Below, piece by piece: positions 1-64,000 of a DNA stretch of 64,000 nucleotides. Source of the stretch: Octopus bimaculoides. Taxonomy: Eukaryota. How positions within the stretch are numbered: position 1 is the first letter of the stretch; each line of letters starts with the position of its first letter. The notes beneath the pieces were generated by a model that saw nothing but the letters and a program-made list of their open reading frames with translations, did not search any database and had not been told where the DNA came from. The stretch spans positions 29,338,973 to 29,402,972 of the forward strand of contig NC_068995.1 in assembly GCF_001194135.2 (NCBI RefSeq), written 5' to 3'. Position numbers and translations under genes: made by a program.

Positions 1-2072
1 TTGAGACGAAGTTTGTAATCTGATTCTTTGTTAGTAGTCTAGGTATGGTTCAGAATGATACATCTTGATTATTTTATTCTTTTGGAGGTAATGTCATTCA
101 GAAATAATTTCATGTAGGACGATACACAAGGTCCCTCCCTCACATCCTTTTTTGCTAAACTATGACAGTTTAAACATTTTTAATTCGAAACCTTCAAATT
201 AAGCTGTTTAATGGATATGGTCACTAATTTATAGAAGTTAACAAGCGAGCTTTTATTGACGTAATTCTTTCGATATTTCATTTGAAACAACCTGAATATT
301 AACAAATTCAGAAATATCGGAAACAGCCTTAATGCTTGGAAAATAAATCAACGTTCGTTGAGATTATTATAATATCAAGCAGATGTTTGTAATGTTTTCA
401 AGAAAAAATAGCGATAAAATTCATATTTCTCTCTTTGGACGCGAAACATAAACGGGATTGCATCTGGTTAAATCAATGGTTAGACTGCACTATGGACATT
501 TCAGTCGATACCGCTACTAATAGGTTTCCTGTACATTAGATGTTACCACACGTTAAATACACGCATTATTTAATTGAAGAGTCCTAGTAGGTCTAATACT
601 ATGACATACCGCAACCTTCTTCAACCATTTTTGTCATCAATACACAATAAGTAACATAATTTAAATTATTCAGAATGAAGGCTAATATATCTCTCTCTGA
701 TTCAAAATTCGACAAGGAATTATCATTCAAAATGTGTAAATCAATTGGATTGATTTTGAATAATTAAAATTCGAGAGAAAACAAATATCCTCATATAACA
801 ACCGTGTCTCATTTTCACCACCATCAATGTGATATAATGATAGACTGCAACTGTCGTGAGAAATCAATCTTGTACCATATACTGTGATTGTAATTGCTCT
901 AATAATGAGAAAAAGAATGCAAGAGAATTTAGAAGCGTTATGCATAAAATTTGCGAGAATAGAAACTGTATTTCAAGAGAGGCATCCCTCGAGATACGTC
1001 CACTTCAGTTTACGGGATTTCGCGTTTACATAATTTGTAAAGTATGACCAACAATTTCGTACTTACGGATTGGATAAATTTTAACAATTTAAAAACATTT
1101 TCTTCTTAACCAAAAGGCAATTTCTCAGTTATTTAGATGCTTCGTTGTACGGATGAAAGAGCGATTTCAATATTGTATTTTTTCTCAGCAAACCAAAAAT
1201 GGTCGAAACATATCTTTGACCTTTAGAGCAAAACATTTCAATTGTTTGTTTCTTTCTTATATATGTATGTGCGTATAATACAACGCGCACGCGCGCACGC
1301 TCGCGCACACACACACACACACGTAGACAAACACACACACTCACACACACACACACGTAGGCACAAACATACACACACATACACAAGATAGTATCACTTC
1401 TAGAAAACTGTATTCATCTCCGTATGAATAAACTATATAATTTCTTAAAGATAATTTCTTTGTGTTTCGTTTTGTACATTTGCGACATCATAACATTTAA
1501 ATTATGATTGATGATTGTTCTTTTTTCTCTATGTCAAGAATAGGTGATAAGTCATAAATCTTCGTATCTAGACTTCAGAAATGTTTTCCTCTGACAAACA
1601 ATACTTAATACTTAACATTTCTATATTAAAACTGATCTTTATTTACTGTGACATGTTAAGTTAAATATATCACCCGTTCTTACAATATACATACTTACCT
1701 ACAATCGTCTTCTTCGTGTACGTCGTCAATTTTGTCGCCGTCATCATCTTTTATAAACAGCACCATTGTTTGTCTTATTGAAGAAGAAAAGTACCAACAA
1801 AAGCAAAAGACGATTTATTTGTAACTTTAAATACAAGTCGGTGTATTTGCTGAAACCGTAAAGGAAAGAAGCATTGAGACTATTTCGTATCAGATATCTA
1901 TGTTCTGGTTTCCTATCCTGTTATTGGCGACATTGCATACTCGGTTTTAAGATCGATAAAATAAGTATAAAGCTTATGGACGAAATGAATTTGAAGTATT
2001 TTAAAATGAAGAATGGGCTTGCACATGACGAATCCCACTCGCTAAACGTATACATTTGTCCCAAATGATTAA

Positions 2073-2317
2073 CTAGTTTGCATCTATGGAGGTAAACGAA
2101 GTTGTTTTCCTTCTAGAAAGATGTCTAAACAGCTGTTGGATTGCCTTGACTCTAATGAGTTCATCCACCCTTTGACAGCTTTTCATATTCGTCCTGCAGA
2201 GTGTCGAACGAAAACCAACCGCCGTAGCTAGCAAGCAAGCTTGATAGTGTTGCCTATTCAATTGCCGATGGCCGAACCATGCGACAGCTTCTACTGGATT
2301 ACATGTTGCCAGTAGCA
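2073..2317 (-). CDS. Candidate terminal coding exon of an unidentified gene
   Basis: Pyrimidine-rich acceptor (tctctctcttag) after a (GT)n tract. It is followed by ~81 open codons (LLATCNPVEAVAWFGHRQLNRQHYQACLL...SFTSIDAN*) in GC-richer sequence, with AATAAA ~260 nt downstream on the minus strand. No family recognised. Confidence 0.25.
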
Positions 2318-2328
2318 CTAAGAGAGAG

Positions 2329-2390
<62 letters not shown>

Positions 2391-2538
2391 CACACACACG
2401 TTTCTGTGTGTGCATGTATGTATGTATGTTTTTTTTTTCTTCCTTTTATAATTATTTAAACTCTTCTTTTGAAGAAGGAGCTGGTTTCTAACAAAAATAC
2501 AATTCGCCATCGTTGGAATAGAGATAACGAAAACAGCG

Positions 2539-2730
2539 TCACATTTTAAACCCGAGAAAAGTCTCGCATAGTTTTACTGTCCCGCTCGCAGATTGTATTT
2601 GTAATGTGCAAGTCAGGTGGCTGTTTTCTTTTTCTGAAAATCCAGGCTTATCCAGACTGACAGTTGGGCATTTACTTACAATACTAAGAGCTCCAGTTAT
2701 TAATGTTATAAATGTAAATTTATAATCCAT
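2539..2730 (-). mobile_element. R4/Dong-type non-LTR retrotransposon, 3' end of restriction-like endonuclease (REL)
   Basis: Translation ...FITLITGALSIVSKC...LDKPGFSEKE...LQIQSASGTVKLCETFLGFKM* is clearly homologous to the REL C-terminus at 53477-54007. Confidence 0.8.
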
Positions 2731-4165
2731 GTACGTATGTATGTATGCATGTATGTATATATATATGTGTGTGTGTATGCATGTATGTATATGTATGTAT
2801 GTATGTACATATGCGCATATATATGCGCACATATGCACGCAATTACATGAATGCATGTGTATGTAGCGTCATTTGGTTTGTAATGACTATATTGTTTTAT
2901 ACGTACACACATATACGTATTAATTATGTTCAAGGAGTACGAAAAATATTACGTAGGCTAAGAAACAAAGAAGAAGAAAAGTTGATTTTGTATTTTCAAT
3001 GAATCATCATTTTCTTTTAACAAGACGCAAAGTGCAATGCATTTTAGGAAATGGCAAACTGAGACTTTCATTTCAGTAGGTTCTTACTACTTAATATCAC
3101 AATTGGGGGTGAAACTTTCTCTACTGTGAATTGAAACCAGGTTGTAGTCCCAAGCCAGTGGGAGTTTTTCTCTGATTCTACACTGCTCGTCGCATATTCA
3201 AAAATGTCATTCATTGGCTATGTGAACTTTATATAAATGTGTGCATGTGTATTTAGATAAATATAGAAATATGCGTCCGCACTCAAATGTAAATATGTGT
3301 AATACACACACGCACACGCACACACACATATACACATACACACATACACACACAAAAGAGTTATGTATACAAATACAAGCAAATGCATTCACAAAGACAA
3401 ACACAAACACAGGCAAGCATACACACATAAATACATGCACGCACGCTCACATATGGACGCGGGCACGCACGCACATAATCTCGCGCGCGCGCACGCACAC
3501 ACACAATCACACACAAACACACACATACACACACAAACACACACATACACACACAAACACACACACACGCACACATATATATCAATGAACAATTTGGGCG
3601 TCCGTATATGATTGTAAGAATGCTAATTTTTGAAGAAGTATGTTTGTAGTTATATATAGGTGTGTGTTATATGTCTAACTATAAATCTGTGTCAGATATG
3701 GTGAAATGTCTTCTGCTATAAAACCAACTCAATGGGATTCCGCATTAAACGTCATGTGGCTGATGTCTGCGACAAGTGTTGGACTTAATTACAGAATTCA
3801 AAATAGAAATGAAATTACGTCTTACTGTGTGACATTAAATCATCCATCATACTACAAAAATACATACCCATAGGTGTACATACATACATACGCATATGTG
3901 GATATATGTCTGTGTGCATAGAGTGACATGTATAGTCAAATATACAATTATAGGAATATAACTACATATCCCTATGTACAATAATATATATATGAATCTC
4001 TCTCTCTCTCTCTCCTTCTCTGTCTACATCTCTCTTTCTATACATACATATGTGTATATACATATGAGTATATATATNNNNNNNNNNNNNNNNNNNNNNN
4101 NNNNNNNNNNNNNNNNNNNNNNNNNNNNNNNNNNNNNNNNNNNNNNNNNNNNTATATATATATTC

Positions 4166-4500
4166 AGCAAAGTAGCTAGTTATAAAATCTCAAGAAGAGA
4201 TAGAGTAGTAACGTATACTAAACAGTAAAGCGAGTAGCCACATCAAAGTGGTAGATGAATGCTACTGCTAGTTTGACCCCAGGCGGATTCACCACCAGCT
4301 GGTTTTCGGTGCAAGCTCTGCACCCTTTATATACAATATATCACTAGCGGGGGTGGGGGCGAACCCCTACTAACCCCACCAGCTGACAAGATCGCGGCAC
4401 CGGCCAGTTTCGAGCTATTTGGTTCACATCAGCCGCGCGCACCTGTGCAGTGGAGTGATAGCTAAGATCCGTTTTGCCAGCGATATGAACGCTAAAATAT
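4166..4500 (-). mobile_element. Retrozyme-like HHR repeat, copy A (circularly permuted monomer)
   Basis: Aligns by eye to the copies at 8635, 28052 and 54980. It starts upstream of the hammerhead and runs into the start of the next monomer, and ends at a (TA)n tract and gap. Confidence 0.8.
4392..4438 (-). ncRNA. Degenerate type I hammerhead ribozyme
   Basis: Minus strand reads cgcgg CTGATG tgaaccaaatagctc GAAAC tggccg GTG ccgcg. Stem I is intact, but the core has lost A9 and the cleavage triplet is GUG, so it is probably inactive. Confidence 0.7.
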
Positions 4501-4574
4501 CGTTATGTCTTCACTAAAACTTCTATTGGATGATAAAAGCAACGATCGTGGTGAAGAGCTACGACAAAGCATGA

Positions 4575-4877
4575 ATCAACCCCAATACTTAATTCTTTAA
4601 AGCCTGGCACTTATTCTATCGGTCTCTATTGCCGAAACGCTAAGTTACGAGGACGTTAGCACACCAACACCGGTTGTCAAGCAATGGTGGGTGACAAAGG
4701 AACACACGCACATATACTCACACATTTATACGACGGGCTTCATTTAGTTTTCATCTACCAAGTCCATTCACAGGACTTTGGTCGGCCCGAGGCTATAGTA
4801 GAAGATACTTGCCCGAGGTAACCACGCAGTTTGAACCCGGAACCATATGGCTGACAAGCAAACTTCTTATCACACAG
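4575..4877 (-). mobile_element. tRNA-derived SINE (family 2)
   Basis: Minus-strand tRNA-like head (ggttccgggttcaaac), core cctcgggcaagtatcttctactatagcc, and a tail shared with 15520-15686 and 31560-31985. Confidence 0.85.
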
Positions 4878-5545
4878 TGATCACGTTTTGGATTTTGCGT
4901 CAGATCCAAAATTTGTAGTTCTTCTCGAATTGATTCCCTTCAACAGAACACTGTTGCCCTCAGAATGTATTCATCCAAAATGTGGTCGCACTGAAACTTT
5001 TTCCAGGATGGTGTTAATGAGATGAACAGCTGCAAATGTGGATTAAAATAATTAGATCGGATCATGAATCGTTATCTAGTTCTAATGTGTATGGTGCACC
5101 GTTCAAATCTAGGCTATTTAACGATCGCTGTGTTAGACATCTGTGATTGGATTCGGCCCGACTCATCTTGTGTGGACGTCGACACAAGTACAGGACTCAC
5201 ATTGAAATCCACACGCATACGTGAGCACGCATGCGCAAACATGTGCACGCACGCACATGCCCGTGTACGCACGCGCACACATGCACGCACAAAATGCATT
5301 CGCAAAAATATGCACTTATAAACATACTCACCTTTACAAATTCAAGTATATTCTCTCACACACACGCACATAACTATACTCAGACACCATATAGATGTTC
5401 ATTCGAATGCTTAAAGATATACACTCATACATACACTCATACATACACACGTCAGCTGGTAGGGCCTTTGGCTGTCAATAGTATTGGTGTAAAACAACAT
5501 ATCAGTGTGTGTTTCTCTGTGCGTGTGTATGTGTGTGTGCGTGTG

Positions 5546-5588
<43 letters not shown>

Positions 5589-5797
5589 ATGTGTGTGTCT
5601 GTATGTGCGTGTGTGTGCCTGTGTGTGTATGTGTGTGTGCGTGCGCACCATATTCGGTCACATTTCTATGATCCGTACATAACTTCTGCTGGTTTCCAAG
5701 GCACAATGTAGTCTACACTTGAACTTGTCATGTACGGAATATCTTTAAAATATTAATAGCAAAATGGTGAGAAATAAATTGGAATCTTTTCTTTCAG

Positions 5798-5876
5798 GCG
5801 ATATATAGGGCACTTTCATGAAACAGGTGGCCGAAATCCACCTAATGATGTTTATCTGGGCGAGATTACAGAGGAA
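5798..5876 (+). CDS. Candidate internal exon (RYIGHFHETGGRNPPNDVYLGEITEE)
   Basis: Strong acceptor atcttttctttcag|G. The +1 frame is open and protein-like, with a GT donor at 5877 or a stop at 5880-5882. Family not recognised. Confidence 0.3.
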
Positions 5877-6166
5877 GTATAGGTAGTATATATGGCAGTT
5901 GGGGGAGTTAAAGGTTTCCATTTTCAATATGCTAGAGGTTAAACAAGATATCTTTATTTTCCCACTTTCTTTCGTTCTTTCTTCTTTCCTCTGTTGTTTC
6001 TTATTTTTGTTATTTATATGTGTGTACATGTGTTTATTTATTTATCTGTCATTCTTATTTACAAGTAAGAAATCTTTCTGACACACAATCACCCATATAT
6101 ATAAATACATACATTATATATATATGTGTGTGTGTGTGTGGGTGTGGGTGTGTGGGTGTGTGTATG

Positions 6167-6197
<31 letters not shown>

Positions 6198-8082
6198 ATA
6201 TATGTATATATGTATGTATGTATACACACACACACTCACGCAGACATAAATATACAAATGTCTTAATAGTATATTAGATACTTGAGCATACATATATACA
6301 TATAATGATATATGTGTGTGTGAGTACGCCTATGTATGTATGTATGTATGTATGTATGAGTATACACGTGTGTTTATATGTAAATGGATCAAATAGAAGA
6401 AAATGGCATATTCTTTTGGGCTGTTTTGGGGCATATACTTACAGTTTTGTCATTAGCCTAATAAATACCTTCAGCCAGACTAATATAGCATCAAAATCTT
6501 GTTCTAGTGAAAGACATTTCGTACATAGGCATTAATTTGTACGTCGGTAGTCATAGGAAAAGAAATGCTGGATCTTACTCATCTAGTTTATAAAAGTCTG
6601 TATAATTCTCCTGATATGTTTACAGCATTATTCGAAGTTGCTTCTCAATAAGATAACCTTGCTGATCACTTAACGCCTTCAGTCCCCGTTAATAAGATTA
6701 GTATGGCAAGCTAACAATACTTATCTTATTTGCTTGAAGTTTGATCTCTGGTTCGCTTTATGTACTCACACAACAACAACGTAAAACAATGTAGTATAAT
6801 TTTATTCTTAAGACAAATGATACTTTTTCTTTGTCTTTGGAATGGAGGTAAAGGCACGGCGGGGTTGACTACAACGCACACGGACACATACACGCAAACA
6901 TACACACACACTTTTGGATCCATATTTATGCACAACACAACGTGAATCAGAAGAATCTAATAATGATTCTGTTTGTTTCTCTGTTACTTAGCCCGCCCGT
7001 AACACTTTCACCTAATTAGTTAAAGAGGAGGAGAAGAGAGAGGTGGTGGTGAGTGAAATGAGCAATCTTTTTTTAATAAGTATTTTTCTCCGTTACTTAG
7101 CTCGTCTTCAACGCTTTCATGTGACTAGTTGAAGGGGAAAGTGAAGAGCTAGAGCAAAAGAGGAAGAAAGGAGATAGAGAAAAAGGGGGTAAGGCAAAGA
7201 GTGAGAGAGAAAGAGGGAGAGTGTTGTGCATTAAGTCTATAAAACTGTGCATAAAGTTTATAAAGTGTATATATAAAGTGCAATAAGTAATCATCGTATT
7301 TCAATTTCGTTCACTTTTCAATGAGTAGCAGACGAGCGACTATCTTTCCATACAGACACAACACAGGCTACGCTCTCAAGACTTTTGGATAAAGTTTTCA
7401 GAAATAACCCAATAAGTTTACCATTATTTCTGTGAAATGAGCAAGGATCTCGCTAGTTGAAATAAATCTAAGTATTAGAATCCTGGCTATGAGTGAAATA
7501 TATGAATGGAAAGAGATTTCTTCTATATTTTTTTATGTACAAAAAGAAAAGAGTGTAGTGTGTGCGTGTATGCGTTTGGCTCTGCAGTCGGACCATCTTA
7601 TGGTCTATTCACGACTCCTGAGAGACGTACCCAGTTTCTTTCTCTAATCAATAGCGTAGAATATTCATCTGCTATAAAATATAGTCATAAAATAGGTTAT
7701 CACCACAGTTGAAGGCTTAATTTGCATATTTGTGCTTTTGACTGGTTGACATTAATCAAACAATAATTAAATTTTTTATGCACAGCACCGTGAGAATCAG
7801 AAGGATTGAAATATACTTAAATATTAGAAAGCCTGACAATGGGAGAAATATAAACATATAAACATTAATTCTATGTCTTTATTGTGCGAGTATCCTGATG
7901 GACCGTTTCATTGCCAGTTTCCTGCTCCTCATCACTTACCTTATTGAATCAACACCATAGAATATCCACTTACCATATACATCTATAAATTAGACTACAT
8001 TATGGACGTTAGTTGACTAGGTATCTCGCCATCTTCTTTCGCAAGACGAGAAAGGTACATACATAAATGTACACAAGTCATT

Positions 8083-8395
8083 ATTACTTATGTCAGAAAG
8101 TTTGGTTGTACTGACCTATTCAATATCTTTACTTATAATCCAAAATGGACTGAAATAGAGGCTGGATTATTCCAAGGTCAACAAACTCAGCATCAGCATA
8201 ATGTTGTCACAAGGGTTTTCCTTGGAAGTTAATTAAAAACTAAAAACGTTGTTATTGAAAGGATTGATGTTCGGAAATTGTTGGTGTTTCATGTGTTTTA
8301 TGAAATACCGGAAACGTGGCTAATTCCATTCTCACCTATTGTCTAGGTTGGAAGAAAAGATTCGTGGAGCTGAAATTGATGATATTCTATCAACT
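8083..8395 (+). mobile_element. Helitron Rep (HUH) domain fragment, degraded
   Basis: Translation ITYVRKFGCTDLFNIFTYNPKWTEIEAGLFQGQQ...VVTRVF...KRG*FHSH...EIDDI matches Helitron Rep motifs (YG.PDLFITFTCNPKW.EI; QKRGLPH.H). Confidence 0.8.
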
Positions 8396-8634
8396 ATTTA
8401 TCGAATAATCTTTTCTTGGTAACGACTTCGACTGTGCTCTCCATGAGATTTTGAAGAGGCGTATGGTTTATGAGCCTTGAGAAATTTGAAACTGATAATC
8501 TCTTTACATAAAAAGTAATAAAAAAGTTCATTGTGCAAAATATTGACAAAAAAAGTTCATTGTGCAGAATATTCGCAAATGTCTCACAGAGATATCACAT
8601 ATCTCTCAGAGATATGCTAAGCATATCTCTGCTA

Positions 8635-8880
8635 GAGATATACTTTATATAAAGGGTGCAGAACTTGCACCGAAAACCTGTTGGTGGAGAATCTACCTGC
8701 GGTTAAACGAGTCGCAACATTCATCAGTCACTTTGATGTGGTTACTCGATTTACTGTTTAGCATACGTTACTACTCTATCTCTTCTTGAGATTTTATAAC
8801 TAGCTATTTTGCTTGTTGCAAATCAGTGACCGATGGTCACTTTGTTTACAATATATCGCTGTGAGCTGAATGAATTAGTG
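8635..8880 (+). mobile_element. Retrozyme-like repeat, copy B (truncated before the HHR)
   Basis: tatataaagggtgcagaacttgcaccgaaaacc...agtgaccgatggtcact...caatatatcgct is homologous to the first two-thirds of the monomer at 28056-28415. Confidence 0.8.
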
Positions 8881-9619
8881 AGCTGAATAAAGTCAAAACA
8901 AGAATTGACGCGTTCGACTACGAGAGCCCACTAAGACAGAGCGGTCAGGTTTTTCAGATGAAAGAGTAATGTCCGTTGAAGCAATTTTGCTCCTAGCTTA
9001 AAGACAAACGGATTTGATTGGATAGTTATCAGAGAAGGAGTTGCAACTTTCAGAGTTAATATATGCGCTGATCAGGGCGTGGAGTAGAAAACCAGTGGCA
9101 ACTTAAGCCTGATTCACCACATCAAATACTTGTCTTGAATGCGGAAGAACTCTCAAAGCCAAAAATGAACACATAAGTCACCTGGGACTCGAGAAATCGA
9201 TGAGCAGAACGAAGCAATCATGATAGACCTGAAGGAATGTCACATTTCTAGGAATTTTGGCTTGGTTCAAAGAAAAAATTTCATTTCTGAACGGGTTTTT
9301 CTTCAGATGAAAAGAAACTTGTATTATCTTGTGACTTACAAGTTTTGGGTAACAAAAAAAAGTATTTGAAGGCAGTGATTTACAGTATTTTCCTTTTCCA
9401 CTAATAGACTTCTGACTCTTTAACTTACAAATTAAATTGCTTATCAGTTCTGTTAAATTCTGAAGTAGCATCAATCAAAGTTCTCTACGGTTTCACTACC
9501 ATGTGAAATGTGAAATATTTTCGGGTCGCCTCTTAGGCAAATTACTCTCAGTTTTCCATTTGTACTGCCTTTTCAACATTTCAATTTTCACTATAATCTT
9601 TGGGATCTAAAGAGCACTC

Positions 9620-9881
9620 CATCGGTTACCACGACGCGTGTCCCAGCTGATACCATCAACGGAACAGCATGCTCGTGAAATCAATGTGATTCAGCGTGAC
9701 ACAGAGTGTGACAAGGCTTGCTCTTTTAAATACAGGTACTACTCATTTTTGCCAGCTGAGTGGACTGGAGCAACGTGAAATAAAGTGTCTTGCTCAAGGA
9801 CATAACGCGTCGCCGGGAATTGAACTCACGACTTTACGATCGTGAGCCGAATGCCCCAACAACTAAGCCACGCACCTTCAC
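9620..9881 (-). mobile_element. tRNA-derived SINE (family 3, CORE/MESC-like central domain)
   Basis: A/B-box head gtggcttagttgttgg...gagttcaattcccgg, core tgtccttgagcaagacactttatttcacgttgctccagtccactcagctgg. Homologous to 57975-58228 and 25610-25745. Confidence 0.85.
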
Positions 9882-10454
9882 AATCTTTGATATAGTTGAA
9901 CAGGATAAAGCAAACTTTCTAGGTACTTTCGTATTTAATATTCCTTCTTAGATAATTTGCAAGATCCGATCTGTCAACATTCCACTCACAAGAGTATTAT
10001 GTTTACAATCCGAGTCAGAATGAAATCATTTGTTTCTTACCTGATATACTGTGTTTTTCTATTATTGCTCCCTGAAATTGCTTTTTGATGCAGTTTGATT
10101 CAGTAACGCCATTTTATAACTAATTTATTTTGCGAATTGACATTTTAATATGACGTTGCCATATTTATTTTCAGGCTTTTGACATGCTGTTATATATAGC
10201 GGAAATTAGATAGATGTAAATTCATAGATGGATGGATGGATGGATGGATGGATGGATGGATAAGTAGATCAGAAGATAACAATTTTATATTAAAACAAGT
10301 AAATTGCAGGCCTGCGAGTTACTTTTAGAACATATACAAACATTAATGCACAAATGTAAATTAGTTCATTCGTAGACAACTTCTCGTCTTTTGGCAATCT
10401 TTTTTTCACAGTATCGTCACAGCCACTTGGTTTAAAATGTCTTCTGCCAATATT

Positions 10455-10612
10455 CATTTCATGTCTAGTAGTAGTATTTCGTCCGTCTTTACGTTCTAAG
10501 TTCAAGTGCCGCCGGGTCGGTATAATAAGTACCAGTTGCATACTAGGGTCGATGTAATCGACTTGCCTCCGCCACCGAAATTGCTGGCCTTGTGCCAAAA
10601 TTTGAAACCAAT
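10455..10612 (+). mobile_element. tRNA-derived SINE (family 1, Nin/Deu-like domain), internally deleted
   Basis: gtatttcgtccgtctttacgttctaagttcaa...ataagtaccagttg...gggtcgatgtaatcgac...gctggccttgtgccaaaatttgaaacc. Confidence 0.8.
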
Positions 10613-12559
10613 ATTCATTTCATGTTACCTTCTTCTCTTCCTCCTGTATATTTGACTTTCCTTCCTTGCATTTTCGCACTTTGTCTTTCACCTTTCCAGA
10701 GTCAAAAGTGCAAGTCAACTACATGCATCGATACCGCTCTTTCTTCCTTTCTTCCTCTTTTTCTTCCTTCTTCCCTCCTTCCTCCTCCCTTCCTCCCTCC
10801 CTTGCTTTCTCCTTTTCTCTACGTATGTTAGTGTGTACGTTTGGCAGTGTGTGTGCAGCGCAAGCATGTGTGTCCCTGTTGATTGTTCTCGGAATCGGCT
10901 AGCTCGCTCCGTAAGAATGGTTATGGGAGACCACTCCTTTTCTTCAGAAATGGAAACCGTTGAGCGAGGGCCTATCCCCACTACATAGAAAAACCGTTTT
11001 GCTACTACAACCATGCAATAACCGAATTACTGTAGAACTGCGGAGAACAGGGATGAAGAGAGTAACTGACATCAAATGGTTTGTAAATGCTTGTATTATT
11101 GTCTTTTAAACCCAGGTCAACTTTGGTCGAGTGGATCCATGATTACATTCAAGCCGTGACCATCTCGTCTTTTCCGGCAGTTCATTTGAGACATTAAATA
11201 TGTTCATTATTAAATGAAATTTGAGGGTAGCCTGGCTACTATTTCTAGGAGACTAAACGACCATTGAAAGGCTTTCTCATATATGTGTGTGTTTATGTGT
11301 GCATGTATGGTGTGTGTATGCGTGTGTGTTTATGAAGAAGTATGTGTATGGGTATTTAAAAGGAAATGTATATTTATGCTCATGTGTTATTTGTATACGT
11401 GGGGGTGGTGTATGCGCGTAACAGTATGTGTATGTGCGCGTGTGTGAACATGTGAATGCAATTTTGTGTCTATATGTATTTGCTTAAGTGTATATGCGTT
11501 TATGTATATTTGTTCGAGAGTCGTCTGCAATTGAATTCCTAAATATAAATGTTGACAGAATTCTTGCCATTGCATATTTGTTTCCCTTTCGTTTAGAATA
11601 AAATATAAACAATAACAACTAAATATAGCAACAATATTAATAAAAACAAAAAAGATAAGTAACAACAGTTACTGAACAACAGCAACGGAATCATTTTCAA
11701 AGACATATTGTTGACAGTTGAACATGAAGATGAATAAAACATGTACAAGTGGTGTCTTCTAGTAATGTAAAAGAGAGAGAGGGGAGAAGAGAGAGTAATA
11801 TAGGAAAGAGAAAGACAGAATGAAAATGTAAGAGAAAGAAAGGAAGAGGAGTGAGCGTGGAGAAAAGGATATAAAAAGAGAAAGAATGAGTCAGAAATAG
11901 TCTAAAAGAGAGACAGAAAAAGTGAAAGGAGAAAAAGACTGATAGAAGGAGAAAGGAAGATTCGGCTAAGAGAGACAGAGACAGAGGCAGAGAGATAGAG
12001 AGATAGAGAGACAGAGACAGAGGAAGAAACAGAGGGGGAGAGACGACTGGGTATTTTCTCGCCATCATTCGGTCATCTCCGCCTCCGATATCCGTGATGT
12101 CTTTCACCTCTTTGTCCCATTACCACCCTTTTTTTATAAGGCAAACCGAAGGAATGTTGCTCGCAGCCATATTTTTTAACTCGACTCTAAAAGAATTCTT
12201 CTATGTTACATCTCTTTTACAATTCGTTCTTTTTCTCTTTTTTTTATGAGTCGTTATTTTTTCATCGTCTTGTCTTTGCCTTTTCTTTTTCTTCCTTTCC
12301 GTTTATTCCATATATTTCCCTTGGTTATTTTAGATTTTTTTTCCTTTCAAAATACTTTTTTTTATCTTTCTTTTTTTTCGATTTTCAAAATATTTACTTT
12401 CACTTCCTCACTTCTAAAAAGAAACTCACGCAATTCCCGCTCTTCACCTTCTCTGCTCCACTGCTTAAATAACCTTCAATCAGAACGTGTCTCTTTCATT
12501 TTGCTAATGGATTCCTTTCTCTGGTTTTCTATTTATTTGTGTACTTATATTCGTTGCTT

Positions 12560-12596
<37 letters not shown>

Positions 12597-12774
12597 CGTT
12601 GAAATTGCTGATAATGATGACTGATGTTGATGGGAATTGGTGATGATGATGATGATGATAAAGATGATATATAATTGATGGTAATAAAGATGATGATTGA
12701 TGACAATAGGGATTATTGTTGTTGTTGTTGCTCTTACTGGTCTTATTATTAGCCCACCAGTGTTTATGAAATAA

Positions 12775-14000
12775 AGAGCCAGTCAAATACTGGAGTCGAT
12801 GTAATTGACTAACCCCTACCGTCTCTATATTTCAAGCCTTGTGCCTATCTTAGAAACTATTCTATAGGGGGTAGATTGGCAGAATCGTTTGAGTTGGCCA
12901 CAATGACTTGCAGTAATTCTTTTGACTCTTTACTTTCTGATTTCAAATACTGTCAGTTTTGCATTCCATCCTTCCGGGTCGGTACCAGTCAAATAGTGGG
13001 GTTGATGGTATCGACTAAACCCCTACCCTCAAAATTGCTGGCGCTGTCCCTAAACATTTGAAGCTGGTGGGTTGATAGAATCTTTAGTATTTCGGAAAAT
13101 ATTCCTCACGTTATTTCTTCCAACTGTTTACGTCTTGAGTTCAAATTCCACCGGGGTCGACATTACCTTTCAGGACCAATAAAATAGTACCAGTCGGGTA
13201 CTGTGACCGATGTAATCGACTAACCACTTCCCCACAAAATTTCAGGCCTTCTGCCTATAGCCGAAAGGAATATTAAGATGGCAAGCTGACAGAATCGTTA
13301 GCACACACCAGACAAAATGCTTAGCGGCATTTCATTCGTCTGAGTTCTAATTCTGTCGAAGTCGACTTTGTCTTTCATCCTTTTGAAGTCGATGAAATAA
13401 GTACCAGTAGGCCTTGTGCCTTTAGTAAAAAGGATTGTTATTATTACTGGGAAATGAATTGTTAGAATCGTTTGAGCAACGGAAAACATGCCTTGCGGTA
13501 TTTGGTCCAGCTCTTTACGTTCTAGTTTCTAATCCCATTGATGTCAACTTTGCCCGTCATCCCTGGGTACTAGGGCCGATGGCAAGGACTAAACCCGTTC
13601 AAAAATGTGGTCGTTGTAGCTAATGTTATATAGTCACATTTAGAATTATTAAGGCGTGGTATTCGCAGAAAATACTTCGTCAGAAAATGCTTCGAGGTAT
13701 TTGTCTCGGATCTTGAAATACCGCCGAAGTCAACTTCTTTAATCTTATCAGAGTCGATAAAATAAAGTATAATCAAGTATTCAATACCTTCTCCCAAAAT
13801 TGCTGGTTTTTGTCGGCTTAATTTCATTGTGACTTCACTGCACAAAGCTCTGAGTATAGAGTATTTTGATTTTGTATTTTTCCATTGTTTTGAACGAATT
13901 CTACGAGTAGTGCTATTTTCTGTATGTTATATACACCGGCTCTCTGCACTCTGAGTTCAAATCGCGATTAAATCATTTTTGCTCTTCATTTTCATGGGAG
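12775..14000 (+). repeat. Head-to-tail array of at least 6 degraded family-1 SINE copies
   Basis: Recurrent motifs gcagaatcgtt, gagttcaaat, gtcgactttgcc, aagtaccagt and gtcgatgtaatcgact at ~12780, 12870, 13120, 13275, 13450, 13650 and 13940, all on the plus strand. Confidence 0.75.
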
Positions 14001-14448
14001 ATCTGTAAATAATTCCTGGGTTTAGTACGGAATTAGATTCTTCTCTCCCTTATTCTTCCTTCTCTCTCTCTCTCTCTCCCTCTCTGTCTCTGTTTCACTC
14101 ATCCTTTCCTGACTGTATTACTAGATACATATTACTGCACGACTGTGTTAGTAAACACAACTCTGTAGCGAGCCATAAATAATACCCTCTAAATTCCAGG
14201 CGTGTTTCCAAAACAGATAGGATGAAAGGGAACCTTTTACTAAGCAGGTAGACGACACCCATCAAACAATCTTTCAACCCAAACGTTGTCAGTGTGAAGT
14301 GTGTACTTTGATGTTAATAATGAAGGATCGTTTCGGTGCTTCAAAGTATAATGATAGCACATGCTCTCATTAGCATGACTACCTTGAAACGGTTGTCTCA
14401 GTCAGAAAGTCTAGCGGTCTTGTTGTCAGAGGAGAACAGCAAGAAAGG

Positions 14449-14490
14449 ATGACAGAGGATGGGGGCAACCTCCTCCCCGTCCTCTGTCAT
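14449..14490. other. Isolated 16-bp-stem hairpin
   Basis: atgacagaggatgggg - gcaacctcct - ccccgtcctctgtcat. The single DNA mismatch is a U-G wobble on the plus strand. Confidence 0.85.
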
Positions 14491-15519
14491 GCACAAATAG
14501 TTGGTGCATAAGGTTGGTTGAGTGACGCTGTCGACAATGACGAGAAAAAGAAAAAAGGAAGAGGAAATAAAGAGAAAAAAGAAAACGGAAACGGTGAAAG
14601 TAGAAAGAAAGAAAAAAACGAAGATAAACTGGAGGGAATATGGAGAGGCAAGAGCAGGAGTTGGATATGAAAATGAAAACAACAAACATTGGCGCAACAA
14701 ACACTGATGATGATGAATATGATGATGATGATAATGATGATGAGGAGGATGTTTACGACGACGACGACGATGACGGTGATGGGGCGGGGTGGCTTTGTGA
14801 AAGGAGTGTTTACTTGATGCCATTTAAAAACTGCAAACAGTAACTACTATCACTCCTGCAATGTTATTGCTGCTGCTGCTGCTGCTGCTACTACTACTAC
14901 TACGACTACTACTATGAAAACAATGGAAAGAAACATTAACCAGCAAAATAATGAAGGTAAAAGAGTGATCGAGAAATCTTTCCTATTTTATTGTTCTCAT
15001 ATATGTATATATANNNNNNNNNNNNNNNNNNNNNNNNNNNNNNNNNNNNNNNNNNNNNNNNNNNNNNNNNNNNNNNNNNNNNNNNNNNNNNNNNNNNNNN
15101 NNNNNNNNNNNNNNNNNNNNNNNNNNNNNNNNNNNNNNNNNNNNNNNNNNNNNNNNNNNNNNNNNNNNNNNNNNNNNNNNNNNNNNNNNNNNNNNNNNNN
15201 NNNNNNNNNNNNNNNNNNNNNNNNNNNNNNNNNNNNNNNNNNNNNNNNNNNNNNNNNNNNNNNNNNNNNNNNNNNNNNNNNNNNNNNNNNNNNNNNNNNN
15301 NNNNNNNNNNNNNNNNNNNNNNNNNNNNNNNNNNNNNNNNNNNNNNNNNNNNNNNNNNNNNNNNNNNNNNNNNNNNNNNNNNNNNNNNNNNNNNNNNNNN
15401 NNNNNNNNNNNNNNNNNNNNNNNNNNNNNNNNNNNNNNNNNNNNNNNNNNNNNNNGTCGTATTTCGGTAATTTCAACCAATCACTGATGTCTATTGAGGT
15501 GAAAACAATTACTCCTGTG

Positions 15520-15686
15520 GCTTCACAACCGATGCTGGTGTGTTTCCGTCCCCGTAACTTAGCGGTTCGGCAAAACAGACCGATAGAATAAGTACTAGGC
15601 TTACAAAGAATAAGTCCTGGGTTCGATTTGCTCGACTAAAGGCGGTGCTTCAGCATGTTGTCAAATGACTGAAACAAGTAAAAGAG
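15520..15686 (+). mobile_element. SINE family 2, 3' part
   Basis: gtccccgtaacttagcggttcggcaaaacagaccgatagaataagtactaggcttacaaag...gactgaaacaagtaaaag. Confidence 0.85.
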
Positions 15687-15690
15687 GGAA

Positions 15691-15725
<35 letters not shown>

Positions 15726-15726
<1 letters not shown>

Positions 15727-16619
15727 GAGGTCTGATCAATAAGTATCCAGATTGTTGTTATAGTAACGAAGCTAAAGTATGCAGAGTGAAGCTGCTTGGC
15801 ATAGATTGATCTTGGACGCTACTGTGCATGCACACTCAGTTTTAACGTTTTACTTTACTTCCACTGTTTAGAGCAGTGCTTGGAAGGAACGTGTGTAGCG
15901 TGTGATCGTCACATTGACCATGACAGAGAAAGTTTTCATGGCGATACCTGCTCAGAGGCCTTCGCAAAGTTGCAAAAAGTGTATGGAGAGGAGTGTGTGA
16001 GCCGCACACAAGTGTGTGAGTGGTTCAGACGTTCCCAAGTTGGCCGAAAAAATGTCGATATTGCCGAACGTTCTGGGAGACCCGCAACCAGCAGAGCTGA
16101 GAAAAATATCGTAAATGTGCATGTAACTGTGAGGGGAAATCGTTGAATCACCAACTGTGAGTTATCAGATGTGCAGATTAGTTACGGCTTAGTTCAGTCC
16201 ATTATCACTGAAGATTCAGGTATGAGACGTGTGTCTGCCAAGTTTGTACCAAAACTGCTTTCAGCTGACCAAAACGACACGCGGATTTCAGTTGCACAAG
16301 ATCTCCTTGATTGTGTCGAGAACGATGAAAACTTTTTGAAAACTTTGGGTAGGCCGCTGAGCAGGTATCGCCAAGCTTTTGGCAAAATTTGATGCAGATT
16401 CTCTGCTCAGCTTTCTTTGTCATGGTCAATGCGATGATCACACGCTACACACCTTTCTTCCAAGTACTGCTGTAAACAGTGGATGTGAAGTAGGACGTTA
16501 AAACTTGGTGCGCATGCACAGCAGATTTCAAAGGTCAATCTGTGCCAAGCGGCTTCACTCTGAGTGCTTTAACCTCGTTACTATGACAACAGTCCCGATG
16601 CTTATTGATTAGACCATTG
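15726..16619 (+). mobile_element. Non-autonomous fold-back mariner, copy 1
   Basis: Terminal inverted repeat (TIR) CGAGGTCTGATCAATAAG at both ends. The plus arm encodes the transposase N-terminus (EWFRR...SGRP...RVSAKFVPKLL...ENDENFLKT), then switches to an inverted copy of the 5' end (MTKKAEQRICIKFCQKLGDTCS). Confidence 0.9.
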
Positions 16620-16971
16620 CTACACGTTAGAGAAGAATCAGAATAAGAATAAGAGATGGTGGTTGGAAGAAAAAGAAGTAGTAGAAAGGAGGAAAAAGAG
16701 AGTGAGAGAGAAAAATAGATATAGAAAAGATAGAAAAACAGAGAGGGTTTAACTGTGTTCAGTAAAGCATCATAGGATAAGGAAAAATGGGGGATGAAAA
16801 GAAAAGGAAGAAATATTCAGGAAAAGATACATCTAAACTTTATGCATAAAAGCCAAGCCTGCGAACGCACACATGAAATATACATACATACTCACTTAAG
16901 CAAATACATATATACAATAGTAGCACAAATGTAAAAGCACATATATATATATATATATATANNNNNNNNNN

Positions 16972-17025
16972 TGAGCCTTCAAGGCCATTGACCCTTGAAA
17001 TCTTGTACCTTCATCAGAAGTCTTG
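16972..17025 (-). ncRNA. 5' half of a hammerhead motif, cut by an assembly gap
   Basis: CTGATGA at 17017-17011 followed by the stem ttcaagg-gtcaatgg-ccttgaa. The expected GAAA would fall in the N-gap. Confidence 0.4.
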
Positions 17026-17102
17026 TACCATGTTTTGTATTTTTTTTTGAGGCTCAAGATTTTTCATACACCCCTCGTATACACACACATACAAACACAC
17101 AA

Positions 17103-17136
<34 letters not shown>

Positions 17137-17140
17137 ACCC

Positions 17141-17173
<33 letters not shown>

Positions 17174-17399
17174 AACCAAGAAAGAGAGGACAAATCTCAG
17201 AGGCCAGTGTTCTCAATCACTCAATATATTTCACAGCATCGGAATACTTCACAGCATACATAGGTGCACTCATATATATATGATATAATATAAAAATATA
17301 CAAATGTATAAATATATAAATGATATATGTACTTGCTTATGAGGTTGTATATCCGTATTAGAAATCAATGAGGATATTAAAAGATGCACATGGTGAATT

Positions 17400-19610
17400 T
17401 AAAGCAGTAATCCAAATAGATGAAATGGTGATATATGATGATTTTAAGAAGAATCTTCAGCAGGTGCAAAGTCTTACAGCCGTTTCGAGAATGTGTAGGT
17501 TGAGATAGGCAAATATTTCCAACCATAACAATCATCCACATTTCTCTCATCAGAGCTAATTTAAGAGAATTTACAAAAGAGCTTTTTTTATCTTTAAAAA
17601 ACAAGAATTTTTAAAGAATTTTAAAATTCGAATGCTGTATCGAAAGAACATACTGTTCAGGCAAATGATATATAATAAGATCTGAGTTTACACGTTTAAA
17701 TAGATTATAAAACTATTGATAACAGTGTTTTAAGATGAATCCAAATGCACAATGGTAAATAGGTTAAAATCATAAACTAATTATTTTTGGAAAAAAATTT
17801 AAACGTTGATAAATATTTATGTCTACAGAGAATTTTACATCTGAAATCTTATCAAGTAAATTTTTTTAACAGTACGGAGTATATTGATTGATTCTTTTCG
17901 GCATTATTTACAATGTCTAGTGTGTGTATTGTATGGTGTGATTTTCGTTATAATGGACCAATCCAGACTGAATTTTTTATTACGCATTTTTCATTTATTA
18001 ATGTGGGTAGCTAGTGCGGTTGAGTTTTTTTTTTTTGTTTCTTGATTAATAAATGAATTTGTGTGCTCCCTATATCTAGTCTTAAAATTAGTCGTGCTTT
18101 CTATGTATACCTTCTTAGATTCATTGAGAGTTGTAACCTCAACTTTATACACGACATTTCTCCTTAAACAGAATCCCTTTAAAGGACATAAATTCCAGTC
18201 ATGGCAATTACATGTTTTATTTCCATGCTTTGCCTTTGTATTTTTATCCATTAACTTATTGTTATTCATATTGAGGCCAGCTATATTGTCATCTCTATCA
18301 ATACCATTATTCCTTAGTTTTAATCTATTATTGGTCGCAGTTATAGATCCTAGATTAGGCATAGGTTAGTACGATAATCTAAAGCAGGATCTATTAAAGA
18401 TGGGATGATATTTTTGGCCTAATGGGAAATTCCTGTCAATAATCCTGAAAAATAATTTAGGGAGATTACTGACTTGGGGAAAAAGGTGGGGTGAACCAAA
18501 TAATTTCTCGTTTCCTCAACGAATTGTTCCTAATCTGCCCAGTATAATAATTATTATTATAATTAAATGAATTACAGAGTCTTCTATTATGGTGGCGATC
18601 CTGATGCTCGGGAGGGTCGTTCACAGAAGGGGTATCAATGTCTAATTTTGCAAGATTTGGGAAAAGTTTACCTAATTTATTTTTCAATCGTGTATTCTTA
18701 ATATAATATATCTTCCTATTGAATCCACTGTCTTTCAATACTGTATTTTAAAAGGGTGCAAAGTTATAAAAAATATTTTCATTTCCATATAAGTTAGAAA
18801 TTTTTATCGACGCCCCTTTGACCACCTCATTAATAACATTTTGAGGATGACTGGACAAGGGGTGTATATATTCAATGGTTTTATTAGGCTTATGGTAAGA
18901 ATAAAATAAGCCATTGTCTTAATTTAATGTTACGTCCAAAAGATTAACACGTTTAGCGATGTTTTCAAATAGAATGTCTAAGTTATATATCTTAAAAAAT
19001 GTTATTAGTCTTTTCCTTATCCTATCAATCGCTTGTAAAGAAGTGTCAGAAATAGCTAATAACGCATCATCTCTATACAAACATCTGCTGATATTAGGGA
19101 ATTCTTTCTTAATTTTCGAAAGTAAAAATAGACCAACAATATCAGTGACCTGGACAGAATCCAAAGATCCCATTGTAACATCTAAGTCACCTTGAAGGTC
19201 ACATCGGGTTCAGGTTCTATTTCTGAAAGATATTAGTGTTTTCCTTGCAGTAAAAATATTATCTTTCTCTAAAGGTGTAATATCAGTAAAATTCTCAGGA
19301 AAAGCAACTACTTTATCAAGCAGGTCCAGCTTAATAGATTGATAGTAATTGCTAATGTCGAATTGGACAAAAATGAGTTTTCCTTTTATTATTCAGTGAG
19401 CAAAACCAAGTTATGACGAACCCCGTAGAAATCTAAAGCGGTAGGTCTACATTTATTTTAATGCAAGTGATGATTCTATCAATGATAGACTTACTAATTC
19501 TGCCCAAGTCAGATTTAGTTGGACAGATTAGCCTAACAGCGGGTTTACTCTCAAAGTTTGCTTTGTGATCCTTAAATCCTTAAATTACTGCGTATATGAT
19601 GAAGGGGATC
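17400..19610 (-). mobile_element. Penelope-like element, Hydra-clade type (RT + C-terminal GIY-YIG), frameshifted
   Basis: Motifs in order: KDHK..F...VRLICPTKSDLGRISK; VQFDISNYYQSI; DVTMGSLD; LYRDD; IIWFTPPFS; CNCHDWNLC (CxCx5C); VVYKV...VYIESTTNFKTRYREH; C-terminal CRH. A hammerhead lies in the 3' UTR. Confidence 0.9.
17471..17557 (-). ncRNA. Type I hammerhead ribozyme with extended stem II
   Basis: agct CTGATGA gagaaatgtg...ggttg...caacc...cacattctc GAAAC ggct GTA agac. Confidence 0.8.
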
Positions 19611-19619
19611 GCTGGCAAG

Positions 19620-20810
19620 TTATTTTTTAAAAACCGTTAATAGATTTCACGTCAAAGGCAATCTAGAGAAAGAGAAGGGGGAGAAAGAAAGAAATTAACA
19701 GAAAATTAACAGTGTGATAGATGAATGGGAATAAAACTTAAAAGCCTGGAAATAGATATATGTAGTGGAAATGAAATGCAAGAAGACAGTTAATGGTCGA
19801 ATTTTATAGATTGGTAGAAATTACTTATAGGAACTAAAGGTATATTTTTGCCAATGTTTGCAACGACAAACGCGTTCTTTAAACGTGTTTACAAGAGAAT
19901 TCTCCGAGAACAGGAGATATTGTTCTTCGTTACAGAGCGGATAAAAAGATTTGCCTTTATCATATGGGAAGAATCTAGATAGAATATTCCATTCCAAATC
20001 AAATTGTTTATTATGTTCCTTTAAAGACCAAATTAATTTACTAAACCCAGTATTGTTGTGTTTATTGATATGTCTAAATGCAGAGTAATGGTTAGATATT
20101 CTTTTCGACAACTCAGATGAAGAACTACCTAAGTAAATAAAGACATCACAACCTGAAGTAATTTTACATTGATAAACAGAATTTCTAGTCTTAGAATTAC
20201 TGCTAAGGAAACGAATACGATTCAAATTTATATCAGAAATACTAATATTGTTGTTATTATTATTCAAAGAATGGTTAGTGTTAATAATATCAATGTTATT
20301 ATTTTCATTAAGTGGATTTGTATTTAACAACTTATTGTTATGCGAAGAGATGATTTGTGAAAGGTTTTTGGAGTTTGAAAACCTTATTCTAATTCGGCGT
20401 GAATTGATAATGGAATAGTATTTTGGGGAAATTCTTATCTATAGCTTCACGAAACTGATAAGGGAAGCTGGATTTGATCTGCTTACCATATCGAATTATC
20501 AACCAAAGTGTTTTATTTGGACATACCTTGTCATTAGGGTATTTATTTTTAAAAGTCCTAGATTTACTTTTATTACGTATAAAGGGACTTAAAGAACCGT
20601 TATCTCCCTTACACTGCAAAACTACATTTTTCGATTTGGTGTTGTTATTCGAACTAACATCTATATTGTTATTACCGTTATGACGTGTTTTCCTGTCCTG
20701 ATTAACAGAGGTAGAATTAATGTCAATAGGGTTAACATAGGTATTTTTTCTTTATAGCCTACTTTAAGTAAGGCAGAGTTATAAAATTCGGCTTTATCGT
20801 CATAGTCCTC
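19620..20810 (-). mobile_element. Second, divergent Hydra-type PLE 3' portion (thumb end, linker, GIY-YIG, 3' UTR)
   Basis: AEFYNSALLKVGYKEKI; LWLIIRYGKQI...FREAIDKNFPK; NLSQIISSHNNKLL; NSVYQCKI...IYLGSS..LSKRISNHYSAF...EWNIL...LCNEE...CRCKH. Confidence 0.85.
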
Positions 20811-22046
20811 CAGGCAACAATAGATGAATTCAAGACAGGATGCCCCTAGGAGCTCCTCTATGTTGATGACCTTGCTCTAAAAGCTGAGTCACTACCAGAA
20901 CTAGAGATGAAGTTTCAGGTGTGGAATCAAGGCCTGGAATTGAAGGTCTTAGAGTCAATGTAGCAAAAACCAAAGTCTTAGTAAGTAGGAAGGCAGACAA
21001 ATCACAAATCCCTTCAGGTAGATGGCCCTGTTCGATCTGTAGAAAGGCGTAGATAGAAACTCCATAAGATGTACACAGTGTAAGCTATGGACACATAAGA
21101 GGTGCCATAATTTCAAAGGAAGGTTAGCTAGGAAGATAGATTTTGTGTGTGGCAAATGCACAGGGGCAATAAATACTGAAAATGTGCAGAAAACAGCTTC
21201 CATCACAGGTTAAGAGAAAAAACTAGTAGTTGATAGCTTCCGTTACCTACGTGTCCAAGTCAGTAGTTGGGGTAGATGCTCTGAGAGCGTAGCTGCTAGA
21301 ATAAGGACAACCAGGGCAAAGTTCAGAGAGCTCCTACCTCTGCTGGTAACAAAGGGCCTCTCGCTCAGAGTGAAAGGTTGACTGCGAACAGTCATGCAAC
21401 ATGGCAGTGAAGCATGGGCTGTGACTACTGGATGTGCAATGTCAGTCTGCATACACGACAAAGTGTAAGCACCCTGAGAGAAAGGTTGGACATAAGAAGC
21501 ATCAGATGTGGTGTACAAGAGAGACGATTGCGCTGGTATGGTCATGTGTTACATATGGATGAGAACAGCTGTGTGAAGAAGTGTCACACCCTAACAGTGA
21601 AGGTAACCTGGATTGAGGTGGTGAAGCACAACCTTTGAACGGTGGGCCTCACGGCGGCAATGACAAGCAACCAAGACCTTTGGAGATATGCTGTGCTTGA
21701 AAAGACCCTGCAAGCCGTGGCCTATGCCAGTGTCACAAAACCGACCCATTTAAGAGCACCCTTCAATCGTCGGGCAATATACTGTGCTTGAGAAGACCTG
21801 TTGAGTCAAGTGAAATTCTTGTCGTGGCTGATGCCAGTACCGCCTGACTGGCTCCCGTGCCGGTGGCACACAAAAAACGCCCACTACACTCTCGGAGTGG
21901 TTGGCGTTACGAAGGGCATCCAGCCCTTGCCAGATCAGATTGGAGCCTGGTGCGGCCTCCTGGTTTAACAGCCATCAGTCAAACCGTCCAACCCATACCC
22001 GCACGGAAAGCAGACGTTAAATGATGATGATGATGATGATGATGAT
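20811..22046 (+). mobile_element. 5'-truncated RTE-clade LINE with (GAT)n tail
   Basis: ELLYVDDLAL...GLRVNVAKTK; FRYL; ARIR..RAKFRELLPLL; RLRWYGHVLHMDENSCVKK; the 3' UTR ends in atgatgatg at ~22020-22046. Confidence 0.92.
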
Positions 22047-24793
22047 ATATATATATATGTGGGGGGGGGGCGTTAATCCGTTAATCGTTAATTAACGAAG
22101 TTGACATTTTCATTAACGATTTAACTTTAAAGTTAAGTTTGAAAATCATTATTGGACTTATTAACTTCCATTAAGCTTCCGTTAAATTCAAGTCCGTTAA
22201 TTCAAAAATGTCATAAAAACCGGTAAACGTTTAAAAGTTTAAATTGTTTTCAGATTGTTTTAGCATATTTAATATTGTATGCGTCATTCTTTCANNNNNN
22301 NNNNNNNNNNNNNNNNNNNNNNNNNNNNNNNNNNNNNNNNNNNNNNNNNNNNNNNNNNNNNNNNNNNNNNNNNNNNNNNNNNNNNNNNNNNNNNNNNNNN
22401 NNNNNNNNNNNNNNNNNNNNNNNNNNNNNNNNNNNNNNNNNNNNNNNNNNNNNNNNNNNNNNNNNNNNNNNNNNNNNNNNNNNNNNNNNNNNNNNNNNNN
22501 NNNNNNNNNNNNNNNNNNNNNNNNNNNNNNNNNNNNNNNNNNNNNNNNNNNNNNNNNNNNNNNNNNNNNNNNNNNNNNNNNNNNNNNNNNNNNNNNNNNN
22601 NNNNNNNNNNNNNNNNNNNNNNNNNNNNNNNNNNNNNNNNNNNNNNNNNNNNNNNNNNNNNNNNNNNNNNNNNNNNNNNNNNNNNNNNNNNNNNNNNNNN
22701 NNNNNNNNNNNNNNNNNNNNNNNNNNNNNNNNNNNNNNNNNNNNNNNNNNNNNNNNNNNNNNNNNNNNNNNNNNNNNNNNNNNNNNNNNNNNNNNNNNNN
22801 NNNNNNNNNNNNNNNNNNNNNNNNNNNNNNNNNNNNNNNNNNNNNNNNNNNNNNNNNNNNNNNNNNNNNNNNNNNNNNNNNNNNNNNNNNNNNNNNNNNN
22901 NNNNNNNNNNNNNNNNNNNNNNNNNNNNNNNNNNNNNNNNNNNNNNNNNNNNNNNNNNNNNNNNNNNNNNNNNNNNNNNNNNNNNNNNNNNNNNNNNNNN
23001 NNNNNNNNNNNNNNNNNNNNNNNNNNNNNNNNNNGTGGAAAAAATTATTCCACACAGAGGTACGAAATATTTACCGAAAGAATAAAATCTTGTACCGATT
23101 ATACCTGTATTTTAATTAATTCAAATTAATGTTTCTCCTCTTGAAAAGAGGCAAAATTTTTGTCGGTTGCCATCTGGGATAATTTTAGTAACAAATCAAA
23201 CAAGTAAGATGCATTAGGAATTTCAGTTTAGACAAATTTTCTCAGCAAAATCAGCTGAAATTACATGACTATAAACTAGTGATATATAAAGCACCCACCG
23301 ACAAAATTTCAAATCCGTATGTAAAAACTTTACAAAGTTACAAGCAAATATTATGGACACCACTCTTGAACTTGAATAATTCAAAATAATGTGAACAAAT
23401 AAGCATTACATTTCACAGATTAATATAAATACTAAAGATGTTTTTAGGTGGGGTTTTTTCTTACACACACACATAACATGGCCTCACTCAGTTGGGACTA
23501 CACTTGTTACTTTGACATCATCGTTCCATAAATTTGTTTATGGGGAGAAAAATATTGAAAATATCAATAGATGTGAGTGAGAAAGAAACGAGGAGGGAGG
23601 TTTGGGGATGTGCTAGAAAAAACAGTTAAACTGAAAATGTTTCTCTCGCGGGTTTTAAGTGCGTAGTGAAAAAAAGTGGTCAAAATCGTTTTGGACTGGG
23701 GTGGGGAGGGGGTGGCCGGAGTAAAAAATAATGGCAAAATTTTTTTCATTTTTTTTCGTGAAAAAATGCTCCCATCATTTTTTCCGGTGAAAAAGGATCT
23801 CTATTTTTATCTAATTTAAACCTAGCGGCGATGACACTAGTTTCTTTATTAGTGTCGTTATAAGCTTGATGTCTAGCCTTAGTGTAGTTACTAATAACAT
23901 TGTTATGTGCTATTGTTTACCCATCTATTAGAATTACTTCCCTTATATTTAACGGCTTTTCGTAGTGTCTGTTGCCATTAATAGCCGACGAGAATATATC
24001 GAAGCTCTGCGCTCCGACATTCGAAATTGTGGGTACTATAATGACAGCTGTTTACTGCTTGCTCTAATTTATAACATATAAAATAATCCTCTATTTCTAC
24101 ATGTATTGATGTCTCGTTCCTTTGTTATTTTACATATTATTATTATTAGGTATATANNNNNNNNNNNNNNNNNNNNNNNNNNNNNNNNNNNNNNNNNNNN
24201 NNNNNNNNNNNNNNNNNNNNNNNNNNNNNNNNNNNNNNNNNNNNNNNNNNNNNNNNNNNNNNNNNNNNNNNNNNNNNNNNNNNNNNNNNNNNNNNNNNNN
24301 NNNNNNNNNNNNNNNNNNNNNNNNNNNNNNNNNNNNNNNNNNNNNNNNNNNNNNNNNNNNNNNNNNNNNNNNNNNNNNNNNNNNNNNNNNNNNNNNNNNN
24401 NNNNNNNNNNNNNNNNNNNNNNNNNNNNNNATATATATATATATATATATATATAATACAAAGAATAAGTATGCATGTATACCCACATATATGTACATAC
24501 TTACATCTACATGTGTATATAGATGCATATCAGGGTACAGGACGTTAGAAAAATGAACTACAGACACCGGAACGAACACATAGGAAAACAGATACCCACT
24601 TGGAATTATTCCTTCGTTCAGGTTGTGTCAAAATTTGGACTTTTACTGATGATATTTGGCAACTAGTACCCCCATGTTATATCATTAATTTGATACAAGT
24701 TGCTTTTCGCTCGATGCTGAATTGTTTCTGTTTTTTTTTTAATATTTTCATATATAACATATAAACGTTAATTATTCATTGTTTTTCAGTAGT

Positions 24794-24958
24794 GAAAAAA
24801 TTGCATTACAAGCCATTTTACGCAGCGTATGGGAAAAAGGCTGAGTGCACGGGCAGCGGCAAAATGAATTGATGGTGTGGAAGGCACAGGAACTGACAAC
24901 GAGCTGTGGTACACAAAACTAGTTCAGACGTTTCAAAGAAGGTAACACCAGCATCGAA
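24794..24958 (+). mobile_element. Mariner transposase N-terminal HTH fragment
   Basis: IALQAILRSVWEKG*..AAAK...EGTGT...AQN*FRRFKEGNTSIE, with frameshifts. Confidence 0.75.
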
Positions 24959-25028
24959 GGGTTCTTTCTATCTATCTATCTATCTATCCGTATTTTTGTT
25001 TTATATATGTATATGTATGTATGTATGC

Positions 25029-25060
<32 letters not shown>

Positions 25061-25537
25061 NNNNNNNNNNNNNNNNNNNNNNNNNNNNNNNNNNNNNNNN
25101 NNNNNNNNNNNNNNNNNNNNNNNNNNNNNNNNNNNNNNNNNNNNNNNNNNNNNNNNNNNNNNNNNNNNNNNNNNNNNNNNNNNNNNNNNNNNNNNNNNNN
25201 NNNNNNNNNNNNNNNNNNNNNNNNNNNNNNNNNNNNNNNNNNNNNNNNNNNNNNNNNNNNNNNNNNNNNNNNNNNNNNNNNNNNNNNNNNNNNNNNNNNN
25301 NNNNNNNNNNNNNNNNNNNNNNNNNNNNNNNNNNNNNNNNNNNNNNNNNTATATAAATCCTAGCCGTCACTCGCATGTGAGATGACTTGGTGACATGTAC
25401 CAGGCTTTAGTATTTTAAATACTGTCTTGGCCTTGTCCAGTAGAACACTGAAGATGTGTCAGATGGTGTGTGTGTGCGTGTGAGAGAGAGAGAGTGAGAG
25501 AGAGAGTGAGTGTGTGTGTGTGTGTGAGAGAGAGAGA

Positions 25538-25601
<64 letters not shown>

Positions 25602-25609
25602 TGCATCAG

Positions 25610-25745
25610 TATTTATTTTCAGTTGGGTAGACTGAAGCAACGTGTCATGAAGCGCAATGGTCAAGGACACACTCTACCTGATCCAAGAATCGAATCCACT
25701 CCCTTACGATTGTGAACCCAACATGCTAACCACAAGACTTCGTGC
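25610..25745 (-). mobile_element. SINE family 3 fragment
   Basis: Plus strand gactgaagcaacgtg...ggtcaaggacacact...aatcgaatccac...tacgattgtgaacc resembles 9760-9870. Confidence 0.65.
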
Positions 25746-25800
25746 GCATATGTGTGTGTGTGTGTGCGCGCGCGCGCACGTGCAAATATATTTCTATATG

Positions 25801-25831
<31 letters not shown>

Positions 25832-26278
25832 ACACACGCACACAAATATTCGAGTCTTTTCTGCGTGTTTCACCAAAAAATCTAATTTCTCCCTTGTGGC
25901 TGCAATGAAGCTAAGATCTTTAAACTTTAAGTCTAAAATTTCTGATAAATTTTTTCTTATTATTCTTTCCCTTCAATAAAATAATGATAAAGAATCCTAA
26001 TTTGGATTTTAAATACATTTATCTTCCTGAAAGTCAGCTTTTTTCTGTATCAGTGTTTTTGCCTGCTGCGTTGCTGAGCTGCCAAAAAAATAGTTGAATT
26101 AATATTCTTTGGCTATTAATGGACAGAAAATATCCGCTAACCTTTAACTAATTGTATTAAGATTCTTAAAGCAAAATAATATAATTTGTTATGGTTATTC
26201 AGCCCCTGGCAAGACTTTATTCAGTAGATCAGAGTTATTCTTGCCATGACTACTCCATCTTTTTAGAGGCATCTCAAA

Positions 26279-26499
26279 CTAAAATATTCTTCCCATTTTA
26301 TGAATCCTTTTGGAATTTGAAGTATATTTGGTTTCTATTTCTAGCAGTTTGAGCGAATAGGTAAGGCATCTTAATCTGGCCCTGTCCAGTTTGTTGACTA
26401 CCGCTGAAACCTTGAACAAAAGAGATGAGCTGAGATTCGAAACTGTTTCTTCAAATTTAACTTCATTGACAGCTACTCTGAGGTATTTGCAAGTACCAG
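26279..26499 (-). CDS. Candidate exon, unidentified
   Basis: Acceptor tggttgttag|CT followed by 73 open codons (GTCKYLRVAVNEVKFEETVSNLSSSLLFKVSAVVNKLDRARLRC...) in non-repetitive sequence. Confidence 0.2.
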
Positions 26500-26699
26500 C
26501 TAACAACCAGACATTTGTAATTAATTGCCTTCTTCACAAATATTACCTGTTACATCCGTCACAGTTATTACCTATTTACCGCTTTCACAGGTGTTATCTC
26601 CTTCTCTAATATAACTTGTTACTTCTTTCAAATTTGTTACTAATCACCTCCTTCACCTACGTTACTAATCCCTTCTTCATTGGTGTTATTAATTACTGC

Positions 26700-26895
26700 C
26701 AGGGGTGGTAAACTGACAGAATTGTTAGAGCGTCGTAAAAAATGCTTTGCGATATTTGATCCAGTTTTTATGTTCTAAGTCAAATGCAAGCGAGGTCAAC
26801 TTTGCTTTGTATCCAAGGTCGATGAAATATAGTAACAGTTAAGTACAGAATTCCATATAACCGTCTATTCCCTGTGTGCCTATATTAGAAACACA
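26700..26895 (+). mobile_element. SINE family 1, degraded
   Basis: ggtaaactgacagaattgttagagcgtc...aaaatgctttgcgatattt...gaggtcaactttgc...gtcgatgaaata. Confidence 0.75.
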
Positions 26896-28051
26896 TGTCA
26901 CCCAATGATAATACGACTTCCAGAATTCCTGAAGTTAAGTTTGCTGTTGTTTAACCCTGGGACATCCCTGATTCAGCAAACCTATGATCAATGGCACTCC
27001 AATCATGACTATACCGTTTTATATGCAACACATAGTACATCTACCACCACATTATCCAATGTGTGCTGTCTTGTTTAAAATTGTAGAGTGGCATAATAGT
27101 GAGACCTGCCACGTAAAAGCTCCGTTCTTGGCTCGTGTGTTTCTTACAGCATTCAACCGCAAGTACCCGTAAGACTTCACTGAATCGCTGCCCTTTTGTT
27201 TATTGTTAATACTACACCACTCTGTACTACTCAAATGCAATTAATATTGCCCGCTATTATTACGTGTTCTGGATTGTATCAAAAGGTAAACTGTGAAGGC
27301 CAGGCAAGCCATGCACCAATGAAACACAGAAACATTGGTCTCTAATACCATATCGAATCTTGTCTAGTGATGTTATCTAGCTCCAAGGCAATTCTGATCA
27401 ATCAGACCTATTGTGGCAGGTATCATGTCGCTGCCTTGCTGAAGTTATTTTATTCTAGGTGAATAATATATACAGAGACAGACACACACACACAAAAGCT
27501 GTGTGATCAGAGTTGTTTGACGAGTTACCCTGCTCATGGACACTTCGTCCCTTGAAATTCTGAATTAAGCCTTAAGACTTTTATTTTCTGTATTTATGGA
27601 TTGCATATTGAAGAGAATGGAGTTATGGGACTTCTATCTATACATACCCCATTATGGATTACTACAAAGGATTTTATCACAGATTTATATTATTTCTTCA
27701 AACTTTTAAGCCCAAGTTTGTACCAATGTACATCTATGCCAGTAACTTTTTTAAACAACAACTTTATCATACGTTTTTAAATAGTATATCTCTCATTCGA
27801 TTGACTACACGGAAATTCGTCCTTTCCCTGACGAGTGAATGCATTACCTAATAATGATTATCAATTTTGGATTTCATTTCGAAGGGTAATATATTCATGA
27901 AACGATCGTAAGATATCTCAAACCTTTTAAATAATCATACTTTATATATTTATCTATTAATACAATATTATTTTGGACGTATATCTTCTGTGAATTTTTG
28001 ATGCAATTTTTCCTAGATAGATAGATAGATAGATAGAGTATATATATATCC

Positions 28052-28510
28052 GATACCTGCTAACAATATATTGTTTATAAAGTATGCAGTGTCGCACTGG
28101 TAACCAGCTGGCGGAGAATCTGCCTGGGGTTAAACTAGTAGTAACATTCAACAACCACTTTGATGTGGCAACTGACTTTACTGTTTGCTATAGTTACTAC
28201 TCTGGTCTCTTCGTAAGATTTTACAACTCGCTATTTTCCTTGTTGCAAATCAGTGACCGATGCTCACTTTGTTTACAATATATCGTTAGTGTTAGCGGAC
28301 TCTGGCTATCGCTCTGGCGTACACGTGCTCGCGACTGAGGATAAACCAAATAGCTCGAAACTGCGCCAGTCTCGCGATCCTGATACCTGCTAGAGGGTGG
28401 TAGGAGTTCGCTCCCCCTGCTAACAATATATTGTATATAAAGGGTGCAGTGTCTCACCGATAAGCTAAACTAGTAGTAACTGACAACGGCCACTTTTATG
28501 TGGCGACTTT
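28052..28510 (+). mobile_element. Retrozyme-like HHR repeat, copy C (~1.25 tandem monomers, period 360 bp)
   Basis: The direct repeat cctgctaacaatatattgt.tataaag..tgcagtgtc occurs at 28056 and 28416, with a hammerhead at 28329-28377. Confidence 0.88.
28329..28377 (+). ncRNA. Type I hammerhead ribozyme (stem II mutated)
   Basis: tcgcga CTGAGGA taaaccaaatagctc GAAAC tg cgc ca GTC tcgcga: 6-bp stem I, 4-bp stem III, GUC triplet. Confidence 0.8.
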
Positions 28511-28563
28511 ACTATATATATTGGTTTTGGTGTTCATGATAGATCGAAGTGTCAGTAAAGACT

Positions 28564-28623
<60 letters not shown>

Positions 28624-29590
28624 TTTCTGTCATGTATGTAAATGGCGAAAAGCAGCCATTTGGCTAAGAAGGAAGTGTAGCTTTTCAATGTTAAGATTTA
28701 TCAAAGTTTACGTACGAGCGAAATTGCAGGCCGAATCCGGAGTTTAGTGATCGAACTTTACAATTTCCGTAATCCCATAAACTGAGGTAGTTGCAACGCA
28801 GGGTTGTATGTGGAGGGGGGGGGGCACATGCGTGCGTGTGTAAGCGTGTAGGTGTGTATGTGTGTGTATGTGTGTGTGTATGCGTGTGCGTGTGTGTGTG
28901 CATGCGCGCGCGCGCGTGCATGCGTATGTGTATATGAAGTGAATGTCGGCGTTTTCTGCTTAATATTTTGTAATCAGAAGTGTATAGCCATATGTGGTTA
29001 CAGCTATTTACAATAAATGAAATAAAAAAAATAATATAGAAAAAATCTTGTTGCGTTTATCCATTTCCATCAAGTTATTTATTTCTGACATAAATGAATT
29101 TTTAACGTTTCATACCAAGAATTGGAACCGCTCTCCGTTCACAAGGAATTTATATATATTTATATGTGTTCTACACGTGTACTGTAGGTCTATAATTACA
29201 TGTGTTTGGCAATGTGTGTTTATTAGTAATTTATCTTACTTAATTTTTGAAACTTGATATAGCATTACTTTGTGCTAAATAGCATTTTATTATTGAAATT
29301 TGAGCAGAGGATTAAAGGAACGTGTGTATTTGTGTGAGTATATGTGAGTGTTTGCCAATGTGTGTGTATGTGTATGTGTATTCAGAAAGTTCATGAAAGT
29401 GGACAAAGATGTAGATAGGGCGACAGCAGCTTTCATAACAGATGTAATAACTTGTACTGATCAACATGAAATTGAAAACAGGGTGGGCTGCGTTTCTCGG
29501 CAAGATATGGTTAATGGCTGAAGGTGTTTTAAACATATGTGTAAAGCAAACGACCATGGAATTCAACAAATTATTGAGGGTTATACAGTT

Positions 29591-29638
<48 letters not shown>

Positions 29639-30650
29639 GAGACAGACAGACAGGCAAACAGACAGACAGACAGGCAAACAGACAGACAGACAGGCAAACA
29701 GATAGACAGACAGAGAGAGTGAGTAAAACAAAGAGAGAGCGTAGAAAGACAGTTGATAAACCTAGAGGGATAAAGTGATTTAGTAAGAAGTAAATGAGAG
29801 AGAGGGAGAGAGTGGAGAGAGAAGTAAAGAGAGAGAGTATGTGTAAAGGAGAAATGAGGAAGGGTTGAAGATGAAGAAATAAAGAAATCAGGATGAAAGG
29901 AAAAAAGAATGTGAGAATTAGCTTTGGAAAATAGACTGACTTAACAACGAAGCCCTAGAATGAGATTGCTAAGTATGTATGTATGTATGTATGTATGTGG
30001 GTGGGTGGGTGGTTGGGTGGGTGGGTAGGTAGGTAGGTAGGTAGGTNNNNNNNNNNGTAAGTAGGTAGGTAGGTAAGTAGGTAGGTAAGTAGGTAGGTAG
30101 GTAGGTAGGTAGGTAGGTAGGTAGGTAGGTAGGTAATAACCTACCTACCTACCTACCTACCTACCTATTCGTAAATATTAGTAAGATATAATCCGTTTCA
30201 ATGTGTTACATGATCGGGTCATTAGTGATGAAACCAGCAAATAGACGAAGGTTGCTAGAAATCCAACAAGAGAAAAACAAGACCTGTGAAAAGGATGGCT
30301 CAACCTTGTAAAGGGTCATCAACTGGCTAACTATAGTGAGCGAGGGCATTACTGGTATAAGTGTATGCTTAACGTTTCAGATCAAGAATTGAAAACACAT
30401 TGCAATAAAAAAAAAGCCTATAATTATATATATGATTGTGTAAATGAGTTTTCCTTAATAATTAATAAAAAGAGTGAAACCACAGGTAAGTAATGAGAAG
30501 ACGTGTGTTCTCCAGCCACCGTGAAAACAACTTGTCAAAATGAGGATCAGCCAGAATAAAATCGTGGTAGTTCAAGCTAATGTGTTCTTTGATCTGCGAT
30601 AAGATCGAGTAAGGCAATGTGGTGCTCTGAAAGCCTTATATTCTTTTCAT

Positions 30651-31117
30651 TATGAATGAGTGGGATAAAGCGGTAATCTAGCAGAATCGTTAGCGCGGCA
30701 GGCAAAATGCTTAGCGGTATTTCGTCCGTCTTCACATTCTGAGTTCAAATTCCGTCAAGGTCAACTTTGCCTCTCATCCTTTCGGGGTCGATAAAATAAG
30801 TACTGTTTGAGCACTTGGGTCGATGTAATCTACGACACCCCTCCCCAAAATATATCAGGCCTTATACCTATCGTAGAAAGGTTTATGAATGACTAGGATT
30901 AAACGGTGAGCTGGCAGAATCGTTAGCACTCCGGACAAAATGTTAAGCGGCATTTCACCCGTCTTAACGTTCGAGGTTCAATTTCCTTTGAGGTCGACTT
31001 TTCCTTTCATCCTTTCAGAGTCGATAAAATAAGTACCAGTTGAACACTGGAGTCGATGTAATCAACTTATCCCCAAACTCCGAAACTGGAGGCCTAGTGC
31101 CATAATTTAAAATCATT
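30651..31117 (+). mobile_element. Two tandem family-1 SINEs (period ~233 bp)
   Basis: Two complete copies, each preceded by a similar leader (tatgaatgagtgggataaagcggt / tatgaatgactaggattaaacggt). Confidence 0.88.
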
Positions 31118-31257
31118 TTTTTCTTACTGTTGGATATGTATTCATCAGTTAATTCAACGGTAAAAACAAATTAAGTCCTCCACAGTACACTATACTCTTA
31201 CTCAAACATGTATACTGTCTCCTTTAATCTTTCGCACATCAGTACTCTCTCTCTATC

Positions 31258-31292
<35 letters not shown>

Positions 31293-31559
31293 NNNNNNNN
31301 NNNNNNNNNNNNNNNNNNNNNNNNNNNNNNNNNNNNNNNNNNNNNNNNNNNNNNNNNNNNNNNNNNNNNNNNNNNNNNNNNNNNNNNNNNNNNNNNNNNN
31401 NNNNNNNNNNNNNNNNNNNNNNNNNNNNNNNNNNNNNNNNNNNNNNNNNNNNNNNNNNNNNNNNNNNNNNNNNNNNNNNNNNNNNNNNNNNNNNNNNNNN
31501 NNNNNNNNNNNNNNATATATATATATATATATATATACATTTGTGTTAACTTTTATCTT

Positions 31560-31985
31560 TTATCTTTTACTTGTTTCAGTCATTAGACTGCGGCCATGCT
31601 GGGGTACTGCTTTGTATTGTTAGTCAAATGAGTCGACCCCAGTGCTAATTTTTTTGATAAGCCTGGCACTTATTCTATCGATGTCTTTTGCAGAACCGTT
31701 AAGTTATGGAGATGTAAACACACCAACACCGGTTGTCAATCGGTGGTGGGGGTCAAACACAGACGAACACACGCGCACACACAATATACTTGCATATATA
31801 TTGCACATATTTATATATATATATACATACACACTCACACACACGATGGGAATCATTCAGTTTCCGTCAACCAAATCCACTCACAAAGCGAAGCTTTAGT
31901 AGAAGACACTTGCCCAAATGTCACGCACGGACTGAAGCATGTGGCTGGGAAGCAGGCTTCTTGCCATATGGCCATGCTTGCGCCT
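31560..31985 (-). mobile_element. SINE family 2
   Basis: Homologous to 4575-4877; core gggcaagtgtcttctactaaagc. Confidence 0.85.
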
Positions 31986-31993
31986 AATTAACG

Positions 31994-32038
31994 TTCCCAA
32001 GCCGGCAATCGAATCCCGGCCGCTTGGAGTCCTAACCA
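31994..32038 (-). pseudogene. tRNA-Glu-like remnant lacking the anticodon arm
   Basis: GGTTAGGACTCC-AAGCGGCCGGGATTCGATTGCCGGCTTGGGAA resembles eukaryotic tRNA-Glu (GGTTAGGATTCC...GCGGCCCGGGTTCGACTCCCGG..TGGGAA) with the anticodon arm deleted. Confidence 0.55.
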
Positions 32039-32286
32039 AAAAAAAAAAACCCATTCAGAATGAAATTTGAATAATTTGCAAACTTTTTTGAAAATATATA
32101 GGCACGCTCATTTGGCGATCCTTGACTTTAAGACGTCACTTTCACTTACGTCATTCAGTATTTAGTACAATTGTGTGATTGTCGGTGATAAATTTTCTTT
32201 TTATTGTTTTCTTTAGTAGCGCCAGCAGCCAATTTGCTTGTCATAGTCTTGAAATATTTGGCGTGCTTGTTAATTTGATGTTGTTA

Positions 32287-32332
<46 letters not shown>

Positions 32333-32356
32333 GCACACACATACACACACATATAT

Positions 32357-32547
32357 ATTGTTGCATTTGGAGATGGTCATGTTGCCAGTTTAGTCAATGA
32401 AAACACATGCACAGAAGTGTGACGAAAGAACTCTGGCCGAAATACAATTAATATAAAATAAAGCTGAAGCAAGTGAACACCAAATGTATAGTGCGTGTGT
32501 TTTCATTGGCTAAACTGGCAACATGACCGGCGCCAAATACAACAACA
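32357..32547. mobile_element. MITE-like element with ~55-bp inverted arms
   Basis: ttggagatggtcatgttgccagtttagtcaatgaaaacacatgcac versus gtgcgtgtgttttcattggctaaactggcaacatgaccggcgccaa. Confidence 0.75.
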
Positions 32548-32723
32548 TCTGTTTCAACACACGAATTCACATCAAGAATCTTGCAAAACGAATATATAGA
32601 CGTATATATNNNNNNNNNNNNNNNNNNNNNNNNNNNNNNNNNNNNNNNNNNNNNNNNNNNNNNNNNNNNNNNNNNNNNNNNNNNNNNNNNNNNNNNNNNN
32701 NNNNNNNNNNNNNNNNNNNNNNN

Positions 32724-32804
<81 letters not shown>

Positions 32805-32940
32805 TTTCTCGTCCCGCGCCAATGCCCTCCTGCGATAAATGCCCCCGGTTCTTCTATACCGACATTGGCTTGAACAGCCACCTCAGGTACCGGCAGCTTT
32901 TGCACCCATCGGGACGAAGAGGCCCAATTACTCATTACAA
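32805..32940 (+). mobile_element. RTE LINE extreme 3' end
   Basis: CDKCPRFFYTDIGLNSHLR (RTE C-terminal zinc-finger-like motif) followed by catcgggacgaagaggcc. Confidence 0.7.
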
Positions 32941-33383
32941 ATTACATACTCGGATACGAGTTGATGCAGACGACGACATATTTGATACACACATACACAC
33001 ACATAGACATATATACATATACACACATACGTACATGCATGCATGCATACATACATACATACATACTGTCTTTATCGGAGAACCACATTACACCAGTTTC
33101 AACCAAGTGGCTTTGTCAAATATGGCGGAGACAGTTGTTTTGTGGCATCTCCTATAAAGACTAATAGCTCTATATATTCAGTAGGCATTGAGTACTAGCC
33201 TGAAAGAAGTCACTTTCTTTTTACTCCTTTTACCGAAAAATTTATGGGATGTGAAAATATGCATGAATACATGAATATACATAAATATATGTACATGTTT
33301 GCATGTACATATACATATATATATGTATGCGCGCATGCTTATATATGTGTGTGTAAGTATATCTGTGTGTATGTGTGTTTCTA

Positions 33384-34248
33384 CGTGGTCTGATCAATAG
33401 ATATCCGGACTGTTCTCATAGTAACGAAGCTGAAGTATGTAGAGTAAAGCAACGTGGTACAGATTGACCTTGAACTCTGCTGTGCAAACGCACTAAATTT
33501 TAACGTTCTAGCTAACTTCCGTTGTTTACAGCAGAGATTGGAATGAAAGTGTGTAGCGTGTGATCGTCGCATTGACTATAACAAAGTTGAGCAGAGAATC
33601 TGCATCAAAATTTGCCAAAAGCTTGGCATTACCTGCTCAGAGACCTACCTAAAGTTTTCAAAAAGTTTTCATCATTCTCGACACAATCAAAGAAATTTTC
33701 TACGACTGAAACCCGAGTGTCTTTTTAGTCAACTGAAAGCAGTTTTGGCACAAACTTCGCAGGCACGCGTCTCATACCCAAATCTTTAGTGATAATGGAC
33801 AGAACTGAACCGTATCTAATCTGCAAATCCTCTGATAACTCACGGATGGTGATTCGACGATTTCCCCTCACAGATGCGCGCACATCTGCAATGTTCTGCT
33901 GGTTGCAGGTCTCCCAGAACGTTCGTCAATATTGACATTTTTCGGCCATCTTGAAAATGTCTGAACCACTTGTGTGCGGCTTATACACTCATTTCTATAC
34001 ACTTTATGTAACTTTGCGTAAACCTCTGAGCAGGTGTCGACGTGGCAACTTTTTCTGTCATGGTCAATGCGACGATCACACGCTACAGACGTTCTTTCCA
34101 AGCACTGCTGTAAACAGCGGAAGTGAGCTTAAACTTAGTGCGCATGCACAGCAGAGTCCAAGGTCAATCTGTGCCAAGCAGCTTCACTCAGCTTCCTTTA
34201 AGCCTCGTTACTAAAGCAACAGTCCTAATACTTATTCATCAGACCTCG
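33384..34248 (-). mobile_element. Non-autonomous fold-back mariner, copy 2
   Basis: TA target duplication on both sides (33382-33383, 34249-34250), the same TIR as copy 1, and the same internal junction and long-arm deletion, in opposite orientation. Confidence 0.92.
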
Positions 34249-34639
34249 TATATTAGTATGACGTTTAAAGCATATTCACTGTTTTCGGCTACCTAATGTC
34301 ATCGACTGTATGGGATATAAGTCCCACTAGATTTACTTCAGAAATTTTTTTATGTCCGTCGAGTATATAACATGAGAGAAAGAGAAAATGGAACTTATGA
34401 AATTCATTATTAAACCGAGTTTATTGAGCGAGGTACCTTTTGAAAAGAGGCACATCTGCACTGAATAATACATCACAACCAGTTGTACAGAATCTCACCC
34501 ACGAGGGACCGATGGACGATGAGTCAAAACGATCGTAATGATATAAAAGAATCCCGTGAATTCTATTTTCTCTTTCTCTCATATGTCATATATATATAGC
34601 TGTGTTTTTATCTCCAGGAAAAACAAAAAACGAAAATGT

Positions 34640-36850
34640 TTTCGTTCGTGCCATATCAATTCCAGAGGATCCATGCTGCTTGTAATTATCTTCTTTGGAG
34701 TCAATCTCAGATCCTACTAAAGGAAACAATCTGGGAAATGTCCAGTTACAGAGGTTCTGTTACCCTACTCAAACTGCTCGGCATTATGTTAGCAGTAGTA
34801 GCTGCCATTCTCCAACTGGTGTAAACAATTCTCCAGGCGTTGGTGTAAGCAACCCTCCAACTGTTGGTGTAGGTAACTCACCAACTGTTGGTTAATGTGA
34901 CGGGTCGGTAGCAGTAACAACAACTCTCCAACTGGTGGTGGTGGTGGTGGTGGTGGTGGTGGTGGCGGCGCATATTATGGTGTTCATTGCAGCCGCAGTG
35001 ATGTTTTCATAGGAGCTGACTTCGATCGACTGTTAATTTTCTTTTTAGTGGTGTTGCTACATCTGGTCAGGTGCTAACGGAAGGAAGACGCGTTGGAGTA
35101 AAACGTGGAGTGGTCGTAATGCGTTACTGATGTAGTAGTTGTTGCATTTGGAGCATCGTATTTGGTATACTACGCACGTACGTAGGCATGTGTTAGTGTT
35201 GCGAATGGGACAGTTCGTTAGTCTGCAGGGTCGTTGTTTTTGCACGTACCCACCTCGTTGTTAAGTGTTACGTAGGGACGGTCCTGAATGGGCCAGTAGA
35301 ACATTGTGCCCTTCCCTCCGGATAGCCTTGTAAATGGTAGAAGTGGTCTTCTCTTTGAAGTGGGGAATCTTCAAGAAACAGGTCTTAGAAAGATCCCTCT
35401 TGCGATGTTTAACTGGCCTGCTTTCGCGTACAGAGTTAGTAATGGACATTCAATATCTGTTGGCTTCAAGTACCTTTAGGAACTGAGTAATATGTGCGTC
35501 CTGCTTGGTGATGTCACTGCATCTTTTGTGTAACCGGGCGATCTCATAAAGTACGTAGATCATTTTAGCCAATTTTCTGTAGAACATTGTGTTAATTTTT
35601 CCCTCGTTCGTGATGTTTAGCCGAGAGTCAAGCAAGAGAAGAAGAATCATCGCTGTTTGGATGTTGGATGATGAAGCTAATATGTTGTTCCAGCTTGTTG
35701 AAATTCTCTAGTATAGTAGAGGTGTCCTCTTGGGATGGAGTGAGCATGAGGATGTCGTCCACATACATGGAAGGAAAAGCGTATGAGTGGCGGGTACTGA
35801 GTGCCCTATGCTATAGTCGGTCTAAGTAAGCAATAGCGAGCAGGCCTGAGAGGCTGGATCCTATAAGCAGGCTTGAACACTATTTATACGTGTTGCCAAA
35901 CAAGCTGAAATGAGTGGTGATAACTATAACTAATAGTAACTGGTGAATGCCGAAACAGTGTAAGTTCGAGAAAGCGACACATTCCGAGATTAGGTCGACT
36001 GCAGGAGGGGCAGGAACCGAGGAGTATAGGGAGACCATGTCTAAAATGAAAGAACATTTGTTGCATCTGAATATGTCGGGTTCGACCCGGAAAAATCGAC
36101 AGTAGGGTTTATAGGATCCTGGATAGGAGCCACGGGATTTTGTAAAATGATCCCTCTATGCAGAATACTATGGGTCAGATGTGGAGGTCAGGTCCCTGTT
36201 TATGCGTCTTGATGAGATGGTAAAATGTAGGCACTCTACTGTTGCACGTGGTGAAGTTCCTTTTTATCTTAGCAGGGAGTTTACACCGGTTACAGACGTT
36301 GATCAGGTCTTCCAGTATGGTTGCAATGACTTCAATGGTTTTAACTGTTGTTGTTAAGGTGCTGGAATGCTAAATTGTCATATGTGTGCTGTGTAATGAC
36401 ACAAAATTCTCTGCTTTGTCGGAGGGGAGGTAGACCATGTTCTTCGGCCTAAGTTTTTTTAATATAGAGTATTGTTGATCGGAATTGAGCCGGTGGCTCC
36501 TATGAAAACATTACGGCGACTGCAACGGACACCATAATATGCACCACCACCACCTTCGCCACGTGATTATACGTCGTAGCAACCAATAGTTGGAGAGTCG
36601 CCTACACCAACAGTTGGAAAGTTTGCTGCTACTGTTGCTAGCCCATTACATCAACCAACAGTTGGTGAGTTACCTACACCAACAATTGAAGGATTGCTTA
36701 CACCAACGCGGAGTGATTGCTACTACTACTACTAACATAATGCCGAGTAGTTTGAGTCGGGTAACAGAACCTGTGTAACTAGACATTTCCCAGAGTGCTT
36801 CCTTCTGAGGATGGGCTTTTACGCCTGAAATATAAAGATTTTGTAAAACT
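34640..36850 (-). mobile_element. Penelope-like element (Nematis-like), degraded, with inverted pseudo-LTR
   Basis: VYLPSDK; PTFYHLIKTHK...IRPIV; MYVDDILML; FLKIPHF; C..TNCPI.NTN.CLRTCVVYQIRCSKCNNYYI. A ~340-bp region at 34700-35012 is repeated inverted at 36496-36800. Confidence 0.88.
36802..36837 (+). ncRNA. Minimal (dimer-type) hammerhead ribozyme in the inverted pseudo-LTR
   Basis: ctt CTGAGGA t GGGC ttttac GCCT GAAA TATA aag: palindromic ATAT stem III, AUA triplet, ctt/aag stem I. Confidence 0.8.
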
Positions 36851-37214
36851 TTCCACATTGTCAGAAGCTTTCTTATTTTCCCTTTTCTTTCTCTTGTTCG
36901 GTACTACAATGCTTCAAGCGAACTACAACGCTCTTGTACACACACACACACACACACATATGTATATATATATATATATANNNNNNNNNNNNNNNNNNNN
37001 NNNNNNNNNNNNNNNNNNNNNNNNNNNNNNNNNNNNNNNNNNNNNNNNNNNNNNNNNNNNNNNNNNNNNNNNNNNNNNNNNNNNNNNNNNNNNNNNNNNN
37101 NNNNNNNNNNNNNNNNNATATATATATATATATATATATATACTCAAATATGAAATAGAATGAGCACTAGTGTAGTAAACATTATCAACCACACATACTT
37201 AACGTAGAAAGAGC

Positions 37215-37845
37215 CTGTGTTTGCCTGTGGGTTGCGATTAGCGTGGTGAAGATTATTCTCTCAAAGCGCCGGGTGTTAAAACACCTGAAAGTCATGGACA
37301 GGTGAGACAACTCACTCAAAATTCCATTCAGGAATGATGGTTAGCGATGTTTTGCCATTATTGTGGTTTATGAACATCGATACCCGAACCAAATTTGAGA
37401 CGAATCGTACAGATTTTGGGTGAGTTTTCTCGCTTGCCCATGACTTTCAAGTGTCTTAATACCTAGCGATTTGAAAGAGTAATCTCCAACATGCCAGTTC
37501 GCAGCCTACTGGCAAACACGCTTTTCTTGTATGTCAAGTATGTGTGGTCAATGATGTTATTACTCTAGCGCTGCTTCTATTTCATATTTCGGGGCATACC
37601 AACATATAATTCTTACACTATATGCATATAAGTCATGGACTGGCGTTACGATTCACCCTCGATTCGGTTCGGAGACGTGATGTTGATAAGCCACAAAAAT
37701 GGTGAAACATCGATGTCCATCACTCCTGAATGAGATTTTGAATGAGTTGTCTCGCCTGTCCATGAGTTGCAGATGTTTTAACACCAGGCATTTTGAGAAA
37801 GTAATCTCCACCACACCAAATCACAGCCTACCAGCAAACACAAAA
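37215..37845. mobile_element. Fold-back/MITE-like element with ~195-bp inverted arms and a third internal partial arm
   Basis: 37215-37408 is the diverged reverse complement of 37645-37845, and 37420-37510 repeats the right arm. Confidence 0.8.
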
Positions 37846-37898
37846 GTCGTGTGCGTTATGTCAGTGTGATCGATAAAGTTTACACACACACACACACA

Positions 37899-37930
<32 letters not shown>

Positions 37931-37989
37931 TATCTCTAGTTTCAGTTAGAACGCTTCGACCAGGCTGGAGTATCATCGTTTGCTTTGCT

Positions 37990-38340
37990 ACACTTTCACT
38001 AAACCTCATTTGAATGGTAGTTGGTGAATGAGGGAGTTCGATGCTGCTGCCCTCATCTGTGTTTCCTGCGCGAAGTAGGTTCCTCCAGAACTCTTGACAG
38101 AGGGAGATCTAGTTTGGTTTTAAAGAAGCCTACATCCATCCCATCTGGGACTCTCGGATTTTGTCAGAGAATATTAAAGAGCTGTAGGCACTTGAATCCC
38201 AAGCTGTTGCAGTATCTGGTCTGATCCTGTATCCTGATGACAATGTTGGTATTTTTGGTACTATGCAATGGCGCCCCGTTCTGCTGTTTGTGTAACTGAA
38301 AATGCCAAAGTTTGGTTCAAGTTCTTGTAAGATTTTCTAG
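37990..38340 (-). mobile_element. CR1/Jockey-group LINE 3' end
   Basis: KILQELEPNFGI...GRHCIVP...YCNSLGFKCLQLFNIL...FFKTKLDL.LSRV.EEP...RAAASNSLIHQ. Confidence 0.7.
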
Positions 38341-38639
38341 ATGTATGTATATTATTACGTATCTTTCCTGCCTATATACATACATATATATATATGTATA
38401 TATGTATGTGTGTGTGTATATANNNNNNNNNNNNNNNNNNNNNNNNNNNNNNNNNNNNNNNNNNNNNNNNNNNNNNNNNNNNNNNNNNNNNNNNNNNNNN
38501 NNNNNNNNNNNNNNNNNNNNNNNNNNNNNNNNNNNNNNNNNNNNNNNNNNNNNNNNNNNNNNNNNNNNNNNNNNNNNNNNNNNNCACACACACACATACA
38601 TATATATATATGATTCTTTAAAAAGAATAGTATTGACAA

Positions 38640-39060
38640 CGATTTCGAAGTTTCGTCCTCCTAAACCATCATCGGACAGTAGGCCGTTTCCAGAAAGATG
38701 TTCTTACGATGTTTCCTCAAAATATAAAGATATTATAGCTTCTTGTCAACGCCCCAGATCACTATAATACCGAGAAGTTGTTTAATAGAGATGACAGGTT
38801 TAAATCTTCTTGTTTACCGCCCAACATGTCTGCAATTACTCAGCTAATGAACTCAGGGATAATTGTTGCCTGGTAAATGCTGCATAATAATATATTGGGA
38901 TAAATCATGATTATGCTGGAAGATGAAGAACAGTAGAAGAGATATGAGAGAAAGGCACCTCGGAATCTACGATACTATAGAGCCAAGTCTACACTTTTTG
39001 ATCTTGCCGATGTTCGGAAGGATTTAAAGAGTAAATGTTGAGAAAAGTTATTCAACACTA
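38640..39060 (+). mobile_element. pogo/Tigger-type DDE transposase fragment
   Basis: LVNAPDH (cf. LLDNAPSH) and LPPNMSAITQLMNSGII (cf. LPPNTTxxxQPMDxGII), with stops. Confidence 0.7.
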
Positions 39061-39685
39061 TTTAATTTAATTTTGATTTTGGAGGATTTGAAGCAAATGA
39101 CTTTCAGCGACTTTTTGAAAATGCTGGCGGATGGGAAGCAACTGAAGATGTCGTTAATGAATGGTTTCAAACTGATGAAGGTAATCTGTTCTGGTTATCA
39201 AGTCCTTAATATTGAAGAAACTGTAGGTAAGGGTCTACATAAGCAAGCGAAGGAAAAAAGAAAACATCGTGGAAGAGGAAGTTAACCAACAAGGCCAATG
39301 CTGTCTGAAATAAGGAACCTCTTGGATATTGCCTTCCAGTATGTAGGGACATTTTCTGACCAAAGAGATTGTCTTTTACTATGAATATTTACGTCATTTC
39401 ATGGAGTTCATAATTAAGAATCATCAGAGTGACAAAAAACTGAAACTAGACGTTTTGTAAAGTTATTGTACCTCTGTTTCTGCGCGCGAGCGTGTGCATG
39501 CGTGTCGAGAGTGGATGGCAAAGAAATGACTGAGAGAAAGAAAACTTAAGACCAGTTCAAATATGTTTGAAGGATATATCAACCTGAAAAGATTTTTTAT
39601 TACAGCTTGTCACGGAGAAAAATTCTCTCTTCAAATAAAAAGTGTTAAGACACAATAGTCAGCTCAGAGTGCTCTCTATTGGATA

Positions 39686-39724
39686 GATGGATGCATTTCG
39701 TGCTCGGTCGTTCTCTTCAGCACC
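39686..39724 (-). ncRNA. Solitary candidate hammerhead ribozyme
   Basis: ggtg CTGAAGA gaacgaccgagcac GAAA TGCATC catc: core, palindromic ATGCAT stem III, AUC triplet and stem I are present, but stem II pairs poorly. Confidence 0.4.
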
Positions 39725-40487
39725 AGATATTAAGAGCGGTAATTCTCAACTGACTAAGAAGAAAATCTTTCTTTATCGAAAATCAGTCAATATTAATTAC
39801 CAATAGCATACATTGGCTGCCAGGCCAGAACATAATCGTGTATAAGTAAATGATATTGACTGATTTCTGATAAAAGAAACCGAGTTTTCTAATCAGTTCA
39901 GAGTTATTTGTCTTGGCATCCGGTACTAAAGAGAACTAATGAGTTCGAAATGCATTCATCTGTCCAATAAAGCGTGCTCTGAGTTGACTATAGTATTTTA
40001 TCGCATTTTTGTCTTAAGTGAAAATTTTTCTCTTCAACATATTACAGAGAAAATCCTTTGCAGGTTCAAATATTACTAAAAACATATTTGAACTGGCATT
40101 AAGTTAAGTTTACACACACACAGGGGCATATATGTATATATATATATATATAGTGTAGTATATTGCCACTTAAGTGTGGCTGACCCCTAGGGGTGGATGT
40201 TACTGTTGCTTTTAGCCCCAGGAGGTCCTCCTGGGGCTAAAAGCAACAGTAACATCCACCCCNNNNNNNNNNNNNNNNNNNNNNNNNNNNNNNNNNNNNN
40301 NNNNNNNNNNNNNNNNNNNNNNNNNNNNNNNNNNNNNNNNNNNNNNNNNNNNNNNNNNNNNNNNNNNNNNNNNNNNNNNNNNNNNNNNNNNNNNNNNNNN
40401 NNNNNNNNNNNNNNNNNNNNNNNNNNNNNTATATACACGCATAAACATACAGAAATATACATACACACATGCTATTATAATAATGGA

Positions 40488-40628
40488 GATTCATATTCCG
40501 CCGAGGTCAACTTTGCCTTTCATCCTTTGGGAGTCGATAAATTAAGTACCAGTCAAGCACTGAGGTTGATGTGATCGACTATACCCCTTCCCTCAAATTC
40601 CAGGCCTGTGCCTATAGTAGAAAGGATT
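40488..40628 (+). mobile_element. SINE family 1, 5'-truncated
   Basis: ccgccgaggtcaactttgccttttcatcctttgggagtcgataaattaagtaccagt. Confidence 0.85.
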
Positions 40629-41808
40629 CTAATAATGGAGAGAAAATCCTTTGCTTTAATGATTAATTATTATATTTCTAATTATGTCTTCCTCGCTTTA
40701 CTTTGTGTTCTTCATGCAGAAGGGATCACTGGGAATCTTCTTCAGGCATTATTTCATTTTGTCAAATCATTAAAGATTTTCACACAAAATCATTATCGTT
40801 CTTTCGAGTCGTCCAAAATCAGATAAGCAAGAGTAATACTACGCTTTGCTGAGGTGGATTATAACACGGAAATATGCCTGTAATTGTTACCGTACTTGCC
40901 AGACATCAGACTCACTGTTAACTGCATTCCCCGTTCATTACTTTAAATTAAATTGCATTTCGGAAATGTACATTTTAACATGACTTAATAATTAAAACTA
41001 ATAAACATTCGCTTCACTTCGGGTGTAATCTTATTTAATTAAAATATTTTGGTGCTCACATAATTAAGTGCGTTAGTTCCCACTTAACTATACTGCTTAT
41101 GTCTTATCCCAGTTATATTAGCTACCTAGTTGCTAATTTATAACACACACGCAAACATACACACAAACACACACACACACACACATGCTCGCATGCGCAC
41201 GTGTGTGAGTCTATAATATGCTCGTCGGTGTGCATCATATAAGTTTAAGTCTGATAATCTATGCTTAACGCTGCATCTCGCAGTGCTGCATAATCTTATA
41301 TTCTTTCCATGTAGACAATAATAAAGTATACGCGCCTTATATAGATGAACACCCATCCCATGCCACTTTATGATTTCCACCTGCGTTTTCTGTTTCCCTG
41401 CGTTCAATAATTAACATTTAATCTAAATATATAATTATATGGGTAATTTGAATTTTCAAGAGAAACCTCGTCTCTTCGTAGGAATTCAATTAAAGAAACG
41501 ATTGCGCACGTTCCCCACTGTTTTATTAGAGACCTCATGTCGACGTTAGCTCCTATTTTAAAGCAATATGGTGATTTGAAAATATACATAATGGTGAATG
41601 GTAAAATCGGTAGAGTAGCAGGTACAAGCATCTTGTAATATTTGGTTACGTTCCTTCACGTTCTGAGCTGAAATCCCGTCTAAACGATCCTTCAGAGTTT
41701 AATTAAGTAAGTCTCAAGTTGGATATAATCGGCTACATACTTATAAGATGGGTTCCGAAGCCAGTAAAAGAATAAATACTTGTATTAGAAAGGAAAATAT
41801 TGATTTCG

Positions 41809-41861
<53 letters not shown>

Positions 41862-42140
41862 TAATTATGATAATAATATTAGGGATATGTAAACCAATAT
41901 TTGCCCTAGAAGCGCTGAAATGTGTATTGTGAGATACAAATAAGACAATAATATATTTTCAAACGCACATAGAACAGCAGAGACAAGATAAAATATCCAT
42001 ACAAAGCGGGGAAATATGTCAGCAACTGGCCATGAGACACGAACTCACATTCCTTTGATTACTGGTTAAGTGCTTTATCAACTTAAGCTAAACTGCCCAC
42101 TGACAGTTTAGCTCGTAACAGAGCTTTTTTATATCCCTAG

Positions 42141-42868
42141 CAGTGGCGGCTCGTGTATAGGAACTGTGGAACTGCAGCACCCCCTATTTCCACTCGATAT
42201 TATCGATAACATTCAATATAATGAGTCCTTCTTTTCTTTAATTTTTTCTTTATACTTGTACATTATATAATCGTTAAGCTTAATGTCAGTAGCCATTCCC
42301 TAGTTTATGAAAAATATGCAAATATCCTTGTATAGAACTGTGCACTTCACAGTTCCAGCGACGCAGTGTTTGTCTGAGATAGAAAGCTTCACACTAGGAA
42401 GAGAGAGTACTGCGTGAACGATAGTGCCGGGTGAAAGATAGTGTTTCTTTTTGACTCCATGTGTGTTGTGCTTAAAAACGTGTTTATATTCTTGAATGTG
42501 ATGACGTGTAGAATTAGATTATTATCCTTCTTCCAGCTACAGTGTTGCTGCCAGGATTTGAAAAATAGGGCACATGCCCCACCGCCGCCGCCGCCACCAC
42601 CACCACCACCATCACCACCACCACCCCATTTTGTGATTTAGGGAGGATTTTTGAAAAACAAGGGGAAATTCGCAGGGATGTTCAGTGAGCAAATTAAACA
42701 CACTACTCGGCAGTGGTTAAAACTCGAACCGATTAAGTTTATGTNNNNNNNNNNNNNNNNNNNNNNNNNNNNNNNTATATATTTGTTTCCTTTTACATAA
42801 TATTAAAACAACGGCTAAAACTCTTCTGAAGCAGCACCCCCACTTATTTTATCTACGAGCCGTCACTG
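42141..42868. mobile_element. hAT-type non-autonomous element
   Basis: TIRs CAGTGGCGGCTCGT / ACGAGCCGTCACTG, with flanks atccctag / gtccctac (6/8 identical, consistent with an 8-bp target site duplication, TSD). Confidence 0.8.
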
Positions 42869-42959
42869 GTCCCTACTTTAACTCTTTTCACATATTTTCA
42901 TTTTTCAGACAGAGTAGCATTTCTCACTTTTGTATATAGGTGTTAAACTCGATACAAAA

Positions 42960-43152
42960 GTGACGAGCTGGCAGAAACGTTAGCACGCCGGACAAAATGC
43001 TTAGCGGCATATCACTCGTCTTCACGTTCTTCTGCCGAGGTCGACTTTGCATTTCGTGATCGATAAAATAAGAACTAGCTGTTCACTGGGGTCGATGTGA
43101 TCAACTTACCCGCTTCCCCGAAATTGTTGCCCTTCCGCCAAAGTTTGAAATC
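42960..43152 (+). mobile_element. SINE family 1
   Basis: gacgagctggcagaaacgttagcacgccggacaaaatgcttagcggcat...gccgaggtcgactttgc...ggggtcgatgtgatcaac. Confidence 0.88.
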
Positions 43153-43759
43153 AATTTATCTCGATACATATACAATGTTTATTCTCTTTGAGATCCTTAT
43201 TTTATCCTTACTCCAAAATGTTTCTTTGTTACTTTTCCTTATCACCTAACCAATTAAATATCTTTATCTATTATATTTAGTTATTTATATATTTTGTCAC
43301 CTTTTGTTCCATTCCCTTCCATTTAATAGTCCAATTTAATTAATGCACTCATTTCATTCACAAGTATTTTATTGCCTCTTTTAATAAATTGTTTGACACC
43401 GTTTACAGAATACTCATTTCATTTATTAACCTAGTTTCATTATTTCATTCATCTCTTCCGTTTTTCCATCCACAGGTACTTCATCAACCCTTTGACTTCT
43501 CAGACTGAAATCCTATAACATAATCTAACAAACATTTAGCTAGTTCATTTAGTACAAATAATTTCGATATAAATTCGTTCAGTCTTCCATATTCTATTGG
43601 TATATCTTAAGACTCTCCTATTTAATATTAGTTACGGTTTCTTTTAATTGTCACCTCATGAACATAAAAGCATTAACGGTAGTAACGCTGACATTAATAC
43701 AGCACACATTACTGTTAATATACAACATTAGTATCAAATACATTTAGTATGATTCATAT

Positions 43760-43923
43760 CCGTAGCGCAACTAGGGGTAGTGAGAAGGGTGATTACCTAG
43801 GGTGACACTTTTGAGGGAGTTGCACTTTTGGATCTTCTGTATAAGCCTGTATAGGTTTGAGATGTTGGAGGCGGGGGGCCTCAAGGGTTGCCTCGGACGG
43901 CACACACACTAACTATGCCGCTG
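43760..43923. mobile_element. hAT-type MITE (164 bp)
   Basis: Imperfect TIRs ccgtagcgcaactag / ctaactatgccgctg, with flanks attcatat / gttcatat (7/8, 8-bp TSD). Confidence 0.7.
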
Positions 43924-45915
43924 GTTCATATACATATTCAGTATATTTTCAACCATATTTAATTTGATCAACATTTTCTAATTACTAAATCAGTTTAAAC
44001 AATAATTTTCTCTCTTAACTCTATTCTGGTACTGACTTCTGTCTTTACTTTGCGGACTGCTTTCCACTGCCCTATATATTTCTAAGAACAAATACAACTT
44101 TAAAATACCCATCTACTTTGTTTTTGCTATCGTTAATAGGTGATGACGATGGTGGTTGGGTGGATCAGGCGTCAAATACTAAGCCAATGGGCCAGTGGTT
44201 CATATTCTGTGACATTTGCAATCATTTATCGTAACTTTCAACGCCGAATATATCATTCTCTGAGCAGTTTAACTATCCAGGGTGCACCTCTCTTTTTCAA
44301 AACAATAGAATGTAATTTGTGAGAGATTTAACTGCTATTTCTAATGATTCAAACGACTGGGGTTCTTTCTGTCGGAAGGTGTAGAAGAGTAAAACTGTCG
44401 GGTGCTTTTGTTACCTTTAGAGGGCTGAATTTAAGTCGACATGAAACAGATAGGAAACCGGTGAAACCTATTCCTTTCTTGAACCCCTGCAAAGAAAACA
44501 GGTTTTCTGTGGGGCCTCAACGACCCATGTAATAATGCAATTATATATCTATATTAAATGTTATTTTGTAAACGTAGGCTAACAGGAAGTGAGATGGGCG
44601 AGTAGGTGGGAACCATTAAACGCTGGGGGTGCTCGCTAGTATGAGAGGTGTATAGCGAGACAGTCATCTCTGCATGGGAATAAGAACATAAGGTTATGCA
44701 GTACAAGTGAAGAGAGCAACAGTGTTTAATACAGAACTAATCTCAGGCTTAAATTATCAAATACGCATCCATGATACATACACATGCATGTGTGTGTGTG
44801 TGTGTGACTTTATGTGTGTGTATGTGTGTGTGTATGTATGCGTATGTGTGTGTATGTGTGTGTGTAGCCTGTATACTTATAATGAAGCATATCATGATTT
44901 TCAACCCACCAGCTAATTTCACTTCCAGTACTGTTTCAATATAATAATTAAGTTTCATTACTTTTTATTTACCCTTTGGTTTCTACATTAATGCAGTTTA
45001 GTTTTATAAAAGACGGCAGTTGGCAGCTGCAGCTGAGCATATTACAGTAATTACTCTCGGCACTGGTGTCTTCTGTGTTCAAATCGTGCCAGATTCTTTT
45101 TAACCCATAAAATTCTCCGAAATAAAAAAAAATAAAGCGTACACGTCACATTTATTAGAGATTCAATAATTTTAAGAAGTTGGTGAAAATGCACTTGCTG
45201 CCCTGAACATTAATAACACATATGGCTGTGTATGGCACGCGAAGTTTTGAGCAAAATTGACTGCCTATGTTCTCCATTTGGCCCTTTTCGCTTGACACGT
45301 TTTTCTTGTTTTTTTTGTTTTTTTTTGTCGGATTGTACCATGAGATCTGTATTTGTGGAGCTCTCTCAGACCTACACTGTCATTTCTGATGCCCCTGAGG
45401 TTTGATTTAACCTCTCACGCACTTAATCCTACACTGACTCCATGAGAACATTGACTTCGAAAGCATCCACCAATAGAATAATATCTCAATCAGTTCTCCT
45501 TTAACAGAACAAAAATACAAACATTATCGTACCTCAACCCACATGAGAACACATTACTAAATCCTTCCAGGTTTCTGTAAATGCTAGGATCTCTCCTGGC
45601 CAACGCATATTCTCAACTTAGCAGATACTGCATCATGAAGACTAACTTTTCGTCAGGAACAGAAAATACTTTACAACGACAAGTAATAAACCTTTATAAA
45701 GCTCAGAGTAGACGCATGACGGAGTCCTGCTTCTCTGTTTTAGACAGTACCTCTGCTACAGAAATAGACATTCCAAATTAAATCACTCAAGTGATTGGCA
45801 TGAAGACACCAATATATTCCAAATTCTGGCCGTGATGCCTCCTTTCGCTCTCTTTCTATGTCCCTCTCTCTCTCTTCTTCTCCCTTTCCCCTTCTTTCTC
45901 TCATTATCTAACTGT

Positions 45916-45980
<65 letters not shown>

Positions 45981-46574
45981 ATTTATAACGCTACAGTACC
46001 CTCTGCTCCTCCGATGTGGCTGGTCTACTGCTATTTCTTTTCAAGCATTCCAAACCCATTCGTCTCTTCTCTCGTCCTATTTGTTGTGTCCAGTCTCCAC
46101 TCCAGACCCTAAATTAACTCCCGCGACCAGTCTCCCCTGAATACCAGTTCTCTGGAATTCTCACCCTGCCCACGTGTTTTTGAATCTTTTAACGATTCAC
46201 CATAAGCATAAATAAATACAATAGCCATGTTGTTCTCGCCAGATTGCGAGGGCTATTAGTACAGTCCCTTCCTCTGCACAAAACCAATAAAAAAAATTAT
46301 ATCACAAATATTGAACCTACACGTAATCTAATGAAATCCTTTATATTTGCCTTAAAATTTGTGAATTGGCAACATCGATTGAGCAGTAGACAAAATATTA
46401 TACAATATTTACTTACGCCTCTTTACGGTTCTGATTTCAAAACTAAGCTATGGACAACTTTGTCTTTTATCTGTCTGGGATTGAGATAATATGTGCAAAT
46501 ATGAGATGTCAAATATTTACTTTTCTCACTCTGTAACCTTACTTCCTCAATAGTTGTTTTCCTTTTATTAACTG

Positions 46575-46689
<115 letters not shown>

Positions 46690-47539
46690 CTCTCCTTCTC
46701 TCGCTCACTCTCTATCTTCTGTCATGATCAACTTTGCCTCTCTCTCTTTAGTCTATTTTTCTATTTTTGTTTCCTATAGATTCCCCATCTATCTTAATGT
46801 TGTCTTTTATATATTGAATAAGTTCAAAGCATCTTTTCTTGCAAATACACCGGCTTGTTGGTGTCTAATGAAGTGAAATCATTACATTTACTTTGTAGTA
46901 TTAGTCAATGGTATCAGTAGAGAATTGTTAGCAGAAATGTTAGTGAATTCTTTCAGTTATTGGAAATTTTAGTTGTATATCGGAAACAAAAATAGGGACT
47001 TATGGGAAATATTCATCGCCGACTCATCTAGTCTTGTATATACGTATGAGTGAGTCGATAACGTGCGGCGCAACCAACCGAGTGGTTGGCAGTTCATATC
47101 CTGCCTTGCTTCAAAAAGCCAGTTATCAGTTGCTGAGTCCACTTAACTATAAGTTGTTGCTATTTTACCCCAAGTCATCCATATCATCAAAGGGCATTTC
47201 GGCTATGACTACTCCATGTTTAAAGAAGCATGTGATGGACTACATTATCCAATACAGCTTTCTTTAAACCTTCTAAACATTTACGTTATCAATAACTGAT
47301 TTACTGAAGTTATACCGTAGGATGGAATTTGTAAATACAACTTTCGTAATTCGTATATTATATTTACGAATTCCATGGACACTCCATTTTTAATAAGTTT
47401 AAAAACCAATTTTCGAAATATTCATTTCACAATTTTTGATGGCCTTGGTGACATTCACACATTAACCACCGTAGGTAAACGGTTAAAATGACGACAAATT
47501 GCAGTTTTTGAAGCGTCGGATAGAAATCCTTGTGGTATT

Positions 47540-47840
47540 TTCTTCTTCTTTTCCTTTCTTTTCCTCCTCCTGCTCCCCTCCTCTTTCTTTTTTCCTCCTC
47601 CTTCTTTTCCTCTTCCTCTTCCTCCTTCTTTTCCCCTTCCTCTTCCTCTTCCTCCTCCTCTTCTTCCTCCTCCTCCCCTCCCCCTCCCCCTCCCCCTAAT
47701 CCTCCTCCCTCTCCTCTTCTTCTTCTTCTTCTTCTTCTTCTTCTTCTTCTTCTTCTTCTTCTTCTTCTTCTTCTTCTTCTTCTTCTTCTTCTTCTTCTTC
47801 TTCTTCTTCTTCTTCTTCTTCTTCTTCTTCTTCTTCTCTT
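47540..47840. repeat. Polypyrimidine tract ending in long (TTC)n
   Basis: About 300 nt of almost pure C/T. The poly-K and poly-L ORFs here are artefacts. Confidence 0.95.
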
Positions 47841-49324
47841 TCTTCGTTGTAAGAATGGTCATGGAGAGACGCGCGTACAACGTTTCTACCTCATGAAAAG
47901 GAAAAAGGATTGGACGAGAGATTAGCCACTTCTCATAGAAACACTAATGTGTCTCTGGAACCATTCAAGGACGATCTGCTGTACAATATACAGAACGGAA
48001 CGGAAAAGTTAAAAGTGTTCAAAGAGTAGGCTATGATTTGAAGGTGATTTAGCTGTTTGTTTTAGCGCGACTATGTAGAAAAATATATATCTCAAGGTAG
48101 GAAATATCAGGAGACAGCGGTTGCTGCTTGGTCAAATTAAAGAATGATTCCTTAAATATCAGTCTGCGAAAAAAGTCAGAAATAACCTCAGATAATCCAC
48201 AGATTAAATGGGTTTATTTTTGTAAAGAGACAGACTGTTTAAGCTGATTATGATCATAACTGATTTAAAAATGAAAGAAAAAAAAAGATAATGGTCAGTC
48301 TTGACGGAAAAAAAAACAATCAATCAGTATGCCTATCCGAATCACATATTTAACAACGTGAATTAATAAGTTGGCTAGTATTTGGGAATATGCATGCTTT
48401 AGTACGTGGGTGTGCATTTCAGATTAGTATTATTGGCAGACACGTGGTTTGATTTATGTGTTTATTATTTCTTTTTAATAAGTTACCAAAAGAGGCAGAT
48501 TAGTTCCCAAAATATTTGCTGATTCTTTCAGACTGGAGCGGTTAATTTTCAATTTGAACATCTGCAGATCGATACGTACAGAAAAAAACCCTTCTGAGAA
48601 GATGCGTTCCAGAATTCTCCAGGAGTTGGATGATCCGGCTGAAATATGTATTGCAAGATCTGAAAGCTAAGACAAAAGTGAAAAGGACGGCAAGAAGGTA
48701 CATAGGTTAATTCTGTAATCATGGGTGCAGATAGTTTAAGAAGAACAAAGGCCAAAGGGTGCAGATATAATGGACTGAGAAAATTTGTAAACCTGTGGTT
48801 TTTAGCTTAGTATTCTATCTCAGGCAATATATTGCACGCTACGGGAGGGTTCTTATAAAGCTTCATCAGCACCTCCACTCATTATTGCTCAAACGCTAAG
48901 CTTACTCCATCATGACACGTATTTCGTCGGTAGTTATTTTGTTATAACGAAAATAAAAGATGTCAGTAATGTAATGAAAAGAAAGTCTCTCAACGCTTTT
49001 CTCGAGATGTAGAAACGAAGCCAATAGAATGAGACGAGTCGGTTGTTGGTGAAGAGACTGCGTAGATGTGTGGCTTGCATTGTAGCGCTTGATAGTGGAA
49101 GTGATATTGGTAAGAATTAACATTGCCCCCGCCATTACAACTGCAGTTGGAGTTTAATTAATGTAATTTTTAAGTAAATTTCCTGTTGCAAGTAGACTTT
49201 TTGTTTGGGTGAGTTTTGTGTTTGATGTGAATTTTTTCTAAACTTCTCAAACATACACAATAAACCCTAAATGCATGACTCCATAATTCTGTTGCCCTCT
49301 TTCTTTCTCTCCAACTTACTTAGA

Positions 49325-49378
<54 letters not shown>

Positions 49379-49406
49379 CTATCTCACACACGCACACACA
49401 CACACA

Positions 49407-49443
<37 letters not shown>

Positions 49444-50399
49444 ACACCCACACAGACACACACACACACCTCATAGGCACTCATGCACATAATAGTGACA
49501 ACTACCAAGAAGAGAGAAATATCTATTACATCTGCAAAGGAGATTAAGTTATTCACGAAGCCAAGAATGAAGAATATTCATATATTAAATTCAAAAGGCG
49601 ATAAATCACGGATCAGAGTTATATACTTATTTAAGTGTTTTAACGAGAGTATTCAAGTATTTAAGAGGATAACCGTTAATGTGTTAGCTGATACACCTTT
49701 ATTCGAAATTTGTTATAATTAATGTTTCTTGTTCCCTTTAAAGAAGCATTTTTGGTATTTGTGGCCTCTAAACAAATGTTCGCTGCCCCTAGAACATAAA
49801 TTAATTCGAGGATGTATTTATATCGGGTGGATCTAGTGTATCACTGCTTTCCTTTGGGCACTTTGGTTTCTATACGTTTTGAGAAAGATTTTATTTCCAT
49901 GAATCATTTATCTCCTAACACTCTGGTTTCCATTCATTTTTCAAATTATTTCAAATTTTATAGAATTTCAAGAACAAAAAGTAATACATTGTATCCAATT
50001 ATAGTTTCAAAGGAAATAAGACTCTTCGCATTTACAGAAATCCGTGTTCTTTATAATATGTTTGAAATAGACATATGAATGTTATTTACACATTAAATTA
50101 CGAAATATATTGTTGATATTGAGTATCTATCAGTTGTACTGTACATTAGACATTGTATTGCTATAAATGTATTGGGAAAGAATTACATTCCTTATATCCA
50201 ATAGTATTCTATTAAATCGTCTATGTCTCTATTAACAGCAATTCTGAGTCAATTAAAGCTACTTTTAAGCTTTGGACAGCACCGAGTATTCTACTAGTAT
50301 GCAAACAGACATGCATATACATCGTCGTCATCGTTGGATAAGTCGAACTGAAAAGTTATCTGATTACTTCAGTTATATTCGTTTCATTTTCTTCTAGCA

Positions 50400-51790
50400 T
50401 TGGCTCGCAAGTGGCTGTGGAGAACCAGATTCGATCGAAACATTCGATAGCATTCCCTTCGTGGGATTGTTGATTAACGGAGGTTTGTCTTCTCTTTCTT
50501 AATTGACGTATCTGGTAATCCAAGCCTTTCTGTCTAACCCAAAGAGTTAACAGCTAATATGGCAGTTTTCTCCATTGCTTTCTATTCATTGGGACAGTTT
50601 CGAACTTCTTTTGTGCAATGTAGCTGAGGGTGAAATTTCTCTTCATGATGTCTCTGAACCTCAGTTGCGATCTCCTATGGTAATATCAGTTTAGAATAAA
50701 AGATGCTCTTTGGAAGTTGTTTATTCTTCATCTTTTGAACAATGCCTATCCAGTATAGTTGATGGCTAATGAATATCGCATCCATACTTGTCATTTCTGC
50801 TTGTATAGGACGCATTTTGTTCCAATTTGATATCGGGAAGTGACTAAAATTTTAATTAATAGAACAATTCAAATTATTTTATGTGAAAGCGATAAGGAGT
50901 CCCTGCCCCACACATAAAGGAATATGGTAGCACATTCCACTCGGTAAACGGACAGCTTGCTGTTAATTTTGAATCGGTAGTTCTTGAAGACCCTTTGATT
51001 AAGTTGTTCTGTATGCTGCATGAGCAACATGTAACCCGTTGTTGATCTCATAGTTTATAGTTGCATTTGAAAATATGTTGAAATTAAGATATAGAAAGTA
51101 GGAGGCTTAATTTATTAGGTTGCTTTTGATGGTTATTTCGATCTTTTGTTGGGATGGTCTTCGAGTTGGTGCCTTGTTGATGGTAACTGTTAGGCAATAA
51201 TATTCATATTCTGAAACCCATGAGTCACATAATTGTCAGAAGTGGACTTGGTCATGATTGAATATAGCCTTTTCATCTGCATACTACATTTCAATAAAAG
51301 TTTTGTGCTCCGAAAAAACGCCGGTTTCGATTAAGGACACTTTCATTGTACCTGGTTCTGTGTGTAAAAATGTCTCTCTTTCATTTACAGTAGCCAAATA
51401 AACCTCACAGAGAAATAGAGAGAAGTGGGTCAGTACAAAGACATTTCCTTACTTCACATGAGTTCTGACCTCAAAAAAGGTGATACCTGTTCGATAACAC
51501 ACAATGTTATCATGAAGAAAATAGATGATAACACGGAATTTCAGTGGAAATCCAAACTACTGAAGTATTTTCAAGATTTTCACTGCATATAATGTTAAAA
51601 GTTTTGGTGTAATCAAAAGATGTAGGGGCTTGTCGAGCTCCTTGGCTTTCCTTTGCAGTTGACAGATGGCAAAAATTATGTCCACTGTATGGTAACCACC
51701 AGGTGAAATCAGTTCTGTGACGTAGGAGAGTGCAGTTTCCGCTACTGGTAGGAGTCGTTCCAACATGTTTCTTGTAGAGACAATCCATAA
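50400..51790 (-). mobile_element. Degraded RTE-clade LINE (RT to 3' end)
   Basis: RLLPVAE...TVDIIFAICQLQRKAKE; YADE; RVFKNYRFKI.SKLSVYR; HQLYWIG..QKMKNKQLPKSIFYS. Confidence 0.8.
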
Positions 51791-51794
51791 AGTT

Positions 51795-52400
51795 TCCACT
51801 GTATGGATTGTCACTTTCTCTCTAGTTTAAAGTGATGACCTCAACACTTGTCCTGGCTTAAGAAACGTTCAAGAAAATCAGCTGGATCGGTCTCAAGCAA
51901 TGTCAGATTTTGCTGTGATGTGATCATCCTGGTGAGCTTTTGATCAGGTGTCAGAAGATGTGGTACCCACTGAATGGAAAGTTTCGTCATGCTAATTCAT
52001 TGTACAGAATATTCTCAACTGTCTCACAGGATAAGCTAATAAATAACATTGGTCATTTGATTTATAGTCAATCGCCTGTCATCCATCACTATCTGTTCAA
52101 CATAATGTTTTCCTTGGTGATGGTAGTTGCAGGATATCCAGGCATATCTTGAATCTCCTTTCTCCTCCTGTATTCAGTTTCCCACTTTTGCACTGTTGAT
52201 AAAGCTGAAGCATCATCCTTTAATGTAGCGACCACGTTGGCATGAATGTCCTTGGGGGGCTAAATTCTTTTTCTGCGGGCATTTGATAAGACCATGATGC
52301 TAAATTTTGTCGATTTTCAAGAAAAGTCGCTACTGCTAACATTTTAAGTCTTCTCTGAACAGTCAAATGTCAGTTTAGTTGGAATGAAACAATGCAGCCA
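51795..52400 (-). mobile_element. Mariner transposase 5' half, degraded
   Basis: ATLKDDASALSTVQKWE...VMDDRRLTINQ...QWVPHLLTPDQK...FLERFLSQD. Confidence 0.8.
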
Positions 52401-52664
52401 TTAATAAGAAAGTTGAAATTAATGCGAGCAAGATTTCATAGCTCTGGCTTCACTCCTTCATAGACCAGCCTATGCGAATTATGCATGCTGCTCGGGACGT
52501 CGAAGAAGTGTAATTCTGATCTTTGTTGGTGGATTGGTGTTGTTCGAGTTTGCATATCAATAATCAATTCTTTTTTTACTACCACTAGGAAAATATTCAT
52601 CATACCACAAACTACTGTTTTAAGAGAAGGCGCATCGGATAATACAAAAACGACCGTATATACG

Positions 52665-53030
52665 GATATTCTGTCTATGTTGATGACTTAAAACTTTATG
52701 CAAAGAATATGCATGAGATGAAAATGAGCCTTGACCTAGTTACAACATTCTCAAAGGATGTAGGATTGGAGTTTGGTCAGGATAAATGTTGTTATAAGGT
52801 TGTGAAAAGGGGGAAACTATAAACCAGACTAGTAACATCTCCATCAATGATTTGACCGTGTCCCTTGTATCTGACGAGACTTGTTACAGGTGTCTGGGGG
52901 TGGATGAAAATATATCCTACAATGACACCTGTAACAAAACACGTGTCACTAAAGAATATTACAGCCTAATGAAGAAAATTTGGACCTCAGAACTCTCTAC
53001 TAAAGAATATTACAGCCGAATAAAGAAAAT
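52665..53030 (+). mobile_element. R4/Dong-type RT fragment
   Basis: YVDDLKLYAKN...VTTFSKDVGLEFGQDKC...YRCLGVDENI...KEYY...KKIWTSELS. Contains a 51-bp tandem duplication at 52948/52999. Confidence 0.8.
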
Positions 53031-53305
53031 TTCCACAACTATGCACAGTTTCTTTTCTCTGTCCCAACTCATTATATCAGGTCTGTGCTTACATTTTATT
53101 GAGGTTTTCACTGGGACATTCCACCAGTACTACTTTTTATTATGAATGGGTATGACTTCTACCATACTGCGGGTTCTTATTTCTTTGTCCTCAAGGTTAC
53201 CCTTCCTCCGGATTTCATTATAGAGTGTCCTACAACTGTTTATGATAAGGGTGATATCTTCGGTGTTAACTCCACAAAGTCTCCATCGGTTGTCACATTT
53301 TACTG
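53030..53305 (-). mobile_element. R4/Dong-type zinc knuckle/REL fragment
   Basis: CDNRWRLCGVNTEDITLIINSC and YWWNVPVKTSIKCKHRPDIMSWDREKKLCIVVEI. Confidence 0.8.
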
Positions 53306-53476
53306 CTTTATGCATGTATGTATGTGTGTATGTATGTATGAATGCATGTATGTATGTATGTATGTATGTATGTATCTTCAATTTTTTAATTATTATAAAT
53401 CCTCCACTGAGAAGGGAGCCGTTCTCTAATAAAGATACAAGGCTCCATCTTTGGGATGTAGTTAACACAAACAAAT

Positions 53477-54312
53477 TCACATTTGGAACTTGAGATAAGT
53501 TTTGCATATTTTTACTGTTCCACTCACAGATTGGACTTGTAATGTACGAATTAGCCGGTCAGTTTCTCTTTCTGAGAATCCCAGTTTATCCAGATTCTCC
53601 TTTAAGCATTTACTAACAAAACTTAGTGGTCCAATTATTATTGGTATGAATACGAATTCATAGTCTGGGTATAGAAGCTGGAGCTTTCGAAGCAGTTGTC
53701 CATATATATCCTCTTTCTCACTAATTTTCATTGAGATATTTATATCTGCAGGGCAGCTGACCTCTATGATGGTACATATCTTTGCTCCTCTGTCCCAAAC
53801 AACAATATCCGGCCGGTTATGCTTACAGTTGACAGAAGTTTTGATGGGAACATTCCACCAGTATTCCTTGAGTTGGTGTTTATGAATGTATTCCATAACA
53901 GAGAGATTTTCTAAGTTTATTTCAGGACAATCTTTCTTGTGGATAGCATTGTAAATTGTTTTACCAACAACACCGTGCCGCGTAAGGAGGTGGTACTGTG
54001 ACGACATTTAGGACAATTGCTAATCGCATGCATCATGTCTTCCACAGAAACATGACATAGCCCACACATGCGGTTGCACCTTGGGATTACAAGAGTGTCA
54101 CTCTCTCTTGTTCACCAAGTATTTTGTGACAATTTCTTGTTCCTGGATTGCAAACGCATAGCCTTCAAAGTGTGATGTGATGCAGTGATCTGGTGTCGAA
54201 GAGAGGCTGTGCTTTGTATCAATTCTACTGTCTTCTTCAAGCTTCCGGGCAACATACCCATGTATGGTCTTTTTTTTTTTTTGCATGCTCAGTGCTTTCC
54301 ATCCAGGTTGTA
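53477..54312 (-). mobile_element. R4/Dong-type LINE 3' part: CCHC knuckle and REL endonuclease
   Basis: HFEGYAFAIQEQEI; CGLCHVSVEDMMHAISNC; RHGVV; HNRPDIVVWD...IIEVSCP...KEDIY; open frame over 53477-54007. Confidence 0.9.
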
Positions 54313-54361
54313 TCTGTATGCATGTATGTGTGTATGTGTGTGTATAGTAAGACAGACATAT

Positions 54362-54432
<71 letters not shown>

Positions 54433-54779
54433 TACACGAATATATATACATACGCATATATATATATGTATGTGTGTGTGTGTGTGTGTATACACGTACA
54501 CACATACACGTATGAATATTTATATAAACGTATGTGTATGTATGTGTGTGTATGTGTGGGTAGGTATTTATGTGTGTGTGTGTCTGTGTGTGCGTGCGTA
54601 TGTGTGTATGTGTATACATGCATACATACACATCTATTTAGTATGTATTTCATGTACAGATACATGGTCATCCCTGACTGATGAAAGTGTTCATGTGTGT
54701 GTGTGCATGTTTATGTATGTATGTATGTATGTATGTATGTATGTATGTATGTATGTATGTACGCATGTATGTATAATTA

Positions 54780-54957
54780 CGTGTGGGTGCTGAAAAGTTC
54801 CTGATTCTGGGTAAAAGAAAATACAGAAAGATTGGTTATGATTTTATTCAATATATACCTGTTTTTTTAAAGTCCTATAAGAGAACTCAGAAGGTTGAGA
54901 CTCCAACCAGGCATTTCGTGAGACGCTTAAAGCCTGGAACTTTTCAGCACCCACCCG
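54780..54957. mobile_element. Mariner-type MITE (178 bp)
   Basis: TIRs CG.GTGGGTGCTGAAAAGTTCC / GGAACTTTTCAGCACCCAC.CG with TA on both sides. Confidence 0.9.
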
Positions 54958-54979
54958 TATGTATGTTTATAAATAAATA

Positions 54980-55480
54980 TAGCAATATATATTGTATATA
55001 AAGGATGCGGCGTAGCACCGATAACCAGCTGGCGGAAGATCTGTCTGGGGTTAACATGGAACAGCTACTTTCATGTAGCGATTGACTTTACTTGTTAGTG
55101 CAATTACTACTCTCATCTCTTTTCGCTTGTTGCAAATTGGTGACCGATGGTTACTCTGTTGACATTATATCGCTGGCTGGAGCAGACCCTGGCTATCGCT
55201 CTGCTAACCAAGTGTTCGTGACTGAAGATGAGCCAAACAGCTCGAAACTGAGTCAGTCTCGCCGTCATGTTGTCTGCTAGAGGATGGTAGGGGTTCGGTC
55301 TCCCTGCTGGCAATATATATTGTGTATAAAGGTTACAGCTTTGCACGGATAACCAGCTGGCGGAAGATCTACCTGGGGTTGAACTAGTAGTAACATGGAT
55401 CAGCCACTTTGATATGGCGCTTGACTCTACTTGTTGGTATAGTTACTACTTTGATCTCTTCTTGAGATTTTACAACTATG
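54980..55480 (+). mobile_element. Retrozyme-like HHR repeat, copy D (~1.5 tandem monomers, period 328 bp)
   Basis: The direct repeat gcaatatatattgt.tataaagg...gataaccagctggcggaagatct occurs at 54982 and 55310, with a hammerhead at 55216-55263. Confidence 0.9.
55216..55263 (+). ncRNA. Type I hammerhead ribozyme, best-preserved copy
   Basis: tcgtga CTGAAGA t GAGC caaaca GCTC GAAAC TG agt CA GTC tcgc; predicted cleavage after C55258. Confidence 0.88.
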
Positions 55481-56899
55481 TTGTATTTATAAACAGATTA
55501 GGCACTTGTTCGTCTGGAATAAGTGAAGTGATATAGATACCTCTGAAGGGAACTCATTAAGGTTCGAAAATCGATTAAGCCTGAACATTATTTTATTTCT
55601 AACAACGAAGATATAGTTAATTTTTTCCTGTTTGTATGTCTACTACGTAAGTCGNNNNNNNNNNATATATATATATACATATATATATATATACACATGC
55701 ACATATGTGTATTAAAAAAGAAACTATCTAAAAATATAGGCGTAAACCGGCTTTGTGTGTAGTTTAAGGAAAACTGCTAAAATTAACCGAGAAATTAAGA
55801 AAATGAGACTATTAATTAGTTTTTCAAGTTATCTGCCATATAAGTGCAACTCGATAAATATTATTTGTTTTATGAATTATTAACTGATGTTCACATTAAA
55901 TGATTAAAAACACATGGAAAAGCTTTAAACAATCTTATAAAGGAGTGTGGTGTGCAAACAATTACTTTACTATGTCGCTTGGATGAATTTATTTGGCGCC
56001 AATTATACGAAAATTATACTAGGAAAAACCTATGCAGCCATATTTCCAATTGTTATCCCCTGAACCGAATACATAAACATTTATTAAACTATACGTTGAA
56101 CTGAATAAATAAACAACATATGTGTATATAAGCAAAGTTTTCTGTTGTTCTTTCTTCGTTAAATTCTAGCAGTTACACTTTCCAGAAGTTCTCTGTTGAT
56201 TTTATCGATTTTCATTACACCTTCATTTTTCTCAGGTACTCAATATTACAAGACCACAGATCGAAGTCTTATGAAATCTCATGATATTTGTATTTAGTAT
56301 GAATACTCACAGAAATATTTTGTCTCAGGTGTATCATTAGACACAAAAATGACGCGCGAATGTATACAGAGGGCAGAGAAATGTACATGTACAAATGTAT
56401 ATGCACACACACATATACACGTGTACAACATTCATAAATACATTCATGCAAGAATATATTTACTTATCAATAAAGGGAGTACATCAATGTACATACAATG
56501 AAATTAACATATTTCAAGTCAGTGAAGAACTAAAAGGGTATAGTCTGAGTGTACAGCTGTTTCGGGTGATCCGAGGATAACTGGACTAAAGTACTTAAAT
56601 ATAAATTTATGCATTAATACACATCCTACAATTTAGAGGATGCCAACATTGACTGGAAGAGCAGACTCTCCTAATCATTTGATGGATATTATGTCACATC
56701 CCACATAGGAGGATAAGCATTTGCTATTCGAGAATAATTAATGCTTACTGAATAATTAATCAATAAAAGAGATACTCCAATAAAAGAGATAATCAATAAA
56801 AGAGACTACTCCAAATTTCCATTTGTGATAGAATTACCAAAACCAGCTACAATCATGCTAAACATACATCAGAATCAGAATGTAAAGACAGATTTTAAA

Positions 56900-57110
56900 A
56901 TAGGGAATCATGATGGAACATCCTAATACAAGCAGCAACCAGTTGCAAACACAACAGACCTAATATAGTTCTGTGGGATATCGACCAATTCTTGTACTAT
57001 TATAGGGCCTAGCTACTAGGTTGATGTGAATGTCCCGTCTAAAGCTGTAGTAAAAGAGAACATCTATGGTGAACCAATTATAGCTCTTTTTTTATGGCTA
57101 CCCAATTCTA
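56900..57110 (+). mobile_element. R4/Dong REL fragment, degraded
   Basis: CKHNRPNIVLWD...CTII...DVNV..KAVVKENIYGE. Confidence 0.65.
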
Positions 57111-57354
57111 ATCTGTACCTAATATCGTAGATACAACGGCCAATATATAACAACAGATTTGCATTCGTCTCAAAATGTTGAGGTTTCCCAAGAAAGTACA
57201 AAGCAAACTGACTCACATCTTCCAGATCACAGAATGAATATATACACACAATCACTTGTACATATAAGACACACATACTCATACACACACATACACACAC
57301 ATTCACACACACCTATACAAATTATATATATGCATATATGTGTGTATATGTGTA

Positions 57355-57422
<68 letters not shown>

Positions 57423-57500
57423 TATACACACACATACACACACACATACACACACACACATACACACACATACACACACATACATATATACATATATTTG

Positions 57501-57789
57501 CAGTAGAATCTTGCAGTACGAGTGCCCCATTATACATGTAATTTGGTGTACGAGCCGAGACTCGTGCGAATTGTTGTCTTGATGTACGAGCGGAAATCCG
57601 CAGTACGAACACACAAATCGTCCCATCTTTAAGGTAATTCAGTTAATAAAACCATATTTCTTTTGCATTCTCTTCTATATAATTATATTTTAGTTAATTT
57701 CAATGAGAAAAGTTGATTCGTAAAACGGGTAAATCGGAAGACGAGCTCAGATATGGAACGAATTAAACTCGTACTGCGAGGTATCACTG
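57501..57789. mobile_element. pogo/Tigger-type MITE (289 bp)
   Basis: TIRs cagtagaatcttgcagtacgag / ctcgtactgcgaggtatcactg. Confidence 0.7.
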
Positions 57790-57857
57790 CACACACACAC
57801 ACACATATATAAATATATTATATATATATGCGTATACATGTATGCATATATGTATGT

Positions 57858-57916
<59 letters not shown>

Positions 57917-57974
57917 CATGCATGCATATATATATATACATATATATACACATATGCATATACACACATATAGG

Positions 57975-58228
57975 TTGGGTTATCCGGTTCACGGTCGAAA
58001 GGCTGTGAGTTCGTTTCCGGTGTTGCGCTGTGTCGTTGAGCAAGACACTTTATTTTACGTTGCTCCAGTCCAGTCAGCTAGCAAAAATGAGTAGTACCTG
58101 TCACACGGAACCTTTCTGGGTGGGTACATGTTATGGGTATGCGTGTCAGTGGAATGCTCAGCCAATTGCACGTTAATTTCACGAGCTCCCTGTACCGTTG
58201 ATCCGATCACACGTCGTCGTTACCGACG
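57975..58228 (+). mobile_element. SINE family 3
   Basis: gtgagttcgtttccgg...gtcgttgagcaagacactttattttacgttgctccagtccagtcagctagcaaaaatgagtagtacc. Confidence 0.85.
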
Positions 58229-58759
58229 GTGTGCCACTTACAACAAAACAATCATGAACTAAAAAGCCAAGAAGATAAGAACCCATTAACGAGTTCCTCC
58301 CTCAAGAATAAACAACTTAGGACAACGGGAACAAAAGATATAGAAGATCCACAGATAACCTGTACATCAAACATATAATTCCATCATCCGGTAATTCATA
58401 GAGAAAAAGCAAGAGACAAACATTAGCGTAATATTCCCATTACATTTATGTCTGCTTCAATCATCAAATCTCAAGTATTAACCATTTCATACTAATTACT
58501 ACGAAGCACAAAAATGTTAAAATATTACGTATTGAACAGAAATATCTTCAAAAAGGACATTGCTTCTCTAGAATTAGAGAATTTAAAAACGCACTAGCAA
58601 ACCAAACGTGTGTGCGTTTGGTAGAATTTGGTAGAATTTTACTTATTTAACGCAGTAATAAAAAATTGCATCAAATACAAAGAACCATCATCAGGTAAAA
58701 TTTTAAGCATCGACCTGAACATAGTCAACCTTGAGTTCTATGCTACCGTACCTACCCGT

Positions 58760-60078
58760 TTCTGGTACCCTATGAGTTGATGTGCCTTGGTTCTTATGAA
58801 TGCATTTGCTGTATTGGTAAACGGTCAACGGCGTTGGGGAGCAATGAGATTAAAGTTCTGATTAAGAAAAAGTTAGCTGACACGGGTGACTGGGACCTGT
58901 CTGAATATTGGAAATGCATTACTTGTATCATGAGGATTCACATTGGATATCGAAATGCTGGCTTCATGATTGCTGCTCAATGTTCTGTGAACACTGCGAA
59001 GGCTGTAAGACGTGACAATGAAAGCTGTAACGGAGACTACGAAGCTGTGACCAGCAGGAAAGGACACAGCAGGCATTCCGACTGCATTCGTACGCTAGAA
59101 TTCACCCAACAACTGCAGGACAGATTGATGGAAGATCCGAGTAAGGAAATCTGGGCTTTGACGAAAGAAATGGGTCCTGAATGTGTACCTTTGCAACAAC
59201 ACGTACAAGAGGCGCAAGTGACAAATTCTGACAGCCAACAAATTCTGACAGCCAACAAATTCTGACAGCCAACAAATTCTGACAGCCAACGTCAAGGAAA
59301 ACCGCACGATGAAGACAAAGAAACTCTTGAACAAGCTGAGTCATCATATTGAACCAGAAATTATCTGGTCCCTCTCAGATAAAAAAGAACTTCTGCCAGG
59401 ACCAGTTGTACAGCACCCAGAACAACTGGTGACTTTTTCTACAATCCATGTGATGTCCCACATATCATGAAAATCAAGTTACCCCAAACTGTAATGGTCT
59501 TTAGGTGGGTCTCCAGTGAGGGTGAAGTTGTGCCGCTCCACATCATTGAACAAGGCCTTTGGCTCAATTCAGATGGCTATATGAAGCTACTGGAGACTGT
59601 GGTCAAATCTTGGTTCGAAGAAGTTGCTGGTGGAAGGTCAATGTGTGCAGCAGGATTCGGCTCTATACCATACTTCCGGAAAGAGTCAGAAGTGGTTGTC
59701 GGGGAATTTCTACGACTTCACTAACTCCAATTTGTGACCTCTTAATTCGCCCAATTGTAATCCCATGGTTTACTATATATGGGGTGCGGTTGAGAAATAC
59801 ACCAACTACTCTATCTGCAATATCAAGGTCGAGCTGCTGCCCAGGATAAAGAGGGTATTCGAAGATCTTCGTAGGAGCACAGTGAGGAACGCATACGCCA
59901 GGTTCCGGAACTGTCTAGAGGCCGTGGTAGCAGATTGAGGGTAACTATTTTGTGTGAACTATCTCTTAGCTGTAATCCAGTTGATGTTTTTTGATGTTTT
60001 AGAATACTTTTATTTTTGTATAGGATATTGTTTTCTTTTCCTTTCATACAAACTGTCAAATTTATCCCGAACATCCTG
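58760..60078 (+). mobile_element. maT (DD37D) Tc1/mariner-superfamily transposon, degraded
   Basis: SLSDKKNF; VMVFRWVSSEG; QDSALYH followed by 37 residues to the PNCNPM(V/D) position. Right TIR tttatcccgaacatcctg|TA. The left TIR was not found. Confidence 0.85.
59221..59288 (+). repeat. 4 x 17-bp perfect tandem repeat (acaaattctgacagcca)
   Basis: Exact units at 59221, 59238, 59255 and 59272, inside the transposase relic. Confidence 0.95.
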
Positions 60079-60080
60079 TA

Positions 60081-60112
<32 letters not shown>

Positions 60113-60230
60113 TGTGTGTGCGCGCGCGCGTACGTTTATGGGTATGTGTGTATAATTACATACAAACATACATATATACATATATACACGTCTCTCTGTG
60201 TGTATATACATATATACAAATCATATAATA

Positions 60231-60520
60231 TATTAAGCTAAAAAGAAAGTCCTGTCGCATTTCAAGATTTAAACGAAACAAATGTTTCTTAGGTCTTAAT
60301 TGATATAATTAATCAATATATTACTTCCCCTCGTTACTGATAACATAATCCCCTCCATTTGGCAAATTGTTGATCCCTTGGGTATAATGTTCGAGACAAA
60401 GAAATACACAAAATCATTTTTATCCTCTTCGTAATTAATAAACTGCTTTCCCCTCTAAATAATGTTGCAATGATCTAAAAAGATGATAATCGGATGAGGC
60501 AAGTGAAGGGATTCAGGAGA
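60231..60520 (-). mobile_element. Mariner 3' end fragment
   Basis: LASSDYHLFRSLQHYLEGK...GINNLP, with the probable terminus near 60231. Confidence 0.7.
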
Positions 60521-60807
60521 ATCTTCCTAATTACCTTTTGATCAAAGTTGCCTTGTGATCATAGTATGATCTGAACTGAACTGTTTTGCTAATTTTCACA
60601 CAGTTGGCTTTCTCAAAAACAGTTTTCAGAAGCACAATATTGGTAGACCTCTGTAAGAGAAAAATTTCCATAGTGAAGCAGGCCAAACCATCGCTGGCAT
60701 GTCTTGATGATTAAAGCTTCATTTTCTAAGATAGAATTAATATTTCTTACCGATTCCATTGTCGAAGAAGTAAGTGCACACATAGATGTGTCACAAGTGG
60801 GTGCGCA

Positions 60808-62051
60808 CGGGTCTTCTCATAGGTAATGTTTAGATTTTAAATAAGGAAAATAAGTGATCAAATTTTACATTTTAATGAAACTTAATTGTCAATATAGTTT
60901 CCATAATTATCCATGACATCTTTACATCTACGCGTAAGCTTTTTAATTCCATTAGTCCGAATAGAAGAACCCTGGAAGGTCAGTTTTGACTTACTCAGTT
61001 TTTACCAGAGTTAATCGATCCAAATGATTCTGTAAACTACGGAACAGATGATATTCTGAAGGAGCAAGGTCTGGGGAATAAGGTGGATGAGTAATTTCCT
61101 CCCAGCCAAGTTCCTCTCCTGTGACGTGATCTTGCATTGTCCTGATGAAACACCACTCTCTTTCGATTCATTAAAGCAGGCCTTTCTTCTTCAAAGTAGC
61201 GTTCAAACGCTCTAATTGCTGACAGTAGATTTGAGTATTGATTGTTGCATTAGTTGGTAGCAACTCAAAGTGGATGACTCCTTTGAAACCCCACCAAACA
61301 GAGAGAACCTTCTTCACATGGAATTCCCTTTCCGCTTTTGGCTGAGCCTTTTCCCCTTCAAGCCAATATCAACGATGTTTAACATTTTGATAAAAGCCCC
61401 ATTTTTCATCACCGGTCACCAGTCTGTCCAAAAGGGGCAAGATGAGTTCACGAGAACGAAGAGAAGAGCAGAGGTCTTCTCGTGATTTGCGGTTGGCTCC
61501 AGACAAATCATGAGGCACCCATTTTCCGAGTTTTGTGACCTTTCTTAGCTGTTGAAGATGGCGGTGAACAGTTGTATGGCTTGAACGAAGCTTGCTTGCC
61601 AATTCATCAACTGTAATTGCATGATCTTTTTCAAGTTCTGCCAAAAGGAGCTTGTTATCAAACTCAATTAGGTGTCATGTTCGGGCCTCATTTTCAAGGC
61701 TGAAATCTCCACTTCTGAATTTTACAAACCATCTTCTGCAAATTCTTTCATTCAGGCATCCTTCTGCATAGGCTGAGTGAATATTTCGAGCTGCTTCAGC
61801 TACAGAATTTCCTTCTTTAAACTCATAAATCACAATGTGCCTCAAATGCTCTTTAGGCACTTCCAAGTTTGAAGAGCTATTATAATTAGGGAAATTTCAA
61901 TTAGATTACTCTGCAAAATGAAATTTGATTCGTTTAAATATTCCATATTCACAAAGAATATTATTTGATGCCATTAGACATTCTAAAATACTGTTAAAGC
62001 TTTTACAAACTGAAAATATAGAAGTTCGGACATTATTTATAGATGACCTGA
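60808..62051 (-). mobile_element. Near full-length mariner (DD34D), inactivated
   Basis: MEVPKEHLRH...WFVKFRSGDFSLE; GKWVPHDL; LVTGDEKW; FHQDNAR; HPPYSPDLAPSEYHLF. Diverged TIRs (ggtcatctataaataatg / ggtcttctcataggtaatg); about 1.24 kb. Confidence 0.9.
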
Positions 62052-62206
62052 AATATTCACATGGATATGTACGCATATAACAAAGAAGACGGGAACTGAT
62101 GTCATTTACAGTAGACAATAATAGCTATATAGAAGGAGTTGCTTGTACCATCAAATCTGTTATGAACAGACATATATGTATGTGTGCGCACGTGTATAAA
62201 TATACG

Positions 62207-62210
<4 letters not shown>

Positions 62211-62283
<73 letters not shown>

Positions 62284-62375
62284 GATGATGATGATTATGA
62301 TGATGATGATGATCCTGATCCTGATCATGATCATGATCATGGATCATGATCATGATCATGGATCATGATGATGAT
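62211..62375. repeat. (AAT)n followed by (GAT)n/(GATCAT)n low-complexity tract
   Basis: Direct reading. Confidence 0.95.
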
Positions 62376-62818
62376 CATGTCCTGATGCAGTACCAGGTAG
62401 TGACGCTCATGGCTTCTGATCTTAACCAGTTGAGTATGTTCCTTGGTGGCTGACAATATGTGCATCTCTGATCACGAACAGAAGTAGTGGAAGAGCATCA
62501 TAGCCATGTGTTGAGAGGAATTCTTTGGGGTTTGGATAATTCACCTTTGGAAACATGCGTGTTTCGTTCAACATCCTTAAACAACCCTTATTCAGGGACA
62601 TTTTGAGTGGGACGGGCTACTTGACCTGAAGAAAATTCTAATTGGGCTCCGCATGCGGTGTCATGCGCTGTTTATCTTGATATGAGATCACCATGTCGCG
62701 CACATATGGTTGTGATGCTTGTGCCTAGTGTACCCTCATCAGACGGGTAGTCATGATGGATATACTGGGCTTCATATATTTTACTCCAGAGTCCCTTTGA
62801 TGACATGCACTGCTCAAT
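62376..62818. repeat. Unclassified interspersed repeat bounded by simple repeats
   Basis: GC-richer non-coding block flanked by GAT/AAT/AAC tracts. Recalled as recurrent in octopus assemblies; not verified. Confidence 0.35.
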
Positions 62819-62989
62819 CATCATCATCAGCAGCAGCAGCTGCAGCATAATAACAACAACAACAACAACAACAACAATAATGATAATAATAATTTAAAAG
62901 GATTAACGTAAGTCCCTACAAATGTAAATAGACAATACGAAGAGCGCGAAACGAAATTCGAGACATAGTTACTTCAGTAACATTCAAAT

Positions 62990-63625
62990 ACCAACATGGT
63001 CATGAATCAATATTCTGGTTACGGTTCACTGATGACGTTTTTTTGTCTGGGAAGGATCACAGGATAGTTTCATTGACCTCTTGCATTTCTGTGACCGTTA
63101 TACTAAAATTTACGTCTAGTTTTTCAAAAACTAGCGTTGAATTTTTGGACACAAAAATTAAGTTTTCTGGAGGCAGAATAGTGACAGTTATTTTGCAAGC
63201 CCACGCAATCCCACATTTACCTCCACCGCCGCTCCGATCATCCACATCATATAGTTCGGTCAAATCCGAAATCACAACTTTTGAGGATAAAACTGATTTG
63301 TACTGATATAGGGGATTACTGGAAGCATGCAAATGCTTTTGTACACCAGTGAGTCAGGATTGCAAATGACATAGCTAAGATTAGCAAAGGAAGTTAAACG
63401 TCTACGCATAATTTTAGAAAACAAAGTACCATATGTGACAGAATTCCTTTACTAATTAACTGGCACCGAAATTTTGCTGGCATTTCAAAAGTGTTACATG
63501 AAAGTTGCCAGCATGTTGCAGAAAAATATCCTCATTTCAAACATATATTTCCTCAGCTGCCTATTGTAGCCTTTAGGCGAAATAAAAATATAAGAGAACT
63601 ATTAATCTCTACTTCTGACAATACA
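62990..63625 (+). mobile_element. Penelope-like element (Neptune/Poseidon-like) RT-thumb fragment
   Basis: FWLRFTDDVFFVWEG; VEFLDTKI; KPTQSHIYLHRRSDHPHH; PIVAFRRNKNIRELL. Confidence 0.8.
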
Positions 63626-63712
63626 GTTCTATATTTAAGAGATGCGGAATTATGTACATTACTTACATTATTTACATTTGACGGGTATTTGTCCACATTT
63701 TGTTTGTTGTTA

Positions 63713-63756
63713 ACACAATGTTTCAGCTGATATACCCTCCAGCCTTCATTAGGTGT
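63713..63756 (-). ncRNA. Degenerate minimal hammerhead ribozyme
   Basis: acac CTAATGA aggctg gagggtata tcagct GAAAC att gtgt. The core G5 is mutated and stem III is decayed, while the stem I acac/gtgt pairing is intact. Confidence 0.6.
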
Positions 63757-63805
63757 CTTGGGGAAAATTTCGAACCTGGATTCTCATTCCTAATGTATTT
63801 TTCGG

Positions 63806-63874
<69 letters not shown>

Positions 63875-63903
63875 CATTATTATTATTATTATTATTATTA
63901 TTG
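63806..63903. repeat. (ATT)n microsatellite
   Basis: Direct reading. Confidence 0.95.
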
Positions 63904-64000
63904 TTCAGTAGTTTTATTTTTATAACATGCTTTCACTTCACTACCGAGCGCAGCTCTGTGCACCTTGGGTATGTGCTGTGGTTTGCTGTGGTGCTCTTAT

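What the first reader, a model, noticed from the sequence alone, without database searches (positions are those of the whole stretch)
54980..55480. A retrozyme-like family: non-coding ~330-360 bp tandem monomers carrying a hammerhead ribozyme, four copies in 64 kb
Seen: the same monomer occurs at 4166-4500 (-), 8635-8880 (+), 28052-28510 (+) and 54980-55480 (+). Two copies are 1.25-1.5 head-to-tail monomers (periods 360 and 328 bp), three contain a type I hammerhead, and none has coding capacity. Known: metazoan non-LTR retrozymes are short tandem HHR-bearing monomers whose transcripts self-cleave into unit-length and circular RNAs, and they are thought to borrow PLE reverse transcriptases. 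Inference: this is a high-copy retrozyme family in a cephalopod, with PLE partners in the same window. I do not recall it being described in octopus but cannot confirm novelty.
Basis: partly seen in the sequence, partly recalled or inferred. Interest (0 to 1): 0.88.

Follow-up and report, generated by a model that had tools for sequence, protein, structure and literature searches.

The report
Decayed hammerhead-ribozyme retrozyme-like repeat family
Four old, non-coding copies of a ~360-base mobile repeat descend from an element with a genuine hammerhead self-cleaving ribozyme, so this looks like a previously undescribed member of the known animal "retrozyme" class, but no copy here could still make RNA circles and no such RNA was found.

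Summary
One ~330-360 bp unit occurs four times: 4166-4486(-), 8630-8861(+), 28052-28513(+) and 54983-55478(+). Two copies run 1.25-1.5 units head to tail, and no frame is open.

The hammerhead claim is only partly right. No copy reaches an Rfam gathering score. Only the 55222-55258 copy keeps a full core; the 28335-28371 copy has a broken helix II and the 4432-4398 copy is dead. However, the majority letters of genomic reads restore a canonical type I hammerhead: 6-bp helix I plus internal loop, 4-bp helix II with loop CAAAUA, and one extra U between A9 and G10.1. A strict descriptor found it once in the window and never in 200 shuffles. The consensus unit folds far better than shuffles (z about -8).

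Copies share no flanks, tend to sit in TA-rich microsatellites, and share start and end points. A degenerate Penelope-like element lies at 17994-21548. A second hammerhead repeat family lies at 37146-37880.

This fits the metazoan non-LTR retrozymes of Cervera and de la Pena (2020). Not shown: arrays with two ribozymes, self-cleavage, or unit-length or circular RNA. The RNA-seq examined gave only background. Verdict: an old, probably inactive new member of a known kind, of modest interest.

The parts
54983..55478 (+). Copy 4 of the family. Unit 1 is 54983-55310 (328 bp, with two small internal deletions relative to the 360-bp consensus). Partial unit 2 is 55311-55478.
   Evidence: blastn, sequence, alignment. 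Reads from other copies diverge from this copy at 55478 (loose ends).
55205..55279 (+). Hammerhead of copy 4. Core and helices II/III span 55222-55258. Predicted cleavage is between 55258 (C17) and 55259. The core is intact; helix I is reduced to 4 pairs including one G-U.
   Evidence: Rfam HH9 18.1 bits. Descriptor hit, with 0 of 200 shuffles. Pair counts.
28052..28513 (+). Copy 2. The full 360-bp unit is 28066-28425 and the partial second unit is 28426-28513, with an internal deletion. It is flanked by (TA)n on both sides. It is the window copy closest to the family consensus.
   Evidence: Its 3' end corresponds to unit position about 28183, a terminus also seen genome-wide in reads (loose ends at 28168-28183).
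28318..28392 (+). Hammerhead remnant of copy 2 (core 28335-28371). Helix II is broken (AAAC/GCUC). The majority of genomic reads have G at 28343 and 28345, which restores GAGC/GCUC.
4166..4486 (-). Copy 1, a permuted 0.9 unit. It starts in mid-unit, runs through the ribozyme and the unit junction, and ends at ...CTACTTTGCT, next to (TA)n and an assembly gap. This is the same 3' end as copy 4.
4378..4452 (-). Dead hammerhead of copy 1. A9 is lost, position 17 is G, and helix II has a mismatch. It keeps both parts of helix I and shows one compensatory change (1.1-2.1 is C-G instead of U-A).
   Evidence: Rfam HH9 23.4 bits over model positions 1-77. Pair counts.
8630..8861 (+). Copy 3, 0.65 unit. 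It has the same 5' start region as copies 2 and 4 and ends before the ribozyme.
17994..21548 (-). Context: a degenerate Penelope-like element in partial tandem. It comprises a GIY-YIG endonuclease remnant (20438-19824), then RT motifs (19392-18922), a linker (18747-18469) and a second endonuclease (18365-17994). It shares no sequence with the repeat unit.
   Evidence: Pfam GIY-YIG E 0.076. 137 homologues of 570-800 aa, best E 5e-43. blastp layout against P0001, P0010 and P0033.
37146..37880 (+). Related but separate: a second hammerhead-bearing non-coding repeat. The period is 322 bp (37411/37733), with an inverted partial copy at 37146-37378. It is flanked by (TA)n and (CA)n. The hammerhead is at 37665-37739 and has a U3-A8 core.
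   Evidence: Rfam HH9 36.7 bits, E 1.2e-5 for the whole window. Repeats. Read depth about 640 on the ribozyme module.

Best explanation
These are four decayed insertions of one family of short (unit about 360 nt), non-coding, non-autonomous retroelements. The ancestral unit carried a canonical metazoan type I hammerhead ribozyme and folded into a strongly self-paired RNA. That makes it a retrozyme-like element of the kind described in other invertebrates.

Inferred life cycle, by analogy with that class: master copies with at least two units are transcribed, the hammerheads cut out unit-length RNA, and a host ligase may circularise it. A Penelope-like RT/GIY-YIG enzyme then copies multimeric or circular RNA into TA-rich microsatellite targets. 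This would give insertions of less than 1 to about 1.5 units with permuted ends.

Shown here:
- the repeat family and its partial tandem layout;
- the hammerhead in the family consensus;
- the lack of coding capacity;
- the predicted fold;
- unrelated flanks;
- shared start and end points and TA-rich flanks;
- a PLE remnant nearby.

Inferred, not shown: self-cleavage, circular RNA, the identity of the mobilising enzyme, and present-day activity.

The window copies themselves are fossils. Each holds at most one ribozyme, and only one of those is intact.
For: 1. Four homologous copies with unrelated flanks.

2. Majority letters of genomic reads laid on copy 2 restore helix II (28343 and 28345, A to G) and give this consensus: CGCGA-CUGAGGA-U-GAGC-CAAAUA-GCUC-GAAA-CUG-AGU-CAG-UC/UCGCGA. 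Helix I is 6 bp, then an internal loop, then 5 bp (ACAGG/CCUGU). On the named structure, 88% of cells pair against 26-36% when the partners are slid, and there is one compensatory change.

3. The descriptor hits the window once and 0 of 200 shuffles. The consensus passes it with a 6-bp helix I.

4. The 6-bp helix I and 4-bp helix II match the 'canonical metazoan HHR' described in PMC4209133. [quoted passage not shown]

5. The consensus unit folded as a circle has MFE -141.8 kcal/mol against -94.9 +/- 5.9 for shuffles. The real copy 2 has z -3.7 with dinucleotide shuffles.

6. No ORF is present and no tRNA-like head was found.

7. Two copies exceed one unit. Three start within about 15 bp of the same unit position, and two share one 3' end. 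The third 3' end coincides with a terminus seen genome-wide. Flanks are (TA)n or TA/CA-rich. PMC8557442 reports partial tandems and (TA)n targeting for PLEs.

8. A PLE remnant lies in the window.

9. Size (about 360 bp), the co-occurrence with PLEs and the self-paired fold agree with the mussel and other invertebrate retrozymes in PMC7229834. GC content (45.6%) is borderline against the paper's <45%.
Against: - No Rfam hammerhead model reaches its gathering score, and family-1 hits are not significant at whole-window scale.
- No copy in the window has two ribozymes, so the defining 'tandem of ribozyme-bearing monomers' is not seen here.
- RNA-seq reads (three runs) and RNA contigs (four runs) show only low depth in both orientations. 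Fragments are embedded in 0.5-2 kb transcripts, no ends pile up at 28371/2 or 55258/9, and no abundant unit-length contig exists. These libraries may be poly(A)-selected and so blind to small circles.
- Copies are 70-78% alike and most reads are under 90% alike to the window copies, which suggests the family is long inactive.
- The local MFE of the ribozyme region favours an alternative pairing of CUGA with UCAG.
- Covariation support rests on four sequences and is not statistically significant (58 of 500 shuffles reach it).
- The read-derived consensus is biased towards copies that resemble copy 2.
Confidence: 0.62

Rival explanations
1. A SINE-like non-autonomous Penelope-type element that moves as an ordinary linear transcript. 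The direct repeats are pseudo-LTRs made by the PLE integration mechanism. The hammerhead is a passenger inherited from a PLE terminal repeat, and no circular RNA is involved.
For: - Three copies share one 5' start region and there are two preferred 3' ends. An insertion therefore looks like repeat-internal-repeat with a single internal ribozyme.
- Non-autonomous PLE derivatives with pLTRs and head-to-tail insertions are described in PMC8557442.
- No circular or unit-length RNA was seen.
Against: - The unit shares no sequence with the PLE in the window.
- The ribozyme has full-size helices I, II and III and an internal loop in helix I, unlike the minimal PLE variants.
- The very strong self-pairing of the whole unit is expected for retrozyme or viroid-like RNA and is not needed for a linear template.
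- The two models overlap, and sequence alone cannot separate them.
Confidence: 0.25
2. Solo or 5'-truncated terminal pieces (pseudo-LTR or 3' end) of a long autonomous PLE or LTR element, not a short element in its own right.
For: Hammerheads are typical of PLE terminal repeats, and a PLE remnant is present in the window.
Against: - A period of 328-360 bp with the whole unit traversed without interruption in two copies means the repeating element is itself about 360 bp.
- None of the four copies adjoins coding sequence or any shared flank.
- Beyond the termini, genome-wide reads continue into heterogeneous sequence (agreement 0.4-0.56), not into one common body.
- The PLE at 17994-21548 has no similarity to the unit.
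Confidence: 0.06
3. An ordinary dispersed or satellite-type repeat in which the hammerhead-like motif is a chance resemblance with no ribozyme history.
For: Rfam scores are far below gathering, two of the three motif copies are defective, and no cleavage evidence was found in RNA.
Against: - The descriptor hit 0 of 200 shuffles.
- The read majority repairs the defects rather than adding to them.
- The helix I architecture aligns with model positions 1-77 of HH9.
- A second, unrelated repeat in the same window carries another hammerhead of the same architecture at 36.7 bits, E 1e-5. This shows that such elements are a feature of this genome.
Confidence: 0.05

Closest known systems
Metazoan non-LTR retrozymes (Cervera and de la Pena 2020, PMC7229834), in particular the ~350-390 bp units of the mussel Mytilus galloprovincialis
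   Same: Unit size (about 360 bp), a type I hammerhead in each unit, no coding capacity, head-to-tail arrangement, a highly self-paired predicted RNA, and PLEs in the same genome (GC 45.6% is only borderline to the class's <45%).
   Different: Only partial tandems (up to 1.5 units) are seen here, and never two ribozymes in one copy. Copies are old and mostly defective. No linear or circular unit-length RNA was detected in the RNA data available, whereas mussel circles reach high levels. Sequence homology to the mussel units could not be tested because no sequences were at hand.
Penelope-like element hammerheads and pseudo-LTR insertions (Cervera and de la Pena 2014, PMC4209133; Craig et al. 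2021, PMC8557442)
   Same: [quoted passage not shown]
   Different: There is no RT/EN ORF in or beside the unit. The ribozyme has full helices (6-bp helix I plus internal loop, 4-bp helix II, 4-bp helix III) rather than the minimal form. The unit shares no sequence with the PLE in the window.
Rfam Hammerhead_HH9 (RF02275) and, from memory only, the Schistosoma Sm-alpha type I hammerhead
   Same: The same layout: outer helix I, internal loop, 6-bp inner helix I, CUGANGA, 4-bp helix II with an A-rich 6-nt loop, GAAA, short helix III, and GUC (alignments). Loop 2 is CAAAUA, which I recall as identical to the schistosome ribozyme; this was not checked with a tool.
   Different: Scores of 18-23 bits are well below the 52-bit gathering score, so this is not a member by Rfam's criterion. 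HH9 is an intronic vertebrate motif, not a repeat unit.
Plant LTR retrozymes (Cervera et al. 2016, PMC4918200)
   Same: Non-autonomous, ribozyme-bearing, thought to make circular RNA, and bounded by direct repeats.
   Different: Plant elements carry type III hammerheads inside true LTRs, with a PBS and PPT, and are mobilised by Gypsy elements. Here there is one type I ribozyme in the non-repeated middle, and no PBS or PPT was looked for or seen.

Membership tests
Hammerhead ribozyme (type I) | Conserved core C3 U4 G5 A6 N7 G8 A9 ... G12 A13 A14 ... A15.1-U16.1, with H17 not G | tested here: met
   The core is complete in copy 55222-55258 and in the read-derived consensus. It is defective in the copies at 28335-28371 (helix II only) and 4432-4398 (A9 lost, G17). 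One extra U follows A9, a position where extra residues occur naturally.
Hammerhead ribozyme (type I) | Three helices around the core with helix I open, supported across sequences | tested here: met
   19 pairs in 4 helices. 88% of cells pair, against 26-36% with slid partners. There is one compensatory change. Covariation is not significant with only four rows.
Hammerhead ribozyme (type I) | Reaches the curated Rfam gathering score of a hammerhead model | tested here: not met
   No hit at gathering. The best scores are HH9 at 18.1 and 23.4 bits against 52.
Hammerhead ribozyme (type I) | Site-specific self-cleavage | tested here: inconclusive
   No excess of read ends at 28371/2 or 55258/9 in three RNA-seq runs, but depth was only about 10-25 and the copies are decayed.
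Metazoan non-LTR retrozyme | Short tandem repeats (150-450 bp) from dimers to multimers, each monomer with a type I hammerhead | tested here: inconclusive
   The unit size fits (328-360 bp). Only 1.25-1.5-unit partial tandems occur, with one ribozyme each. Genome-wide arrays could not be surveyed.
Metazoan non-LTR retrozyme | No coding capacity, and no LTR, PBS or PPT | tested here: met
   Stops in all six frames of the consensus trimer. No Pfam hits in ORFs around the copies. PBS and PPT were not specifically searched.
Metazoan non-LTR retrozyme | Highly self-paired unit RNA and low GC (below about 45%) | tested here: met
   Consensus circle MFE -141.8 against -94.9 +/- 5.9 for shuffles, with 69% of bases paired. 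GC is 45.6%, which is borderline. Copy 2 has z -3.7 and copy 4 has z -0.6.
Metazoan non-LTR retrozyme | [quoted passage not shown] | tested here: inconclusive
   Only background-level fragments inside longer transcripts. The libraries are 'RNA-Seq cDNA' of unknown selection, and no rRNA-depleted run could be listed.
Metazoan non-LTR retrozyme | Autonomous PLEs in the same genome | tested here: met
   RT plus C-terminal GIY-YIG remnant at 17994-21548(-), E 5e-43 to 570-800 aa homologues. That this PLE mobilises the unit was not tested.
Autonomous Penelope-like element (as pLTR or solo fragment) | The unit is contiguous with an RT/GIY-YIG coding body | tested here: not met
   Flanks of all four copies are unrelated to each other and to the PLE. 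Read continuations beyond the termini are heterogeneous.
tRNA-derived SINE | A tRNA-like head with A and B boxes | tested here: not met
   ARAGORN finds nothing in the window. The GGGGUUCGCCCC segment is a simple tetraloop hairpin without a suitably spaced A box, judged by eye on the sequence.

The most novel reading that the evidence does not exclude
This genome harbours several undescribed retrozyme families; at least two are in this one window, one with the U3-A8 covariant core. Some master arrays are still active and produce circular RNAs. The shared 5' start, the two preferred 3' ends and the lengths above one unit in the dispersed copies would then record PLE-mediated reverse transcription of multimeric or circular ribozyme RNA, primed at TA microsatellites. 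That would be direct genomic evidence for a retrozyme integration mechanism that has so far only been proposed.
Probability: 0.15. Interest if true: 0.6.

Novelty: new member of a known kind. Interest (0 to 1): 0.35.

Why it matters
Retrozymes are the proposed source of most type I hammerheads in animal genomes and of a ribozyme-based route to circular RNA. They are documented experimentally in only a few animals: a coral, a mussel and the axolotl.

A cephalopod family, if the origin is confirmed, would extend that list. It would also offer many dated insertions whose ends could be used to infer how Penelope-like enzymes copy these RNAs.

As it stands, the finding is an annotation-level addition: an old family whose copies here are inactive. 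It is not a new mechanism.

Tried and rejected
It was redone with an optional insert.
- TRF does not report the 328/360-bp periods.
- Pfam scans of 20 ORF segments in three apparent coding clusters gave no hits (19.8-21.5 kb, 33.2-36.4 kb, 53.1-54.7 kb). The cluster just upstream of copy 4 is microsatellite-derived, so copy 4 is not attached to coding sequence.
- Pfam alone barely sees the PLE (GIY-YIG E 0.076). A homology search was needed.
- The local Pfam copy did not reproduce the PF26215 and PF28514 labels of the homologues.
- A relaxed core pattern near the PLE gave only chance-like hits (49 in the whole window), so no hammerhead could be assigned to that PLE.
- tRNA-SINE idea: rejected.
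- The bacterial promoter/terminator scan is irrelevant to this genome.
- A search for rRNA-depleted RNA runs returned none.
As a result, the planned check of whether copy 2 is orthologously present in the related 'organism B' (0.42 of its words are held by run X14) was not done.
- RNA reads on the second family showed no ends at 37717/8.
- Literature searches for retrozyme or hammerhead together with octopus or cephalopod found no description of such a family. They found only a count of 235 Rfam 'hammerhead 1' hits in the giant squid genome paper.

Full report
OBSERVATION

The sequence at 54983-55478 is a direct repeat with a 328-bp period. blastn of the first unit against the window finds three further places and nothing else:
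- 28066-28421 (72% over 356 bp, E 4e-55), followed by the start of a second unit at 28426-28463;
- 4486-4360 plus 4341-4195 on the minus strand;
- 8638-8706 plus 8807-8861.

A MAFFT alignment puts all pieces in one register with a consensus period of 360 bp. Unit 1 of the 55-kb copy has lost about 32 bp. The copies are 70-78% alike. TRF misses the repeats because each has fewer than two full periods.

THE HAMMERHEAD

The Rfam gathering scan of the whole window finds no hammerhead. Permissive scans of the individual copies give:
- Hammerhead_HH9 at 18.1 bits for 55218-55262;
- 23.4 bits over the full model for 4450-4378(-);
- nothing for the 28-kb copy.

The gathering score is 52 bits, so the motif is not a member by Rfam's criterion.

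Read directly, the 55-kb copy is GUGA-CUGAAGA-U-GAGC-CAAACA-GCUC-GAAA-CUG-AGU-CAG-UC/UCGC. The core is complete, with C17 at 55258. The 28-kb copy has AAAC instead of GAGC in helix II. The 4-kb copy has lost A9 and has G at position 17. The 8.6-kb copy ends before this part of the unit.

A descriptor was scanned on both strands. It required the core, an optional one-base insert after A9, helix II of at least 4 bp, GAAA, helix III of at least 3 bp, UH, and helix I of at least 4 bp. It hits the window once (55222-55258) and never in 200 dinucleotide-preserving shuffles.

FAMILY CONSENSUS FROM READS

Raw genomic reads of two runs of the same organism were laid on the 28-kb copy at 80% likeness or more. 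Depth was about 100-170 over the ribozyme part and 560-820 over 28090-28170, against about 1 on the unique flanks. On the 55-kb copy the ribozyme part reaches about 190-260. The family therefore has at least hundreds of members.

Most reads are under 90% alike to the window copy, so the family is old.

The majority letters differ from the 28-kb copy exactly where its ribozyme is broken:
- 28343 and 28345 are G in most copies, restoring GAGC/GCUC.
- 28364 and 28366 give the AGU loop seen in the 55-kb copy.

The consensus is CGCGA-CUGAGGA-U-GAGC-CAAAUA-GCUC-GAAA-CUG-AGU-CAG-UC/UCGCGA. Beyond the 6-bp inner helix I there is an internal loop (GUGC opposite U) and a further 5-bp helix (ACAGG/CCUGU).

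On the three window copies plus this consensus, the named structure pairs in 88% of cells, against 26-36% when the partners are slid. There is one compensatory change (U-A to C-G at 1.1-2.1). With four rows the covariation is not significant.

The 6-bp helix I and 4-bp helix II are what Cervera and de la Pena (2014) call the canonical metazoan type I hammerhead. [quoted passage not shown] An extra A at that position is tolerated in a viroid hammerhead (PMC1636495).

One caveat: the local minimum-energy fold prefers pairing of CUGA with UCAG. Helix III is short and nearly palindromic, so activity may need a dimer, as in many animal hammerheads. This is inference.

THE UNIT AS A WHOLE

- The read-corrected 360-nt consensus has stops in every frame, even read around the circle.
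- Its GC content is 45.6%.
- Folded as a circle it gives -141.8 kcal/mol against -94.9 +/- 5.9 for shuffles. A long stem joins the region after the ribozyme to the region before it.
- The real 28-kb unit still has z -3.7 with dinucleotide shuffles. The more decayed 55-kb unit has z -0.6.
- No tRNA-like head is present.
- A TATATAAAG motif is conserved at all six unit starts. Whether it is a promoter is unknown.

HOW THE COPIES SIT IN THE GENOME

The 2-kb flanks of the four copies share nothing with each other next to the unit. None adjoins coding sequence.

Copies 2, 3 and 4 start within about 15 bp of the same unit position (CTGCTA-ACAATATATTG). Copy 2 possibly starts only about 8 nt after the cleavage site, if a 26-bp deletion between two CTGCTA repeats is assumed.

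Copies 1 and 4 end at the same point (...CTAYTTTGCT). Copy 2 ends at the position equivalent to 28183, where many genomic reads also leave the unit into heterogeneous sequence.

Copy 2 lies inside a (TA)n tract and copy 1 ends on (TA)n. Reads leaving the 28237 terminus run into TA/CA-rich sequence.

Partial tandems, defined 3' ends and (TA)n targets are properties of Penelope-like element integration (PMC8557442). Three copies run through the cleavage site without interruption and two exceed one unit, so the templates were multimeric or circular RNA rather than cleaved monomers. This is inference.

No copy contains two ribozymes, so none could release a unit-length RNA.

PLE IN THE WINDOW

On the minus strand, 20438-19824 encodes a GIY-YIG endonuclease remnant. 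It is followed by RT motifs (LYRDDAL, LLDVTLN; 19392-18922), a linker with IIWFTPPFS (18747-18469) and a second endonuclease (18365-17994).

A read-through of these pieces finds 137 proteins of 570-800 aa, with a best E of 5e-43. blastp shows the layout RT then C-terminal EN, with the first EN belonging to an upstream tandem copy. Pfam alone gives only GIY-YIG at E 0.076.

It is degenerate and shares no sequence with the repeat unit. No hammerhead could be assigned to it. 'PLE in the window' is therefore true, but 'partner' is unproven.

RNA

Three RNA-seq runs were examined, with about 1.8-1.9 Gb read from each. They give depths of only about 5-25 over the ribozyme part, in both orientations, at roughly 0.05-0.2 of the DNA depth from the same amount of sequence. 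No pile of ends appears at 28371/2 or 55258/9. The loose ends point to a few specific loci inside longer transcripts.

Logan contigs of four older RNA runs contain only fragments within 0.2-2 kb contigs at depth 2-50. No rRNA-depleted run could be listed.

This is no evidence for abundant unit-length or circular RNA. It is also not strong evidence against it, since library selection is unknown and the reference copies are decayed.

A SECOND FAMILY

The permissive whole-window Rfam scan shows one clear hammerhead that the finding did not list: 37665-37739(+), HH9 at 36.7 bits, E 1.2e-5.

Its core reads UUGAUAA, that is U3 and A8 instead of C3 and G8. This covariation is already reported for schistosome PLE hammerheads. 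It has a 6-bp helix I, a 4-bp helix II and a perfectly palindromic helix III (ACAUCGAUGU).

It lies in a different non-coding repeat with a 322-bp period (37411/37733). An inverted partial copy sits at 37146-37378, and the whole is bracketed by (TA)n and (CA)n. This is the classic PLE insertion layout.

Genomic depth is about 640 on the ribozyme module and 10-70 on the rest of the unit. No majority change appears at the U3 and A8 positions. RNA reads show no ends at the predicted site.

This supports the general picture that this genome carries several hammerhead-bearing short retroelements.

COMPARISON AND NOVELTY

Cervera and de la Pena (2020) define metazoan non-LTR retrozymes as tandem repeats of about 170-400 bp that carry type I hammerheads. 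They are non-coding, low in GC, highly self-paired and expressed as linear and circular RNA. They coexist with PLEs, and the paper reports them in cnidarians, a mussel (350-390 bp units), the axolotl and, bioinformatically, several other phyla.

The present family meets the structural criteria, with GC content borderline. The requirement for tandem ribozymes and the requirement for expression were tested, with inconclusive results.

Full-text searches found no description of such elements in octopus or other cephalopods. They found only a count of 235 Rfam hammerhead hits in the giant squid genome paper.

The taxon of the window could not be verified because organism labels are coded.

I rate it a new member of a known kind, old and probably inactive. 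It is of modest interest, with some added value from the insertion-end pattern and the second, U3-A8 family.

Noticed in passing
37146-37880 (hammerhead 37665-37739, +): A second, unrelated non-coding repeat with a 322-bp period. It has an inverted partial copy and is bracketed by (TA)n and (CA)n. Its hammerhead scores better (HH9 36.7 bits, E 1.2e-5 window-wide) and its core has the U3-A8 covariation. The ribozyme module is about 10-60 times more abundant in genomic reads than the rest of the unit.
   Followed up: partly
17994-21548 (-): A degenerate Penelope-like element in partial tandem, in the order EN, then RT-linker-EN. Homologues are 570-800 aa proteins with RT followed by a C-terminal GIY-YIG domain (best E 5e-43).
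   Followed up: partly
54800-54973 and 55525-55590: A different and much more abundant repeat flanks the 55-kb copy on both sides. Genomic depth is 600-1700 against about 1 on unique sequence. Reads join 54808 and 54930 on opposite strands, and it is relatively well represented in RNA. The retrozyme-like copy may have inserted into or beside it.
   Followed up: no
28090-28170 (and equivalents in the other copies): This ~85-bp segment of the unit has about 5 times the genomic read depth of the rest, with recurrent boundaries near 28094 and 28182. It is either better conserved or shared with another, more numerous short element.
   Followed up: partly
30116-30157; many sites such as 57821-57891 and 54456-54524: The only Rfam gathering hit (IBV_D-RNA) lies on a (GGTA)n/(TACC)n palindrome. 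All the mir-297, mir-466 and mir-3149 hits from the permissive scan lie on TG/TA microsatellites. These are artefacts.
   Followed up: yes
15805-16444 (+) and 61040-61896 (-): Mariner-type DNA transposon remnants. HTH_48 scores E 1.4e-6 at 15805-16143, and transposase-like translations are visible at 61040-61896.
   Followed up: partly
62932-63727 (+); 35631-35810 (-); 21411-21635 (+): Further retroelement-like ORF fragments: RFTDDVF..VEFLDT and ..VAFRRNKNIRELL running to the window end; YVDDIL with RVT_1 at E 0.11; and a LINE-like RLRWYGHVLHMDE tail. None was confirmed by a significant match.
   Followed up: no
28076-28084, 28436-28444, 54996-55004, 55324-55332, 4325-4317 (-), 8646-8654: A TATA-box-like TATATAAAG (or near variant) is conserved at the start of all six units of the family, about 60 nt downstream of the predicted cleavage site. 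It could be an internal promoter, or simply part of the long stem.
   Followed up: no
2411-2727 and 53347-53665: A 319-bp repeat (73% identity) lies about 1.3-1.4 kb from copies 1 and 4. Its orientation relative to the unit is inconsistent between the two, so it is judged unrelated.
   Followed up: partly
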